From: a virus
DNA length: 64,000 bases
Direction: 5' to 3' (one strand)
Virus record (IMG/VR): IMGVR_UViG_3300023174_000068
Coordinates: 32,001-96,000 of that record
The position numbers were made by a program, and so were the translations under genes. Of the stretch, positions 1 through 64,000 are shown piece after piece. Position 1 is the stretch's first letter. Each line of letters begins with the position of its first letter. The notes under the pieces were generated by a model, which was given only the letters and a program-made list of their open reading frames with translations, made no database searches and was not told the origin of the DNA.

Positions 1-3000
1 ACGTCACAGGAGGTTGGATTCGAGGGCATTACGATAAAAACTCAAAAATTAGATATGACCGCCTTTATGGGTGCCTTAGTTATGGTTCCGCTGTTGATGA
101 TTACCAGTTCAATAGGTATTATGATATCTTCAAAAATTTTATCACTAGTAGTGCCTCTTAAAATAACTCAACTAATTACAATAACCCTTATAGCCGTGAT
201 GTTTGCTGTTGTCGCAAAAGGCATCGCTGGTCTTATTACCGCATTTACCACCACAACTGAGGCATCAGGGAGTGGATTTGGATTTAAAACTCAGAGCATT
301 GGTATTGGAAAAGTTGCAGCCATGGCTCTAATATTACCAATTATAATGGTTGCCATATCTGCAGGAATTGCGTTATCCTCAAAAGTGCTACAAATGATAC
401 AACCAATTGGCTTCAGACAAGCAGTGACCGCGATATTGATTGCCGGTATGTTTGCTGTTGTATCAATGGGTATAGGTAAGCTGATAAACTCATTAGGTCC
501 GTTTGCTCTTGTGGCTATATTAGCACTGCCATTTGCTATGGTAGCAATTGCACTTGGTATCGCAATGGCTGCTAAAATTTTCGCCGTTTTCAAGTCATCA
601 TTTGATAAACTAAGTTGGGCAACTATGTTCAAAATTTTATTACTCGGAGTAGCAATTGGAGCAATAACCTTTGTGATGTCATACGCGATAAAGAATCTGA
701 AAAATCTTGATCTTAAAACAGTGATTCTACTACCGCTTTTATTGACGTTAATATCACTTGCCGTTGCTGCTTCTGCTTATATCTTTGGCCAAGACAAAGT
801 GATCCTCAGTTTAGGAAAAATAACTTTTATGACAATTGTAAAAATTGCACTCGTAGGTATTGCTATTGGTATCATCACAATCGTAGCTGCTTTTGCTCTT
901 AAAATATTGGGTGATATAAGTTTTAAGAAAGTAATCTTACTACCAATTCTTTTCACTTTAATATCACTGGCAGTTGCGGTATCTAGTTGGATTTTTGCAA
1001 AATTTTCCAAATCATTTGACAAATTAACCTTTTCAACAATATTTAGAATAATTTTCTTTGGAATCGCAATTGCCATAGTTGCTATTGCTATGGCAATTGC
1101 TGTAAAAATCATAAATATTCTAATCAACCCATTAGATGCTCTCAAAGGAGGCTTAGTGATTGTGATTTTAGCCGGTGTAATAGCACTTACTTCACTTATT
1201 CTAAACATAGGCAAATACAATAAATATCCCTCGGTAAAATGGGGTCTTGGCGTAGCATTAGCACTTACAGCATTCGGAGTAGGTGCTTTGGCATTAGGTT
1301 CAGCCGTATTTGGCCCACAGGCTTTAGTTTTCTTAGCCGGTCTTGCAGCAATTATGTTGGTAGCAGTTGCAATTGTTGGCGCTGACGCCATTTTATCTGC
1401 CGGAAAATACAACAAATATCCAAGTATTGGTTGGTCCGCATCCGTAGCACTAACTTTAGGTGCCTTTACGGCAGGTATTATTGTGCTAGGTCTAAACGTT
1501 CTTAATCCTTTCTTTTATGCTGGCTTCCCGCTTCTTAAAAAAGTAGCAAATAGTATAGTCGATGTGTCAAATATCCTATCAAAGGGCAAATATAATGCGA
1601 ACTTTGGTCAATGGGCCGCAGGAGTTGTCTTACTCTACGCAACTTTTACTCCAATCATACTAATTTTAGGTGCTGTGGCAATCGCCGGTAAAATCTCTGG
1701 CTTCTTTGGTGGACCAGATCCTTTTAAAGAAGGTCAAAAAATGTTGGTATCGGTGGCTAACTCTATTATAGCTGTTGATAAAATATTAGCAAAAGGAACA
1801 TATAAAGGCGGTCCTTCGAAAAAATGGGCCGAGGGTGTATCTTTAGCCATAGGTGCCTTTGGTCCAGTTTACGCTATGTTAGTGAAAGCAGCCGTCTTCA
1901 AAGCTTTTGGTGCTAGCGGAGTATCTCCAAAAGATTTTGTAAAAGCCATCAAGATTACTTCACAAGGTATAGTAGCAGCGGCTGCGTTTTTTGCTAAAAA
2001 TAAAGCAGTTTTTAAAGACGGTCCCCCTAAAAAATGGGCAGAAGGTGTTGGATTAGCGATTGGAGCATTTGCTCCAGTATTTAAAACACTAAGTGAAGGG
2101 GGTGGGTGGTTTTCGTCAGGGAAAGACGCCGTTGAAGACATGATTTGGGGTATCTTAGCTGTAACTAGGGCAATTGTAGGATCAGGTAGTATACTTTCTA
2201 ATAGCAAAATTCAGTTCACCAATTATCCATCCAAAAAGTGGGGAACAGGAATAAAACAAGCAATAGAGTCTTTTGTTGGTATCTTTGAGATGTTAGACAA
2301 AAAAGGTCTATCAACGGATTATTTTGCTTATTTGTCTAAAGGTGTAGCATCTGCTGCAGTATCGATGGCCGTGGTAGCTAATGCATTTTATAAAAACAGG
2401 AAGTCATTTGGATTCACTATTTCTCTAAACTGGATAAAAGGAGTTAAGATTAACATACTCGAGTTTGCAAAACTTGCTCTTCAATTAGATAAAATGCTTG
2501 TGTCTGAAAAGACTGTTACCACAGAGGCCAGTGTGGGTTTTGGTCTAGCAAAAGTTAGTTTAAGTAAAACAGTTAAAGTAAGAAAAGACCTTAGCTTACC
2601 AAAGGACATAGCGATTCAAATGGCAAATGTGGCTCAAATTCTATGGCACAATAAAAAATTCTTTTCGTATAGTCTGCCTTCAAATTGGATAAAAGGAGTT
2701 AAGATTAACATACTCGAGTTTGCAAAACTTGCTCTTCAATTAGATAAAATGCTTGTGTCTGAAAAGACTGTTACCACAGAGGCCAGTGTGGGTTTTGGTC
2801 TAGCAAAAGTTAGTTTAAGTAAAACAGTTAAAGTAAGAAAAGACCTTAGCTTACCAAAGGACATAGCGATTCAAATGGCAAATGTGGCTCAAATTCTATG
2901 GCACAATAAAAAATTCTTTTCGTATAGTCTGCCTTCAGAATGGGTAACAAATTTGTCCAAAAATTTACTGAGATATTTTTTCTTACAAAAACAACTAGAG

Positions 3001-3783
3001 TCATTATCAGGTGAAAGCAAATTAAAATCTGCTCTAATGATTGGTCTTACCGCAGTGAATCCATTACTGGGTCTTGGATTTGCCGGAGCGTCCGCTTTAA
3101 TGGAATCTCGTTCGGATGATACTGTGGCCAAAGCGGCTAAAAAATTAGTTAAAGTTGCTTGGATAATGTATTCAGGTAGAAAGGCATTTGACATGAAGAT
3201 AGATCCAAACTTCATGGCAAAAGTAGGGAAGAACTTGATAGACTTTGCATATGTGGTGAAAAAGATTGCAGAAATTGAGAGAAGTAACTCTGGGGGAAAT
3301 TTCCTTAGAGACTTGACAGGAAATGACCCAATATCCTCTTATTCGAAAAAAATGATAAAGTTAGCTAAGGGTTATGACGCAATGGCCAATGCTCTACTCA
3401 AACTGGGTAGGGCTATAAAGATACTTAAACTTAAAGACCTCAAGGAACTCGCAAAAATCACATCAGAGGTTTCATCAGGCACTTACAACCCAGAAAGGAG
3501 GATTTCTCCTGTTGTAACCAAAGACCTCTTTTCAGCTAAAAAGGTCAAAGTTGAGTCTAATTCAGGTGCAAGAAATTATAATCCTAAGTTTGAAGAACTT
3601 ATCAAAGAAATTAAAACAGCTGTATCGGTTCTAAAGTCAATAAAAGGAGATTCATCAAGTATAAATAAATATTTATCAGACGCTGATAGTGAACCAAGTA
3701 AACCAGTAGTCGTTGGTCAGGATCCCCCTAAAAAAACACCACCAGCAGCGCCGGCTTCGCTTTTCGATTTTTTTCATCTATAA
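1..3783 (+). CDS. Tape-measure-like protein (5' partial)
   Basis: Frame is open from base 1. More than 1240 aa, Ala/Gly/Ile-rich and hydrophobic, with degenerate ~70-aa repeats (GKYNKYPS, KKWAEGV). Phage tail context. Confidence 0.65.
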   Translation, partial: TSQEVGFEGITIKTQKLDMTAFMGALVMVPLLMITSSIGIMISSKILSLVVPLKITQLITITLIAVMFAVVAKGIAGLITAFTTTTEASGSGFGFKTQSIGIGKVAAMALILPIIMVAISAGIALSSKVLQMIQPIGFRQAVTAILIAGMFAVVSMGIGKLINSLGPFALVAILALPFAMVAIALGIAMAAKIFAVFKSSFDKLSWATMFKILLLGVAIGAITFVMSYAIKNLKNLDLKTVILLPLLLTLISLAVAASAYIFGQDKVILSLGKITFMTIVKIALVGIAIGIITIVAAFALKILGDISFKKVILLPILFTLISLAVAVSSWIFAKFSKSFDKLTFSTIFRIIFFGIAIAIVAIAMAIAVKIINILINPLDALKGGLVIVILAGVIALTSLILNIGKYNKYPSVKWGLGVALALTAFGVGALALGSAVFGPQALVFLAGLAAIMLVAVAIVGADAILSAGKYNKYPSIGWSASVALTLGAFTAGIIVLGLNVLNPFFYAGFPLLKKVANSIVDVSNILSKGKYNANFGQWAAGVVLLYATFTPIILILGAVAIAGKISGFFGGPDPFKEGQKMLVSVANSIIAVDKILAKGTYKGGPSKKWAEGVSLAIGAFGPVYAMLVKAAVFKAFGASGVSPKDFVKAIKITSQGIVAAAAFFAKNKAVFKDGPPKKWAEGVGLAIGAFAPVFKTLSEGGGWFSSGKDAVEDMIWGILAVTRAIVGSGSILSNSKIQFTNYPSKKWGTGIKQAIESFVGIFEMLDKKGLSTDYFAYLSKGVASAAVSMAVVANAFYKNRKSFGFTISLNWIKGVKINILEFAKLALQLDKMLVSEKTVTTEASVGFGLAKVSLSKTVKVRKDLSLPKDIAIQMANVAQILWHNKKFFSYSLPSNWIKGVKINILEFAKLALQLDKMLVSEKTVTTEASVGFGLAKVSLSKTVKVRKDLSLPKDIAIQMANVAQILWHNKKFFSYSLPSEWVTNLSKNLLRYFFLQKQLESLSGESKLKSALMIGLTAVNPLLGLGFAGASALMESRSDDTVAKAAKKLVKVAWIMYSGRKAFDMKIDPNFMAKVGKNLIDFAYVVKKIAEIERSNSGGNFLRDLTGNDPISSYSKKMIKLAKGYDAMANALLKLGRAIKILKLKDLKELAKITSEVSSGTYNPERRISPVVTKDLFSAKKVKVESNSGARNYNPKFEELIKEIKTAVSVLKSIKGDSSSINKYLSDADSEPSKPVVVGQDPPKKTPPAAPASLFDFFHL
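2431..2937 (+). repeat. Tandem duplication within the tape measure gene (two 252-bp copies, period 255 bp = 85 aa)
   Basis: 2431-2682 and 2686-2937 read as identical; the peptide WIKGVKINILEFAK...FFSYSLPS occurs twice. Confidence 0.95.
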
Positions 3784-3912
3784 AGTTTCTATGGCCTGCA
3801 TTTTTTTTATTTAAATAGCGGTTTATTTTTTTTGATGAATGTAAATTAACAAATAAAGGTAGATGTTCATAGGTGGGTAAACAAAATTTAAAAAAAATAT
3901 ATAAAACCTAAT

Positions 3913-4320
3913 ATGTTAAAAAAGTTGAGAACCTTCTTTTACTGGCGAAAAATAATTAATAACAATAAAACGATTATTCAAAATAGGTTTAACTTAAGAA
4001 AAGATTATGCCTGTAGACTCTATACGGTAATAAATGTTCCAGAGGAATTAGTTGGTGATTCATACAGTTTGAGAAAAAGTGATGTAGATATTATTACAAA
4101 AAATTATGTCGAAACCTATACAAAAGATGTAAGTAAGTGGCTAAATGAAAATGGCCTTACAGAACTTTATAAGGTATATGAAATAAGAAAAGTGGAAAAA
4201 TATTCTTGGCTTATAGTAATAGGTTTTTCTCAGTTTGAAACTAATAAATTCTACAATAGATTATACTATGTATTTATACCATTAGTAGTAATATTATCTT
4301 TAGCACTATTACTAATTTAA
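3913..4320 (+). CDS. Hypothetical protein with C-terminal TM helix
   Basis: 135-aa ORF with AATATATA just upstream and a hydrophobic C-terminus. Confidence 0.7.
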   Translation: MLKKLRTFFYWRKIINNNKTIIQNRFNLRKDYACRLYTVINVPEELVGDSYSLRKSDVDIITKNYVETYTKDVSKWLNENGLTELYKVYEIRKVEKYSWLIVIGFSQFETNKFYNRLYYVFIPLVVILSLALLLI

Positions 4321-4370
4321 TAATCTAAACTTTTTTACTCTTTTAACTTATAAATAATAAAAAAAAATAA

Positions 4371-4799
4371 ATGGACAGATTTTACGATTTATCACAAGAT
4401 ACTATTGATTCTTTTTTCTCAGTATTCAATAAAAAATCTTTCCCTGTTTCAATTAAAATTGAATTTATCGGGGACACAAAACAAAAAAACTTAGTCAAGA
4501 TTTCTAAAATAGCAGATGACTATGCCTTTATCTTACAAAAAGAACTAAAAGTATCAATCAACGAAGATCTACTAAATCATTACGATGATGAGTCTATTAC
4601 TATCCTTTTTGAACAGGAGATTGACAAAATTAATATGAATATTGAATCAGGAAAAATTAAATTAGTAAAAACCGATTTGAATACTTTTTCATCACTTGTA
4701 AATAAGTGGGGAGTTGAAAAAGTAGCCAGAGCAAACAAAGTAGAAGAACTTTATAACCAACAAAAACAAGATAGCAGAGATGAAGAATTTATCATTTAA
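4371..4799 (+). CDS. Phage metallopeptidase-like protein, probably inactive
   Basis: ILFEQEIDKI...DLNTFSSLVNKWG resembles the phage metallopeptidase pattern (xxHELxH...DxxxFxxIVxxYG) but lacks the His ligands. Confidence 0.45.
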   Translation: MDRFYDLSQDTIDSFFSVFNKKSFPVSIKIEFIGDTKQKNLVKISKIADDYAFILQKELKVSINEDLLNHYDDESITILFEQEIDKINMNIESGKIKLVKTDLNTFSSLVNKWGVEKVARANKVEELYNQQKQDSRDEEFII

Positions 4800-5034
4800 C
4801 AACTTAGGAGAGAATTATTTAAGGGCGCTGACAAAAAAGTATGAGGCTCAAATGGAAGAAGCGATGGCTAATCTGGCTTTATATTTTTCCAACACTAATC
4901 TAGCTTCAATAGGCGAGCATTCCGACTTATTGGAAGAACACGACAAATGGCTTGAGGTTTATGCAGCCGCCAAAGATAAATTAGAATGTCTTTTAGAACT
5001 ATATCCTAAAAAGACTGACCAAATTAACGGATAA
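4780..5034 (+). CDS. Hypothetical protein
   Basis: 84-aa helical ORF containing IGEHSD, overlapping the upstream gene. Confidence 0.7.
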   Translation: MKNLSFNNLGENYLRALTKKYEAQMEEAMANLALYFSNTNLASIGEHSDLLEEHDKWLEVYAAAKDKLECLLELYPKKTDQING

Positions 5035-5050
5035 AAAAATAAATAAAAAA

Positions 5051-5695
5051 ATGGGTAAAAAATTAGAAACAGCAGTAGTAAAACCAGAAACTACAATAAC
5101 TAGAGCTGAAACCGAGATGCAACTAATTGCAACAGAACAAGAAAATAAACTAGACTCAATTATTCAGGAAATTAAAGACTATATGTCTAATAACTCCGGA
5201 AAAGGTAAAACAAATAGCGAAAAAGATGAGATGTATTTATCAGCTCAAAAAATTTGGAAATCTTTTATCGACACACTTGAGTCAGTCAGATATAATTTCT
5301 TTTTAGATAAAGAACAAGCTAAGTATCTACAAGACCTAATCCAAAATAAACTAGAATATGATGTCAATTCAGTATTTTTTGCAATCGAAATTAAATCACT
5401 GATTGATTCTATTAGAAACTCTAAAACGGATATTTCTTCTTTTCCGATGTCAGCAACAGATGTAACTTATATCTATCATCTAATATCACAACATAAAGTT
5501 AAGGGATTGGGCAAAGATTCCATAAACTTTTCTCAAATTTTACTTATGATTGGAAGTGTTAGTAAAATTTTTAACTATTACGACACAACTGGTAAAAACT
5601 TAGCAACAGATATACAAGATTGGGTTTTGACTTTTGATGATAGCGTTAATTTTGACAACTCTATCAAAGCACAAGTAGTAGAACCACAGGGATAA
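5051..5695 (+). CDS. Hypothetical protein
   Basis: 214-aa ORF in the same operon. Confidence 0.75.
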   Translation: MGKKLETAVVKPETTITRAETEMQLIATEQENKLDSIIQEIKDYMSNNSGKGKTNSEKDEMYLSAQKIWKSFIDTLESVRYNFFLDKEQAKYLQDLIQNKLEYDVNSVFFAIEIKSLIDSIRNSKTDISSFPMSATDVTYIYHLISQHKVKGLGKDSINFSQILLMIGSVSKIFNYYDTTGKNLATDIQDWVLTFDDSVNFDNSIKAQVVEPQG

Positions 5696-5796
5696 TAATA
5701 TCTAAATATCTTTTACTAAACCCCAAAAAGCAAGGATAATAACTTTTGATGACTTAAAAGTAGCGGGTATTTTCTATCAAATTCTGTTTTTTTTTA

Positions 5797-8700
5797 TTAA
5801 ACAACTGGTGTTATCGGAACAAAGGGACCAACGTTGTCTATCAGTCTATAAGGCTCAACTAAGTCTTTAAGTCCTCTAATGAAATAGTTTTTCTTATCTC
5901 TCCAGATAGCCCCTCTACCGCTATGTGATACGACCTCAATAGTCAGATAAGGATCAAGATTTGAGTCGATTGAAAAATTGAAAGGTTGAAGCATATTACC
6001 TAACCTTTGTTCTTCTATATACTGAACTGGCTCGTAGTTTATTTGTTTCCACTCTGTTATCTTTAGCCAATTGTTGGGATCGGATGCCGGGGTCGCTGAC
6101 TGTGTCGAACCAAGTCCACTTGAAACATAATAATCCTGTTGATATTTTACAACCGTGGCCGGTTGATAACTTACCCCAGATTTCCATAAAAGAGCGCTTT
6201 CATATTTTCTTGGGTTATTGATTCTATTATTATCTTTCTGTGATTCGTATATCTTATCATAATAAAATACTTTATCACCAGTTTGATAGGTAACATAAGG
6301 CGCCCATTCTTTATAGACTTTATAAGTTCGAATTTTGATATCAAAAATATCAGGGTGTGTTAATCTATCGACAAAGTCGTTATTTGGAAGAGCTTTTTTT
6401 ATCAATTCACCAGCAATATCTCTAATATTATTTGGATTGACGTTTGAGCCAGTGCCGGCAATTATTGAATAAAAATCTAATACACAATTGTAAACAGTAG
6501 ATCCAGAATTTACCGGTTGTAGATAAAGCTCGTTTAATTTGAAAGTTATCGGAGTCATTTGCTCTCTAATACTAAAGATTTGACAATCATAAACCTCGTG
6601 GCTAATTTGATTATCACCAGAGGTCCAAGAGTCTCCAGTAATATCAGTTATGTTATGAGTTAGTGGTATTATGTTTCTTTTTAACCAATATTTTAGACCT
6701 TGTAGTTTAATGATGATTTCATCTAAGTCATAATTTAAAATGTAATTACCTTCTTTGTCTGTAATTTTATACGTAAGATTAAAGTTATTAGTTCCTTTAT
6801 ACTTTTCACTTGGTAACATCTTTTCAATAAAGTCTCTTCTTTCCCAACCTTTTACGGTATTGTCGAAAATATCAGGAATTTCAACTTTGAAAAGTTTCCC
6901 AAAGTTTGGATCAGTGCTATCATTATATTTATAATACTCGTTTAATTGTAGGTCATTATATCCAAAGTAATTGATAGCATTTATTATCGATTTATAAGCT
7001 CCGACATAAGGAAAAATATCATTTTTAACCATCAACATTTCTTTTCTTTTTTTGTTCAAAAAAGTCCAGTCAATGCCTCCTTCATTTATATCATAATCTT
7101 TGAATATAAAAACATGATTAGGATCAATTAGTTTACCAACATTATTAAGTTCTATCTTAAATCTCTCATCTTCTTCTTCAGATTGACCATAAGTAATAAA
7201 CCTACCTATTTCTCTATCAACAACTTGTATCCTGAGCCTTAAATAAGTGGTAGAACCATATTTTGGAAAATTAATCAACTTGGTCGATTCTGGATAAAAA
7301 TAGTCAAAAGATTGGTCTAAAAAATCAACAATCAGCACTTTTGTAAAAACATTTTTAATTACTACAATTGTTCCGTTATTTTCAGAGGTATATTGACCTC
7401 TCACATTTGTTGTATCGTTGATATAGATAACAATTCTCTGGCCAATTTTCAATCCGCGACCGGTGAAATTTTCTGAAGATGTCTCACTAATTGATATTCT
7501 ACCAGTTCTCGTGGTCGGTGATGTAATAGTTTCAATCGAAATCGTGGTCAGGCTATCTGACATAATATAAAAATCGATGTCTTCTCTTTTGAACAATTGT
7601 AATACCGATCTTAGGGCTCCGGCGGTTTCTGATTTATATCCAATAAACAATTCAAGTGATTCAGACTCAACTTCGAAGTCGTTTAAATCATCTAAGTAAC
7701 TCAAGTCAAAATTTATTTCTTCAAATACCGTCTGTTGATAAGCCGAAAATGAAACTCTGCTCTTATCTGTGTTTGGTAATTTATTTAAAACAATGTTTTG
7801 AAGTGGCTTTTCACCGGTATAAGCATATGGTCCAGTTTTAGCCAGTTGATTTCCCGAAAAGTCGTAAAGAAAAAACTCAGGAACTTGATCTGTTAACCAT
7901 CTCCAATAATATTGCACTGCTACGTCTCCTTCGAAGTTTTCTCGAGGTCTTCTATAATATTCTCTAGTTTTCAACCAAATGCTCTTTCTTGGAACATAGT
8001 CTGGATGTAATGTTCCATATTGGTTGTCACCAATTGCTGAAAAGGTGTTTCCAGTTGGAATTAAGTTCAAATTTATTTCAACATCGATTTCCACAAATTT
8101 ATTCAGTTGTGGCTGTATACTCCAAACAGAATTTCTTTCTGGGTTAAAGATTATTCTTCCCGTTTGCGAGCCAAAACTTTCTACATGCTTAATTTGACCA
8201 AAATTTGGAGTAACTACAAATATAGTATTCAATGATTGTGATGATATATAAACATCGCCGTCATATTGATTAATAACTTGGTAGCCCCATTGTGTGACAT
8301 ATGATTGTTTGAAGGTATCAAAACCGACGTCTAACATGGTAAATTTACCAGAAGAGTCTGATATATCAATCTGATTAGTCAAATTATTATAAATTACATC
8401 CACAAAGTTTTGAGTGGTGATACCGGATATTTGCGTAACTTGGGAGTTGTCAATTTTATAAATACTAGCAGAACCCCAGGTGTAGATCGCCTCATAAACC
8501 GGATCATAAAAAATAGAATTCGTTAGCCCTGGTATGTTATAGACGGTTTGAATTGACCTATCTGTCGGATTCGTTGGGAAATTATCAGTTACACCACCAT
8601 TGACTCTTAAAACGTTATTAGCATCAGTTGTGATATACATGTCACCTTCAAAGTCATTAAACACCATTGCCCCGGTTCTTGTGACACCAATTGGGAAAAG

Positions 8701-11601
8701 AGGGTCAGTTGAATTTATCGTATACGTTTGCTGAGAAGTGAAATTAGAAACATCCCAAACATCAACTCTGGCCGCATTATCATAACTAATATACATATCA
8801 CCGTTGATTGGATTTAGTTCCATATCAAAGGCATTCCAGCTTGGATTACTAAATGTAATACTAGATACTAGAGTATTTGATGTTGGATCAACTACATATA
8901 AGTTTTGCTTTGATAAGCAATACAGGTAGCTGTTTTTAGTGTTGAATCTCATTTCAATGCTTTGGGTATTACCCGGGAGTGAAACAGTTGCTATGATGTT
9001 ACCATAAAATGCATCAACTGCCACAAGGTAATCACCAAATCCATAAATAGAGTTACTTAATTCAATATAATCCAGGTCAACAAGTCCAGGTATAGCAGTA
9101 TAGTCATTTTGTGTATAGACATTATTAGTAGTAATATAATAAGTGGTAAATGATTTGAAAGCCGAACTAAACATTTGCGGGTTATACGGACCGGCACCAC
9201 TACTTGTAATAGAAATTGGAACCACGCAAGCAGTTTGTCCAAAACCAGTATCAAACGCCAGTGTTTGAAACGCAGATGTATTACAAGGGTTTCCAGTCAG
9301 TCCCCAAAAAGGTCCCTGATAGCTTAAATTTAATGTCTTTGGATTTAAATATTGAATCACATAATCTTGGTTCATCCAGGTATAGAAGGTGTTGTTAATT
9401 GTAAACGCCATTCCGGTTGCAAAACCTTCTGTTAAAAAACTATATGTCGATGACTGGGGCAATATCACTTCATTCGATGCCACTACAACTCCGGGATTTC
9501 CGGTGAGTAACTTTTTAATTTTGTAATCTTCGATTCCAGGTAAATTAACTTTACCAGTAGTTATCACATAGTCTAGGTTTTGAATAGGATTTAATATATC
9601 AAACGTCAGAATAGAATTAAAATTTGTAATTTGCACTAAATGGTTTTCAAGCACAGTTTGGCTGTGTTGAGATTCCCAATTTGCTAAAGTTAACGGAACA
9701 TTTGGTAGCGAATTTGTACCAATAACGGATTGAACGCCATAGTCGTCTCCATCTATGTTAATATTGAAATAAGTACCCATGTTAAAAAAGGTAACCTTAG
9801 AATGTTCGATATAATAAGCGGCGCTTGTTCCGACTTTTATTGATGTTACATCTACTTCTACATTTGGATATTCAGACTTAATCACAATAGTGTTAAAAAA
9901 TACTGAATTAAATGTGCCAGTATATTTCAATTCGGCAATTATACCTAGTTTTAAAAGGTCAATAGTCCACCTGGATAACCAATTTCTTAAAGTTCTGTCG
10001 ATGGTTCTTTCCATATCAAGATAAGCCCCTGTATAAATTAAAACCGTTTGCTCTTCATAAACTTGACCACCTATAACAATCTTAAATCCATAGTTATCTA
10101 AGTCAGTAAAGACAATATTAATTTTTTTATTTTCAGAATAGTCGTAATTTAACTCAGCGGTAACTTCTTCTTTGACACCTACTATTCTTTCTTTGGTCTG
10201 CAGAGATTGACCAATCGAATGTGTTGGTGAGAGTTGGTCAAAGTAAAAATTAACCTCAGCATATTTTGATGGCCAAATCAAATCAGCTCTGAGTTGGTTG
10301 TTTTGATAAAAAAGATCTATATCAAAAATCTTAGCACCAGAGCTGTATAATTGAGCAAATTGGGCTAAAGTTGTCTCAGCTGAATAAGTCCAACCAAGTG
10401 TGTAGTAAAACTTATCAGTGGTTAGATAGATTTGAGCAGATAATAAATTTTCATAAGTAAATGAATCGGTAATCTTTATATAAGTTGGTTTACTCCAGTA
10501 TTGTCCGTTTTCTGGAGTGATAAAAGATGTAGCTAAGTTGGAAATACTTTGTGTATATGCCTGTATACATTCGTATATTTTTCCATTCCAAATAGCCTGT
10601 GACTGTGTGGCAAAATAGGTTGTCTGTGAGATAGTTCTAAAGTCGAAAATATCATCAACTGTAAAAAAGTTTTGATTTGCGGAAATCTGAGGTCCAATTA
10701 TTTTAATTTCGGTTCCAGGTCTTAAATTTACCGGAAATTTATAAATATCACCAATCAATATCTTAGATTGTGTTAAAGTTAGTGGACCTTGATAGAGAAG
10801 TGGAACTTCTGTTCGAGTTAATATCTCCATAATCAACGTGGAGTTTATAGGAAGTTGAGACTTATCAACAGAATATTCAAAATGACTAAGATCACCGTAG
10901 TTAGGATTATCAACTGTCAGTATTTTATCATCATTTTTACTACCAACAACATTTAATTTTCGATTTACATAATACTTATCGAAAAATTCAGGCTCATTCC
11001 AATTTGAAAGTTTTGGGAAATAGTTTGGCTGTATATAATCATAGACACCAAAAGCATTTATTCCAGAAATAGTTGTGGTGGAAAAATTGTCCGGATCTGA
11101 ATAAATTGAATAATATTGCGCTTCAAAGGTTGCGTTATCAACTAAAGAAAGTATCATAATTCTATCACTTGAACTGGCCAGAACTGTGTAGACTTGGTTA
11201 ATGTTAATAAATTCTAAGATTGTATTGTTGAATTTTATGAGACTACCTTTAGGAAATTTTCTACCAATGTCTTTTCCATATATCCACTTTGAATAGAATT
11301 TTGGATCATTATTTGTTGGTTCTATTCTTATAATAGATTCAGCATCTACGTATTTTGAACCCCAGAAGTGAAATCCTCTCTCGTTAAAAAGTTGCCATTT
11401 TTTTGTCGTCAATTCACCCACCGATTCAAATTCAAAACTTGGGATATTCTCTAAAGTATACAACGCGGCTGTCTTATAAGTATCAGTGGAACTTTCATGG
11501 AATAAGATGTCACCTTCAAAACGATCAGTTGATTGATTGTATTCTATGTTTAGGTGATCACCTTCTTTATTAAAAAATCTTAAATTTAAGTGGTTTGACA
11601 T
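5797..11601 (-). CDS. Large baseplate/receptor-binding structural protein
   Basis: 1934 aa. Beta-propeller-like repeats (YVVDPTSNTLVSSI, IIFNPERNSVW), a wedge-like motif GAYKSIINAINYFGY, and C-terminal CBM-like motifs (EWAPYVTYQTGDKVFYYDKIY, WKSGVSYQPATVVKY). Confidence 0.65.
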   Translation of the reverse strand: MSNHLNLRFFNKEGDHLNIEYNQSTDRFEGDILFHESSTDTYKTAALYTLENIPSFEFESVGELTTKKWQLFNERGFHFWGSKYVDAESIIRIEPTNNDPKFYSKWIYGKDIGRKFPKGSLIKFNNTILEFININQVYTVLASSSDRIMILSLVDNATFEAQYYSIYSDPDNFSTTTISGINAFGVYDYIQPNYFPKLSNWNEPEFFDKYYVNRKLNVVGSKNDDKILTVDNPNYGDLSHFEYSVDKSQLPINSTLIMEILTRTEVPLLYQGPLTLTQSKILIGDIYKFPVNLRPGTEIKIIGPQISANQNFFTVDDIFDFRTISQTTYFATQSQAIWNGKIYECIQAYTQSISNLATSFITPENGQYWSKPTYIKITDSFTYENLLSAQIYLTTDKFYYTLGWTYSAETTLAQFAQLYSSGAKIFDIDLFYQNNQLRADLIWPSKYAEVNFYFDQLSPTHSIGQSLQTKERIVGVKEEVTAELNYDYSENKKINIVFTDLDNYGFKIVIGGQVYEEQTVLIYTGAYLDMERTIDRTLRNWLSRWTIDLLKLGIIAELKYTGTFNSVFFNTIVIKSEYPNVEVDVTSIKVGTSAAYYIEHSKVTFFNMGTYFNINIDGDDYGVQSVIGTNSLPNVPLTLANWESQHSQTVLENHLVQITNFNSILTFDILNPIQNLDYVITTGKVNLPGIEDYKIKKLLTGNPGVVVASNEVILPQSSTYSFLTEGFATGMAFTINNTFYTWMNQDYVIQYLNPKTLNLSYQGPFWGLTGNPCNTSAFQTLAFDTGFGQTACVVPISITSSGAGPYNPQMFSSAFKSFTTYYITTNNVYTQNDYTAIPGLVDLDYIELSNSIYGFGDYLVAVDAFYGNIIATVSLPGNTQSIEMRFNTKNSYLYCLSKQNLYVVDPTSNTLVSSITFSNPSWNAFDMELNPINGDMYISYDNAARVDVWDVSNFTSQQTYTINSTDPLFPIGVTRTGAMVFNDFEGDMYITTDANNVLRVNGGVTDNFPTNPTDRSIQTVYNIPGLTNSIFYDPVYEAIYTWGSASIYKIDNSQVTQISGITTQNFVDVIYNNLTNQIDISDSSGKFTMLDVGFDTFKQSYVTQWGYQVINQYDGDVYISSQSLNTIFVVTPNFGQIKHVESFGSQTGRIIFNPERNSVWSIQPQLNKFVEIDVEINLNLIPTGNTFSAIGDNQYGTLHPDYVPRKSIWLKTREYYRRPRENFEGDVAVQYYWRWLTDQVPEFFLYDFSGNQLAKTGPYAYTGEKPLQNIVLNKLPNTDKSRVSFSAYQQTVFEEINFDLSYLDDLNDFEVESESLELFIGYKSETAGALRSVLQLFKREDIDFYIMSDSLTTISIETITSPTTRTGRISISETSSENFTGRGLKIGQRIVIYINDTTNVRGQYTSENNGTIVVIKNVFTKVLIVDFLDQSFDYFYPESTKLINFPKYGSTTYLRLRIQVVDREIGRFITYGQSEEEDERFKIELNNVGKLIDPNHVFIFKDYDINEGGIDWTFLNKKRKEMLMVKNDIFPYVGAYKSIINAINYFGYNDLQLNEYYKYNDSTDPNFGKLFKVEIPDIFDNTVKGWERRDFIEKMLPSEKYKGTNNFNLTYKITDKEGNYILNYDLDEIIIKLQGLKYWLKRNIIPLTHNITDITGDSWTSGDNQISHEVYDCQIFSIREQMTPITFKLNELYLQPVNSGSTVYNCVLDFYSIIAGTGSNVNPNNIRDIAGELIKKALPNNDFVDRLTHPDIFDIKIRTYKVYKEWAPYVTYQTGDKVFYYDKIYESQKDNNRINNPRKYESALLWKSGVSYQPATVVKYQQDYYVSSGLGSTQSATPASDPNNWLKITEWKQINYEPVQYIEEQRLGNMLQPFNFSIDSNLDPYLTIEVVSHSGRGAIWRDKKNYFIRGLKDLVEPYRLIDNVGPFVPITPVV

Positions 11602-11670
11602 TAAAACGACTAATTTCAGTTATATATTAATTTGAGTGCTTCTTAATATCAAAAAAATAATATATACATC

Positions 11671-12027
11671 ATGGCCAAAATAAGAAACTACCAGGGTTTT
11701 ATTAATGAAGGATTTTATAGAAAATTGAACTCCAAAAAGAAAGTTTCAGTTGAGTTAGACCAAACTGTTAAAAAAATTTTAGACACTTTGGCTGAATATG
11801 ATATTTACAGTTGGGATGATTTCATATCCTCCAATAAAATCGATAGATATCTAATTGATAAAATTATAGACAATTCTACAAAAAACATGAAAGAATTACA
11901 AGAAGTCAGATTCAAATTAAGAGTTGAATTATCTAATACAAATCAATTACGGGAATATCTAAAGGAGTTAGAAGAAATGGAAGATTACGAAAAATGCGCT
12001 CTTATTGTAAAAAAATTGAGTTCATAA
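11671..12027 (+). CDS. Hypothetical protein with capsid-targeting-like leader and UVR-like C-terminus
   Basis: N-terminus MAKIRNYQGFINE; C-terminus LEEMEDYEKCALI. Confidence 0.7.
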   Translation: MAKIRNYQGFINEGFYRKLNSKKKVSVELDQTVKKILDTLAEYDIYSWDDFISSNKIDRYLIDKIIDNSTKNMKELQEVRFKLRVELSNTNQLREYLKELEEMEDYEKCALIVKKLSS

Positions 12028-12042
12028 ATTAATAAATAAACT

Positions 12043-12954
12043 ATGAAAGTTAAAAAAGTTCAAGATTTAGAACAACAAATGGGATTTTCTGCAACTTCTA
12101 TGAATATAGATAAATCTAAACCTTCTATCAAGACATCTACAGATGAGTTAAATAAAAAAGAAAAGAAAAACCAAAAACGAAATAAAATTCATAAATTCGA
12201 AGCCTTTATTGACATTCACATTGATAACATAGAAAACCTAAAAATTGGTTATAAAAATGACCAATCTAATGAATTTGATGCTGATTATGAAGAAGAAGCA
12301 GAAGCTTCAGGCTGTGGTTGTTGTAGCGTCTGCACGGGACTATCAGATTGTGACTGTGGATGTGATGATTGCAAGTGTGATGAGTTAGAAGATGATTCTG
12401 ATTTAAGTCCAACAGAAGACCTAATGTATCACATCATAAATTCTATTCCGGTAACAGAGAGTGTGTTTAGACCTGGATCTAAAAAGTTTTATTCCACTAT
12501 TAAACAGGCTAGAAAACTATTTGAACGGGGATTAATTGAGTTGTCTAAAATAGACAAAGAACTTTTTGAAACAACCGATATGGGTAAATTTGCTTACTTC
12601 AATGGTGAATTAGTTCCATTAGATTTACCGATGGAAAATATAGTAGAATTAAATGAAGCTGAATACAAAGGTAAAGAAGTTAAATTAAATCACCCAATGA
12701 GAAACTCCGGTGATGGGAAAAAATACTTTGTATATGTTAAGGACTCTAAGTCTGGAAAAGTAATAAAAATAAACTTTGGTGATGTTAAAGGAGGACTGAC
12801 GGCCAAGGTAAGTGATCCAAAAGCAAGAAAATCATTTGCGGCTAGACACCAGTGTCATTTGAAGAAAGATAAAACTAAAGCTGGGTACTGGAGCTGTAGA
12901 CTCAATAAATTTGGTCATCTTTTTGGCGGACGCACTTATCCCGGATTCTGGTAA
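12043..12954 (+). CDS. Hypothetical protein with Cys-rich segment and conserved phage C-terminal domain
   Basis: Contains CGCCSVCTGLSDCDCGCDDCKC. C-terminal KINFGD...ARKSFAARHQC...AGYWSC pattern recalled from T4-like phages. Confidence 0.75.
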   Translation: MKVKKVQDLEQQMGFSATSMNIDKSKPSIKTSTDELNKKEKKNQKRNKIHKFEAFIDIHIDNIENLKIGYKNDQSNEFDADYEEEAEASGCGCCSVCTGLSDCDCGCDDCKCDELEDDSDLSPTEDLMYHIINSIPVTESVFRPGSKKFYSTIKQARKLFERGLIELSKIDKELFETTDMGKFAYFNGELVPLDLPMENIVELNEAEYKGKEVKLNHPMRNSGDGKKYFVYVKDSKSGKVIKINFGDVKGGLTAKVSDPKARKSFAARHQCHLKKDKTKAGYWSCRLNKFGHLFGGRTYPGFW

Positions 12955-12977
12955 TCCAAAAATTCAGTAAGTAAAAT

Positions 12978-13253
12978 ATGTCATTGCCTTTTCAAGAAAC
13001 TAAACTAGAGAATAATATATTTATAAGAGAGTTCAGTCATGACACTGACTCTGGTGAATTTGTTTGGCACAGAGACCGCGAATCTCGTATAATAGAACCT
13101 ATTGGTGAAACAGATTGGTTAATACAGTTAGACAATGAACTTCCGAAAAAGATTGAAGGTAAAATATTCATCCCAGTCGGAATTTATCACAGATTAATAA
13201 AGGGGACTGGTGATTTACAGATTAAACTGGAAAAGAAGAATGACCGAATCTAA
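12978..13253 (+). CDS. Small cupin-like protein
   Basis: WHRDRE...IFIPVGIYHRL is a cupin-type His pattern. Confidence 0.6.
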   Translation: MSLPFQETKLENNIFIREFSHDTDSGEFVWHRDRESRIIEPIGETDWLIQLDNELPKKIEGKIFIPVGIYHRLIKGTGDLQIKLEKKNDRI

Positions 13254-13410
13254 GTTTGATAAACTTATTTAGCTCAATACACTTTTCGAACTCCTCCAAC
13301 ATTTCAAGTTCTTTAACGACTTTTCTTAGATATTTTTCTGTATAGATTTTAAGTTCTTTTGAATATGGTTTATCACCCATGCACCTTTCAAATACCTCAA
13401 TTGCATTCAT
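13222..13410 (-). CDS. Small hypothetical protein with UVR-like motif
   Basis: LEMLEEFEKCIEL; starts directly after the gp47-like gene. Confidence 0.6.
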   Translation of the reverse strand: MNAIEVFERCMGDKPYSKELKIYTEKYLRKVVKELEMLEEFEKCIELNKFIKLRFGHSSFPV

Positions 13411-13411
13411 T

Positions 13412-14530
13412 TTAATCGTTTTGTGTGTTATAATTTTCTTTGTATATCTTAATTATCTCTTCATACTCTAAAACTACCCCGGATTTGAATTTTTCATTGT
13501 CATAGTTTTGTTTTAGAATATATTCTTTAACATAATCTTCATAATCTAAGGCAATTGATATTTCATTAGGCTCTACTTGCTTTTCCGCGGCAGATGGGTC
13601 TTCCCCATCAACTAATTCTTTTGTAATATCATCGATGTACTCAACCGAAGCAAAATTACTCTTTTCAAGAATTATCTCTAACTTTCTTCTCAACTTTCTA
13701 TTTGATATTAACAGATTATTCGAAATTGAAATATCAATGTAGTCTTTTGATGTTTTTAAATCATCTAACTTATCTATATCTTCTTCATTAATGACTCTGA
13801 ATTTTCTAAATATAGGGGAGTATGTATTTGGTATAAAATCAATTTCATCCGTATTTAGATCCAATACAGTAATTCCCTTTTGGTCACCCATATCATTTCT
13901 ATCCATTTGATAAAGTGAACCGATAAACTCGAAGTTTGAATTAATTTGCCTAATATGCACATGACCTGAGAAAACACGTTTAAATCTACTAAATTCATCC
14001 ACATCTATTTTATCAGGATTTCTGTGAGCTACTGAATTCAAGTGCATTCTACACCCGTTTAAGTCAGAGTGACAAAATAAATAATCACCAGTATTTGACT
14101 GTATCTCTTTAATCATATCAAGTCTTTTCTCTACCCAAGGCATTAATATTAAATCTTTATCATTTATTGTTATCTTAGTTGTTTTTTCAAAAACACTTAT
14201 TCTATCATTTAAGTAACTATAAATTCTAACGGAATTTACCTCATTACTTCCTTTATTAAACAAGTCATGATTACCAACCATTATATACATTGGTATAACT
14301 TCTGATATATCTTTTAATATCTTCTCTACTTTATTCAAAACGTTTATAGGAATCGATGTTCTATTATCAAATAGATCACCAAGGTGTATTAGTATATCAC
14401 CTTCTTTTACATTTTTTTTCAACTCTGGTATTAAAAAGTTATACATAGTTGATTCCATCATTTTCAACCATCTATCCAAATTATTTAAATAGATACCGAA
14501 GTGGGTATCTGTTATCATATATACTTTCAT
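13412..14530 (-). CDS. gp47: Recombination nuclease, gp47/SbcD/Mre11-like metallophosphoesterase
   Basis: Motifs DTHFG, GDLFD, GNHD, SGHVH and GS. Confidence 0.88.
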   Translation of the reverse strand: MKVYMITDTHFGIYLNNLDRWLKMMESTMYNFLIPELKKNVKEGDILIHLGDLFDNRTSIPINVLNKVEKILKDISEVIPMYIMVGNHDLFNKGSNEVNSVRIYSYLNDRISVFEKTTKITINDKDLILMPWVEKRLDMIKEIQSNTGDYLFCHSDLNGCRMHLNSVAHRNPDKIDVDEFSRFKRVFSGHVHIRQINSNFEFIGSLYQMDRNDMGDQKGITVLDLNTDEIDFIPNTYSPIFRKFRVINEEDIDKLDDLKTSKDYIDISISNNLLISNRKLRRKLEIILEKSNFASVEYIDDITKELVDGEDPSAAEKQVEPNEISIALDYEDYVKEYILKQNYDNEKFKSGVVLEYEEIIKIYKENYNTQND

Positions 14531-14538
14531 TTTAAATA

Positions 14539-15270
14539 TTAATTTTTATATTTCCATCTAAAACCATTTGATGATTTTCTTTGACCTTTACAAACTTGAA
14601 CAATTTTACCATTATGAGTTTTTGTTAATTCTGCGGCCTCTTTTATTGATTTAAATTCAGCAATAAAGTTACCATCAATATCCATTTGTATTATCTCTCG
14701 TTCATAGTTACCAAAGTGCATCATTTTTTCTATAAAATCAATTGGTATTTTTTCCAGATAACCATCTTTTTTATATCTCCATATAAACTTACCAGCGGTT
14801 TTTCTAACACCTCGACAACAAGGGCCTACATTTATAACACCAGTGTTAGCAACAGCTTCTCCAACTGAAGAAAATTCTTTAATGAAAACACCGTCCAATC
14901 CATATTGCAAAACAGGTACATCAGAGTATCCTTGACCACCTTCAACCACATTTGATAATGGTCCATTACCCTCTGTTACCCTACCAATTTTAGAAATCAC
15001 ATACTTTTCATATTCAAATGCCTCACTCTCTGATAAATTCTCTTTAATTTTTAAAGATTTAATTTCCATATTGTTTTGGTGGATTTTATTTATTATATTG
15101 TTTTTAATAGTATTGTTTTTTATATCTTTTAAAGATGATTTAATTCTATCATTAATTCCCCTACCAACATAAAAAGGTTGATAGTTAAAATATAACCCAT
15201 CAGCATAATCAAATATTCCCGGTTTATCTCCTCTTAAAAAGATATATACATAAAAATTATTAGTAAGCAT
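14539..15270 (-). mobile_element. Free-standing GIY-YIG homing endonuclease with two NUMOD1-type domains
   Basis: FYVYIF...FYVGRG N-terminus. Two QY/MxxDGxFIxEFxSxxEA...CxGxRK...GKFIW/GFRW repeats. Confidence 0.8.
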
Positions 15271-15299
15271 GATTTTTATATAAAAAAGGTCGTGATTAC

Positions 15300-15641
15300 C
15301 TATTCATTTTGTTTTCTCTTTGCTTCTCTAGCACACTTTTCACATCCACTCCCGGCATAAAGGTGAGCATTAGGAGTCTGGCTAAATTCACCGTGGTGAG
15401 GACACATTATTATGACTTTAGTTCTACAATTTTGATAAATTACTAATTCATAATTATATTTGAAATTATGAATAATGTTAGACCTATAGATAAAGTCTCT
15501 GCTTTTTTTACTCTTTCTATTTAATGATTTCAATTCTTTAGATATTGAGACTTCTTTTGACTTACAACTTTTATTGCAGTATTTTCTATCCGGTCTTCCC
15601 CAATTTATCTTTTTTCCACAATATCTATAATGGCAGTTCAT
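15300..15641 (-). CDS. Zn-finger plus homing-endonuclease-associated (DUF723-like) DNA-binding protein, no nuclease domain
   Basis: CHYRYC...YCNKSC, then YNYELVIYQNCRTKVIIMCPHHGEFSQTPNAHLYAGSGCEKC. Start may instead be at 15671. Confidence 0.65.
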   Translation of the reverse strand: MNCHYRYCGKKINWGRPDRKYCNKSCKSKEVSISKELKSLNRKSKKSRDFIYRSNIIHNFKYNYELVIYQNCRTKVIIMCPHHGEFSQTPNAHLYAGSGCEKCAREAKRKQNE

Positions 15642-15664
15642 AGTATTATTTATTAAAAGTGGAA

Positions 15665-15700
15665 ATGGCATTTTTTACAACATAATTTAAAAATTGCCAT
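15665..15700. promoter_or_regulatory. Imperfect inverted repeat in a divergent promoter region
   Basis: ATGGCATTTTT...AAAAATTGCCAT between the Zn-finger gene and the tail tube gene. Confidence 0.35.
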
Positions 15701-15753
15701 ATAAAGAGAATTATGTGAGTAATATATAAAGTACAAAAAAAATAATTACTACT

Positions 15754-16371
15754 ATGCCACTACCACATTTTGCAAACGTTATAAACGCCGGAGCACCAGG
15801 GGGACCAGGTACCTCACCAGACGAAATTGTGTATTTGAACCTTTTTGAAATTACGTTCATTTTACCAGTTGCTTTACAAGCTAACAGAAATGCTATTTTG
15901 CTTCTTCAAAATGCAACTAAAATTGACTTAAATCTAACAGAGTTTGACGTAACAGCTAAACCACAAAGATTTAAATATTCTACTAGAATGTTTATGACAC
16001 CTCCAACAAAGACAGATGGAACTTTAAGTATTCCATTTCAAGTAAATGTTAATCAGTCTGGTTCGATGGAAACTTGGAACACTCTTAAAGCTTGGTATGA
16101 TTTAGTATTTAACTCTCAAAACGGTTCTACTTTTTACAAGTCCGATATCATTGGAACTATTATTGTAAACCAACACGATAAAAAAGGTGTTGTTCTAAGA
16201 AGAGTGACTTTTCAAAATGTTCAGATAACTAAAATCGGTGGATATTCTTTAGATTGGTCACAAAATAGCATCATAGAAAACGCAACTGCCGATTTTGTTT
16301 ACGACTACTTTATCGACGAATATATCGATAATGGATATGCTATCAATCCGGGTATTATCTCTGGATATTAA
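15754..16371 (+). CDS. gp19: Tail tube protein (gp19-like)
   Basis: NLFEITF, AWYDLVFN, YKSDIIG, LDWS and ADFVYDYF are typical of contractile tail tube proteins. Confidence 0.8.
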   Translation: MPLPHFANVINAGAPGGPGTSPDEIVYLNLFEITFILPVALQANRNAILLLQNATKIDLNLTEFDVTAKPQRFKYSTRMFMTPPTKTDGTLSIPFQVNVNQSGSMETWNTLKAWYDLVFNSQNGSTFYKSDIIGTIIVNQHDKKGVVLRRVTFQNVQITKIGGYSLDWSQNSIIENATADFVYDYFIDEYIDNGYAINPGIISGY

Positions 16372-16394
16372 TAATTTTGAAAATTTCAATTTAC

Positions 16395-16428
16395 AAAAAA
16401 GCCCATCTTTTAGATGGGCTTTTGTTTT
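16395..16428. terminator. Bidirectional intrinsic terminator
   Basis: AAAAAA-GCCCATCT-ttt-AGATGGGC-TTTT between convergent genes. Confidence 0.85.
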
Positions 16429-16668
16429 TTAGAGTGATGGCATGTTAAAGTTTGGCATTTTGAAGTTGTTGGCCACTGAATTGTAATCGGGTAATTTTTG
16501 ATTTCCTTCCTGTTTTTTTCTATCTTTCTCTTCTTCTTCAATTAGCTCATTTACTAATTTTATATTTTCTTCAAACAACCAGAATGGCCATAAATCAATT
16601 GACCATTCTTGAAGTCTCCAATGTTTTTGCAACATTAATTTATTCTTTAATAAATGAGTCAAAGGCAT
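16429..16668 (-). CDS. gp51-like baseplate hub assembly protein
   Basis: LMLQKHWRLQEWSIDLWPFWLFEENIKLVNELIEEE resembles the small gene that follows gp26 in T4-like phages. Overlaps the 3' end of the upstream gene. Confidence 0.55.
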   Translation of the reverse strand: MPLTHLLKNKLMLQKHWRLQEWSIDLWPFWLFEENIKLVNELIEEEEKDRKKQEGNQKLPDYNSVANNFKMPNFNMPSL

Positions 16669-17587
16669 CTGAAATAACGAAAACACCTGAGGCTCCGTCG
16701 GGAAATTGCATGTCAGTGCGGACCTCCTGACCACACTCGCAAAGTGATTTTATTTGTGAAATACCGATTGTCATTTTATTTACCGCTGCGTTCAAAAATT
16801 GAAAAGAAATGTCATCCATTTCTTCAAATTCCCGCAATTTAGCTTTAATTCCGTCATAGGTTATTGATGATCTACCAGCTAACATAAAAGGAATTATTTT
16901 CAAAAAAGAAAGATTTGGTGTTCGTTTCTCCTGATTTTCTTTAACGATATAATCAGTAAATGCTTTTTGAAGACCAATATTAGGTGGTGTCAATTCAAAA
17001 TATTTTCCATTTACAGTGCTAAAATTAAAAGTTCTAGATGATAGGCTGAAGTATTTTTCTAACTTAGCATCTTGTTCGTGAAAAACAAAGTTCTTTCGGG
17101 TTAGTTCGATTTTGACTTCAGAACCACAAGAGCATTTAGTAGTAACTGCTAGAGCATTTCCCTGTTGAAAAGTTAACTCTCTGATAAGAAATATTAAAAA
17201 TAATCTATCTTGATCTTTAATTTCGAGATAGGAAGCAATTTTTCCATCTGGATATTTTACTCGGACACATGCTTGTAACATATCATTCATTTTTTCAACG
17301 ATGTCGTAAAAGTTTGTGTCGTCAACCATTGAATAGGCTTGGATCTCTCTAACTTGAGCCGGTCTAACCATAAATAAAGTTCCGGTTGGATAGTATTTAC
17401 CACAGGGTAATTCTCTAATGTCCATGTTGAAAAATTGTAAATCAGAAGTTCTCGAAGTCGTGTTTTGTTCCACAAAAGGTAGATCATCTGTTTCTATTCC
17501 ATTTTTCACATTATTAGCGTGGTCTAAGTCCTGAAGATGTCTTTTTAGATACTCTTCTTCGGTCATTTCGTTTTTTTTATTTGACAT
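16640..17587 (-). CDS. Baseplate hub subunit / tail assembly chaperone (gp26-like)
   Basis: LPCGKYY, VRPAQVREI and DRLFLIFLIRELT, plus two Cys pairs (CSCG, CECG). Confidence 0.65.
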   Translation of the reverse strand: MSNKKNEMTEEEYLKRHLQDLDHANNVKNGIETDDLPFVEQNTTSRTSDLQFFNMDIRELPCGKYYPTGTLFMVRPAQVREIQAYSMVDDTNFYDIVEKMNDMLQACVRVKYPDGKIASYLEIKDQDRLFLIFLIRELTFQQGNALAVTTKCSCGSEVKIELTRKNFVFHEQDAKLEKYFSLSSRTFNFSTVNGKYFELTPPNIGLQKAFTDYIVKENQEKRTPNLSFLKIIPFMLAGRSSITYDGIKAKLREFEEMDDISFQFLNAAVNKMTIGISQIKSLCECGQEVRTDMQFPDGASGVFVISDAFDSFIKE

Positions 17588-17770
17588 ATTTTTGATAAAT
17601 TAATTTTTTTATATATAAGATATATTATCTTCTCTATTATATAATTTTATTATTGTTAGTTTAGTCAAAATCTGATTGTTTTTTTATTTTTGATGATTAG
17701 GTGTATTAAAAATCAATTTTTTTACCACACACATATCACGGTCTGGTGACACAGCTAATTATTCTTGCAT

Positions 17771-17796
17771 AAAAAAACCCTCAAATTGAGGGTTTT
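17771..17796 (-). terminator. Intrinsic terminator after the sheath gene
   Basis: AAAAAAACCCTCAA-a-TTGAGGGTTTT hairpin. Confidence 0.85.
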
Positions 17797-17814
17797 AATA
17801 TTTTAACTAAGTAT

Positions 17815-20800
17815 TTATCCGTTGATGAATCCACCTGCTTCGATAGCTCCTGTTCTAAGGATTGTTATGTTATTTACGATAATACCCATACCTTTAATCG
17901 GTTCGACATAAGTATCCAGAACTCCGATTTGATTATCTATCAACTCTGCGGTGTTATTCTCTTCATCCATTTTATTGAAGTAGTTGTAAAGACCATTTCT
18001 AGAAACATAAGTTTCACAAATTGTATCAGCTCTCAACTTAATCTCTGCTCTGATATCAGGTGTGTTGAATCTCCATTGGAAATCTAACAACATTCTTGAT
18101 AATTCTCTTTCTAGCTCGATTAACACTTCTCTTACGTGGATGTAAGATAATGCTGATTTTACAAGTGTTTGACCAGTGTTTTCAGTCTCAATTACAAATC
18201 CTCTATTTCTTTTGAACACTAAAGGATTTATTTGTGCTTGATTTAAGAACTCAATATCTTCTAGTGTGAAATCTAACTCAAGTGAGTTAATTCCGGTAAT
18301 TCTACCGTTAGTAACACCAGCAGCTATTGTCCAAGGTGTAACATTTCCTATATTTGAAATGTGTTTTGCCATATATGTTGTAGCAACAAATGGAGCCGAT
18401 GGGTGTTCCAGTGGTCTACCGTTATCATTAATTAACACATAAGGGAAGAAATATCCAACAGAAGTAACCCCTGGTCCCTTCGCAAAGGAGTAGAAAAATG
18501 CAGGACTACTTTCTGGGTCACCACCTTTTGCAACGTATTCCATTTGCAACACACCTTCAGTATTAGTGAAAGCTGGTGAAGAAGAATTTCTAAAATCTCT
18601 AGCCGAAGGCATATTGATAAATCCAAAACAATCAAGTCTTGTTCCACAGATATCAACTAGTGGTTGTTTACTAAATTCAGTTAAACCAAGACCAAAGCAG
18701 TCTATCAGGTATCTGAAGTCAATTGCTTCTTTATTTGTTATAGCCTTAAATAGCGGAGTTCCTTTAGAGATTGTATTCAAAATAGCGGTTTGCCTTTCTT
18801 CTGTCCCATCCGGCATAGAGGCTGTTCTTATTCTAAATCCTTTAAGGGCTATAGTTTTAAGTGTTGTAGCATATTGATCAACTGTTACAAATCTATTTGT
18901 CTGAAGAGCATCTCCTGTAAATCTGGTAAGAATTCTTGAGTCACAAGTAATCTCAGTTAAACTAAGATCCCCTGAGTATCTTCTTTTTGATAAAATTCTT
19001 GTCAATTTTCTTGGATACTGACCAACTGCTAAAGTTGTTGGGTCGTAATATGCTTCCAAGAAATCACCAACTTTAATTTCGGTGTATCTAGCACTATTGA
19101 CTAAAATTTTATTTGGAACCTGTACATAACCAGCAGGTAGCTCACATTCTATAGTTTGTTTATAATTAGATTTTTCTGATTTAATGTAAAAATCATTATT
19201 TGCTTTATGTGCAACATAGCTTGGTGTTTCTAGATCCGACTCTACAAAATCCGTATATAGGTTGTTAGAACCATCTAAATACATTTTCAAATAGTGTCTC
19301 ACCAAATAATCGTTAATTCTCATCTGGTCATTAAGTTCTTCATAAACCACTTCTTCTGAAACTGTATAAGCATAAGACCCGGTTCCGTATCCAAGCGATG
19401 TAGCGATCTGATGAGGCGTATAACCATTGAAATCGTTTACCGGATTTACAATTAGAGTGAACGGTCCTTTGTTCAAAGTAGATCCAGGAAACTGAAGTTG
19501 TTCAAAAGTTTGTAGGTCAATTTCATTGTCCCAGTTTGCAACATCAGAACGGAAAACTATATAGTTGTAACCAGCATATGCTTGTGTTAATCCACCATTT
19601 GGTGCTTCCTCTCCATCTACAAAATAAACGTCTACGCCGTTGTTTAACAGGTTAGTCGCGCTGTAAGTAGCCCCAGAGTATGGTAAGAACATTCTATTAC
19701 TAAAGAAATAATCCCCAGTGTTTACAAGTCCATCTTCAAATTTTTGATGTAGAGTTGAATACTTACCAGAAACACCCACTGAATTAAAATCAGCTATAGT
19801 TGATTTTGATTCAACACCATCAGTTCCTAAGATGATTTCGTTATCTGATGTGTAAACACAGAAGAAACCAGCTAAAATATCACTTAACTGAGCCGATGTT
19901 AATCCTGTTTTGAGTCTAAAAGATTTGTTGAAAAGTGAACTTTGAACAATATTTGAAATAGTAATATTTTCAAAGCTATACTTTTCATAAGTATTAGGGT
20001 TAAGAACCAATGACATTTGGTTTTTATTTGAATTATCAATTAAATTAACCAATCTATTGAACAATTTTATTTTTCTATATTGCTCATAGTTTGAGGTGTC
20101 AGCAACTGCGTTGGTTCCAGGGAATTCAATAACTATTTCATCTCCATATCCAGGTAGCACCTCATAGATGTAATAATCATCTGTTGAGTTAGTTCCAAAA
20201 CTATAATCTTTGAATCCGTTTGTGTCAACGCTAATGTTTTCTACTGTAAAGTTTTGTGGCGCAACAAACGATTGAGAAGCTATGCCAAGGTCTAAATAAC
20301 CTAACACTGTATCTGATGCATTCACTGATGGATTAACATCAGGTGCGTATGTAGCGACGGTTTTGATTTCTCCGGTTGTATCAACAACAAAAGCCACAGA
20401 ATAAGTTGCAATTGAAGTATTGAAAGGATAGTCAGTTGAATTAAGTGTCAATGTAGCTGTCGCTGAGATTGGAACGTATTGATTTCCAACAATCACATAA
20501 GCTCCATTAGGATTAACGTCATAAGTAATACTGATTGAAGTCGTAGCGGTTACGATACTAGGAGTGGCTGAATGTAAAGAAACATTATAAACTGAACTCT
20601 CAGCAAACCATGCTGTTCTTTCTGTGTTCTCTACCACACCAGAAGTTAGTGGTTTGTCACTCAAGGAACCAGACCAGTTATATGCATGATCCGTTTGGTT
20701 ATTAAATGAGTAAGTTCCAAGCATCGCTGTGACATTTCCTGGTAAATCTAATGGTGTAGACTCAATTAGAACGTCTTCGGTGATTGTTTCTCTATAGGAA

Positions 20801-21771
20801 AGGAAGTTGATTTCATTTTTACCACCATCTGATATTGTGTTTCCGATTAGGTCGATTAAACCGTTAGGATAATCTTTTTCAATTAATTCATTATTAAATG
20901 CACAGAACACGCCTGTCTTATCGGTATCTCTATTGATTGTAGTTTCAATAAAAATGTTTCTACCATTTAAGTCTCTAAAATAAGGTATCAAAGATAATCC
21001 CTCATAAAAAGCGAGTGATGTAACATTTCTATCATTTGCAAAATTTCTAACTTGATCCTTTCTCAAACCAGAAGCACTAAAGCAGTTCACCCATCTTGGA
21101 TCAACTGCTAATTCTTGGTAATTTGACCAGTCACCAGCAACAATCAAAACATCAACAAGATAATCAGAAGCAAAATCCAACCCATTAACATATGTTGGTA
21201 GTTTTTCGATTGAACCATACCATTCAAGCAATGTTCTATCAAATCCAGTAACAGTAGATTTGAAAACAAACACAGATACGTATCTATCAGACAAGTTTGT
21301 AATACTAAATGCTCTTTCTGAGTATCCTGTATTATTTTTTGTTAGGTTAATGAAAGATTCTGTGTCTCTTTTCCAGAAACCAGTCGTATCAAAAAATCTT
21401 CTATACGGTCCTTCTCTTTCGATGTCGTTTGAATACGCAGGAGATGAAGAAAGTGATTGATATTCTAACTTATCTAAATTATCATCTGTTAATAACAAGT
21501 TCATTGCAAAAACCGGGGAAGTTTCCAGCATTTTGCTAATGGTTCTGTGAAAGAATGATTTTTTTCTTTCTAAGCCTCTATCTAGTTGACCGAATATTGA
21601 TTCAAGCTCGTTTGAGTTTGTTATTCGTATGGGAGTATTGACAGGTCCCTTTTTGGAAACACCAATTACTAAATTTGTTATTCCCTGAACAGTTGGACTT
21701 GTGATAACCGACTTGTCGAATTCTTCGATAAAGATTCCCGGTCTTTTGTATTTTCCAATTTGAATTGCCAT
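17815..21771 (-). CDS. gp18: Tail sheath protein (gp18-like) with large insertion
   Basis: N-terminal RPGIFIEEFD...SKKGPVNTP; C-terminal PWTIAAGVTNG, INPL, SALSYIHVREVL, NTAELID, EPIKGM. 1318 aa. Confidence 0.92.
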   Translation of the reverse strand: MAIQIGKYKRPGIFIEEFDKSVITSPTVQGITNLVIGVSKKGPVNTPIRITNSNELESIFGQLDRGLERKKSFFHRTISKMLETSPVFAMNLLLTDDNLDKLEYQSLSSSPAYSNDIEREGPYRRFFDTTGFWKRDTESFINLTKNNTGYSERAFSITNLSDRYVSVFVFKSTVTGFDRTLLEWYGSIEKLPTYVNGLDFASDYLVDVLIVAGDWSNYQELAVDPRWVNCFSASGLRKDQVRNFANDRNVTSLAFYEGLSLIPYFRDLNGRNIFIETTINRDTDKTGVFCAFNNELIEKDYPNGLIDLIGNTISDGGKNEINFLSYRETITEDVLIESTPLDLPGNVTAMLGTYSFNNQTDHAYNWSGSLSDKPLTSGVVENTERTAWFAESSVYNVSLHSATPSIVTATTSISITYDVNPNGAYVIVGNQYVPISATATLTLNSTDYPFNTSIATYSVAFVVDTTGEIKTVATYAPDVNPSVNASDTVLGYLDLGIASQSFVAPQNFTVENISVDTNGFKDYSFGTNSTDDYYIYEVLPGYGDEIVIEFPGTNAVADTSNYEQYRKIKLFNRLVNLIDNSNKNQMSLVLNPNTYEKYSFENITISNIVQSSLFNKSFRLKTGLTSAQLSDILAGFFCVYTSDNEIILGTDGVESKSTIADFNSVGVSGKYSTLHQKFEDGLVNTGDYFFSNRMFLPYSGATYSATNLLNNGVDVYFVDGEEAPNGGLTQAYAGYNYIVFRSDVANWDNEIDLQTFEQLQFPGSTLNKGPFTLIVNPVNDFNGYTPHQIATSLGYGTGSYAYTVSEEVVYEELNDQMRINDYLVRHYLKMYLDGSNNLYTDFVESDLETPSYVAHKANNDFYIKSEKSNYKQTIECELPAGYVQVPNKILVNSARYTEIKVGDFLEAYYDPTTLAVGQYPRKLTRILSKRRYSGDLSLTEITCDSRILTRFTGDALQTNRFVTVDQYATTLKTIALKGFRIRTASMPDGTEERQTAILNTISKGTPLFKAITNKEAIDFRYLIDCFGLGLTEFSKQPLVDICGTRLDCFGFINMPSARDFRNSSSPAFTNTEGVLQMEYVAKGGDPESSPAFFYSFAKGPGVTSVGYFFPYVLINDNGRPLEHPSAPFVATTYMAKHISNIGNVTPWTIAAGVTNGRITGINSLELDFTLEDIEFLNQAQINPLVFKRNRGFVIETENTGQTLVKSALSYIHVREVLIELERELSRMLLDFQWRFNTPDIRAEIKLRADTICETYVSRNGLYNYFNKMDEENNTAELIDNQIGVLDTYVEPIKGMGIIVNNITILRTGAIEAGGFING

Positions 21772-21840
21772 AATGATTTGTACTTTATTTTTAAGTATAT
21801 ATAAAAGTCAAAAAATGAATTTTTTTCTATTTTACGTCGG

Positions 21841-22389
21841 CTAAACTTTCTTTTTTAGTTCAGTTAATTCATCTTTGGCCTTTTTCATGAGTTCATCATG
21901 TTCCTTTAAAACTTGTTTTATTTGTTTTTCTTTTTCAGCAAGTGTTACAGTAATAGTAGATTGGTCATCAGAGTTCTGTTTCAATTGCGTTTCAATATTT
22001 TTTAATGAAACTGGTTCGTTCTTATTAAGCTCTTTTCTATCCAACAATTCAGATTTTTTGTTCTTTTTATCTTCTCGCGTTTTAATTAATTCTTTAATTT
22101 CATTTTCTAATCGGCAAATTTTCATCCAATCAACTGCAAATTTATTCCTACCTTCTTTTTCAGGCATCAATTTTTCTATTTCTTGTGAAATTTCTGCATC
22201 GTTTTTTGTTGAACTATAAAGCTGTTCAATTTTAGATTTGAGTGAATTGTAGTCTGATAATTGTTTTTCTAAATCCTTTAGTTCGTCTCTACTCTCTTCC
22301 TTTTCAATCTTTTGGTCAGTCGTTTCTGGTTCTAACTCTTCGTTCAATTGCAGTTGTTTAATAAAATGTTTGAACTTTTTAATTATCAT
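21841..22389 (-). CDS. Coiled-coil protein with capsid-targeting-like leader
   Basis: MIIKKFKHFIKQLQLNEE; Lys/Glu-rich heptads. Confidence 0.7.
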   Translation of the reverse strand: MIIKKFKHFIKQLQLNEELEPETTDQKIEKEESRDELKDLEKQLSDYNSLKSKIEQLYSSTKNDAEISQEIEKLMPEKEGRNKFAVDWMKICRLENEIKELIKTREDKKNKKSELLDRKELNKNEPVSLKNIETQLKQNSDDQSTITVTLAEKEKQIKQVLKEHDELMKKAKDELTELKKKV

Positions 22390-25097
22390 GATAATTTAAT
22401 TACAGGAATGAAGTCTTGTTTTTCGCCAAATTTAGTTGTTGTTAAAGTTGTTATATTTGGCAAAATTGATTTTATACCCTTCACCGACTGGGTGTTTTTA
22501 TCACTATCGAGTGCTTTGAAAAGATACATTTCACCCGCCTTTTCACCCTCTTTAACTAAATAGCTTGGTATTTTAATATCTTTTAATGAAATAATATTTG
22601 TTTGCGGTTTGCCCTCTTGTAGATACACTGAATTTATTTCTATTTTGTTCAACCGACCTCCCGTAAGCTTCACTAAATTATCAGCAGAAATCACAGTCTG
22701 TAAAATTGGATAAGGACCTGAGCCGGTTTTTTCTAGTAAATTCATTGATGTCAAGTCTCCTTTGTCTAATTTCACAGAAGGTTCATATTGTCTTAATATT
22801 CGCTGAAAGTTAAACATTGATTTTGAGACATAAAGGAAGTAGTTTGAAGCCTGTCCACTTGGTATAAAAAAGTATAATATTTCAATCCTTCCCTCATTGT
22901 TTTTTCCAGTTACCGCAAAGATGGTTCCTCTAAACTTCTTTTCTTTGAAGGAATCTGCTAAATTTTTTGCGGATTGGAATTTTAATTTTGATGTTTCTAT
23001 CTTATCAGCCACTGGCCCAATTTCTTCTAAATCAGTTTTACCATCGGCGCCTGTATATGATAACGGTGTGTCGTCTTGATTTCCAGAAAAGAAAGCTTCG
23101 GCAACGACACCAAAGTATTTATTTAAGGTTCTTTTTTGAACACCGCCTTCTTCACCTCTCATACTACCACCTGATTTATAAAGTTCATCACCGTCAAGGA
23201 AGTCAAGCATCATTTGTCGAAGAGCCACCCCGGCTCCTTCTTTTATATTTCCACTACCATCTTCTATCTTTGTTTTAGCAGCAAATATCGGAGCATATTT
23301 AGTATTTGATAAAACATCCATCACCGCGTCTTCCCACATATTAAAAGTTTTGTTATGTCGGTAGGGACCATCTTCGGTTGCTGAAGGCTCCCCTGAGCTG
23401 TAACCAAATGCGGTATACTCTGACCAAGTTGATGCTTTTACTTCCCCCTTAGTGGTCCCCACTGGTATAATTGATGTTGTGTGTAATTTATAAGCTCGGT
23501 TGAATATTCTAACTATTTCAATTATTGGATTCATTCCTCTAATAACTAAGAATTTAGGGTCTTTAACATTTTCCTGGACTTGCGTCTCGATTTTCTTTGC
23601 TTCTTCCTCTGCGACTAAATAGTCATCTATCTCTAAATTTTCTTTGAAATATGTTTTTATTTTTTCAGAAACAGATTCTCCACCCTCTTCATTCCCATCT
23701 GCCTCTTTTATTAGTTTTACAAATCTGTCGTATTTAAATAAAATTGATTCCTGTTTCTTTTCCGGATTAAGTTGTGATGGTTCAACTTTCATTAGCATTT
23801 TAAGACTTTCAACAAAATCTTTAAGAGGTGTAGACAAGTCTCCATAGCTACCATAAAGACCTTTACCATCAAATTGCAGAGCTCTTCTACAAAATCTTGC
23901 TATTTTTTCAGCAACTACAATCTTCTTATTTTTGTCTGATATGATTTCGATACTTTCTTTATATAAGGGATCTGTTGGCGCGTTTAGTGTTGCCTTTTTA
24001 TCACCAACTAAATATCTTAGAATTTCTTTGTAAAGACTCTTTATCACTTTTTTTGATTCGTCATCATTTTTTTTAGACAAAATTTCATTTAAGAAGGTAT
24101 TGGTCACCGCTATTCCTTTTTCTTTTGGATTTTCAAGAATTTGAATTGATGTTCTTAGCTTAGCAAAAGCCTGATTCGCATGGGATTCACCGGAACTTGT
24201 CTGATTTCTCTCTGATTCAAAAATAAAACTTTCTTTTTTTGGTTTCCCAAAATTAAGTTTAAGACCCTTAGGTAAGGTCATCTTTGATATCGGAATTTTT
24301 GTCTGCGCAGCCTTAGTAATAAAGGGTTGTAGTGCTTGTTGGTTTGATTTTATAATCTCATCCAATGTAAGACCAAATTTATTTACCTGCTTATCCAATT
24401 GAAGTTTTTCTATTGTCTCACCACCCTTTAATTCATGCGCGATTGCTTGTTGAGAAGACAATTGACTTGGTACATTAGAAATTTTGACTTTTTTGTAGTT
24501 CAATAAGACTAGAGAAAGTGAGCTTAAATTCTTTATCATAAGCGGATAATATGAACTAAGTGATTTTTCTGAATCACCTTCTTTTGAATCACCTTTTTCA
24601 CCATCTGAATCTTTGAATTGATTAAGAAATTCTAAAAACTTCTTTAGTTTTTCGATTATCTCTTTCTTTTTTTCCTCTGACTCTTTTTCCACGCTCAGAC
24701 TCTCTATCTGAGAGGTAGTGTCGGCGGTCATCTGTTTTAATACATCGACTTTTTCACCGTCTTCAACCGCATTTGCTAAACTTTTTAAAACCTCGGAAAT
24801 TTGAATGTCACTAATCTGAGTTTTCTGTTTTTCAGGCAAATCATAATACGATCCTTCACCTATCAAATTATCAAATTGTTCTTTAAGTGAATTTATAACA
24901 AAAGTCATTTTTGTCATTTTTGCCCCAATGCCAATCTTTCTAACTACCCAATTAACTAATTTACCCAAAAGTGAATCACCCCAAGTAATTTCATTTTTAA
25001 ATGCCTCGTTTAAATGTTGCGTTTTTTTATAAGATTCAAATTGTCTTCTTTCGTGTAAATTTTGTAGATAGTCATCTCTTTTTTTAAGGTATTTCAT
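22386..25097 (-). CDS. Large hypothetical protein, probable internal head protein
   Basis: 903 aa with MKYLKK...QFESY...LNE and an internal FKYDRFVKLIKE. Confidence 0.7.
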   Translation of the reverse strand: MKYLKKRDDYLQNLHERRQFESYKKTQHLNEAFKNEITWGDSLLGKLVNWVVRKIGIGAKMTKMTFVINSLKEQFDNLIGEGSYYDLPEKQKTQISDIQISEVLKSLANAVEDGEKVDVLKQMTADTTSQIESLSVEKESEEKKKEIIEKLKKFLEFLNQFKDSDGEKGDSKEGDSEKSLSSYYPLMIKNLSSLSLVLLNYKKVKISNVPSQLSSQQAIAHELKGGETIEKLQLDKQVNKFGLTLDEIIKSNQQALQPFITKAAQTKIPISKMTLPKGLKLNFGKPKKESFIFESERNQTSSGESHANQAFAKLRTSIQILENPKEKGIAVTNTFLNEILSKKNDDESKKVIKSLYKEILRYLVGDKKATLNAPTDPLYKESIEIISDKNKKIVVAEKIARFCRRALQFDGKGLYGSYGDLSTPLKDFVESLKMLMKVEPSQLNPEKKQESILFKYDRFVKLIKEADGNEEGGESVSEKIKTYFKENLEIDDYLVAEEEAKKIETQVQENVKDPKFLVIRGMNPIIEIVRIFNRAYKLHTTSIIPVGTTKGEVKASTWSEYTAFGYSSGEPSATEDGPYRHNKTFNMWEDAVMDVLSNTKYAPIFAAKTKIEDGSGNIKEGAGVALRQMMLDFLDGDELYKSGGSMRGEEGGVQKRTLNKYFGVVAEAFFSGNQDDTPLSYTGADGKTDLEEIGPVADKIETSKLKFQSAKNLADSFKEKKFRGTIFAVTGKNNEGRIEILYFFIPSGQASNYFLYVSKSMFNFQRILRQYEPSVKLDKGDLTSMNLLEKTGSGPYPILQTVISADNLVKLTGGRLNKIEINSVYLQEGKPQTNIISLKDIKIPSYLVKEGEKAGEMYLFKALDSDKNTQSVKGIKSILPNITTLTTTKFGEKQDFIPVIKLS

Positions 25098-25261
25098 GGT
25101 AAAATATTATAAAATTTTTTTTATATATTAAAAAAAATATAGTTGAATTTTAAATAAAAAAAAATTAATACCAATTTCTAAAAAATTTAAGAAAAATCCA
25201 AAGTTTGTTTTTTTTAATGAATTTTTTTTGTATATATATCGTATAAAATTATTACTATGTA

Positions 25262-25576
25262 ATGGGTATTTCAGAACTGGTCTTTAATAAAAAGGCACTA
25301 AAATCAAAAAAAGATATTTTAGACGTACTCAGAAAACTAGAACTTTATTGGCTTATTGATTCAGAATGTGAAGGAGCATGTATTGAGATTGAAAAGAATA
25401 CAGTTATCTGGCATTCTGGACTATACTTAACCGGCGATTGGAACTTCGGTATTTTCTTAAACGGTGACTTTAGGGGTAACTGGATAAATGGTATCTGGGG
25501 TGATGGTTTATTCGATGATGATATTTATCAGAAAATTGAAATATCAAAAAACGTATTTACGTTAAAAAGAAAATAA
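25262..25576 (+). CDS. Hypothetical protein with short G-x-W/F repeats
   Basis: WHSGLYLTGDWNFGIFLNGDFRGNWINGIW. Confidence 0.65.
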   Translation: MGISELVFNKKALKSKKDILDVLRKLELYWLIDSECEGACIEIEKNTVIWHSGLYLTGDWNFGIFLNGDFRGNWINGIWGDGLFDDDIYQKIEISKNVFTLKRK

Positions 25577-25616
25577 ACATAACCCAATCAACGGTCCAAA
25601 AAATAATTTATTCACT

Positions 25617-26066
25617 ATGAAACGAAAAAAATTATTGACCGATGAATGTCACACGATTCTCTATCAAAATACAAAAACCACTATTAACCAAACAACAGAT
25701 GGTTATGTCTTTGAAATTGGTTCAGAAATAACAAATGACTTAGGTGAAGGCGTTGCGATTTTAATGTTTTATGGAGAATCAGACCAAAAAATCTGGGATT
25801 TAGAGATACAAAACCGAAACAGTGATATCATACCAGCTAAGACGCTATACTGGCTCACCGGTGGTCCAACAGAGTGGAAAACTATGAACAATTATAAAAT
25901 TCCGTGGTGCGAGTGCCATTTGGATTTTCAACAGGAGTTTGGTCTTTTAATATTAAAAATTATCAGAAATTCTAAAAAACTATCCGATATCAAAGAAGGA
26001 TTTACTCAATATACTAATTTACCAATTCTATATGATTGGGCATTAAGTAAAGAAATTATTTACTAA
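25617..26066 (+). CDS. Hypothetical protein
   Basis: 149-aa ORF. Confidence 0.7.
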   Translation: MKRKKLLTDECHTILYQNTKTTINQTTDGYVFEIGSEITNDLGEGVAILMFYGESDQKIWDLEIQNRNSDIIPAKTLYWLTGGPTEWKTMNNYKIPWCECHLDFQQEFGLLILKIIRNSKKLSDIKEGFTQYTNLPILYDWALSKEIIY

Positions 26067-26099
26067 TACTCTAGAAATTTAATTAATATATATTAAATT

Positions 26100-26339
26100 A
26101 TGGAGAATTTATCAACAGTTTGTAGAAATCCTTGGTGTAAAGCTACGTTTTTCTATACAGAAAATGACATGATCGACGAAGGAGAATCAAAAGTCCCGCC
26201 ACAGGTGTGTAAAAAATGTAATAGTTTCAACTCAGAATTGAGTGGTGGCGTTGAATGGATTGATAGAGAATACCCAAAAGATTACCCAAACATGAGATAT
26301 CACCAAATTAAATACAAAGTTACAAACTATAGACAATGA
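26100..26339 (+). CDS. Small Zn-ribbon protein
   Basis: CRNPWC...CKKC. Confidence 0.65.
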   Translation: MENLSTVCRNPWCKATFFYTENDMIDEGESKVPPQVCKKCNSFNSELSGGVEWIDREYPKDYPNMRYHQIKYKVTNYRQ

Positions 26340-27184
26340 ATGCTCTTTTTTTTGATATTGATTCTATAATAAAAGTAGAAAGCAAGGTTTGGGTTGTTTC
26401 AAAAAAATATCCCAATAGACCTTTAATCAAACTTAGCGAATCTGAATTTAATTTGATACAAACTGGAATTTTCAAAACCAAAGGTGTAGAGCTTAACATA
26501 TCAGGCAAGAATCAATGGATTAGCGAAGAGACTTATAATCTAATAAAATCAGCTTGTAAAAAAAACTCGGTTGATATAACTGCACTTGCTTTTTCAATGA
26601 AAGAATTTAATGACCCAGAAATAATTGATAGTTTAGAATATCATATCTTCAAAGAGCACCTAATCGATTGTAAAAATTACACCGGTCATATTTATCTACT
26701 TTGTTCAAAAAATACACTTAGAAACTACGAAAAAATTATACAAAAGGTGAAAAGTTACTTAGAATCAATTGGTGTAGAGTTATTTGGACACTATGCCTTA
26801 TCGGAAACTTTTTTCAATAGAGATGAAGATAAAATAGTGCAATCTAAGAACAAACTTTTGATACAACACTTAGTTGGATACAAAACCGATGATGATAAAT
26901 TTACAGACAATCAAATTCAGCAGTATAAAAACATCACCTATTATGACAGCGACTCCAAATCAATTGATTTTTCAAAAAGTATAAATAATCTACTAAAAAT
27001 TCTTTATGATAATTCAACTGATTCGATTAAAGATGAAATTAAGACCAAAGTTGATAACTCAGAAATAAAATTACTTTCAAACTTTGTAACCTACAATTTA
27101 AGTAACCCCTTTGTAAAGTTTGAGACAAAAATTAGCCTATATAATTTAGTAAAATCTTTTGAGAGTTTTAAGTGGAGAGACTAA
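26336..27184 (+). CDS. Hypothetical protein, degenerate HAD-like
   Basis: FFDIDS at the N-terminus and YYDSD later; ATGA overlap with the upstream gene. Confidence 0.6.
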   Translation: MNALFFDIDSIIKVESKVWVVSKKYPNRPLIKLSESEFNLIQTGIFKTKGVELNISGKNQWISEETYNLIKSACKKNSVDITALAFSMKEFNDPEIIDSLEYHIFKEHLIDCKNYTGHIYLLCSKNTLRNYEKIIQKVKSYLESIGVELFGHYALSETFFNRDEDKIVQSKNKLLIQHLVGYKTDDDKFTDNQIQQYKNITYYDSDSKSIDFSKSINNLLKILYDNSTDSIKDEIKTKVDNSEIKLLSNFVTYNLSNPFVKFETKISLYNLVKSFESFKWRD

Positions 27185-27807
27185 CCCCGTTTATCACTGT
27201 CTTTATTTAACATAGCCTTTTTTATCAACTCATTTAGATCCCTGTTACTTGTTATCACACCATCTTTAACCGACTGACCATCAACATCATCTGTTTTTAT
27301 ATCAGGATTTTCAATTTCGTTATATCCCATATCCTTTCTTAGCGTTTTATAAAACTTTTCCAAATCAGTTCTTTGACCCGAAAGGAATTTAGCATTTTCT
27401 CGTATTTGACCAATAGTTTGATTGACTACCTCGTGCATTCTAGCTGAATTATCACCGTTGTCTATTTGCCTAAGCTGTGATAAGAAGTTTTTTCTAGTCA
27501 TTTTAGTTAAAAATATTGCCTCGGCATAAACCATAGCATCTTCTTTCATTTTGTTTTTAATGTAGGGATGGTCTTTCAATTGTGGTATATCGCTTAGATA
27601 AAGATCTACTAACGACTCTAAAACACCCATTGATTGTTGAGAAGAAGTAGTTAAGTCAGAATCGTAGTCATAGATTTCGATTTCTCCTAAATTAGGAAGG
27701 TCTTCCGGTTTTGCAAGGTGTTTTGAAATATCAAAGTCGGTCCCCTCAGACTGAATCTGTTCGAATTCATCTTGTAATCTATTTCTTTCATTTTCGGACT
27801 TTGACAT
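27181..27807 (-). CDS. Probable terminase small subunit (gp16-like)
   Basis: SARMHEVVNQTI and C-terminal ITSNRDLNELIKK resemble T4-like gp16 motifs. Divergent from terL. Confidence 0.55.
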   Translation of the reverse strand: MSKSENERNRLQDEFEQIQSEGTDFDISKHLAKPEDLPNLGEIEIYDYDSDLTTSSQQSMGVLESLVDLYLSDIPQLKDHPYIKNKMKEDAMVYAEAIFLTKMTRKNFLSQLRQIDNGDNSARMHEVVNQTIGQIRENAKFLSGQRTDLEKFYKTLRKDMGYNEIENPDIKTDDVDGQSVKDGVITSNRDLNELIKKAMLNKDSDKRG

Positions 27808-27848
27808 AAAGGCGGTTTTTTACAATATATATTAAAAATAAAGTCTCC

Positions 27849-28376
27849 GTGATGGCAAAACAAGGTGAAGAATTAGAAAGGCAAATGATATTTACCACCA
27901 ATGTCGTAAATGAATCGACAGATAAGATTAATGATGGTATTGTCATTAAAAGATATCAAAATCCATGGCTAAAAAGTGAAGTGGGTGTAAGAAGAGCGGG
28001 TGTGGCATTTAAGATGACACAAGATGAACAACAGGAGTATATAAATTGCGCTTTGGATATACACTACTTTGTAGAAAAATACTGCAAAGTGAAAAGAGAA
28101 GATGGTTCAATTGGTAACATAAGTCTCAGGGATTATCAAAATGAAATACTTGATAATTTGGTAAATAGTCGATTTAATATAATAATGGCGAGTCGGCAAG
28201 TTGGAAAATGCTTTTCTTTTAACACAATAATATCGATTGAAAAAAATGATATCCAATATGATGTTAGAATAGGAAAGCTCTATTATTCAATGATTTCCAA
28301 AGAAAGAAAGCTTACAATTTTAGAAAAAATTAAGATTAAGTTATATGACTATCTATACAGATTAGAAAATCTCTAA
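27849..28376 (+). CDS. terL: Terminase large subunit, N-terminal fragment fused to IntN
   Basis: CALDIHYFVEKYC, LRDYQ (adenine-binding) and ASRQVGK (Walker A, missing its final T), then CFSFNT and a stop after 55 more residues. Confidence 0.92.
   Translation: MMAKQGEELERQMIFTTNVVNESTDKINDGIVIKRYQNPWLKSEVGVRRAGVAFKMTQDEQQEYINCALDIHYFVEKYCKVKREDGSIGNISLRDYQNEILDNLVNSRFNIIMASRQVGKCFSFNTIISIEKNDIQYDVRIGKLYYSMISKERKLTILEKIKIKLYDYLYRLENL
28209..28373 (+). mobile_element. Split intein, N-fragment (55 aa)
   Basis: Starts with Cys (CFSFNTIISI, block A) immediately after RQVGK and continues VRIGKLY. Block B is absent. Confidence 0.88.
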
Positions 28377-28447
28377 ACAATACTTATTACTATCGGTGAT
28401 AATATTGCGAATAAACAAACGGGTATCTGAATTGAGATGTAATAAGT

Positions 28448-30172
28448 TTATTGAACTATAAATTCCCATTTAATTTTACCACAATCCCATATTTTTTTAA
28501 TATTTAACTTATTTTCACTTATACCGGTTTTTGATTTTCTAAATCTTGATTTATGAACTCTAATACCCTCAAAAATATATTTATAGTCTGGAACACTTGA
28601 ACTAACTTTTTTGAATCCTAATTTTTTATATAGATTGCCTTCGGACCAGTCACGGTCTGCATAACTAATAACCCGATCGACATTATAATTATTTAAAAAA
28701 TATTTAAATAATTTACTTGCCCCTCCTATAATATTATGGTCTATTCTATTGCAAAATCTATTTATGTTCCAACCGCTTATCTTTTTTCTCCCCTCGTAAT
28801 GATCGAAAGTCATTAAACTCACAAGTTCATCATTATAATAAAGACCTAATTTCAAACACGAAGCAGCCTTTCCTTGTATGTGGTTTTCTTCTAAGAATTT
28901 AGTAACTGCTACTGTATCTCCAATTTCTCTAACGCAGCATTTTCTGGCAAGTATTCTTTTATCAGTTAATCCTATCCAATTTTTTATTTGTGATTTTATT
29001 ATTTTGTTTTTAAACACCCAATCGTCTTCCCAGATATGTATAATCCTGATTCCTCTTTCACTAAAATATTTAGTTTTATCTAAATGGTAACTCTTATCTC
29101 TGTACTTATCTGAATGCCAATATAAACCATTGAATTCAAATCCTAAATTCAAATGGGGTAAATAAATATCTATTTCCAAACCATCCCTGTATGATTGTAT
29201 AATTTCCCCCTTATAGATTGATTTTATATACTCATAAAGTCCATTTTCCTTAATTGATTGAGAATCGCTTATTGGATTACAAACAGTACAAAGTGGTAGA
29301 TTAATTTCCTTTCTTTTCAAATAATTATCAGATGATATTTCGAATTGATGGCCTTTTTCACATTTGTATAATGATGTTTTATTTTTTAAATAAGTTATGA
29401 AATTCTCAGAAAATATTTTTTTACCAAATTTACTCAAGTTTGATTTATTATAATTATCAACTCCCCACTTTTTTATATTATCTAAACTTACCCTTTCTTT
29501 ACATTCTTCAGTTTTAGAATAGCTATCTACTCCCCATTTATATATTGATGTTTGTTTAATTTTATCTTTGAATTCTTCAGTTTTAGAATAATTATCAACT
29601 CCCCACTTATATAATGAGACTTCTTTAATCTTTTCTTTAATAACATCAGATTTTGACGGATTATCTACTCCCCATTTACTTAAACTTTTTTCTTTAAACT
29701 TGGTTTTAAATTCTCCGGTTTTTGAATAATGATCGACTCCCCACTTTTCTAATGTAGTTTGTTTAATTTTTTCCTTAAACTCATCAGTTTTGGAATAGTG
29801 CTCAACTCCCCACTTTTCTAAAATTTTATTTTCTAATATCTTTTTAACCTTTTTAGACTTCATTGGATTATCAACTCCCCACTTTTCAATATTAGTTTCT
29901 TTTCTTTTTAAATTAATACAATCTATTGAATTACAACAGTGTTTTTGTCCATCATTTTCTATCTTTAAATATTTTCTCCATTCAGTATCATACACACTTT
30001 TACAGAAATCACATATAGGTTTTACTTTATATCCTGATCCATTTGGTAGCATATTAACAGGTATTTTTAATTCTTGATTCGATTTGACACTCAATTTATC
30101 ACCGAATTGGTTTATTATTTTCTTTTGATTGTAGTTATTTACATATATAGTTGCGTATTCAGAAGATAGCAT
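28448..30172 (-). mobile_element. Free-standing homing endonuclease (Hef/Vsr-like PD-(D/E)XK with KWGVD repeats) between the split terL halves
   Basis: Zn ribbon (CDFC...CC...C), seven 23-aa KWGV repeats, nuclease motif EIDIYLP...FEFNGLYWH, IIHIWEDDW, and C-terminal GGASKLF...SYADRDWS...IWDCG. Confidence 0.85.
29440..29890 (-). repeat. Seven 69-bp (23-aa) coding repeats in the endonuclease
   Basis: ACTCCCCA recurs every 69 bp; consensus KWGVDxYSKTxEFKxKIKQ. Confidence 0.85.
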
Positions 30173-30188
30173 AATCTATATATAAAAT
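30173..30188. promoter_or_regulatory. 16-bp divergent spacer with palindromic TATATATA
   Basis: AATCTATATATAAAAT lies between the endonuclease ATG (30172, minus strand) and the IntC-terL ATG (30189, plus strand). Confidence 0.55.
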
Positions 30189-30626
30189 ATGATTAAATCT
30201 GTTTTAATAAGGATAATAAAGTTTTTAATAACTTTTATTGAAAGAGTAGAACTGAGAAATTCGTCACTAGACGAAAATGACATCAATAAAAAAATACTAA
30301 ATTCTATTAATGTTTTCGGGTTTAAAGTTAGAACTGATGCAGGATATGAAAAATTAACAGATTTGCATATAACCCAACCATATAGGCACTATGTTCTTAA
30401 AACAGATGGTTATGAATTATCATGTGCTGATAATCATATAGTCTTTGATAAGGACTATAATGAAGTATTTGTAAAAGATTTGGTGGTGAATGACATAATA
30501 CAAACAGAGTCAGGATTACAAAGAGTAATATCTTTAAAGCAGGATAACTTTAAATCATCTATGTTTGACGCAACCGTTAATCATCAAAACCACAGATTTT
30601 ACACAAATGGCATACTTTCACACAAT
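30189..30626 (+). mobile_element. Split intein, C-fragment (146 aa)
   Basis: Block B SCADNH, VKDLVVND, block F MFDATV, block G FYTNGILSHN, with Thr at +1. Confidence 0.92.
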
Positions 30627-32405
30627 ACAATCTCATCGGCAATTTTCATGTTACATAAAATACTATTTGATAATGACAAAAACATTATGATAGTTGCAAA
30701 CAAAGGTGACACAGCTGTCGAGATTGTTGATAAAGTAAAATCAATTTATTCACTACTGCCATTTTTTCTAAAACCCGGTGTCAAAACTTGGAATCAAAAA
30801 TCTTTAACTTTTGAAAACGGTTGTCGTATCAAAACTTCAGCTAGAACAAAAACACCAGCGATTGGTTTTACTATTGATGTGCTCTATTTAGATGAGTTTG
30901 CCCATATTCCATCAAATATCATTGAACCATACTACACGGCGGCTTTTCCAACTACAGCGGCGGTTCAGAACTCAAAAATAATTATAACATCAACTCCAAA
31001 TGGAATGAATCTATTTCACAGGCTACTTACAGATGCTGAAAGACCAGAAGGTGATCCGCAAAAAAACAACTATAAACCAATGCGGGTTTATTGGTACCAA
31101 GTTCCTGGAAGATTCGTTACCTACATTAGATTAAATTCACATAAACTATGGGATAACAAGTTAACGAAAGAAGATGTGTTAGAACAATGTAGGGAAAAAT
31201 TTGAAATGCGAACAAAAGTAGAAATGATTTGGAATTCTGATTTACAAAAAGACATCATTTGTGTTTATAATAATGAGCACTGCTCTGATGACGAAGTAAA
31301 ATCAACTATGATAAAGACCGAGAACAGAGAAATTTCAATTAGGTTAATTTCAGAAGTCACTACCTGGAAAGAAGAAGCTATCAAGGATATTGGAGGCGAA
31401 GACGCCTTTAATCAGGAATATGGTCTAAGGTTTATAAACGAATCTAAATCCTTATTAAATGAATCCATTATCGATGAGCTATTGAGGAGTAAGAAAAATT
31501 ATATTTTTGAGGAGATTGCTGAATTTGAGAGGATTAAGTTTGATTATTCAGACTTAAAATGGATAGATGATGAAGAAATTTATTTACCAATAAAAAGAAA
31601 GGATTACAAAATTGTAATATCTGTTGACTTAGCCGAAGGTCTAGGTCAAGATTACTCCGTAATTAACATTTTCAAAGTTGGCGTAAAACCAACGGATTTA
31701 ATAGAACTTCAAAAGGCTAAATACGAATCGATTGTTGATTTTTTTAGATTAGAACAAATTGGAATTTATCGAAGCAATATTATTTCAATAAAACAAGTAG
31801 CAGAACTTCTTTATCTACTAGCCTTCGAATTTTTTAATCCAGAAAATGTCAAAATTGTTTTAGAGTTAAACAACTATGGCAATACGCTGCTTGCAGAAAT
31901 GCCCCACGTCTTTGAAGGAAATAATGATTACGGTTCCTCAATTTTTATGAGATATAAACACAGAATTGATTCAAATGAAGAAAAAGTAGGTCTCAAAGTC
32001 GGTGAGAATAAAAATATTTTAGTCAAAGACTATCAGGACCTTATGTTGTCAAAATCATTTTATATAAACAACGAAGACACTATTAGAGAAATAACAACTT
32101 TTGTCAAGCACACAACCACTGCTGGAAATACAAGATATGCAGCAGATCACGGTCATGATGATTGTGTTATGACGATAGTCAACTCAACTTCGGTGTTCAA
32201 AAAACCAGAGTTTAGAGAAATCGTGGATGAATGGGCATCAAAAAATTTAGATAGAGAAAAATTAGACCACATTAATGAAATTCTAAAAAAAATTGACTTT
32301 GTAGAAGGCGTTGATTATTCAACATTTATAGAGACTAAAAATGCAATTAGATTAAAAAAATCTATGAGTAACCCAAATATAAATAACTGGTTTAAAAGGG
32401 ATTAA
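30189..32405 (+). CDS. terL: Terminase large subunit, C-terminal fragment preceded by IntC
   Basis: After SHN comes TISSAIF, then Walker B LYLDEFAH, motif III ITSTPNG, and nuclease motifs VDLAEGLGQDYS, LELNN and HDDCVM. Confidence 0.95.
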   Translation: MIKSVLIRIIKFLITFIERVELRNSSLDENDINKKILNSINVFGFKVRTDAGYEKLTDLHITQPYRHYVLKTDGYELSCADNHIVFDKDYNEVFVKDLVVNDIIQTESGLQRVISLKQDNFKSSMFDATVNHQNHRFYTNGILSHNTISSAIFMLHKILFDNDKNIMIVANKGDTAVEIVDKVKSIYSLLPFFLKPGVKTWNQKSLTFENGCRIKTSARTKTPAIGFTIDVLYLDEFAHIPSNIIEPYYTAAFPTTAAVQNSKIIITSTPNGMNLFHRLLTDAERPEGDPQKNNYKPMRVYWYQVPGRFVTYIRLNSHKLWDNKLTKEDVLEQCREKFEMRTKVEMIWNSDLQKDIICVYNNEHCSDDEVKSTMIKTENREISIRLISEVTTWKEEAIKDIGGEDAFNQEYGLRFINESKSLLNESIIDELLRSKKNYIFEEIAEFERIKFDYSDLKWIDDEEIYLPIKRKDYKIVISVDLAEGLGQDYSVINIFKVGVKPTDLIELQKAKYESIVDFFRLEQIGIYRSNIISIKQVAELLYLLAFEFFNPENVKIVLELNNYGNTLLAEMPHVFEGNNDYGSSIFMRYKHRIDSNEEKVGLKVGENKNILVKDYQDLMLSKSFYINNEDTIREITTFVKHTTTAGNTRYAADHGHDDCVMTIVNSTSVFKKPEFREIVDEWASKNLDREKLDHINEILKKIDFVEGVDYSTFIETKNAIRLKKSMSNPNINNWFKRD

Positions 32406-32686
32406 GAATTAGCTTCCATAGTCGCAGAAAGACCACTATTTCTTAATTTAGACTTCATTTCTGAAATTGTATCAAAGTCTCCATATTTTACGTCGCACTT
32501 ACCTTTAAAATGTACAATATGAGCACATTGATTAGCCTGTTCATATTCGTGTCCACAGTGTTTTACCAGACAATTAATAACATGGTCAAAGGTATTGTAG
32601 TCATCATTGTGTAAAACCAATCGATAAGGCTTAGAGAGTATCTCGTCTACTTTACTCTGTGATTTCTTTTTTGTGATCGTTTCCAT
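32402..32686 (-). CDS. clpS: ATP-dependent Clp protease adaptor ClpS
   Basis: LVLHNDDYNTFDHVI...QCAHIVHFKGKC. Confidence 0.9.
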   Translation of the reverse strand: METITKKKSQSKVDEILSKPYRLVLHNDDYNTFDHVINCLVKHCGHEYEQANQCAHIVHFKGKCDVKYGDFDTISEMKSKLRNSGLSATMEANS

Positions 32687-32703
32687 GTTTTTTTTTATAT
32701 ATT

Positions 32704-33246
32704 TTAGTTATTAAAAGTTTTAGTTATTTTAGAGACCACGTCAACAATAGTAACTTGGCAATTTTGAGATAAAGCCCACTCTTCAAACCTGGGCAAATGT
32801 GCCTCTCTATCGTCATACATCACAAATATTTCGGGTTTAATCCTTTCTATTAGGTTTTCAAAAAGGCGTGTTTTAAATAAAAACGTATCTGTCCCAAAGT
32901 TAAGATAAATTTCATCAAAAGACAAATTATGACTGTCTAAAATTAACTGAACTTGTTTTCTTAAGGGTTCAATTCTACCAGTCGCCATAATTAGATAAGT
33001 AGAATCTTTTGAAACTTCCTCTAGATATTTCTGATAAACCCATTCATTTACCGGTATATCAAACACCGATAAATCCAGGCTTTCAGGCTTAGACCACCAA
33101 CCGGTGTATGGCCAGTTCCACTTTTCTGGATTATTCGGGTATCGAGTAATCATTTTTTCTCTCCATATTCTTCGCCCACTTTCTTCCGTTGGAGTAAGGC
33201 AAAGAGTATCATCGAAATCAAAAGAAACCAGTCGTCTATAGTTCAT
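32704..33246 (-). CDS. HAD-family phosphatase (RNA-repair-type HAD-like)
   Basis: FDFDDTL, ATGR, K and MYDDR motifs. Confidence 0.75.
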   Translation of the reverse strand: MNYRRLVSFDFDDTLCLTPTEESGRRIWREKMITRYPNNPEKWNWPYTGWWSKPESLDLSVFDIPVNEWVYQKYLEEVSKDSTYLIMATGRIEPLRKQVQLILDSHNLSFDEIYLNFGTDTFLFKTRLFENLIERIKPEIFVMYDDREAHLPRFEEWALSQNCQVTIVDVVSKITKTFNN

Positions 33247-33305
33247 ATAAATTTTTATTTAAAAAGAGAATCTTTTTTCTATATATAATAAAAAAAGAAA
33301 GTTTT

Positions 33306-33728
33306 ATGTCTGTAAAAATTGATTTAAAGACCGGTTTAATTTTATTATTACTTCTGTTTTGCATTGTTTTCTTTTCAATGTGGTATCTCAAAGGTAGTGA
33401 TTCGGCTTCTAAAAGAGAACTTAAAAGGCTCAAAACGGAATATAAAAATCTCCAAAAAAGTAGAGATTCATTGGATCAAGTAAATATCATGTTAAAAGAT
33501 AATTTCAATGATTATCAAAATAAAATTGACCAAAGGGATTCAAAAATACAATCAATAGAATATCAACTATCTCAAGCTAAAATCGATTTGTCTCAATCTA
33601 AAAAAGATCTCAGTGATATGAAAACTGAATTAACAAAGACTAGAAAAAGAGTTGAAGACTTAAAGAAAAATCCAATTAATAGGGAAGGGGATAATCTAAT
33701 TGAATCATTAAAAGAAAAATTAAAATAA
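33306..33728 (+). CDS. Membrane-anchored coiled-coil protein (i-spanin-like)
   Basis: N-terminal TM helix followed by a long coiled coil. Confidence 0.5.
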   Translation: MSVKIDLKTGLILLLLLFCIVFFSMWYLKGSDSASKRELKRLKTEYKNLQKSRDSLDQVNIMLKDNFNDYQNKIDQRDSKIQSIEYQLSQAKIDLSQSKKDLSDMKTELTKTRKRVEDLKKNPINREGDNLIESLKEKLK

Positions 33729-33729
33729 T

Positions 33730-34227
33730 ATGAGAAAGATATTTACAATAGTTTTAATACTTATTAGTTTTGTCTCTTTTAGCCAAAACGGTTACCCAAA
33801 ATTATCGACCGACTCCACTGGGAAAAAAATTGTTATTTTTTCTTATGAACAGGCTCAGAAAATAGACAATAACCTAGAAATTATCAAATTATTAGAAAAA
33901 GCAGGAACAGAATGTGATAGTTTGAACCTAAAATATATCAAAGTCATTAATGAACTTGAAAACCAAAATAAACTACTTAACTCAGGTTCCGATCTGTTAA
34001 AGAGTCAAATAGTGGATAAAAATTCTCAAATTGAAAATTTAAAACAACAGATTTCCAATTGCGAAACAAATAATGCCGACTGTGATTCTCAAATAAAACT
34101 AAAAGAGGATCAAATCTTGACACTTAAAGATGAACTAAAAACCGTTAAAAGGAAAAGAAATATAGCCTATGGGGCTGGTATACTTGGAGTTTTAGCTACT
34201 ACTTTTCTGTTTTTTGCATTGAAATAA
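33730..34227 (+). CDS. Secreted coiled-coil protein with C-terminal TM (possible spanin partner)
   Basis: Signal peptide ending SFS|Q, coiled coil with 3 Cys, C-terminal hydrophobic helix. Confidence 0.5.
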   Translation: MRKIFTIVLILISFVSFSQNGYPKLSTDSTGKKIVIFSYEQAQKIDNNLEIIKLLEKAGTECDSLNLKYIKVINELENQNKLLNSGSDLLKSQIVDKNSQIENLKQQISNCETNNADCDSQIKLKEDQILTLKDELKTVKRKRNIAYGAGILGVLATTFLFFALK

Positions 34228-34280
34228 AATTGGTTTTTTTATTTAATATATAAAACATAAAAAAAAATTACAAATAGAAA

Positions 34281-34922
34281 ATGAAACACATTAGAACATT
34301 TGAAAGTTATCGTATCAAAAAAAACAGAGAGGAGATTATTAAAGAATCCGTTCTTCAAGTTAACGATATTTACAAAGTTAAGACTATGGTTGATATACCA
34401 CAGTCTTTGATTAACGCTTATGTTAAAAAGGTAAAAGATACAACCGGAAAAAACCTGAGACAATTTTTCGGAGATGTCGATATCGCAGAAGAAATCATTA
34501 AGTATATTAACTTAAACAATCTGGATATTGAAAAAATACCATCGAACATTTTAATGGGAGGGTCGCAAGACCAAGTTCAAATTCAATCAACTGAAGAGGC
34601 TCCTGAAACTGAAGAGGCTACTGAAAAGACTGAAGAGGCTCCTGAAACTGAAGAGGCTACTGAAAAGACTGAAGAGGCTCCTGAAACTGAAGAGGCTCCT
34701 GAAAAGACTGAAGAGCCAGCTCAAGGTCAAGCTCAAAGCCAATCTCAATCACAGGTGAAGCCAGAAGACAAAGAATTCGAAGAGCCAAATGCCGAAGAAG
34801 GTCAGTCTAAAGAAGAAGAAGGTCAGTCTAAAGAAGAAGGTCAGTCTAAAGAAGAAGGTCAGTCTAAAGAAGAAGAAGGTCAGTCTAAAGAAGAAGGAAC
34901 CGAAGAACTTCCAGCTGAGTAA
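34281..34922 (+). CDS. Probable head-internal protein with acidic repeat tail
   Basis: MKHIRTFESY...IIKES leader; TEEAPETEEATEK and EEGQSK repeats. Confidence 0.7.
   Translation: MKHIRTFESYRIKKNREEIIKESVLQVNDIYKVKTMVDIPQSLINAYVKKVKDTTGKNLRQFFGDVDIAEEIIKYINLNNLDIEKIPSNILMGGSQDQVQIQSTEEAPETEEATEKTEEAPETEEATEKTEEAPETEEAPEKTEEPAQGQAQSQSQSQVKPEDKEFEEPNAEEGQSKEEEGQSKEEGQSKEEGQSKEEEGQSKEEGTEELPAE
34590..34897 (+). repeat. Coding tandem repeats (39-bp and 18/21-bp units)
   Basis: ACTGAAGAGGCT-based units, then GAAGAAGGTCAGTCTAAA five times. Confidence 0.9.
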
Positions 34923-34998
34923 TATTTGAACCCAACGAGTTAAAGTTTAATATAAACTAGTTGATTTTTAATAATATCATTATAAATAATAAAAAGAT

Positions 34999-35652
34999 AT
35001 GAAAAAAATAATCAACTGGTTGGCTTTGACATCAATCATATTAATCGCTTTCTACTTTTCTAAAAGACCATCAGAAACCGAATCAACGTCAACAGATTTA
35101 GTGTCAATAGACAGCCATCATTCACAAGAAGCATTGGATTACTATAAAGAAATATGTCTTCGTGATGAATACGGTGGTGTAAATAAAGCGTTCAAATGGA
35201 AAAGAGACGTTAAAATCTATGTTCATGGATCTTGTCCTCAATACATGATGGATGAATTAGATAAAATTGTGAAAGACCTCAATGAAATTATTAATACGAT
35301 TGAAATCAAGATTGTAAAAAATCGTAGTGAAGCAAACACATTTATTTTCTTAGGCTCAAAAGAAGGGTTCAAAACTTTATATCCACAAATTCAAGAAGAA
35401 AATCTAAGAGGAAATTGGGGATATTTTGAAGTATATCCTTCGTCTGGATCTGTAATGTATGTTGAAATGGTTGGGTCTGGTGATGATACAATTTCACAAA
35501 AAAGTATTTTACGAGAAGAACTTACACAATCATTAGGATTTTTTAATGATTCAGAAAAATATCCAGAAAGCATTTTCTATCAAAATTCAAATAGTAACAC
35601 AGAATATGCACCTATTGATAGAGAAGTGATTGATATTTTATATAATAACTAA
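34999..35652 (+). CDS. DUF2927-like membrane-anchored zincin-like protein
   Basis: N-terminal hydrophobic segment; ILREELTQSLGFFNDS...SIFYQ. Confidence 0.7.
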   Translation: MKKIINWLALTSIILIAFYFSKRPSETESTSTDLVSIDSHHSQEALDYYKEICLRDEYGGVNKAFKWKRDVKIYVHGSCPQYMMDELDKIVKDLNEIINTIEIKIVKNRSEANTFIFLGSKEGFKTLYPQIQEENLRGNWGYFEVYPSSGSVMYVEMVGSGDDTISQKSILREELTQSLGFFNDSEKYPESIFYQNSNSNTEYAPIDREVIDILYNN

Positions 35653-35686
35653 ATTATTTAAATATAAGAATAATATATACTTAAGT

Positions 35687-36067
35687 ATGAAAAGACTTAA
35701 GTTATTTGAGGCCTTTGTCGACGCCTTAGAATTTGTTAACGACGGACGCAGAGGTGAATGTAATTTATACCAAATCTGGACCAAACTAGGTGGTAGATTT
35801 AGTTTTAACAGTAGAGAAATAAATCTTCTAGATTTCACAAAAGTCGGTATTAGAAAACCTCTAATTCCAGTGGCAATAAGTCAAGATTTTGATGGCAAAA
35901 TGTGTATACTTGATTCAATATACATTTCGGGTTCTAATTTATTTGGCCGAGTTATTATAGATTCATCAGTGGGTAAAAAAATTAAGTCGTTTCCACTAGA
36001 ATTGATAAACATAGACAGATCAGAAGAGCATTTGTCTATGTTCAACAAATTAGAACAAAAGATATGA
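35687..36067 (+). CDS. Hypothetical protein with capsid-targeting-like leader
   Basis: MKRLKLFEAF start downstream of TAATATATA. Confidence 0.65.
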   Translation: MKRLKLFEAFVDALEFVNDGRRGECNLYQIWTKLGGRFSFNSREINLLDFTKVGIRKPLIPVAISQDFDGKMCILDSIYISGSNLFGRVIIDSSVGKKIKSFPLELINIDRSEEHLSMFNKLEQKI

Positions 36068-36150
36068 AGTTGGCAAAGACGAAAATCACAAAGAAAAAAC
36101 GCTTTTAGTGGTTGATGCTGACTATGATGTTTATGCACAAATAGGTAAGT

Positions 36151-36762
36151 TTAGCTAATAGGGCAATGACTAGCTGAGTAGATATATTTCCAATCCCTTT
36201 TAATATTAACACCCAAAGATTCAGCTGTTGTAATAATATCTTCTAGGCACTCGGAGTCAGCACCACCTACGATAGTAACTTCTTTACCTTTTAACTTTTG
36301 AAGTAAGTTATACAATTTAACGGGACATTGAAACCACTGATGATTGTTTCCAATGAATACTATAATAGTACCTTCTTCTGTTGGAAAATACTGACCTTTA
36401 CTTAGAGTCTTTTCTTGAGACTTAATCTGTTGATAAACTTCTTTACTTAGAATCTTTTTATAAAATTCAACATCAACATCATAGTTATATCTTTTTTCAA
36501 TAATATCCTTTTGATTTGGGAAATTATAAATATCATTATGATCTGGGACATCTGGATTATGGTCATATAGATAATCTTTATCCGGATTCTTACCATGGAC
36601 ATGATTATCAAATATTTGATAAACATCAGTAAAGTTATTACAATACTTTTTCAACTCATTTAAATACATTTCACTAAAGAACTTCTTAAATGACTTTTGA
36701 ACATCTACAATTACTAATATAGATTCATTTTGAAACTTTTCGAATTTTTTAATACAAACCAT
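36151..36762 (-). CDS. Isochorismatase/cysteine-hydrolase family protein
   Basis: ILVIVDVQ, EKRY and VGGADSEC (Asp/Lys/Cys triad pattern). Confidence 0.7.
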   Translation of the reverse strand: MVCIKKFEKFQNESILVIVDVQKSFKKFFSEMYLNELKKYCNNFTDVYQIFDNHVHGKNPDKDYLYDHNPDVPDHNDIYNFPNQKDIIEKRYNYDVDVEFYKKILSKEVYQQIKSQEKTLSKGQYFPTEEGTIIVFIGNNHQWFQCPVKLYNLLQKLKGKEVTIVGGADSECLEDIITTAESLGVNIKRDWKYIYSASHCPIS

Positions 36763-36861
36763 TAACTATATATAAAATCAATTTTAATATCTCTTTTTAT
36801 CTTACTACAAAGAGGTTGTAAATTAGTTTTTGTTTATTTTGCTAACCCTTTTAATTAAAAA

Positions 36862-37236
36862 TTATGTTATCACCGCACTGACCTCGTATCCAGCGATTGT
36901 AAAGTCTATTGTCATATATTCTTCATGTTTTTCTGGATGTTCAAAAAAGTCAACTACTACCGAATATTCTATATCATTTATTTCTGGTATGAACTTGCGT
37001 ATCTGCTGAATTAAATCTGATTGTATTGCATCGGCGGATAATCTGGTCTCATGTAGCAACTCTACTAAATCGGAACCTAATTCAGGATTAGCCAATACGT
37101 CACCTTTATTAGTGAATATAATCATTTCCCATTTCTGTATGATAACTCTCACCACATCATCTTCGATTATTTCAGTGTTTCGAAATTTAGGATGACCTTT
37201 GTATCTAATATAAAAATCTATAAAACTTGATTCCAT
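36862..37236 (-). CDS. gp25: Baseplate wedge protein (gp25-like)
   Basis: IIFTNKGDVLANPELGSDLVELLHE...IRKFIPEI. Confidence 0.75.
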   Translation of the reverse strand: MESSFIDFYIRYKGHPKFRNTEIIEDDVVRVIIQKWEMIIFTNKGDVLANPELGSDLVELLHETRLSADAIQSDLIQQIRKFIPEINDIEYSVVVDFFEHPEKHEEYMTIDFTIAGYEVSAVIT

Positions 37237-37255
37237 TAAGTTATATATAAATATA

Positions 37256-38227
37256 CTAACTCTCAGATACTGCTTCTCGGAGTTTTCCTATTACACTCAT
37301 CGCCAGAACTATTGGGTCTAATGAAGTTTCGATTTTTGGATGATATTCAGAGACAATAAAATTACACTGGAATAGTTTATCTATTTTGACACCTCTTTCA
37401 ATAGCATGGTCTATAAAAGGCTTTCCTAAAATATTTAACATATCGTCAATTTTTTCTGGTCCAAATTTTGAGTTAACAAAATGGTATATTTTTTCGTAAT
37501 CGTTTTGATTGTCGAATATGGCCGAGAATAACTCTTCTTTTAATCGGTTTGACACGCTGGTGCCCAAAGAATCTTGGTGCCCAGTTGTCAAGAAATCCTG
37601 TAAGTGAACTAATGTTTTTCTTAAATCTGGGAAGTTTTTTTTAACAATATTGACAATGTCCTGTTTTGGTAAAGTTTTATTTTCATCTAGTAGTATAACA
37701 TCTCTTATTCTTAAAAAAATTTGTTGTTGAATATATTTTTCTTCTTCGACATTGAGACAATCAAAATTAATCTGAGGAATTCTGGACTTTATACCATCGG
37801 AAATCTTATGAATGTGATTAGTAGTTATTATAAATCGAACATTTTTATTGTATTTCTCGATGAAGGCCTTAAAGGCATCTTGAAACTGAGCGGATACTCT
37901 TTCAAACTCATCTAAAAAAACATATTTCATATCTGATTCAGCGTCCATAATAGAAGAGAACTTGCAAAAATCGTCAATTTTATTTCTTAAAACATCTATT
38001 GATGTAAATAGTGAAGAATTTAACTCAAGATGTGGTTTACTTTTATCATACTTACCAATAAGAATTCGAGCTAAAGTCGTTTTACCAGTACCATAGTGGC
38101 CATAAAATATAAAATTATTCGGCACGCCGTTTGTGAAATACTCACGAATTCTTGGCAACAAAACCATATCGTCTAACGTTTTTGGTCGCCATTTTTCCCA
38201 TAAAAGTAACTGGTTTACTGAACTCAT
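37256..38227 (-). CDS. gp44: Clamp loader subunit (gp44/RFC-like AAA+)
   Basis: WEKWRPKTL, GHYGTGKTT, FLDEFE, SRI and PDLRK. Confidence 0.88.
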   Translation of the reverse strand: MSSVNQLLLWEKWRPKTLDDMVLLPRIREYFTNGVPNNFIFYGHYGTGKTTLARILIGKYDKSKPHLELNSSLFTSIDVLRNKIDDFCKFSSIMDAESDMKYVFLDEFERVSAQFQDAFKAFIEKYNKNVRFIITTNHIHKISDGIKSRIPQINFDCLNVEEEKYIQQQIFLRIRDVILLDENKTLPKQDIVNIVKKNFPDLRKTLVHLQDFLTTGHQDSLGTSVSNRLKEELFSAIFDNQNDYEKIYHFVNSKFGPEKIDDMLNILGKPFIDHAIERGVKIDKLFQCNFIVSEYHPKIETSLDPIVLAMSVIGKLREAVSES

Positions 38228-38293
38228 AATGTTTATATACAAATAAATTACAAAAGTTAAATTTAGAAGACCTCTGAAATTATATATAGTTCA

Positions 38294-39325
38294 ATGATTG
38301 GTGAAAGGTTTAATTTTGAAGATGTTTTTTTTAGAGACCTTACTGTTTGTGTATTGGACACTTTTGAAGGTCAAATAAAATGGGTGAATCGATTCAGCTC
38401 AGGTGATGTAAATGTGAACGTGCCTTTTTACTACTCTTTGACAGGTGATGAGAGGTTTTTACTAGACTCATTTAGCGATGATATTGTATCTGAAAATCGT
38501 TTTGTTGAATTAAACACTGATATTATTCCAAGAGGCCATTTGACGATGACAGGATTTAATATAAGATCAGATGAATTTGCAAATCCGAATGTCTGGCTAA
38601 GAATGGTAGTGGAAAACGAAATCGAAATTAGAAAAATTTTAGCCAGAGTTAGAAGTATTCCTATAACTGTAAATTACGACTTAACTGTGTTATTGTCGTC
38701 TGAAGTAGACACTTTCAAATGTTCTCAAGCTATCATGGACACACTTTGGATGTATAAATATATGTATTTTGAATACAATTTTATGAATATAGACGCCATG
38801 ATACTGATGCCGGATACAAATACTATTCAGATATCTCGCGAGAAAAATCTGACGTCGGATAATTCAATAACACTTAAAGTTTCTTTTGAAGTACACACTT
38901 ACTACCCAGCAATGAGAAAAGACAGAATCAACTCAGAGGGTTACACAAGAACATATGGTGATGGATCTACGTTTGAAGGAACAAATGGTGAGCCACCGGC
39001 TTTTTTCCCAGTTGGTCAATATCCAATAAACGATGGTTCACTTCAGCCCCCGTTTGTTCAGCCACCATTTCCACCAATTACAGGAGCCACGGGTGCAAAT
39101 GTTAACATACCCCCAGTTTTTCCAGAAGAATTTCCAAAAAAGAAACAAAATCCGAGTCTTTTTAATGATCCTGATTATTTCATGATAGCACCTAAAAGAA
39201 CAAAGTGGTTCAATAATATTCTACAAGCCAGAGAAAAAAATGCTAGGTTGAATAATATCAATGCTGGTAGTAATCCATCTCCTCCAAAAGGAGGCTCGAA
39301 CCGACCAACAAATCCAAATTCATAA
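38294..39325 (+). CDS. gp15: Tail terminator / sheath stabiliser (gp15-like)
   Basis: VNVPFYY, IPRG...TG, IPITVNYDL and SQAIM pattern; Pro-rich C-terminal extension. Confidence 0.65.
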   Translation: MIGERFNFEDVFFRDLTVCVLDTFEGQIKWVNRFSSGDVNVNVPFYYSLTGDERFLLDSFSDDIVSENRFVELNTDIIPRGHLTMTGFNIRSDEFANPNVWLRMVVENEIEIRKILARVRSIPITVNYDLTVLLSSEVDTFKCSQAIMDTLWMYKYMYFEYNFMNIDAMILMPDTNTIQISREKNLTSDNSITLKVSFEVHTYYPAMRKDRINSEGYTRTYGDGSTFEGTNGEPPAFFPVGQYPINDGSLQPPFVQPPFPPITGATGANVNIPPVFPEEFPKKKQNPSLFNDPDYFMIAPKRTKWFNNILQAREKNARLNNINAGSNPSPPKGGSNRPTNPNS

Positions 39326-39407
39326 GTTTACCAGCAGGAAAAAAGAAAAAATTGACTTTTAATTAATAATATATAGAGTATTAAACTAAAAAATATTTTA
39401 AAAAAAT

Positions 39408-40691
39408 ATGAAGAATCTTAAATTAGAATTGTTCAATTTCAAAAGGAGTCTAACCTTAGACCAAGAAGAAATTTGTCAAATTGTCGAAGGGCATATGAAT
39501 GCATGTGACACGCATTCAGAAAAAAACATCGTTATGTCATTAAACGAAAGATTAAAGCCTTATACTTATGACAAGTCAGTAAAGTCTCTACTCGAATCTC
39601 TAAACGATGATATGTCTAATTATGAGCTATTATATGAGTTAAAAAACTTATATAATGTACTTAATTCAAAAAATCAAGGTGAGCTTTACAGACAGCCAAT
39701 TAATGTCATTTTACAAACAATTAATTTAGATTCTGACCAAGATAGACTTTCAAAAATATTAAATGAACTTTCTGTATATGATTGGGTTCCGGAAATTAAA
39801 TTATTTGTTCACAATTTAACAAAATCACCTGAAAAAAGAGCAAATCTTTTGAGTGGAGGCAAATCTGAATCCGTTTACACAATTGTTGAAACAGTAGAAG
39901 ATGGACACATCGCTCTAATCAAAGATTCTTGGTTTCTTTTGACAGAAAATTCAATTGAAAAGACTCTTTTAGAAAATAATGTTAAAAACGAAGAGGAATT
40001 GACTACTTTAAGAACTCTACAAACAGCTATGAACTATGCTACAATTGTTGAGGATAGAATTAATTTTAGAATATCCGAATATCTAACACTTGGGATGTCT
40101 GTTTCAAAGAAAGGTTTACTTTTTGTAAACGATGATGAATTAAACGAAGAAACTACTTTAGAATCTTTATTTTCTTCTCCTATTGTGCCGATTGTAAACA
40201 AAAACTTTTATCCAATGTTACAAACAGTATCTGAAAACTTAGATAAATTCGTTGAATTAGACGTAGTTAAAAGAGTAACAAATTTGATAAATCCTTATTT
40301 GGAATGCTTTGCTTTTAACTATAAAAATAATGTCTATCTTTATAGATGCGACGAAAGATACGGAAACTCCTTCTTTAAATATGAATCTGCATTAGAACTT
40401 GTTAATGAAATAAAGAATGAATTAAATTATGATTTAACATATTTCTTTGAAGACAAACTTTCAAAAGAATTAGTTGTTAAGAGAAAACTTGAAGATAAAG
40501 AAAGAGAAGTAACACTAAAATTAGAAGATGTTAAATTCAATATTGAGAAAGTCAAAAGTTCAATCAAACTAATCGGAGAGTCTGAAGTATTAACAACAGC
40601 ACTTAAAAACTTAGAAAAAAGAAAAACGGTTCTTGAATCCGAATTGAACGGAGTAAAAGAATTACAATACAACGAAAGAATTAAACTTTAA
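39408..40691 (+). CDS. Hypothetical, probably structural, protein
   Basis: 427 aa with a C-terminal coiled coil, AATATATA upstream and a terminator downstream. Confidence 0.7.
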   Translation: MKNLKLELFNFKRSLTLDQEEICQIVEGHMNACDTHSEKNIVMSLNERLKPYTYDKSVKSLLESLNDDMSNYELLYELKNLYNVLNSKNQGELYRQPINVILQTINLDSDQDRLSKILNELSVYDWVPEIKLFVHNLTKSPEKRANLLSGGKSESVYTIVETVEDGHIALIKDSWFLLTENSIEKTLLENNVKNEEELTTLRTLQTAMNYATIVEDRINFRISEYLTLGMSVSKKGLLFVNDDELNEETTLESLFSSPIVPIVNKNFYPMLQTVSENLDKFVELDVVKRVTNLINPYLECFAFNYKNNVYLYRCDERYGNSFFKYESALELVNEIKNELNYDLTYFFEDKLSKELVVKRKLEDKEREVTLKLEDVKFNIEKVKSSIKLIGESEVLTTALKNLEKRKTVLESELNGVKELQYNERIKL

Positions 40692-40710
40692 TTATTTGAA
40701 ATAAATTTTG

Positions 40711-40736
40711 AAACCCTCTTTTTAAGAGGGTTTTTT
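40711..40736 (+). terminator. Intrinsic terminator
   Basis: AAACCCTCTT-ttt-AAGAGGGTTTTTT. Confidence 0.85.
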
Positions 40737-40893
40737 ATTTTAATAAACTTTTTTGATGAATAAGTATATAACATGAAAAAAAAGTTAGATTTAATATGAT
40801 TCATACAGTAAGAAAATTAAAACTAATTCAAAATTCCAAACTAAATAAAAAATACTTTTCTGATTTTTTATTCAAAAAAATAATCCTAAAGCC

Positions 40894-41259
40894 ATTTATC
40901 TAAATAATAAAGATCTCTTCGTAGAGATTATCGTGTCTAAAGCACAAGGAAAATTAACAAGAAACGCAGAAAAAATGCTAGAACTCTTAGCAAAGAAAAC
41001 TGTTAAAAAAATGAGATACTGGTCAAATGACGACAAATTAGATTGTTATCAATCGGGTCTGTTAGATATGTTTCAAAACTGGTATAATTTCAATGAAGAA
41101 AAATCGACTAACGCATTTGCCTACTTCACGGAGATATTTAAACGCGGCTTGGCCAAGGGATTTAACCAAATATACTCCAAAAAAGGAGACAGCGATAATC
41201 AAATAAAACTGCTCTCTATTGAAGGATCTAATGAAGGACAAGGTCTACACTCAATCTGA
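40894..41259 (+). CDS. gp55: Late-transcription sigma factor (gp55-like); start uncertain (ATT 40894 or GTG 40933)
   Basis: YLNNKDL (compare T4 gp55 YVNNKEL) is in frame upstream of the GTG; WYNFNEEKSTNAFAYFTEI matches the gp55 NxFAYFTQI motif. Confidence 0.75.
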   Translation: MYLNNKDLFVEIIVSKAQGKLTRNAEKMLELLAKKTVKKMRYWSNDDKLDCYQSGLLDMFQNWYNFNEEKSTNAFAYFTEIFKRGLAKGFNQIYSKKGDSDNQIKLLSIEGSNEGQGLHSI

Positions 41260-41280
41260 TAAAAAAAAACAACCTAATCG

Positions 41281-41310
41281 AACCTAATCAAAAAATTGAT
41301 TAGGTTTTTT
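41281..41310 (+). terminator. Intrinsic terminator
   Basis: AACCTAATCAA...TTGATTAGGTTTTTT. Confidence 0.8.
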
Positions 41311-41336
41311 TATTTAATATATAAGAAAAAACCACT

Positions 41337-41711
41337 ATGAAAAAAATAAAAAAAATTATATCCAATTTCAACGATTATCTAGCAGATAGACTTTCTTATG
41401 TTCTATCAATTATGTTAACTTTTTATGTGATTAGTTTTCTTGTTGCTGTTCCACTTTTTTACACTCAACCAACAACAGTAGTAGCGTGGGCATCTTATCT
41501 TTGCTCAGTAGTATTTCAAGGTTTAGCTCTACCAGTGCTCGGATACACAGCTCGAAAATCTGGTGAAAAATCAGATAAAATGATGAGCGATATGTACAAA
41601 ATGACCAAAAAAATTGAGGAATTAACAGAGTTAATTGAAAAACAACAACAACACTTAGAAAAAGATGTTGAAGAAATAATTGATATAGAGAAGTCTAAAA
41701 AGAATATTTAA
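41337..41711 (+). CDS. Two-TM membrane protein with C-terminal coiled coil
   Basis: Two hydrophobic helices; SVVFQGLALPVL. Confidence 0.65.
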   Translation: MKKIKKIISNFNDYLADRLSYVLSIMLTFYVISFLVAVPLFYTQPTTVVAWASYLCSVVFQGLALPVLGYTARKSGEKSDKMMSDMYKMTKKIEELTELIEKQQQHLEKDVEEIIDIEKSKKNI

Positions 41712-42790
41712 ATATCTGTAAAAACAGTTCTAATCATACGCTCAGTGACTAAGTATGGGTCGCAGTTTGAAGCGGGTCTTCTGTCTTCAAAATATCCTTT
41801 TCCATCAATCACAGATTGAGCGGGTATGCGAATTGATGTGTCTCGTGTGCTATATCCAAAACTAAATTCATGTATACCAGACGTTTCGTGTTCACCTGTT
41901 AGTCTCTCTTCATTAAAAAGGCCATAGACTTCTATGTGATTGATATGGTTTGATTCTAATTTAGACATAGTCTCTTTGATAATTTCAAATCCGCCATTTT
42001 CTCTCATTGATGGAGTAGAGAAATTTACATGACAACCGGTGCCGTTCCAGTCACCTTTAATAGGCTTAGGGTGTAATGATACGTTTGTATTATATCTCTC
42101 GGCCACTCTCTGTAAGATATAACGAGATATCCAGAGTTGATCAGAACCGTTAATTGGAGTAACTGGTCCGATTTGATATTCCCATTGCCCAAGAAGAACT
42201 TCGGCATTTATTCCAGAAATTTCCAGACCAATTTCTAGACACATATTCATGTGATTTTCAACAATCTCTCTTCCAATAACTGTATCGGCTCCTATTCCAC
42301 AGTAGTAATCACCTTGTGGTCTTGGCATTTCTGATGGCTCATCTGTTGTAAATCCTAAAGGCAGACCTACACCATCTGAAAATGGACTTTTTGGTTTATG
42401 AGTTAATGTGTATTCCTGTTCCCAGCCAAACCAAGGAGAATCATTTTTTTCAACATTGTCATTTATATTAAATTCTAGCAGTGTCTCTGAAAGCATGTGT
42501 CTTTTGTTTGAAATGTGTGGAGTTCCATCAGGATTCAAAACTTCACAAAGTACCAGTTTATCATATACACTTCTTAGCGGATCTCTTACTACAAAAACAG
42601 GTTTAAGTAAACAGTCTGTATTTTCACCACGACCTGCTTTTGCTTGGTTTGTGGAGCTTCCGTCGAAAGACCACATTTGGTATAGTTCAATATTATTATC
42701 CAATCCATCTGATTCGACAATTTTGGTCTTACTTCTTAAATTCTGTGGTTCATTCCCATCAAGCCAGATATATTCTAGTTTAATTTTCAT
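41708..42790 (-). CDS. glnII: Glutamine synthetase type II
   Basis: EYIWLDG, LRSKT, WSFDGSSTNQA, EQEY, GINAEV..GQWEYQ, DWNGTGCH, RLTGEHET, EDRRPASNCDPY. Confidence 0.96.
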   Translation of the reverse strand: MKIKLEYIWLDGNEPQNLRSKTKIVESDGLDNNIELYQMWSFDGSSTNQAKAGRGENTDCLLKPVFVVRDPLRSVYDKLVLCEVLNPDGTPHISNKRHMLSETLLEFNINDNVEKNDSPWFGWEQEYTLTHKPKSPFSDGVGLPLGFTTDEPSEMPRPQGDYYCGIGADTVIGREIVENHMNMCLEIGLEISGINAEVLLGQWEYQIGPVTPINGSDQLWISRYILQRVAERYNTNVSLHPKPIKGDWNGTGCHVNFSTPSMRENGGFEIIKETMSKLESNHINHIEVYGLFNEERLTGEHETSGIHEFSFGYSTRDTSIRIPAQSVIDGKGYFEDRRPASNCDPYLVTERMIRTVFTDI

Positions 42791-42860
42791 TTTTTTATTT
42801 TTTTTATTTTTTTATTCAACAAAGTTTTAAATTAATAATATAGAAGTTTCAAATACTTTA

Positions 42861-43139
42861 ATGAAAGAAGTCTATATTCAACTTTGGGAAATTTGGCTAA
42901 TTGATAATTCTATTCAATCCGATGGTTGTTCTTTGCATATTTCATTAAGTTCTAGAAATAATTTTTTACAAAACTTAGAAAGAAATACCACAGAGCGACC
43001 GGTCGGTAAGCAAGAAATTGTTTATGTTGACAATTCAATTTATCAAATATTAAAAAGAAAATCCGATATAAGACTCTCAGAAGTTGAATTTAATAATTCA
43101 TTAAGTTTAAAAAGAATCGAAGTTTATGATAATGTTTAA
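42861..43139 (+). CDS. Hypothetical protein
   Basis: 92-aa ORF containing DGCSLH. Confidence 0.6.
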   Translation: MKEVYIQLWEIWLIDNSIQSDGCSLHISLSSRNNFLQNLERNTTERPVGKQEIVYVDNSIYQILKRKSDIRLSEVEFNNSLSLKRIEVYDNV

Positions 43140-43452
43140 TCTTATTTCACTAATTTTCATTTTCTCTAATTCTTACTATATCTACCATTATAAAAGACTA
43201 GATGAACCGATTAGAGTCAGGGATTTCAATAAAAAATTAGATTTAGTTTATTATAGCCTTAAGCCTCTTTTTATAATCTGGCTCTTAATTGGTATATTTT
43301 TACAAGTTTCTAATATCTATTTAGTGCTATCTTTTTTGATTATTTTAAGATTTCCTTTATATTATACAAATAAATCATTGTATTCACGATATCACCGTAT
43401 TGTTCCTGTGGTAAACATCGTTCTACTTAGTTTGTTGTTGTTTAACTTATAG
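43126..43452 (+). CDS. Hypothetical membrane protein
   Basis: Several hydrophobic segments. Confidence 0.6.
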   Translation: MIMFNLISLIFIFSNSYYIYHYKRLDEPIRVRDFNKKLDLVYYSLKPLFIIWLLIGIFLQVSNIYLVLSFLIILRFPLYYTNKSLYSRYHRIVPVVNIVLLSLLLFNL

Positions 43453-43974
43453 GTTAAATTTTTTTAAGTGATCTTCTGTAATTATTATAAACTCAAATCC
43501 CTTTTTTTGACACCAAGAAATCATAGTGTCCCATTTTTGTTTATTTTTATAAGCCATTTTTAGATCGTATTCAAAGTTTTTGAGTTTCTTTCCCCTGTTT
43601 TCAGGAATTTCCAATCTGCCTTCATTTAGGGCTAACACCATGTTATATTCTTTTTGAGGTTTGACTTCAACTACTACCTTTTTTGTTAGAGTCTCATTAA
43701 TTTTCATTTCATAATAAAAGTCAGGATAGTACGAGTGTTCTTTTATTTTAGTATCACCTTTATCAAAGTGTGTCATCTGGTATGGAATTTTCAAACATTC
43801 CGCGCCCCAAATAGATATTTTATCATTGTGGTCTAACCAAGTCATTATCTTTTTCTCCCAACTGCTTCGAAAAAATACGCCTCCAAGTGAATTTAATTTC
43901 AGCACTTTTTCTTTAAACTTTGGAATATAATTGCCCTGGTTATAGTTTGAGTTGTTGGGTTTAGCGTTTATCAT
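43447..43974 (-). CDS. gp4: Head completion nuclease (gp4/TnsA-like)
   Basis: RSSWE, WGAE..KIPY, YYPDF, VEVKP, NKQKW and FIIITE. Confidence 0.85.
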   Translation of the reverse strand: MINAKPNNSNYNQGNYIPKFKEKVLKLNSLGGVFFRSSWEKKIMTWLDHNDKISIWGAECLKIPYQMTHFDKGDTKIKEHSYYPDFYYEMKINETLTKKVVVEVKPQKEYNMVLALNEGRLEIPENRGKKLKNFEYDLKMAYKNKQKWDTMISWCQKKGFEFIIITEDHLKKFNL

Positions 43975-44007
43975 AATTTATATATAAATAAAACAATCTC
44001 TGAGTAA

Positions 44008-44715
44008 ATGGGTGAATTATATGATAGATTTAAACTAAATAAATTGGTTAGTTCTAACGACCCGGTAAGTTATTTCAAAGAAAACTCAATAGATTTTTAT
44101 AAATCTTACACCAAATCAACTGAACAAATAAAAGCAATTCCCGTAAGACTGATGATACCGGGAAAATTTTATTTTCTACATTACAAAGATGATTCTAATT
44201 GGATAAGATACTCACCTGTATTTATAACCGAACAGAAACTTTATGAATCGAATATTCTTTTTACATGTGTAAATTTCAACTTTATACCACTTGAGATTAG
44301 AATACTTTTTTTTGATAAGTATATTAAAGAATTAGACTTTCAACAGGATATAAAAAAGAAAGGAAATCACTTTATAAAAGTAAAACATGAGATTATTTAT
44401 AGAGAATTAAAAAAATTACGACTGGAATATAGCATCCAACCCTATAACGCTGCTCAAATAGTGACCTGTCATAGAATAATGATGGAAGACTTACCCAGAT
44501 TTTTATTCTCGGCTCACCCAAAAAACAAATATGATCCAAAGAAGTTAATCGAAATTTGGAAAACAAAAGCAAAAAATTCCGATCAAAGAGATGATGAGAT
44601 GATGAAATTGACTACCGAGGACCTTTACAACTTTGACAAAGATTTTATGCAAAAGTTTGATACTTTAAGCTCCCATATCGAAAGGTTTAGAAAGAGTATT
44701 GAAAAGTGGGGCTAG
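44008..44715 (+). CDS. DNA end protector-like protein (gp2-like)
   Basis: PGKFYFLHY...YSPVF...NFNFIPLEIR resembles T4-like gp2. Adjacent to gp4, as in T4-like phages. Confidence 0.6.
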   Translation: MGELYDRFKLNKLVSSNDPVSYFKENSIDFYKSYTKSTEQIKAIPVRLMIPGKFYFLHYKDDSNWIRYSPVFITEQKLYESNILFTCVNFNFIPLEIRILFFDKYIKELDFQQDIKKKGNHFIKVKHEIIYRELKKLRLEYSIQPYNAAQIVTCHRIMMEDLPRFLFSAHPKNKYDPKKLIEIWKTKAKNSDQRDDEMMKLTTEDLYNFDKDFMQKFDTLSSHIERFRKSIEKWG

Positions 44716-44717
44716 TC

Positions 44718-45077
44718 TTATTCAAATATTAGATCTATTGAATTGTCTCTGTAAACCTGTTTAGTAATATCTCCTAAAATTGAATCTATCAACTTTTCGT
44801 AAATATCATCAACTTGAAGTGTTTCGTATTGATTGAGTGTGGCTAAATTTTTATTGTACCAACTATAAAAGAAATCGCAACAACACTCGATTAATTCTTC
44901 AAATGTGAAGTCATCTCTAAATAAATAACTACAATAAAGAACTTTGAAACCAAATTGATTCGATGTAGACGAGCCCCAAGACGGATTCTCATAGGAAATT
45001 ATTACAGCGGTATTCCAGATTATCTCAATAGTGAATCCAAGTTCTTTTATTTTATCTAAGTGGTCAGTAAATTGCAT
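44718..45077 (-). CDS. Hypothetical protein
   Basis: 119-aa ORF. Confidence 0.65.
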   Translation of the reverse strand: MQFTDHLDKIKELGFTIEIIWNTAVIISYENPSWGSSTSNQFGFKVLYCSYLFRDDFTFEELIECCCDFFYSWYNKNLATLNQYETLQVDDIYEKLIDSILGDITKQVYRDNSIDLIFE

Positions 45078-45079
45078 AA

Positions 45080-45412
45080 TTAATTAGTCCTTTCGTAAGA
45101 TTGGAAAACACAAACAAAAACTAAATCAGAGTTTCCGGTATTAAAAACTTTATGAAAGGCCCCGTCAGGGATCAAAATAATGTCATCAGATTTGACATCT
45201 ATTCTTTGGTCGTCTAACTGCATTATACCCGTACCACTTTTAAAGAAATAAACTTCTTCTAATCCAGGGTGTGAATGCCCAGAAGTTTCTTTATTTGGGT
45301 GTAAAATTGTTTTTGATACACAAAGGTTATTTAAGAATCTGTTGTCTTCTACAACATAGACTTCGGTGTCTCTAATTACGTTTCCTGAAATAACGTCACT
45401 ATTGATTTTCAT
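45080..45412 (-). CDS. Cupin domain protein
   Basis: HSHPGLEEVY...IPDGAFHKVFN. Confidence 0.85.
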   Translation of the reverse strand: MKINSDVISGNVIRDTEVYVVEDNRFLNNLCVSKTILHPNKETSGHSHPGLEEVYFFKSGTGIMQLDDQRIDVKSDDIILIPDGAFHKVFNTGNSDLVFVCVFQSYERTN

Positions 45413-45434
45413 AATTATTTTTTTATTTTATATA

Positions 45435-46382
45435 TTATATTCTTTCACCAGTTACTGGATCATAATTTAGAATCAGTAGTTCGACTCCTTTTTCGGCTTT
45501 GCCTTTTGACTCATGATTATTCCCACCGTTTGCGGAACTTCTATTAACTTCCTTTTCAAACCAAAGATATTTATCTTTCGGTAATAACTCTTCTAAGAGT
45601 GGGAAATAATAGTATGATAATGACCATCTACTTTCAATACCTTTAATCAATTCTAAAAGTCTTCTGTGTGAGGCAGGTCCAAATACACCTTCTGCATCAG
45701 ACCCATACCAGAAAAGCCTCTTAGCATCGTCTTCGCCCTTTGATTCGTCAAATCTAGCATAAGGAGGGTCTAAATAAATGTAAGTTTCTGGGCTATCCCA
45801 TTTTAAGATTAGTTCTTGAAAATCAATATTGTTGAACTCGGTGATAGATTGTAGTTTCTGTGTATATTTATTTTTCTTTAATTTAGATATTAAAGATTCT
45901 AATTTAAGTTTATCCGTATCTTTTTTATACCCAGTAAATCCACCGCCTCGTGGATAGACACTGGAAAAACTTGAAGTGATAAGAAATGCGTAAATTGCAG
46001 CTCTTTTAAAGTCACCCATTTCAAAGTCATTGTTGTCTAAAAAATCATTGTCTACATACTTTCTATAGATAGATTTATAGAAATCCCATTTTTTTTGGGG
46101 ATCCGTTTCGGTTGTATTAAGAATTGTTTGTTTCAATTTTTCCAGAACATATAAAAACTTTTCCGGTTCAGCGCAACACTTCATTAGATTGACTTGGTGT
46201 CTATTTTTATCGTTATAAACCACATTTTCAAAATTTAATGTATCATCGTCCATGTAGGTAGCAAAAGAACCCGAAAACGGCTCGAGGTAATTTTTGACAC
46301 CTATTTTGGGTATTTTTTTGTTAATGAAGTCAATAAAAACGGAAGAACTCTTTCCTCCAAAATAAGAAATAACAGCGCACAT
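45435..46382 (-). CDS. dam: DNA adenine methyltransferase (Dam/D12 class)
   Basis: YFGGKS, EPFSGS, YND and YLDPPY. Confidence 0.85.
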   Translation of the reverse strand: MCAVISYFGGKSSSVFIDFINKKIPKIGVKNYLEPFSGSFATYMDDDTLNFENVVYNDKNRHQVNLMKCCAEPEKFLYVLEKLKQTILNTTETDPQKKWDFYKSIYRKYVDNDFLDNNDFEMGDFKRAAIYAFLITSSFSSVYPRGGGFTGYKKDTDKLKLESLISKLKKNKYTQKLQSITEFNNIDFQELILKWDSPETYIYLDPPYARFDESKGEDDAKRLFWYGSDAEGVFGPASHRRLLELIKGIESRWSLSYYYFPLLEELLPKDKYLWFEKEVNRSSANGGNNHESKGKAEKGVELLILNYDPVTGERI

Positions 46383-46460
46383 TTTATTTAAATTTAGTTA
46401 AGGTTTATTTTATATTCTAAAAATTAATATTGTTTCTTTTTTTGAGTAGACCACAATTTG

Positions 46461-46961
46461 CTACAACTGGTCTTCTAGTGAGGGTCTTGTTTTTTTAATC
46501 AGTTCTAATCTAACTTTCATTAAAATTTTACCTAAATTATTCTCACCACTGTTGCCGCATTTTAGGCAATTACAATTTCCCCAAAAATTATCATGCCACC
46601 AGTTTTCTTCGACTAGTTCAAAACCACCAGTGTCAATTAGTTGTTGGGCTAAAGATTCATCAGAGAACTTTTGTGTTATTGCTAAATTCATAAAATCTAA
46701 TTTTTTTTCACCCCAATCTGTTCGGAGTTTGACTCTTTGTCCTATTTTTTTAACATCTTGGGCTAGTGGAATTTTTGAAATAAGTTCTCGTAAATCCGGA
46801 GCAGTGTAGTATTTTCCATCTATAAATTGCAGGGTGTTTACTTTTAGGGCAACATAGAAGTGCTCTACAGATGGGTAAATGATTCCTTGGTGTTCTATTT
46901 TACACGGGTAGAAATTAGAAAGAAAGTAATATCGACCTTGAAATTTCGTTATCTTTGACAT
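46461..46961 (-). CDS. NADAR (YbiA-like) family protein
   Basis: FLSNFY, SVEHFY, KF, LVEEN..HDNFWG and GENNLGKILMKVR. Start placed at MSKITKF. Confidence 0.88.
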   Translation of the reverse strand: MSKITKFQGRYYFLSNFYPCKIEHQGIIYPSVEHFYVALKVNTLQFIDGKYYTAPDLRELISKIPLAQDVKKIGQRVKLRTDWGEKKLDFMNLAITQKFSDESLAQQLIDTGGFELVEENWWHDNFWGNCNCLKCGNSGENNLGKILMKVRLELIKKTRPSLEDQL

Positions 46962-46984
46962 ATAGATTATATATTGTAAAAAGT

Positions 46985-47009
46985 AAAAGTCCACTCTAAG
47001 TGGACTTTT
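46985..47009 (-). terminator. Terminator downstream of the tmRNA
   Basis: AAAAGTCCACT-cta-AGTGGACTTTT. Confidence 0.85.
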
Positions 47010-47013
47010 CAAT

Positions 47014-47380
47014 TGGTGGAGATGACGTTGCACTGCCCAACGTGTCTTCTTTAGTTGATAATAACTATTCGTTCACAAGCTTAGTCACTTTTTCTAAAGT
47101 GGCAAAATAGATGGTTTTTTTGAAAAAACTTCTAAAAACTAACAAAAACCGGTTCCAAATTTACTGTCTGGTTCAGTTGTAGATTTTTTACAATTAAGCA
47201 AATTGTAGCTCTTCTACTTTGAGCAGGTTGTTTTGTAGGGCCGCTACTAAATCTTCACGAGTTCCTACTTGATTTGTGTTGCCATTTACGACAGTGTTAT
47301 CTAATTTATTAGTCGGATATTTAACAAGCCGACACTTGCATAAAAACCACCACACTACGAATCTATTCTATGACATCCCC
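47014..47380 (-). ncRNA. ssrA: tmRNA (367 nt)
   Basis: 5' GGGGAUG pairs with 3' CAUCUCC-A-CCA (G3:U70, discriminator A). T-arm ACGUUG-GGCAGUG-CAACGU; pk1-like stem GUCGG/CCGAC; tag ORF at 47283-47194. Confidence 0.9.
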
Positions 47381-47428
47381 AAATGTGTTTCAATTTATAT
47401 ATCATATATTACAAACCAAAAAAAGTTG

Positions 47429-47983
47429 TTAAAAAGGAAGTCTGCTAGAATTGCTTTCATCACCTATATAGAATTCAAAAACAAGAACCCCGGTAGAAGC
47501 ACTTTGCCAAATATCAAAATCACACTCGTATTCAGATAGAACATCTTTTTTAAGTTTGTTAGCCACATCTAAAGCCGAAATAACGGCTTTAAGCGTTGTC
47601 GTTTTTGGCAAATGGCATTCTATAATAATTTCTTCGTGTTTTTTTGATGTCACTCTGACGTCTTTTAATCCGGCGTTTCTAAACATTTGTCTAAGTAGTG
47701 AGTGTAGGTTTTCTAAATCGTCTTTGTCATCTTCTTCGTAATCTGAGTAATCGTCGTAATCGTTATCTGAATTAAACTTAGGATTGGAAGATTTACCTAA
47801 TTTCTCAAAATCGCTCTCATCATACCAATCATCGTAGTAACCATAATCTTTTGTAGAATCGTCTTCATAATCATACCCACCTTTGTCATTTTGGTTATTA
47901 GCAGGTAGATCATCGTTTAAGTGACTCAGGTCATCTTTTCGAATAGCCTCTTTAATAAATGTATTAAATTGTTTAATTTTCAT
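47429..47983 (-). CDS. Acidic hypothetical protein with capsid-targeting-like leader
   Basis: MKIKQFNTFIKE; Asp/Tyr-rich linker. Confidence 0.7.
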   Translation of the reverse strand: MKIKQFNTFIKEAIRKDDLSHLNDDLPANNQNDKGGYDYEDDSTKDYGYYDDWYDESDFEKLGKSSNPKFNSDNDYDDYSDYEEDDKDDLENLHSLLRQMFRNAGLKDVRVTSKKHEEIIIECHLPKTTTLKAVISALDVANKLKKDVLSEYECDFDIWQSASTGVLVFEFYIGDESNSSRLPF

Positions 47984-49473
47984 TATTTTAATTCTATTTT
48001 AAGGTATGTTTTGTCGAATGAACAAGCATCTGACAATTTATATTTTGTTAAAATATCCTGGATATTAGCAATACCCATATATACATAATCTAAATTTGGT
48101 TCTTCTAAGTCTATTCTAATAAAAACTTTATCCAACTCACCAATCACTTTTACTTCAAGCACCGATTTACTCTTTTTTATTTCGCTGATTAAGTCTTTAT
48201 ATTTAGCTAAAATCTCTTGATTAAAACCTACTTTTCTAACGGTAGGTAATGAGTCCCAATCTACTTTGGTTGAAGCTATGGCTAACTTTTCTAAGAATGT
48301 TATATTTATCATCTCAGAATTTCTGTGTTCGTTATAATATCCAACTGATATGTTAGTGCATTCGGCAATATCGTCCATAAAAGACGCCGAATCAGTGTAG
48401 ACTCCGGTAGTATCAAGTGACAAACTGACTCCACCTTTTGAGAATTCTTTAGCCAGAGCTTGTCCAAACTCGTTAGAACAGCACTGTCTACCTAATTGAT
48501 GTGTGATAACCGAAGTAGTTCTCCTTCTATCAAAAGAAACGCATCTTTTAATATTCTGTAGGTAATCAACGCTGGTAAAAATACCAGAAAGAGCATTTGA
48601 GCCAATTCCTCCTCTTTCTTCGCCTATAAAAAAGTAATATAAACCTGGGACATTATTTGCAATCATATATAACATAACCGTTGTGCCAGCTTTGTCGTCT
48701 GCTCCAAGTATTGACTTACCATCTGTATGTATGATTTCATCACCAGATCCAGTTTTTATAAGCCTAAAAGAATATCCTTCTTCGCTAACTCTACCTCTGA
48801 CAGATAGTAAGTTTATATCAACTTGCTCTCTATCTGCTGTATCTAAGTGACAGGTAAACATAGTTTGTGGATTACTCGGACCAACTATCTTGTAGTAATT
48901 TCCAATTTCATCTCTTTTAAGATCACTTGGTAAAAACTGCAACACCTCTTTTTCATGTCTACAATCTGGAAAGTGTGGGTATGTTTTTGTAGTAAGTGAT
49001 ATAAATGTTCTACGAACATCTTTTGGTGTAAAAGAGAAATTTGGAACTTCAATTTTTTCAGACTTTATTTGTTCACCAGAGTCTCCTTCATATGCGAGTT
49101 CATTGTACAGTGTGATAAAATCTCTTATATCTGCTTCGGTAAATAGGCTTGGCCAGTAGTATCTTAAAAATTTTCCAATTTTCATATCATATTTTTTGTC
49201 TTCTACAGTCACTAAAAAGCAAAAAGGTTTAGTCGACACATCAACGTAAGAAATTCCAAGTCCATTAAAATATTTAGAAGTAGGTTCACCCAGCCACATC
49301 ATTTCAAAGGCTAAGTATTCATTATTTTCTTCCATTGTAATAAGAATTTCTTCTAATTTTTTAGAATATACAATTCTTGGTGGTATCCCTTTGCCGAAGC
49401 CAAAGTTTTTGTCATTAGGGGCGATAGATTGTGTTGCTGATTCGAAAAATTGTCCGAACTTAAATAATTTCAT
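47983..49473 (-). CDS. M28-family zinc peptidase
   Basis: CHLDT, LGADDKAG, GEERGG, SFDR and YYNEH. Confidence 0.85.
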   Translation of the reverse strand: MKLFKFGQFFESATQSIAPNDKNFGFGKGIPPRIVYSKKLEEILITMEENNEYLAFEMMWLGEPTSKYFNGLGISYVDVSTKPFCFLVTVEDKKYDMKIGKFLRYYWPSLFTEADIRDFITLYNELAYEGDSGEQIKSEKIEVPNFSFTPKDVRRTFISLTTKTYPHFPDCRHEKEVLQFLPSDLKRDEIGNYYKIVGPSNPQTMFTCHLDTADREQVDINLLSVRGRVSEEGYSFRLIKTGSGDEIIHTDGKSILGADDKAGTTVMLYMIANNVPGLYYFFIGEERGGIGSNALSGIFTSVDYLQNIKRCVSFDRRRTTSVITHQLGRQCCSNEFGQALAKEFSKGGVSLSLDTTGVYTDSASFMDDIAECTNISVGYYNEHRNSEMINITFLEKLAIASTKVDWDSLPTVRKVGFNQEILAKYKDLISEIKKSKSVLEVKVIGELDKVFIRIDLEEPNLDYVYMGIANIQDILTKYKLSDACSFDKTYLKIELK

Positions 49474-49489
49474 AGAGTATATATTAAAT

Positions 49490-50065
49490 TTAAATATAGA
49501 TTATATTTCTGTTGATAGTGTCTATGAAAGCCCTGCCTGTTGCGGGTTTATTACTTTCAATAAAATCAACATCTTCATCGTTTAATGATTTGTTAGATAA
49601 TTCTCTTATTTTTGTCAAAATTTCCTGGTTTGGTGTAGTTGAAACATTTTTAGAATAACACCACACTATTGGGGTGTTTGATTGACTTTTTGCTTTACTA
49701 TTTTTCTTAGCAATTTCTGCCGCTCTTTTTAACACAAACTCTGGTATTATGTCATCTTTTAGTGCCTTAACAAGAACGTGGCTACCAGGAAATCCAGCGG
49801 CATGCAACCAAATATCTTTTTCACTGGGGTAGACACCACCTATTGGGTTAGCATTAGTGCCACAAAATTTTGACGTTAGAAAGTGATTTGATTCTTTGTT
49901 TCTACCCCAATAAACATCATAGATGTTATTTGGATTAAATTCGTCTACAATTTTTTGATGTTTAATATCAACGTTATTTTTTTGTAATTCTTTTAACTGA
50001 ATTGATATTAAATTTTCTAAAACTTGGTTTTTTGAAAAGTTATGAAACTTCTTTATTTTTTTCAT
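49490..50065 (-). CDS. NFACT RNA-binding (NFACT-R/DUF814) domain protein
   Basis: GRNKESNHFLT...DIWLHAAGFPGSHVLVK...AAEIA. Confidence 0.85.
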   Translation of the reverse strand: MKKIKKFHNFSKNQVLENLISIQLKELQKNNVDIKHQKIVDEFNPNNIYDVYWGRNKESNHFLTSKFCGTNANPIGGVYPSEKDIWLHAAGFPGSHVLVKALKDDIIPEFVLKRAAEIAKKNSKAKSQSNTPIVWCYSKNVSTTPNQEILTKIRELSNKSLNDEDVDFIESNKPATGRAFIDTINRNIIYI

Positions 50066-50092
50066 AGATTATATATTAAATTATTTAAAAAC

Positions 50093-50120
50093 AAAAAAGA
50101 CCCATTAATGGGTCTTTTTT
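50093..50120 (-). terminator. Terminator after the major capsid gene
   Basis: AAAAAAGACCCAT-ta-ATGGGTCTTTTTT. Confidence 0.85.
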
Positions 50121-50143
50121 GTAAGTTTTAAGTAGTAGAACTA

Positions 50144-51841
50144 TTAGTTCAAGTACTGACCAGCGTCAGTAACTTGGATAGTCATAAACTGTTTTTGTGG
50201 GAACCAACCAACTTCTGTTACAGCATATCTTGATCTCAATAACATTCTTGGAGCAAATGTAGCTTCAGAGATGATAGAGATTGATTGTGCCATCAAGTAA
50301 GGAACGAAGATGATACCTGGTTGATCAGGATTGTTCTTTCTTCCTAAAACGATTCTGTTGTCGTTATATCTCATATAAGGGTCAACGTAGATAGAAATAT
50401 CACCGATTGAACCTACTGGGTATAATTGACCAGAAGCATTCATTTTTGATTTAACAGGGTTAATAGTATATCCAGCGATATCAGAAAGAGCAGCAGCAAG
50501 ACCTCCATTTGTGATAAGGTATTGAGCAGGACCTACACGACCTTCAGTAGCGATGAAGTTAGAAGCGTGAACAATCTTAGTGATAAGTTTTCTCTGAACC
50601 GCGTGAGTTGTTTCACCACCAACCGCAGATACATAAGTTGTATCTAAGTCGAAGATAGGATTACCAGAACCATTTAATGGAGCTGATGTTCTGTTCAAAG
50701 TTCCTAATTCGAAGATTTTAGCAACGATTTGTTTTGAAATTGTTTGAGACAATTCGTTAACAAGAATAGATTCCATTTTTTGAACGATATCCATACCTGT
50801 GTTAGCTTTAATATCTTCGATTTCGGTTCTTCTAAGTGCTGAAGATACTTCGATAGTACCAACTGCTACAGTTTTAGAAGAAATTTTAGGACCGATAACT
50901 CCAGCATAGCTGTCATCATCCATACCTCTATCCATTGGATACTGTCCGTTAAATCCTGAACCATACTGAGCCCAGTTAGCAGAGAATCCAGGGATGTGGT
51001 CTTCAAGAGCCGAAACTAAATCAACTGATGGACTTTGACCACTCAATGATACACCACAAATTGATGTAATTTGAGAAACCATAGAAGCAACTGAAGTAAA
51101 GGTGTTTCTAGTTTGGTCGAAAGCGAAAACAGATCCAGCAGAACCAACTGCAGTGTGAGCAGTGTTGAACTGTCTGAAAGCTCTAAACATTGGGAATCCG
51201 TCGATTCTTGAGAATCCTAAAAACTCAACGATACCTTGTTTAGATGCGGTCGCGTTTAGGGTTTGTGAAATAGTAGCACCCAATCCTGTAACACCAGTCG
51301 TGTTAATTGAATAATAGAATGGTCCATTTTGTAAACCTCCTGTTGATTGGTTGATAGAAGCACCACTACCAGTCAACATTGCAGATTTAATAGCACTGAT
51401 GTTTGTAGCATTCAATTTGAATACTTGTGGTCTTTCATCTGCGTTACCATCTCTTGTATCATCATAACGGAAGTCGATGAAAAGAAGGTCGATTTTCGGA
51501 CCTGGTGTTGGTTTAACAGCAACAAGGTCAAGACCGATTGTTTGAGCTGCAATTTTCATCGCAACTGGAAGTAGGTTTTGACCTACATCACCCGAACCAG
51601 CAGCTCCGGTCCAGTTAGCACCTTGAATGGTACCTGTTGGGTTATTAAGACCAACTACAGGGTTAAGGACAGCACCCATACCTGTAACGTTAGAAGCGTT
51701 TACATAAGCATTCTCGTTGATTGAGTGGAACTCAGCATATTCTGACATCCATTCTACTCTATCACCTTCAACTCCCATGTTTTCCAAAACTGGAGACCAC
51801 TTCTTAATAGCTTTTTGTTTGTCTATTCTAATGTGTGACAT
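50144..51841 (-). CDS. gp23: Major capsid protein (gp23-like)
   Basis: KKWSPVLE, IGLDLVAVKP, IYVDPY, GIIFVPY and FAPRMLLRSRYAV. Confidence 0.93.
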   Translation of the reverse strand: MSHIRIDKQKAIKKWSPVLENMGVEGDRVEWMSEYAEFHSINENAYVNASNVTGMGAVLNPVVGLNNPTGTIQGANWTGAAGSGDVGQNLLPVAMKIAAQTIGLDLVAVKPTPGPKIDLLFIDFRYDDTRDGNADERPQVFKLNATNISAIKSAMLTGSGASINQSTGGLQNGPFYYSINTTGVTGLGATISQTLNATASKQGIVEFLGFSRIDGFPMFRAFRQFNTAHTAVGSAGSVFAFDQTRNTFTSVASMVSQITSICGVSLSGQSPSVDLVSALEDHIPGFSANWAQYGSGFNGQYPMDRGMDDDSYAGVIGPKISSKTVAVGTIEVSSALRRTEIEDIKANTGMDIVQKMESILVNELSQTISKQIVAKIFELGTLNRTSAPLNGSGNPIFDLDTTYVSAVGGETTHAVQRKLITKIVHASNFIATEGRVGPAQYLITNGGLAAALSDIAGYTINPVKSKMNASGQLYPVGSIGDISIYVDPYMRYNDNRIVLGRKNNPDQPGIIFVPYLMAQSISIISEATFAPRMLLRSRYAVTEVGWFPQKQFMTIQVTDAGQYLN

Positions 51842-51894
51842 AATTTTTTTTATTTTTTTTTATTATCTATAGAAGCCCAATTGAGACTTTTAGA

Positions 51895-53988
51895 TTAAAT
51901 GTTTTTGAATCTTTCTAAGATAGCCTTAGCTTCTCCGTCTGAAATTTTATCCTCTTGGATTAACATTTCATGAGAAACTAATTGTTTCGTATAAGATTCA
52001 TTTTTTTTGAGATTTCTAGTAGACCAGAAATGCTCAACTTGTGATTCAGTCATTAGGACTTCAGCAGGATACAATCTAGCCTGTGAAAGGATAGATTTTT
52101 TGCTTGAGTCTGTTAACTGTTCCCAGATTGGCTTAATGTTTTCAGGCATCAATCTGATAACTCTTTCTTCAAGAGATTCATTTTTAGTTGACAGTGCTTC
52201 TGCGATTAGAGTTAGAACTTCTTTCTGAGAGAAATAGCTTCTTTCGTTTATGTGAAGTTTAACAGATTCTTGTTCTTCGTCAGATAGTGCGTAGAAACTG
52301 TCTACTTGTGACTTGTTTAAGAACTTCAAGAAGTTCAAATCAGTCGATTCAGAAACTTTTCGTTTTTTAGCTTCTTCAATAAGTTTATTTATAGATTCTG
52401 ATAATTCAGAATCGTCTTTTCCGGATACGTTATAATCATTTTCTTTTTCTTCCTCTTTTTCTTCCTCTTTTTCTTTATTATTCCAAGCTTCTTTGTTTTT
52501 TGAAGGAATTCCATTATATTCTTTTTCTTCCTCTTTTTCTTCTTCTTTTTCTTTTTCTTCTTCTACGTTTTCAAAACCAACAGCTGATAAAGAAGGAAAC
52601 TCATGTGCCATTCCGCCATTTTCGAAAAGTCTTTCACTATTAGAATTTAACTTTTCAACAATCATACCTTGATAAGAGATTGATTTATCAAGATTTTCAG
52701 CGATATATTCAGAATAAGCGATGTTATCATCTAAATGCTCTGCGATATACTCGGAGTAAGCGATATTGCCTTCAACGTGTTCTGCTAAGTATTCAGAGTA
52801 AGCAATTGAATTATCAAGGTGTTCTGCGATATATTCAGAATAAGCAATGTTTTTGTCTAAGTTTTCAGCAATATATTCAGAATAAGCAATATTTTTGTCT
52901 AAGTTTTCAGCGATATACTCAGAGTAAGCAATGTTTTTGTCTAAGTTCTCTGCTAAGTATTCAGAATAAGAGATGTTTTTGTCTAAGTTTTCAGCGATGT
53001 ACTCAGAATAAGAAATGTTTTTGTCTAAGTTTTCTGCTAAGTATTCAGAATACTCGATATTTTTGTCTAAGTTCTCTGCAACATATTCAGCGTAATTGAT
53101 GGCTTTTTCAAGATTTTCTGCTAAATAATCATTGTGTTTAACTAACTTTTCTGTAGTAGACTTAAGAGACTTGTTCTCGTTAACAACAACTTGGATTTTT
53201 TCAGCTAAGTAGTCTAAATATTTTACAACTTGTGAGTTAGTGTTGTTTAATTCTTCATAGTATTCTAACAACTGTTCCATTTTTTTAGGTGTTAGATTAC
53301 CTTTTGATAAAGCAGTTTTAACTTCTTTTTTAGTTGAAGCTAATTCGTTAACTAAATACTGCGAATAATCAGTCAACTGTTTTTTGGTGACAAAATCGTT
53401 TGTGTTCATATTAAATAATTCATTTATTTTTGACTCGTCGGACATTTCATATATCCTAAAGTTGGTATTTTCTCTGAATCCCAAAGATTCATTAAGTGGT
53501 TTAACGGTCATTTTAGCTGAAGCAAATCCTGGATCAGCCACTATATCATAAGTAAATAATTTTTTCAGAGACACTGAACCATCAGATTCTGTCACACCGG
53601 CGGCTCTTGACGATACGAAAACAGGACATCCATCATCAACTAACGCTCTGGCTTCTCTACCCCAATAAGTAGTAAGTAATCTAATCTCGCCCTCTACTTT
53701 ATTGGCTTCTTTGACGTAATTAACTTTTTCGATTATGTGAGAAGCTCTAGCCAAAGAGGTATCAAAAACATCTGGGTGATCAAATTCTCCATAAACAGCA
53801 CCTAAAGTGCTCATTCTTTCCTTTAACTCTTCAAGAGCAGGTATGAATTTATCAGCAGTGTAGATTCTCTCATTCCTGTTCTTAATCCCAAATTCAGTGA
53901 AAGTTCCACCTAAAACGTATTCTTTTTTTGAGGAATTTTCTCTGATAAGAGATGATGTTGAGTTTTCAACTATTAAAACTGGTTTCAT
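51895..53988 (-). CDS. gp21: Prohead protease (gp21-like) fused to scaffold (gp22-like)
   Basis: NRNERIY, GEFDHP, ASH, VSSRAAG and YDIVADPG, followed by ~500 aa of acidic coiled coil. Confidence 0.9.
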   Translation of the reverse strand: MKPVLIVENSTSSLIRENSSKKEYVLGGTFTEFGIKNRNERIYTADKFIPALEELKERMSTLGAVYGEFDHPDVFDTSLARASHIIEKVNYVKEANKVEGEIRLLTTYWGREARALVDDGCPVFVSSRAAGVTESDGSVSLKKLFTYDIVADPGFASAKMTVKPLNESLGFRENTNFRIYEMSDESKINELFNMNTNDFVTKKQLTDYSQYLVNELASTKKEVKTALSKGNLTPKKMEQLLEYYEELNNTNSQVVKYLDYLAEKIQVVVNENKSLKSTTEKLVKHNDYLAENLEKAINYAEYVAENLDKNIEYSEYLAENLDKNISYSEYIAENLDKNISYSEYLAENLDKNIAYSEYIAENLDKNIAYSEYIAENLDKNIAYSEYIAEHLDNSIAYSEYLAEHVEGNIAYSEYIAEHLDDNIAYSEYIAENLDKSISYQGMIVEKLNSNSERLFENGGMAHEFPSLSAVGFENVEEEKEKEEEKEEEKEYNGIPSKNKEAWNNKEKEEEKEEEKENDYNVSGKDDSELSESINKLIEEAKKRKVSESTDLNFLKFLNKSQVDSFYALSDEEQESVKLHINERSYFSQKEVLTLIAEALSTKNESLEERVIRLMPENIKPIWEQLTDSSKKSILSQARLYPAEVLMTESQVEHFWSTRNLKKNESYTKQLVSHEMLIQEDKISDGEAKAILERFKNI
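52675..53135 (-). repeat. About 11 tandem 42-bp (14-aa) repeats in the scaffold region
   Basis: YSEY(I/L)AENLDKNI(A/S) units. Confidence 0.92.
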
Positions 53989-54161
53989 TTAAAATAATTA
54001 TTTTTGTGGTTTGATATTATATATTGATATATACTGGGCCTTATTTTACAGAGGTGGATTTTTTATAGCAAACGAAAACCCTTATTGTCATAAAGTTCTA
54101 CTTAACATTAGATAAGAAAGATTTGAAAATTTTATAAATAAAAAAAATTACTGGATTTTTT

Positions 54162-54551
54162 ATGATTTTAACCAGAGAGATAGAGGTAAGAATAACTGAG
54201 TCAAATTTTTCCTATTATGAGGACTTAGGTTATGAAGTGTTCATCGGTGAAGAACTGGTCATACCTACCGAATTATTATCAAAGGGTTCTCATTATAGAA
54301 TAATATGTAAGTGTGATACCTGTGGTATTCAAAAAGAGGTGATTTTTAAGAATTACATTAAATATAACAATAACTGGGGTGAATATTTTTGCAGAAAGTG
54401 TTCGGAACATAAAAGAAAAAAAACACTCAGAAAAAACTTAGGCGTAGATTATCCTATACAAAATGAAAAGGTAATGGATAAAATGAAAAAAACTATGGTC
54501 AATAAATATGGTGTTGATAATATCTCTAAACGAGAAGAAAAGAATGAATGA
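54162..54551 (+). CDS. Nuclease-less paralog of the terL-associated endonuclease N-terminus
   Basis: IPTELLSKGSHYRIICKCDTC...CRKC...LGVDYP...KYGVDNIS parallels the N-terminus of 28448-30172. Confidence 0.7.
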   Translation: MILTREIEVRITESNFSYYEDLGYEVFIGEELVIPTELLSKGSHYRIICKCDTCGIQKEVIFKNYIKYNNNWGEYFCRKCSEHKRKKTLRKNLGVDYPIQNEKVMDKMKKTMVNKYGVDNISKREEKNE

Positions 54552-54564
54552 ATGAATTTTGAAT

Positions 54565-55008
54565 ATGCAAAGAGAAATCGAATTTGATGTGGATTGTTTC
54601 GATTTAAAACTCGAAAATTATCAATTGTTCTTATCAAAGTTTGACGAATGGGTCAATGCCAAAAGAGAAATAAATTTAAACTTTATACTAAAACCCGAGA
54701 AAAAATTAGAATTTGAAGTCGAGTTAGATAATAGTTCTTCTGTTTATCATGTTGGTTTCTATGAAAACCCACTTTATACAAACACTGTTCTATTACAAAA
54801 ATCAGCAGCTGTGATATCTAGTTTTAAGTTTATACTAAACAATAATTCAATAGAATCTCTAGTATTGAAATTAAATCCATTAACCACTAATTGGGGTAAA
54901 GTTCTAAGCGATATGGTAACATCATTAAACAAACCAAAACTTCAACAACAAATAGCAGACGGACAAGTAATCAACTTTTATTTTTTAATAAATAAAAGTG
55001 GCACATGA
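54565..55008 (+). CDS. Hypothetical protein
   Basis: ~147-aa ORF. Confidence 0.65.
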   Translation: MQREIEFDVDCFDLKLENYQLFLSKFDEWVNAKREINLNFILKPEKKLEFEVELDNSSSVYHVGFYENPLYTNTVLLQKSAAVISSFKFILNNNSIESLVLKLNPLTTNWGKVLSDMVTSLNKPKLQQQIADGQVINFYFLINKSGT

Positions 55009-55442
55009 AATTTTATAAATTTGAAACAGACCACACGCAACTAGAAATCGACAGAATTATTATCAATATGACATTAATCGAAGCCGATCAGATTGATAAA
55101 CTATTTAGAAGAATAGACTGTGTTGAATATACTGATAAGGACGGTAATGAATGTATGTTTGCTATTTTGAACAATTTTGATTTTGACATCCTTTGTAGTG
55201 TTTATGATAAATACTGTATAAAATATAAATTCTTTGATTTATCCGAAAAAGTGCTTTTTGACTTTGCGGTCGATACTAAATTCAAAAACTCAAATAATTT
55301 TTCTGTATCTCTTAAATTAAAAAAACTAATGAAAAACTATCGAAGAGATTGGCTGACAACAGACGTGGTTTTAGATAAAATACTAAGTCTAGGAATTGAA
55401 AGTCTAAATGATTTTGACTACGTTATATTAAAGCGGCATTAA
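55005..55442 (+). CDS. Hypothetical protein
   Basis: C-terminal DVVLDKILSLGIESL (DUF6576-like pattern). Confidence 0.65.
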   Translation: MKFYKFETDHTQLEIDRIIINMTLIEADQIDKLFRRIDCVEYTDKDGNECMFAILNNFDFDILCSVYDKYCIKYKFFDLSEKVLFDFAVDTKFKNSNNFSVSLKLKKLMKNYRRDWLTTDVVLDKILSLGIESLNDFDYVILKRH

Positions 55443-57079
55443 AATTCAAATTCACCACCACCTTCTTCAGCAGGCGGTGTTTCTTCGGCTGGTGCTTCAG
55501 CTGGAGCTTCTTCCGTTGTAGATTGACCACCTCCTTCAGCAGCACCCTCAGCAGCACCTTCGCCACCACCCTCGCCTCCAGCACTAGACTCTGCTCTTGC
55601 CCAATATCTTTGGTTTTCGGCCTTTTCTTCAGGTGTTAATTTGAAAACGTAGTCCATAATCCACTCAATATGGAAGTAAGGTTTGTCTCCGTTCATTATC
55701 CCAGTAAGAGTTGTTATCGCCTCGGCTCTTTTTGATAAAGTATTAATTTTTTTCCAATCTTCGAAAACCTGATTTGTATAAAATATAACATCTACCGAGT
55801 TTAGGAAAACTTCGTCTTCTTTGAGTTCTGGAAACTCAATTAACATTTGTAGTTTAAGTGGCTTAACTATAATTTCTTTAAATATTGTTCTAAGCCTCAT
55901 AATAAAGTTATGGAATTTGATTTCATCTCTGGTCATCTCAGCAGCATCAGTAATCAGATTTCCACCACCTCCTTCGGCTTCTAATCTTGTAAGGGGAATC
56001 TTAGAAGCTCTTTTAAGTGCTTGGTGAAACCACTTTAACATTGTTTCTTCGTTAAGGTCATGACCCTGTGGACCAACTAATTCCATTTGAGGCGTTCCAG
56101 CGTCCCCTTCAGGGAACCAAACTTGTTTGTTATATGGTAAGTGCTTTGAACCGTTTATAGATAGTGTACCTAAGGTATCATCCCACTCGACTTCTTCAGA
56201 ATAATCTTGTATCAATTGTCCGATTTGTTCTTCGGCTCTTTGTCTTGATAGACCCTTTACCGGGATAACAAATTTTTGATAGATTGTAGCATTAATAACG
56301 TTATACATTATTCTTGTTTGTTCAAGAATTTTTAATTGATTGTATGGTTTGATTAAGCCTTCTACATAAGAAGTTTCTGAATAATCGTTTTGTGTAGAGT
56401 AAGATATAAATACAATTTGTGAATCTAAAAATATTCTCCTCAACTGAGGATCTTCTGGAAATTGAATCCAAAGGTGGCCAACGTTCGGTTCATAGGCAGG
56501 TACTAAAGTTTCTGGTCTTAGCCGGTTAAAACCTACGATATTCTTTTTCTTATCATCATAGATGAATTCTATTGCTAAGTATCCATCTATTAAAAAATCT
56601 CTCATCATTTGCCAGGCTGTGATACTATCAGCAAATCCAAACTTGTTATAAATCTTTTCAAAATATTCAATATATTTATCTTGTATTTCTTGTGGATAAT
56701 CCGAAGGTATTGGCCTTGGTGAGCAAAAGTCTCTAGTATCATTATAGACAATTGATTCATCTGATATCGCGCTAACGAAATCTCGTATTTCATCTTTAAT
56801 TGAATATTCCCTTAAAATCCTTCTTTTATCAGCATAGGCTTTATCTAAATATGGTATAGATTTTCTATTAAGAACAGAGGCGACTGCTCGTTGTGAAAAA
56901 AAATCATACATTGAATTTCCACGAGCTGAATAAGGGTCTTCGTTGATTCCTATACCGACTTGATTTCTAATAATCATGTCGTCGTAGTTCATACCGTAGT
57001 TAGAAAGAGTTCTAAGGATTCTACTAAATAAACCCCTATTTTCTACAGGAGAGTTTAATCCTAAGTTATTATCAGCCAT
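55439..57079 (-). CDS. gp20: Portal protein (gp20-like)
   Basis: FLIDGYL, IKPYNQLKILE, ASKIPLTRL and EMTRDEIKFHNFIMRLR. Confidence 0.92.
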   Translation of the reverse strand: MADNNLGLNSPVENRGLFSRILRTLSNYGMNYDDMIIRNQVGIGINEDPYSARGNSMYDFFSQRAVASVLNRKSIPYLDKAYADKRRILREYSIKDEIRDFVSAISDESIVYNDTRDFCSPRPIPSDYPQEIQDKYIEYFEKIYNKFGFADSITAWQMMRDFLIDGYLAIEFIYDDKKKNIVGFNRLRPETLVPAYEPNVGHLWIQFPEDPQLRRIFLDSQIVFISYSTQNDYSETSYVEGLIKPYNQLKILEQTRIMYNVINATIYQKFVIPVKGLSRQRAEEQIGQLIQDYSEEVEWDDTLGTLSINGSKHLPYNKQVWFPEGDAGTPQMELVGPQGHDLNEETMLKWFHQALKRASKIPLTRLEAEGGGGNLITDAAEMTRDEIKFHNFIMRLRTIFKEIIVKPLKLQMLIEFPELKEDEVFLNSVDVIFYTNQVFEDWKKINTLSKRAEAITTLTGIMNGDKPYFHIEWIMDYVFKLTPEEKAENQRYWARAESSAGGEGGGEGAAEGAAEGGGQSTTEEAPAEAPAEETPPAEEGGGEFEF

Positions 57080-57133
57080 CTGGGTTAGTCAAAATTTAAG
57101 ATTATATATAAAAAAGATATGTTCCTAAAAAAA

Positions 57134-57784
57134 TTAATTTTTAGGTGTAATTGTTATAACAGCTGATATTTCACCCCATGCATCTGGTTCTGAAATGTTT
57201 TTTTCAATATTGAATTTTGAAAAATCAATACCTCTAAAAAGACCATTCCACTTTCTATCTGTGTAAACACCGGGTCCGAAACCATTACACCTTACAGTAA
57301 TTGTCATGGTATCTTTATCAAATTTTTTGGTCATTCCATTAGAAAAATCACTTTTCGCAACAGAAGTCCTTTTGTTCATTTCGTTATAAAGTTTTTGCAT
57401 GGTAAAAAGGTCACCCCCTACCTTAGCATTTTGAATGAAACAAACAACGGTACCCCATTTCCAGATAGAACTGATAGAAACTTGCACACTCTCTAATCGG
57501 TTTTTAAGTGCTATAAGTTCATCTAGGAATTCCCAGAATTTATCATCCGTTATCATTTCGGTATATCCACCCATTGGTGCGGTTTTGAATGCATTCCTAA
57601 ATGTAATATTCATAGAAGTAAATCCTTCATATTCACCCTCAGTAATTGTTCTAGGACCTTCGAAAGAATATTCTATATCTAAATCTTTAATAGGAATCAA
57701 CATCTCATCCAATTCCTCCTGAGAGAAGTCACTGATATCTTGTGATTCATTTAAATGTTGTAAAAATTTGTGTAAATATTTCAT
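57134..57784 (-). CDS. Hypothetical protein with capsid-targeting-like leader
   Basis: MKYLHKFLQHLNES. Confidence 0.7.
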   Translation of the reverse strand: MKYLHKFLQHLNESQDISDFSQEELDEMLIPIKDLDIEYSFEGPRTITEGEYEGFTSMNITFRNAFKTAPMGGYTEMITDDKFWEFLDELIALKNRLESVQVSISSIWKWGTVVCFIQNAKVGGDLFTMQKLYNEMNKRTSVAKSDFSNGMTKKFDKDTMTITVRCNGFGPGVYTDRKWNGLFRGIDFSKFNIEKNISEPDAWGEISAVITITPKN

Positions 57785-58482
57785 TATTTATTCTTGAGTT
57801 TTTTATCAAGTAGTTTCGCCAAATGGTCTCCAATAAAATAGTGCATGTTCTTTAATGTATCGGTCTCAAAAGTCACTATCTCATCCATAAATTTAAATTG
57901 GTATTTATAGGCATCAACTTCTTCTTCTTCACCTCGTTCTACTTTCCAAATAGTCAACTCTACATCGTAATTATTGTTGATGTTTATTTTAAAATCAAAA
58001 GTAGTTTTATCACACGGGGTAGTCTTAAACTTAGGTTGGTATTGGACTTCAAAAATAGAATAATCAGTAATTTTTGCCCTTCTCATATAGTAATTAAGAA
58101 ACATAGCAGGTGCTTCAACAAAGTCAGATAATATCTGTAGATCTTCACCAAAGTCTCGAGATTTAATTATATCCAACACTTTTTCTTTAAGATTTATTAG
58201 ATTTTTAAATTCAATTTTGTGATAGACGCAGTTAATGTCAAAAAGGTAAATAAAGTCATTTTCAATCAATAACTTTTTATCTATATCAACTTTAAATATA
58301 AACTTTGTATGTATGATAGAAACGTCTTCAGTTTCTAAGTCCTGTATAGAAACCACCATTTTGTAAAATTTCTGGTCTGAACTAATTTCATAAACTATAT
58401 CAACCGACGAGGCTCTAGCATCTTCGTCTTCTGAAAACATATCTCTGAAAACTTCCTGAACTTCACTAACTTTTAACTCCAT
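57784..58482 (-). CDS. Hypothetical protein
   Basis: 232-aa ORF coupled to its neighbours. Confidence 0.7.
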   Translation of the reverse strand: MELKVSEVQEVFRDMFSEDEDARASSVDIVYEISSDQKFYKMVVSIQDLETEDVSIIHTKFIFKVDIDKKLLIENDFIYLFDINCVYHKIEFKNLINLKEKVLDIIKSRDFGEDLQILSDFVEAPAMFLNYYMRRAKITDYSIFEVQYQPKFKTTPCDKTTFDFKININNNYDVELTIWKVERGEEEEVDAYKYQFKFMDEIVTFETDTLKNMHYFIGDHLAKLLDKKLKNK

Positions 58483-58486
58483 AATC

Positions 58487-59251
58487 TTATTTAAATTGAC
58501 TATCGTATAATTTTCTTTTAAGTTCCATAAAGCGGTCTATATAACCGTTTCTTCTTAGTAATTTAAAAATTAGATTACCAATTGAGAACTCACCACTTTC
58601 TGATTCAAGTCCGCTTTTTCTATAATCTTTGATTTTGTTCCAGACCTTTTTTATTCTATTTTCTAATTGACTGAATTCTTTGGTTTTCGAGTCTTCCTCA
58701 ATTTCATCAATTAACATCATTAGTACTTTGGACTTTTCTTTTATCATTCGTTCATTGGGTTTGAATTCAATTTTTTCAGGTATCTTTATCCATTTATTAT
58801 TTTTTAGTGAAAAAACACCACCCATTTTTCCATCTTCGATTTCTTGTAGCATAACATCAGAATCTTGAATAGCAATCTCAACATCATATCCCTTTATTTT
58901 AATCTGATGAAGTGTATTCCACATTTTTTTTGCCAAATCACATAAATTTTCTACTAATTCATATTCATCATCAACATCGATGAAGTCAATAATTATATGT
59001 AAATCAAAGTCAGAATATTTTTCGGACCAATTATAATTACAAAGAGAACCACAAAGCACAATATCTTTTATTTTGGCTTGTAGGTCGCATCCTTCATAAA
59101 AATCTTTTGCAATAGTTATTAATTGCTTTCTTACCTGGTTATCAATCTCGAAGTCGTTCCATAACTTAGGGTTAAGGTCGTCTTGTAACCTAAATGATTT
59201 AATTGGAACAAATGCTCCTCTTTTTAGCTCATTAATCTTACTTATTCGCAT
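58487..59251 (-). CDS. Pol-beta-superfamily nucleotidyltransferase
   Basis: GSLCNYNWSEKYSDFDLH (GS...DxD), DVEIAIQD and GEFSIGNLIFKLLRR. Confidence 0.8.
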   Translation of the reverse strand: MRISKINELKRGAFVPIKSFRLQDDLNPKLWNDFEIDNQVRKQLITIAKDFYEGCDLQAKIKDIVLCGSLCNYNWSEKYSDFDLHIIIDFIDVDDEYELVENLCDLAKKMWNTLHQIKIKGYDVEIAIQDSDVMLQEIEDGKMGGVFSLKNNKWIKIPEKIEFKPNERMIKEKSKVLMMLIDEIEEDSKTKEFSQLENRIKKVWNKIKDYRKSGLESESGEFSIGNLIFKLLRRNGYIDRFMELKRKLYDSQFK

Positions 59252-59285
59252 AGTTATATGGTATTTGTAAGATATATATTAAAAA

Positions 59286-60419
59286 TCAATATATGATTTT
59301 GTTAATCTGTTCTATAACCATATCAGAAGTAATGGCCTTTGTACATTCAAATTGCCTTTGTGTGCCTCTGTGAATTGGACACCAGTTCCAATCAGAAGCA
59401 TTTAGTCGGTGGCTATTAAAACATGAATTACAAACCGACTTATTTATCACTCGAAGGGTTTTATCGGTGGTTTCAGAGTAAGTGTCGCTAAATCCTGAAA
59501 TCAAAATGACTGGTAAATCACAAGCCCACGCTAACCAACTAAGTCCTGATCCAAGACCAATAAAAAATTGGCAAGTTTCTAAGTCAGATATCAATTGGTC
59601 CAAACTTTGAGCTGCGAATTTTTTTGCTCGTAGTGGTTGCTTATTTCCCATATAACCGTCTTCTTCTCGTGAGTAAATAACAACTTCATACCCTAAGGAA
59701 TTTAAGTAATCCACTACCTGTTGCCAACCGTCGGGGTTGTTCCAATATTTAGCCTGTGCGGTGGAATGAATTCCGATTCCTACTTTTTTAAGTTTCTGTG
59801 GACGTTTTAAATTTAAAACCGGTCTAATTTCTTGTGGATCTAAACCCAAAATATCAGACGCGGTTTGTTGAAGTGAAGTTTTTCTAAAATCTTTTGGATT
59901 TTTATTGAAGTCCGGTTCATCGCCGTCATAAAACCAACCAATTCTATACTGAGCATAAATATTATGAACAACTTCTCCAGGGTTGACAAATTCAATATCC
60001 GAGTAGTCTAATTTAAATAATTCGTTCAAAAATGTTGAAACCACCACCTGACAATTATGTTTTTTTCTAAACTCTTCGACATATGGAAACCAGGCTATTG
60101 TGTCTCCAAGTGATTTTGATTCCAGACTGATAAATATTTTTTTATCTGTTAGATCTTGTTTGTAACTCCAGACTACTTCACCAGATACATTCTCCAACTT
60201 AAGAGTCCATATCGTGAAGTATTTTTTATTGGCCTTAGCCCACATACCGTTTGATATTTTTGTTCTAAAAAGAAGAATATCACCACTGAACATGTTAATA
60301 AAATATTCCGAATCAGGAAAATTATTTATCTCGACAAAAGGACCATCTACAAAGTTTATATTTACAGACGGACTGGGAAGCCTTATTATGTCGTCTCTTT
60401 TTTGGATATTGTTATACAT
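59286..60419 (-). CDS. Aah/TibC-like protein O-heptosyltransferase
   Basis: SLGDTIAWFPY, STAQAKYWNNPDGW, FFIGLGSGLSWLAW, ISGFS, and the four-Cys iron finger CNSC...WCP...FEC. Confidence 0.88.
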   Translation of the reverse strand: MYNNIQKRDDIIRLPSPSVNINFVDGPFVEINNFPDSEYFINMFSGDILLFRTKISNGMWAKANKKYFTIWTLKLENVSGEVVWSYKQDLTDKKIFISLESKSLGDTIAWFPYVEEFRKKHNCQVVVSTFLNELFKLDYSDIEFVNPGEVVHNIYAQYRIGWFYDGDEPDFNKNPKDFRKTSLQQTASDILGLDPQEIRPVLNLKRPQKLKKVGIGIHSTAQAKYWNNPDGWQQVVDYLNSLGYEVVIYSREEDGYMGNKQPLRAKKFAAQSLDQLISDLETCQFFIGLGSGLSWLAWACDLPVILISGFSDTYSETTDKTLRVINKSVCNSCFNSHRLNASDWNWCPIHRGTQRQFECTKAITSDMVIEQINKIIY

Positions 60420-60434
60420 GAGTTATTTATTTTT

Positions 60435-61376
60435 TTAGATTCCTAATACGTTACAAATATTTGTAAGATTTTGATGTTGGTCTGTTGTTATTTGATTTGT
60501 TTGCTCCATAAGACTTTCACTATAAGTTGGTAATTGTTTTAGAAATATTGGTAATTTAAAACTTTGGGCTTCTTTAACCGAAATCGGATTTAACTCTAAA
60601 TTAGAGGGAAAATAAAATAAATCAGCCGCTTTATAAAAGTCATCGACATCATTTCTTTCGCCGTGTATAACGCAGTTCCCTGGTAATTGGTGCATCAACG
60701 GTCGCCAATATTCACTGAAGTTGACTGCTTGATTTCCAACAAAGTGAAACTGTATTGGTAATTCTTTAATCTGGGATAATCTTGCCAGTTCTATGAGTTC
60801 AGATTGATTTTTACCAGGAGTAAATAGACCAACGTTAAGCACATGTTTTATTTTAGGGTTAAAGTTGAGTTTTTCTTTGAAGGAATTTTTATCAAAATCT
60901 ATATGTTGTATTGGATATTCCCAAACTTCAGCGTCAATATCCTGAACTTCAGTCTTAAATTTTTTTAATGACCACTCCGATACTAATATGAATTTATCTG
61001 CTAAGTAGGTTAGTGTCTTAAAATCCGTTTGTGATGAGTGTGTGGTTACAACAATTTTCCAAGTTCTGTTTTGATCATATATTGAATTTAGTATGTCTCT
61101 ATTTATAAATGTCTCTGGTATCTCTTCGAAGTGGATTACATCAGGATTTATCAAGGATATAATGTTTAAAACATCAGATTTTTGACTACTTAGTGAGTAA
61201 AAATTTTGTTGTAATAAGTTTTTTATTCTATCTCTTTGAACAACATACTTACCTCCGGTGATATCAGTCCACTCAACCACAGAAAATTGTATATCTTTTA
61301 AAGTCTCTAATTTTTTTAGAAGATACTGAGGTTGGCCTCCAGTTGATAAATGCGGAGTAATAATTAAGACCTTCAT
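60435..61376 (-). CDS. GT4-family glycosyltransferase
   Basis: PHLSTGGQP, VGLFTPGKNQ and FPSNLELNPISVKEA. Confidence 0.85.
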   Translation of the reverse strand: MKVLIITPHLSTGGQPQYLLKKLETLKDIQFSVVEWTDITGGKYVVQRDRIKNLLQQNFYSLSSQKSDVLNIISLINPDVIHFEEIPETFINRDILNSIYDQNRTWKIVVTTHSSQTDFKTLTYLADKFILVSEWSLKKFKTEVQDIDAEVWEYPIQHIDFDKNSFKEKLNFNPKIKHVLNVGLFTPGKNQSELIELARLSQIKELPIQFHFVGNQAVNFSEYWRPLMHQLPGNCVIHGERNDVDDFYKAADLFYFPSNLELNPISVKEAQSFKLPIFLKQLPTYSESLMEQTNQITTDQHQNLTNICNVLGI

Positions 61377-61432
61377 TTTTTATCTCTTATACAAAAAAAC
61401 AAAGTTAGTGTTTAGTAAGAGATTGATTTTTT

Positions 61433-64000
61433 CTAAGACCAAATTTGAATGTAGCCAAGAAGCGCTGTGTAGTCGTTAGACGTTGTGCTATTCATTATCA
61501 ATTGGAAATCCCCACCGGTAAACGAAGTAACATCAATCGGAGTGGATGCATCAGATAACGCGTATCTGTAGTATGTACCATTATTTGCGCACCACCCTAT
61601 CGAATAGCAACAATAAGCGTTTCCCGCAGTTATAAAAATTTCCCCAAAAATTTCAGATGGATGTCCATTTGCTTGAGTACCCGTAGTTGTGGTGGTAGTA
61701 AGAGTATCTGTGCCAAATTTTGTTGTTATTGAGACAGTAGGATTATTATCAGCGGATCCCCATTTCCCAGTGACTCTAAAATGGATGATTTTAGCGTTGT
61801 AGTTGATACTATCAGTAAAGAATTGAAGTGGGAAGTTTCTTGTGCCAAAATTTGATAAACCACCCATTAAATCTTTTGAAACTCCAACAGTATAGTTAAT
61901 TATGTTTGTTCTAGAATACATCGTTCTCATAGCAACGGTATGCAAAGTATCGACATTGGGAGTTGAAGAATTTAAAGAAGCACTTGTTCCACTTGTTCCG
62001 TTGGTTCCAGAAGACCCCGAGGTTCCGCTTGTAGTACCTTGGAGTAGATAGGTTACTTGTGTAACTCGTAGTGAAGCAGATGGATTCTCTGGTCTTGCGG
62101 GACCAGATTGAGTTCCTGAAGTATATAAAACGAAGTTTATGTTTTGAGAGGACCAATATATCTCAAAGTAGTCATTTGAGTTGCACTGAACTAACCAATT
62201 AAGTGATGTTATATTCTGTTGGTTAGCATTCGAAACGGTTAATTCGGATCTGGACCAGGTAACACCGACTCCATTTTTTTCTAACCAGAATTCTATATTA
62301 CCTAAACCCGGTAGCAGTTTTGTAAGTTGTAACTCAAGTGTTAACTCGTAAGTTCCACCATTAGATATTAAAACTTGTGAGTTGTTTGAAATTGAGACAC
62401 CGTTTGAGAATTCTGTAGAGTTGAATGATATTGCGTTTGCAGCAGTAGCACCAGCATTACTTTGAACAGTGGTATCAAAGAAATGACCGTAATAAGCGTC
62501 TATTGGTACCCCAGATGTTCCCGAAGAACCCGATGTACCATTTACACCGGAAGTTCCAGAAGTTCCACTTATTCCCGATGTTCCGTTTCCAGAAGTTCCC
62601 GACGTGCCACTAATTCCAGAGGTTCCAGAAACGCCAGAGGTTCCTGATGTTCCATTTATTCCAGAAGTTCCAGAAACGCCAGAGGTTCCTGATGTTCCAT
62701 TTATTCCAGAAGTTCCAGAAACGCCAGAGGTTCCTGATGTTCCATTTATTCCAGAAGTTCCAGAAACGCCAGAGGTTCCTGATGTTCCATTTATTCCAGA
62801 AGTTCCCGACGAACCAGAAACGCCAGAGGACCCAGAGGTTCCACTTAGTCCTGATGTGCCGTTAATTCCAGAAGTTCCTGATGTGCCGTTAATTCCAGAA
62901 GTCCCAGACGAACCAGAAACACCCGAAGTTCCTGATGTTCCACTGATACCGGTGCCACCAGTTCCGATTAGCGCTATTTGAGAATCAACGTAGAATTTGG
63001 TTATTAAAGACTGTGAAACAAAAGTTCCCGTGTAATCCTGTGTATATTCTAAACCTCTCAGATTGCCAACTGTGATAGAGGCAGTTTGCGAGGATATCGA
63101 AAAATTGTTATTTGATGTTAAATCTAGACTATCAAAACTTATTAAATCAATAGAATCTCCGTATAAGTCTATATTTCCAGAGTTGGAGTCAACTAAAAAG
63201 ACACCACCATCTAATTGAACATCGACTACAGACCCAGACATTGATAGGTTAGAAAAGTCATTAATATTTAAGTCATATCCATTTGCATTTATTGTAGTAT
63301 TTTGGGATAAAGTGCCTCCTAAAATAATTCGTCCTGAATCAAGAGATAATCCATTATCTATGTCTATCCATTGAAAATCTCCCGACCCGTCGTTAGATAA
63401 CAGATAACCTGCTGTAGCACCTCCATTTAATCCGGTATTTAATTTAGAAGCAGTTAATGAACCGTCTATGACCTGTGCAGAAGCCGAAGGTCCAAAGATT
63501 GTATTAGATTGGGTAAATTGAATTGTAGCGGTGTTTGCAAATTGCGTGTTAGAAGGAGTTCCAGTAGTAAGTGAAATTAGAGCCAAGCTCCCAAAGTTAG
63601 AAAATGTCCCTCCACTCATAACTAAATTTCCATTAGCAATAACAACTTGTCCATAATTAACCAATGTTCCAACTATCTCTAAATCAGCGTAAACCCAATA
63701 CTGATAATGAGGTGGCACAACGATATAGTCAAAAGAATCTACATAGTATTTTACATTAAAAAGGTCTTCATTATTATAGGGTCTATTTAACTGAAAATAA
63801 GTCCCATCGTAAACCAAACTATAGACTACATTAGCAACGATATCATAAGGATTTAGTGAAACTAGTCCACTCTGAGAGGGTTTTTTTATAATAACTGGTC
63901 CTAAGTTATTAACATTCAAGGAAGCCGTCATTCCTACGTTTGTAGCAGAGAACTTTGTGAAAAAAAGAACATCCTTAGTGTAATTATCAAATAGCGGAGA
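61433..64000 (-). CDS. Tail fibre / virion protein with collagen-like G-X-S repeats (5' partial)
   Basis: Frame is open to base 64000. TASLNVNNLG fibre motif, ~50 Gly-X-Y triplets rich in Ser/Thr, then a C1q/BclA-like domain (GTYELTLELQ). Confidence 0.8.
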   Translation of the reverse strand, partial: SPLFDNYTKDVLFFTKFSATNVGMTASLNVNNLGPVIIKKPSQSGLVSLNPYDIVANVVYSLVYDGTYFQLNRPYNNEDLFNVKYYVDSFDYIVVPPHYQYWVYADLEIVGTLVNYGQVVIANGNLVMSGGTFSNFGSLALISLTTGTPSNTQFANTATIQFTQSNTIFGPSASAQVIDGSLTASKLNTGLNGGATAGYLLSNDGSGDFQWIDIDNGLSLDSGRIILGGTLSQNTTINANGYDLNINDFSNLSMSGSVVDVQLDGGVFLVDSNSGNIDLYGDSIDLISFDSLDLTSNNNFSISSQTASITVGNLRGLEYTQDYTGTFVSQSLITKFYVDSQIALIGTGGTGISGTSGTSGVSGSSGTSGINGTSGTSGINGTSGLSGTSGSSGVSGSSGTSGINGTSGTSGVSGTSGINGTSGTSGVSGTSGINGTSGTSGVSGTSGINGTSGTSGVSGTSGISGTSGTSGNGTSGISGTSGTSGVNGTSGSSGTSGVPIDAYYGHFFDTTVQSNAGATAANAISFNSTEFSNGVSISNNSQVLISNGGTYELTLELQLTKLLPGLGNIEFWLEKNGVGVTWSRSELTVSNANQQNITSLNWLVQCNSNDYFEIYWSSQNINFVLYTSGTQSGPARPENPSASLRVTQVTYLLQGTTSGTSGSSGTNGTSGTSASLNSSTPNVDTLHTVAMRTMYSRTNIINYTVGVSKDLMGGLSNFGTRNFPLQFFTDSINYNAKIIHFRVTGKWGSADNNPTVSITTKFGTDTLTTTTTTGTQANGHPSEIFGEIFITAGNAYCCYSIGWCANNGTYYRYALSDASTPIDVTSFTGGDFQLIMNSTTSNDYTALLGYIQIWS
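62505..62962 (-). repeat. Collagen-like (GTS/GVS/GIN)n repeat including four near-identical 45-bp units
   Basis: ACGCCAGAGG recurs at 62631, 62676, 62721 and 62766. Confidence 0.92.

Follow-up and report, generated by a model that had tools for sequence, protein, structure and literature searches.

Organisation of the ssrA locus

The window analysed here, a stretch of 64,000 nucleotides from the virus record of a giant lake phage, carries on its minus strand a one-piece tmRNA (ssrA) gene of 367 nt (47014..47380), identified from its sequence, from 86 distinct homologues and from covariation. All sequence features are read on the minus strand, with RNA position p corresponding to window coordinate 47381-p. 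The gene is colinear, with the acceptor 5' strand first and the CCA last, and is not circularly permuted. An earlier note on this DNA had described an intact alanyl acceptor stem with an encoded CCA, and this is what is found: the 5' strand GGGGAUG (47374..47380), which includes G3 of the G3:U70 alanine identity pair, forms seven of seven pairs with the 3' strand CAUCUCC (47018..47024; sequence and covariation), followed by the discriminator A73 and the encoded CCA (ACCA, 47014..47017). The non-canonical T-loop and the D-loop analogue without GG described in the same note were also verified on the minus strand. The D-loop analogue reads UCAUAGAAUAGA (47362..47373), and the T arm (47025..47043; helix 11 of the covariation analysis) consists of a 6-bp stem, ACGUUG/CAACGU, and the 7-nt loop GGCAGUG (47031-47037). 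The T stem abuts the acceptor strand and, having six base pairs and not five, produces a 13-bp acceptor/T stack.

The long helix P2 is formed by 24 pairs between a 5' strand at 47334..47361 and a 3' strand at 47048..47080. According to the Rfam alignment of the relatives to the RF00023 consensus, CUAAGCUUGUGAACGAAUA in the 3' strand is the counterpart of the conserved CUAAGCAUGUAG in standard tmRNA. Pseudoknot PK1 (47296..47333; helices 4 and 5) has stem 1 GUCGG/CCGAC and stem 2 GUUA/UAAC. The sequence GUAAAU (47284..47289) lies directly 5' of the resume codon GGC (47283..47281), with U at position -5 and A at position -4. By translation and alignment, the tag reading frame extends over 29 codons (47197..47283), about three times the usual tag length, encodes GNTNQVGTREDLVAALQNNLLKVEELQFA and is closed by the stop codon UAA (47194..47196). 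Codons 6-16 form a hairpin within the frame (47236..47267; helices 6 and 7) with the loop GAAGAUUUAGUA. Further towards the 3' end are pseudoknot PK2 (47155..47177; ACUG/CAGU and CCAG/UUGG, helices 8 and 9) and a hairpin at the PK4 position, 5' of the P2 return strand (47086..47101; helix 10). A terminator scan places an intrinsic terminator, a hairpin of 11 pairs followed by a T-run, at 46985..47009 on the same strand. Terminator-like sites in the region number four, compared with 0.6 expected, and the relatives also have a hairpin 3' of the tmRNA gene.

Conservation of the fold

The family was collected with an nhmmer profile, and membership required seven of seven acceptor pairs with G3:U70; 120 loci were kept and three failed. 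The 120 loci represent 86 distinct RNAs, all from phage and metagenome DNA, and the alignment has 402 columns. The covariation test was carried out on 42 distinct homologues and 68 proposed pairs in 11 helices. In this set, 95.7% of the cells are paired, compared with 35.9-47.7% when the partners are slid. Changes on both sides were observed in 37 of the 68 pairs, while the mean of the shuffles is 18.1 and none of 500 shuffles reaches 37.

In the acceptor stem, the fifth pair, A5-U, is replaced by G5-C in six of the 42 sequences and by G5-U in five. P2 (helices 2 and 3) has nine pairs with changes on both sides, with 95-100% of the cells paired. PK1 has five such pairs out of nine (e.g., A-U in 27 sequences and G-C in 15), its stems being paired in 100% and 94.3% of the cells, which brings helices 2-5 together to 14 pairs changing on both sides. 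In the hairpin within the tag frame, both sides change in five of eight pairs, and CGU/GCG (Arg, Ala) alternates with AAA/UUU (Lys, Phe). The remaining helices behave similarly: changes on both sides are seen in seven of eight pairs of PK2 (78.8% and 93.9% of the cells paired), four of six pairs of the hairpin at the PK4 position (97.2%) and all six pairs of the T stem (97.5%). The single-sequence fold of the window RNA is no better than that of its shuffles (z = -0.25; 36 of 100 fold at least as well). The 3' end varies among the 86 relatives, with ACCA in eight, ACAA in 49, ACUA in 25, ACUG in three and ACUU in one.

The tag reading frame

The tag is conserved as a reading frame. Its stop codon lies in the same alignment column in 42 of 42 sequences, indels within the tag are multiples of three, and the entropy summed by codon position is 16.1, 16.1 and 22.5; single-base indels occur immediately 5' of GUAAAY. 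The resume codon is directly preceded by NUAAAY in 75 of the 86 relatives. In E. coli tmRNA, the tag frame is set by U85 and A86 (PMC2481249), and the U(-5)A(-4) signal of the window gene matches these two nucleotides. The GGC resume codon and 29-residue tag proposed in the earlier note are borne out by four relatives with canonical T-loops, in which ARAGORN places a homologous tag in the same frame. An in-frame stop 5' of the resume codon, at a varying distance from it, is present in 79 of the 86 relatives, and thus the frame is not part of an ordinary open reading frame. The tags of the relatives end at TAA in 76 of 86 cases and at TAG in ten. TAG recoding occurs in some gut megaphages; it was considered and rejected here, given that the open reading frames of the window are long under table 11 and that the ten tags ending in TAG do so at the usual stop column.

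Across the family the tags are 27-30 residues long and acidic, with a net charge of -2 to -5 in 49 of 61 distinct tags. All but one of the 86 tags have Val (50 tags) or Ala as their C-terminal residue, and the tag of the window ends in FA. An Ala-Ala end, as in the sampled host-phylum tag GESNFAMAA, is found in none of the family tags. The LVAA motif inside the window tag had been regarded as a buried degron, a suggestion that loses its footing in the alignment, where the motif is not conserved (LVFA in nine and LVSA in two of the 42 sequences). The choice between R/A and K/F at codons 9 and 14 tracks the base-paired helix inside the reading frame. Among the EDLV codons, the third position is invariant at two of four and varies little at another, and it never varies at codons E5, V6, E10, L12 and V13. 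Together, the invariant third positions and the helix at codons 9 and 14 indicate that RNA-level constraint explains much of the conservation of the LVAA region; on sequence grounds, the apparent conservation of the tag peptide is partly RNA-level. An amphipathic helix in the tag was also considered and rejected, the hydrophobic moment being 0.145, a value equalled or exceeded by 75% of shuffles.

Detection by standard finders

A check by ARAGORN or Infernal had been proposed for this gene, and its outcome is divided: the window gene itself is not called, while relatives with a canonical T-loop are. ARAGORN reports no tmRNA gene in the window. None of the Rfam tmRNA models matches the window at the gathering threshold, nor at E <= 10 in 1 kb; RF00023 has no match in the whole record to which the window belongs, and the two-piece model RF01849 has none at the window gene, either at the gathering threshold or at E <= 10. 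Among the 86 relatives, ARAGORN calls a tmRNA in four and makes no call in 82. The four have UUCGAAU or UUCGAGU T-loops together with a GG D-loop, and their tags (ATSNEVGTAEDLVSALRNN... and GNTNEVGSVEDLVFALRNN...) share the frame of the window tag. One relative called by ARAGORN, L067, also scores 50.4 bits with RF00023, against a cut-off of 47 bits. At the loci around the family match in LR745206.1 and LR756502.1, ARAGORN finds no gene. The failure of ARAGORN and Rfam is explained by the rebuilt elbow, namely the GGCRGUR T-loop, the 6-bp T stem and the D-loop without GG.

Elbow variation within the family

The two sides of the elbow vary together. GG is present in the D-loop of none of the 57 relatives with an NGCRNUN-type T-loop, compared with seven of seven relatives with a canonical loop. 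The T-loop is exactly GGCAGUA or GGCGGUA in 36 of the 86 phage relatives, the window itself having GGCAGUG. Other non-canonical loops (UUCGUUA, AGCGAUA) occur inside the phage family, as does the canonical UUCGAAU. We interpret the rebuilt elbow as a variant of this lineage whose parts co-evolved inside the tRNA-like domain.

The statement in the earlier note that a GGCRGUA loop is known from alphaproteobacterial tmRNAs proved correct: all 12 sampled alphaproteobacterial two-piece tmRNAs have it (GGCAGUA in eight, GGCGGUA in four). Because this 7-nt loop is standard in these cellular tmRNAs, it is not peculiar to phages, and the suggestion in the earlier note that the altered elbow may evade host anti-tRNA nucleases finds no support here. 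The phage RNA shares with RF01849 the 7-nt GGCRGUA T-loop and its closing G-C pair, which is a shared feature and not a sign of membership. The RF01849 genes are circularly permuted and yield two pieces, whereas the phage RNA is in one piece; their T stem has five base pairs, whereas that of the phage family has six; and 11 of the 12 sampled genes retain GG in the D-loop analogue (as AAACAGGAUCGAC or a close variant, the remaining gene being mis-anchored), whereas the window gene lacks it. For the tmRNAs of Caulobacter and the Reclinomonas mitochondrion, changes of UU to G in the T-loop have been published (PMC1168896), and the text string 'GGCRGUA' gave no match in the literature searched.

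In an RNA-body tree from which the tRNA-like domain was excluded, the loop classes cluster, requiring nine changes compared with 24.4 in shuffles; the tree is unrooted and has a weak backbone, and shows neither a single origin of the loop classes nor the order of events. Since canonical and other non-canonical loops are found inside one one-piece phage family, the evidence points to convergence of the phages on the alphaproteobacterial loop rather than to transfer.

Genomic context and partner proteins

The assignment of the gene to a phage, made in the earlier note, agrees with the T4-type major capsid gene (Gp23 family) in the window and with the source of the DNA, a virus record consisting of a 131-kb fragment that CheckV estimates to be 23% complete. 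The gene order around the tmRNA recurs among relatives: capsid gene, NFACT-R, peptidase, a 184-aa gene, tmRNA, NADAR and methyltransferase, these neighbours being found in 68-112 loci. Two related records, LR745206.1 (634 kb) and LR756502.1 (642 kb), have been published as phages of the Mahaphage clade with predicted Bacteroidetes hosts.

SmpB (PF01668, over the cut-off) is encoded in seven of ten related records (four of five and three of five), including the complete LR745206.1 and LR756502.1. The phage protein is full length with a C-terminal tail, and its match to 1p6v has E = 1.8e-37. About 128 kb separate smpB from ssrA in LR745206.1, and no SmpB was found in the 131-kb fragment to which the window belongs. 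RF00023 has no match over the cut-off in any of five related records searched, four of which encode SmpB. In LR745206.1 and LR756502.1, where SmpB is present and an Rfam tmRNA is absent, the RNA described here is the missing partner of SmpB. When seven phage SmpB proteins were grouped by the T-loop of the partner RNA, the only differences seen followed lineage.

ClpP is encoded in all five records searched, including that of the window, and four of five have an open frame of about 710 aa; the copy examined, from LR745206.1, proved to be a ClpC-like ATPase of the double-AAA+ type. The search for ClpX in related records gave nothing at the cut-off, and five records searched for Lon yielded no match. 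A match to AlaRS was seen in one of five records and is fragmentary. A bacterial origin of the family was explored by a tag-pattern scan of one genome per species for 185,579 species and rejected, since none of the 37 loci obtained matches the family profile at E <= 1e-3; the scan used the exact tag pattern, which divergent relatives would escape.

Transcription signals

The motif TAnnTTTG, which we take to be the Bacteroidota promoter motif, lies 18-37 nt upstream of the tmRNA in 61 of 84 distinct relatives, compared with 6.2 in shuffles; an exact TAnnTTTG was not found in the region upstream of the window's own tmRNA. A sigma-70-type promoter match (47393..47365) was rejected, as its -10 box falls inside the mature RNA and such matches are no commoner than in shuffles (6 versus 5.9 expected). 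A metatranscriptome library (X20) contains a 317-nt contig lying wholly inside the gene (47030-47345), a type of library in which DNA can also occur; the flanks of the tmRNA gene are without cover in X20 and do not count as evidence. Two RNA runs (X3 and X4) contain a 14.5-kb contig, as in the DNA run, and a 2.1-kb contig, both of which read through neighbouring genes and are uninformative about transcription.

Proposed function and alternative explanations

Judged from sequence comparison, the window gene is very probably a functional, phage-encoded, one-piece tmRNA from a lineage of giant phages that has LR745206.1 and LR756502.1 as relatives. The gene, its fold and its conserved reading frame are observed directly, as are, in related records, SmpB, ClpP and the ClpC-like ATPase. 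The steps beyond this, from charging through tagging to what becomes of the tagged proteins, are inferred. The RNA would be transcribed from its own promoter and end at its own terminator, and its tRNA-like end (G3:U70, A73, CCA) would receive alanine, presumably from the host AlaRS. The charged RNA and SmpB, most likely the phage's own, would enter stalled ribosomes, and translation would resume at GGC, positioned by U(-5)A(-4). The ribosome would add Ala and the 29 encoded residues, terminate at UAA and thus be freed. The non-polar Val/Ala C-terminus may then mark the tagged proteins for degradation by Clp-type proteases, a step to which we give a little less than even credence.

Alternatively, the RNA could be a real tmRNA whose tag is not a degradation signal, so that ribosomes are freed and the truncated proteins remain stable, or are sequestered or read by a phage factor, in line with the redirected or weakened proteolysis suggested in the earlier note. 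The absence of an Ala-Ala end such as that of GESNFAMAA, the length and acidity of the tags, and the lack of a detected ClpX or Lon in the related records searched would all fit such a tag. Nevertheless, we consider it unlikely, because nearly every tag ends in Val or Ala, a non-polar C-terminus being typical of tmRNA degrons, and genes for ClpP and a ClpC-like ATPase are present in the related records. The degradation by Lon of Mycoplasma tmRNA tags, of about 27 residues and with an FA end, also speaks against it. The phage tags resemble them in length and, for the window tag, in the FA end; most phage-family tags end in Val, and Lon was not found in the five records searched.

Two further explanations deny that the RNA tags proteins. 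The RNA could be a decoy that mainly titrates the host SmpB or blocks host trans-translation without tagging of its own, a role proposed for an RNA of mycobacteriophage DS6A consisting of the tRNA-like domain (TLD) only; a TLD-only phage RNA is described in PMC4131195. The altered elbow and the T stem one pair longer could impair normal function in the manner expected of a decoy, but the mRNA-like domain is complete (PK1, U(-5)A(-4), a frame-preserving ORF and a common stop column), the phages carry their own SmpB, and the same T-loop works in alphaproteobacterial tmRNAs, all of which make a decoy highly improbable. That the locus holds no tmRNA, and is instead a small protein gene (a 53-codon ORF is listed at 47194..47355), a tRNA-like remnant of an integration site or a chance resemblance, might be suspected from the blank results of ARAGORN and Rfam on the window. 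This can be dismissed with near certainty. It is refuted by the covariation of the helices, the census of loops in the family and the upstream in-frame stops at varying places in the relatives; the single-base indels just 5' of GUAAAY, the full-length gene with its own terminator, the conserved synteny beside the capsid gene and the relatives that pass ARAGORN and Rfam also speak against it.

A functional tmRNA might also be one part of a private system for rescue and clean-up, comprising the phage tmRNA, SmpB, the stand-alone NFACT-R, the ssrA-adjacent peptidase, ClpP and the ClpC-like unfoldase. The elbow would then favour the phage SmpB and be independent of host T-loop modification, and the long conserved tag would be an address for phage factors and not for host factors. 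We offer this as a speculative, rather doubtful extension. If true, GGCRGUA in alphaproteobacteria and phages would represent a second stable solution to the tRNA elbow.

Relation to known tmRNAs

The window gene shares with the standard one-piece tmRNA (RF00023) its single piece, a length of about 370 nt, G3:U70, A73 and CCA; a long P2 with the CUAAGC..UGU block, PK1 before the resume codon and U(-5)A(-4); and a tag ORF with a non-polar end, further pseudoknots or hairpins, and SmpB in the genomes of complete relatives. It differs in the elbow, where the standard RNA has a UUCRANY T-loop, a 5-bp T stem and a GG D-loop, and the window has GGCAGUG, six base pairs and no GG. The tag has 29 codons, compared with nine in a sampled Flavobacteriaceae tmRNA (GESNFAMAA, as called by ARAGORN). 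Unlike standard RF00023 members, the gene lies below every Rfam threshold.

For annotation, this means that standard finders overlook 82 of the 86 family members; a model built from the family would recover such tmRNAs across phage catalogues. A single gene family also spans a series of elbows, from UUCGAAU with a GG D-loop to GGCRGUA without GG. The series is a natural system for the role of the contact between T-loop and D-loop in tmRNA, and bears on the tolerance of SmpB, EF-Tu and AlaRS for a 13-bp acceptor/T stack. That these phages combine tmRNA, SmpB and Clp components suggests that infection is limited by stalled ribosomes and that the fate of truncated proteins is under phage control.

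No earlier description of this tmRNA subfamily was found in the openly available main texts searched. Phage-borne ssrA genes as such are known from Bacillus phage G and Bxz1-like mycobacteriophages, and huge phages are stated to carry 'tmRNAs and SmpB' (PMC4131195, PMC12484599, PMC7162821). The known phage tmRNAs resemble the present one in the presence of ssrA on a phage genome and, in huge phages, of smpB as well. They were found by ARAGORN or tFind and so have a detectable tRNA-like domain, while the window gene escapes ARAGORN. The tag of phage G, AKLNITNNELQVA, has 13 residues, compared with 29 in the window.

A one-piece tmRNA gene and its phage relatives

The minus strand of the window carries a tmRNA gene of 367 nt (47380..47014), recognised by reading the sequence. 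Its 5' end GGGGAUG and 3' end CAUCUCC-ACCA give a 7-bp acceptor stem with G3:U70, a discriminator A and an encoded CCA. The T arm ACGUUG-GGCAGUG-CAACGU lies directly 5' of the 3' acceptor strand, and the D-loop analogue UCAUAGAAUAGA, which is without GG, follows the 5' acceptor strand. GUAAAU precedes the resume codon GGC (47283..47281, minus strand), from which a tag frame of 29 codons, reading GNTNQVGTREDLVAALQNNLLKVEELQFA, extends to UAA at 47196..47194. An 11-pair hairpin with a T-run (47009..46985) is located directly downstream of the gene. All the sequence statements of the earlier note proved correct when the minus strand was re-read, and the anatomy is that of a one-piece tmRNA.

Standard tools do not detect this gene. 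ARAGORN reports no genes across the whole window, Rfam at gathering thresholds gives no match in the window, and tmRNA families are absent among the 11 weak Rfam matches of a 1-kb search (E <= 10). Nor does the minimum free energy of the sequence on its own stand out from shuffles (z = -0.25; 36 of 100 shuffles are at least as stable), so the argument has to come from its relatives.

The window's record is classified as a virus of 131,438 bases, 23% complete (CheckV). Within the window, a major capsid gene of T4 type (Gp23 family, E = 3.4e-29) is present, and just upstream of the tmRNA there is a weak, sub-threshold match to a prohead protease family. Among the phage records of GenBank, only LR745206.1 (634,780 bases; 74.4% identity) and LR756502.1 (642,428 bases; 70.9%) match the locus. 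In size, these two correspond to the 634- and 642-kb genomes that Al-Shayeb et al. 2020 assign to the Mahaphage clade, with predicted Bacteroidetes hosts (PMC7162821). Exact-pattern scans of viral and metagenome contigs, followed by an nhmmer profile, yielded 148 profile matches in 224 loci. A filter for a complete gene, a 7-of-7 acceptor stem and G3:U70 passed 120 loci, which represent 86 distinct sequences, and failed three; the sequence at one fetched locus (L026) is identical to the window's tmRNA. Among 185,579 bacterial and archaeal species (one genome each), the most conserved tag stretch, used as an exact pattern, occurs at 37 loci, none of which fits the family profile; within reach of that pattern, the family is seen only in phage and metagenome DNA. 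A literature search found no earlier description of this subfamily. The literature already covers tmRNAs of phages, huge-phage SmpB, the loop of alphaproteobacteria and long tags.

Four of the 86 family members are called by ARAGORN, and each of them combines a canonical T-loop, UUCGAAU or UUCGAGU, with a D-loop that contains GG. One of them (locus L067) scores 50.4 bits with RF00023, against a cut-off of 47 bits. Tags of these relatives (ATSNEVGTAEDLVSALRNNQLAKAELV, GNTNEVGSVEDLVFALRNNILKANRLAVA) start at the codon homologous to the window's GGC. The matches on canonical-loop relatives therefore settle what the gene is and which codon is the resume codon, the one that the earlier note had chosen. 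The check by ARAGORN or RF00023 proposed there finds no tmRNA in the window and succeeds on the canonical-loop relatives.

Fold and covariation

An alignment of 42 distinct sequences, with nested helices from RNAalifold and pseudoknot stems added by hand, supports 11 helices comprising 68 pairs. Pairing in these stands at 95.7% and drops to 35.9-47.7% once the 3' partners are shifted by 1-3 columns. Changes on both sides occur in 37 pairs, versus a shuffle mean of 18.1, and none of 500 shuffles reaches 37. At pair 5 of the acceptor stem, 31 sequences have A-U, six have G-C and five have G-U, and all six pairs of the T stem covary. Covariation is also seen in both pseudoknots, PK1 (stem 1, A-U 27 versus G-C 15; stem 2, C-G 20 versus U-A 14) and PK2, and in the long P2 helix with its GCARG:CYUGU pairing. 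When relatives are aligned to the Rfam model, the block CUAAGCYUGURAAYGAAUA corresponds to the CUAAGCAUGUAG that is conserved in standard tmRNA.

A non-canonical elbow

The T-loop and the D-loop analogue take several forms in the family. An NGCRNUN-type T-loop is present in 57 of the 86 sequences (GGCAGUA in 31, the window's GGCAGUG in nine, GGCGGUA in five), none with GG in the D-loop analogue, while all seven sequences with a canonical UUCRA-type loop have it. The GG is found in none of ten sequences with other UUC-type loops and in five of 12 with other forms; thus, loop and D-loop change together. The loop classes cluster (nine changes versus 24.4 in shuffles) on a tree of the RNA body, which is unrooted and weak at its base. 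Since the T stem of the main type has six pairs, the stretch that leads from the conserved GAC up to the acceptor strand measures 19 nt, not 17; there is support for the outermost pair (A-U 38, U-A 2, C-G 1) as well as for the innermost (G-C 35). E. coli tmRNA carries T-loop modifications; with U54 and U55 replaced by G, such host modifications cannot form in the phage RNA.

The earlier note names GGCRGUA as an alphaproteobacterial T-loop, and this is so. RF01849 matches were present in 24 of 25 alphaproteobacterial genomes, and the 12 genes fetched all have this loop (GGCAGUA in eight, GGCGGUA in four). All 12 have ACCA and, in contrast to the 6-bp stem of the phage main type, a T stem of 5 bp. 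In 11 of them the D-loop is short and retains GG, reading AAACAGGAUCGAC or close to it (the twelfth was mis-anchored). The phage RNA therefore has only the loop in common with them. Burks et al. 2005 (PMC1168896) note that U has changed to G in Caulobacter and in a mitochondrion, and that the T stem of Dehalococcoides may have a sixth pair. Two Flavobacteriaceae tmRNAs, examples from the host phylum, differ from the phage main type in having canonical elbows; one has the short tag GESNFAMAA. The suggestion that the altered elbow evades host nucleases finds no support; the presence of this loop in cellular tmRNAs of alphaproteobacteria argues that the elbow is simply a viable alternative.

The tag reading frame

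Judged from the alignment, the tag frame is under coding constraint. Its stop falls in one common column in all 42 aligned sequences, indels within it are of six or three bases, with single-base indels just upstream of GUAAAY, and summed entropy at codon positions 1, 2 and 3 is 16.1, 16.1 and 22.5. An in-frame stop upstream of the resume codon, at varying distance, is present in 79 of 86 sequences; hence, this is no ordinary ORF. NUAAAY precedes the resume codon in 75 of 86, which places U at -5 and A at -4, the two frame-setting positions in E. coli (PMC2481249). Anchored read-out gives 61 distinct tags of 27-30 residues (seven sequences are anchored one codon off, making their tags one residue longer than read). 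The last residue is Val in 50, Ala in 35 and Ser in one of the 86, and the stop is TAA in 76 and TAG in ten.

Conservation of the tag is evidently not all at the peptide level. Codons 6-16 contain a covarying hairpin, in which Arg9 and Ala14 (CGU:GCG) alternate with Lys9 and Phe14 (AAA:UUU). Its loop, GAAGAUUUAGUA, encodes EDLV, with the third position invariant in two of the four codons and nearly so in a third. The internal LVAA, previously read as a buried degron, lies in this RNA-constrained stretch and is replaced by LVFA in nine and LVSA in two of 42 sequences; because of the hairpin and these variants, it is not a conserved buried degron.

Partner genes

No smpB is present in the window's own 131,438-base fragment. 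In LR745206.1, smpB and ssrA are ~128 kb apart, beyond the reach of that fragment. Of the related records, four of five and three of five encode SmpB, both complete published genomes among them. It is missing from fragments of 74, 154 and 242 kb, the last of which has the same RNA as a 483-kb record with smpB. Phage SmpB is full length with a basic C-terminal tail, and matches Aquifex SmpB (1p6v, E = 1.8e-37). RF00023 exceeds its cut-off in none of five related records searched, where sub-threshold matches are short (mostly 13-92 nt), and the present tmRNA is the only candidate partner for the SmpB of those records. Al-Shayeb et al. describe assigning tmRNAs with ARAGORN (PMC7162821), which finds nothing in the fetched loci around the tmRNA gene of LR745206.1 and LR756502.1.

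Only eight of the 86 RNAs encode CCA, so CCA addition is needed by most family members; a CCA-adding-enzyme family (PF01743) is found in three of five records. AlaRS has a fragmentary match in one of five. ClpP is encoded in all five, the window's own included (outside the window). Lon, and ClpX over cut-off, are found in none of the five. An open frame of ~710 aa with a weak ClpX-family match occurs in four of five; its LR745206.1 copy contains AAA, AAA_lid_9, a UVR motif, AAA_2 and ClpB_D2-small, and is therefore ClpC-like. Each phage has 2-3 ClpP paralogues. ClpP-related sites lie at G000:C1:120865-121401 (the window's record, outside the window) and, in related phage records, at W02:364599-365000 and G002:81468-81875; two genomes have a short ClpP-like copy (E about 1e-27) only 2-3 kb from smpB.

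Gene neighbourhood and expression

The locus runs from the capsid gene through the NFACT-R, peptidase and 184-aa genes to the tmRNA, and on to the NADAR and D12 methyltransferase genes. The tmRNA neighbours recur in 68-112 loci, making the tmRNA a core gene of the lineage. The NFACT-R protein (49490-50065, minus; 191 aa, little beyond the domain; PF05670, E = 1.2e-10) is encoded between capsid gene and peptidase, 2.1 kb from the tmRNA, with tblastn matches in 80 fetched loci. A yeast NFACT-R protein, Jlp2, is described as a non-canonical release factor for stalled ribosomes (preprint 10.1101/2025.09.04.673968), which suggests that the phage protein may provide a second ribosome-rescue activity beside ssrA. 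The peptidase (47983-49473, minus; 496 aa; phrog_4191, E = 2.6e-61), present in 112 loci, has no Pfam match and a weak likeness to M20 tripeptidase/peptidase T structures (3rza, E = 8e-4). Directly downstream of the tmRNA terminator is the NADAR gene (46461-46958, minus; PF08719, E = 2.7e-21; 106 loci). A GTG-started ORF (46461..47033) overlaps the tmRNA 3' end, so the true start of the NADAR gene is probably the ATG at 46958. Further downstream of this pair, also on the minus strand, are genes for a D12-class N6-adenine DNA methyltransferase (45435-46382; PF02086) and a protein with a TnsA-like endonuclease N-terminal domain (43447-43974; PF08722).

In 61 of 84 distinct relatives, TAnnTTTG precedes the 5' end by 18-37 nt (shuffles: mean 6.2, maximum 13), and 45 of those 61 have a TTTG box 17-23 nt above it. 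This motif is the consensus of Bacteroidota promoters, in line with the host prediction in print. The exact motif is absent upstream of the window's own tmRNA. One metatranscriptome library (X20) contains a 317-nt contig wholly within the gene (47030-47345); contigs of 14.5 kb and 2.1 kb from two other RNA libraries continue through neighbour genes and are uninformative on tmRNA expression.

Mechanism and fate of tagged proteins

With the gene, its fold, its frame and its partner genes established, we infer the following steps from the established tmRNA pathway. The RNA would be processed, with CCA added where needed. Charged with alanine through G3:U70, it would then reach, together with SmpB and EF-Tu, ribosomes whose A site is empty. 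Translation would resume at GGC, adding Ala and 29 encoded residues, and terminate at UAA. Clp-dependent degradation of the tagged proteins is a tentative first guess, somewhat short of an even chance, suggested by the non-polar Val/Ala terminus of the tag and by the ClpP and ClpC-like genes of the phages; the main rival is a non-degradative or phage-specific use of the tag.

Other tmRNAs

A different phage tmRNA, with a canonical T-loop and 68.2 bits with RF00023, was encountered at two loci (L054, 1101-1478, and L073, 3725-4102, both minus) on contigs of 294 kb and 129 kb. The P2 block is all that it has in common with the present family. ARAGORN does not call it (run on the L054 copy), and the 294-kb record also encodes SmpB. 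In a Flavobacteriaceae genome (locus L225, 1503-1894, minus), ARAGORN reports VNIERKAL as the tag, at positions 225-251 of the gene; this location is implausible, and the resume codon is probably mis-called.
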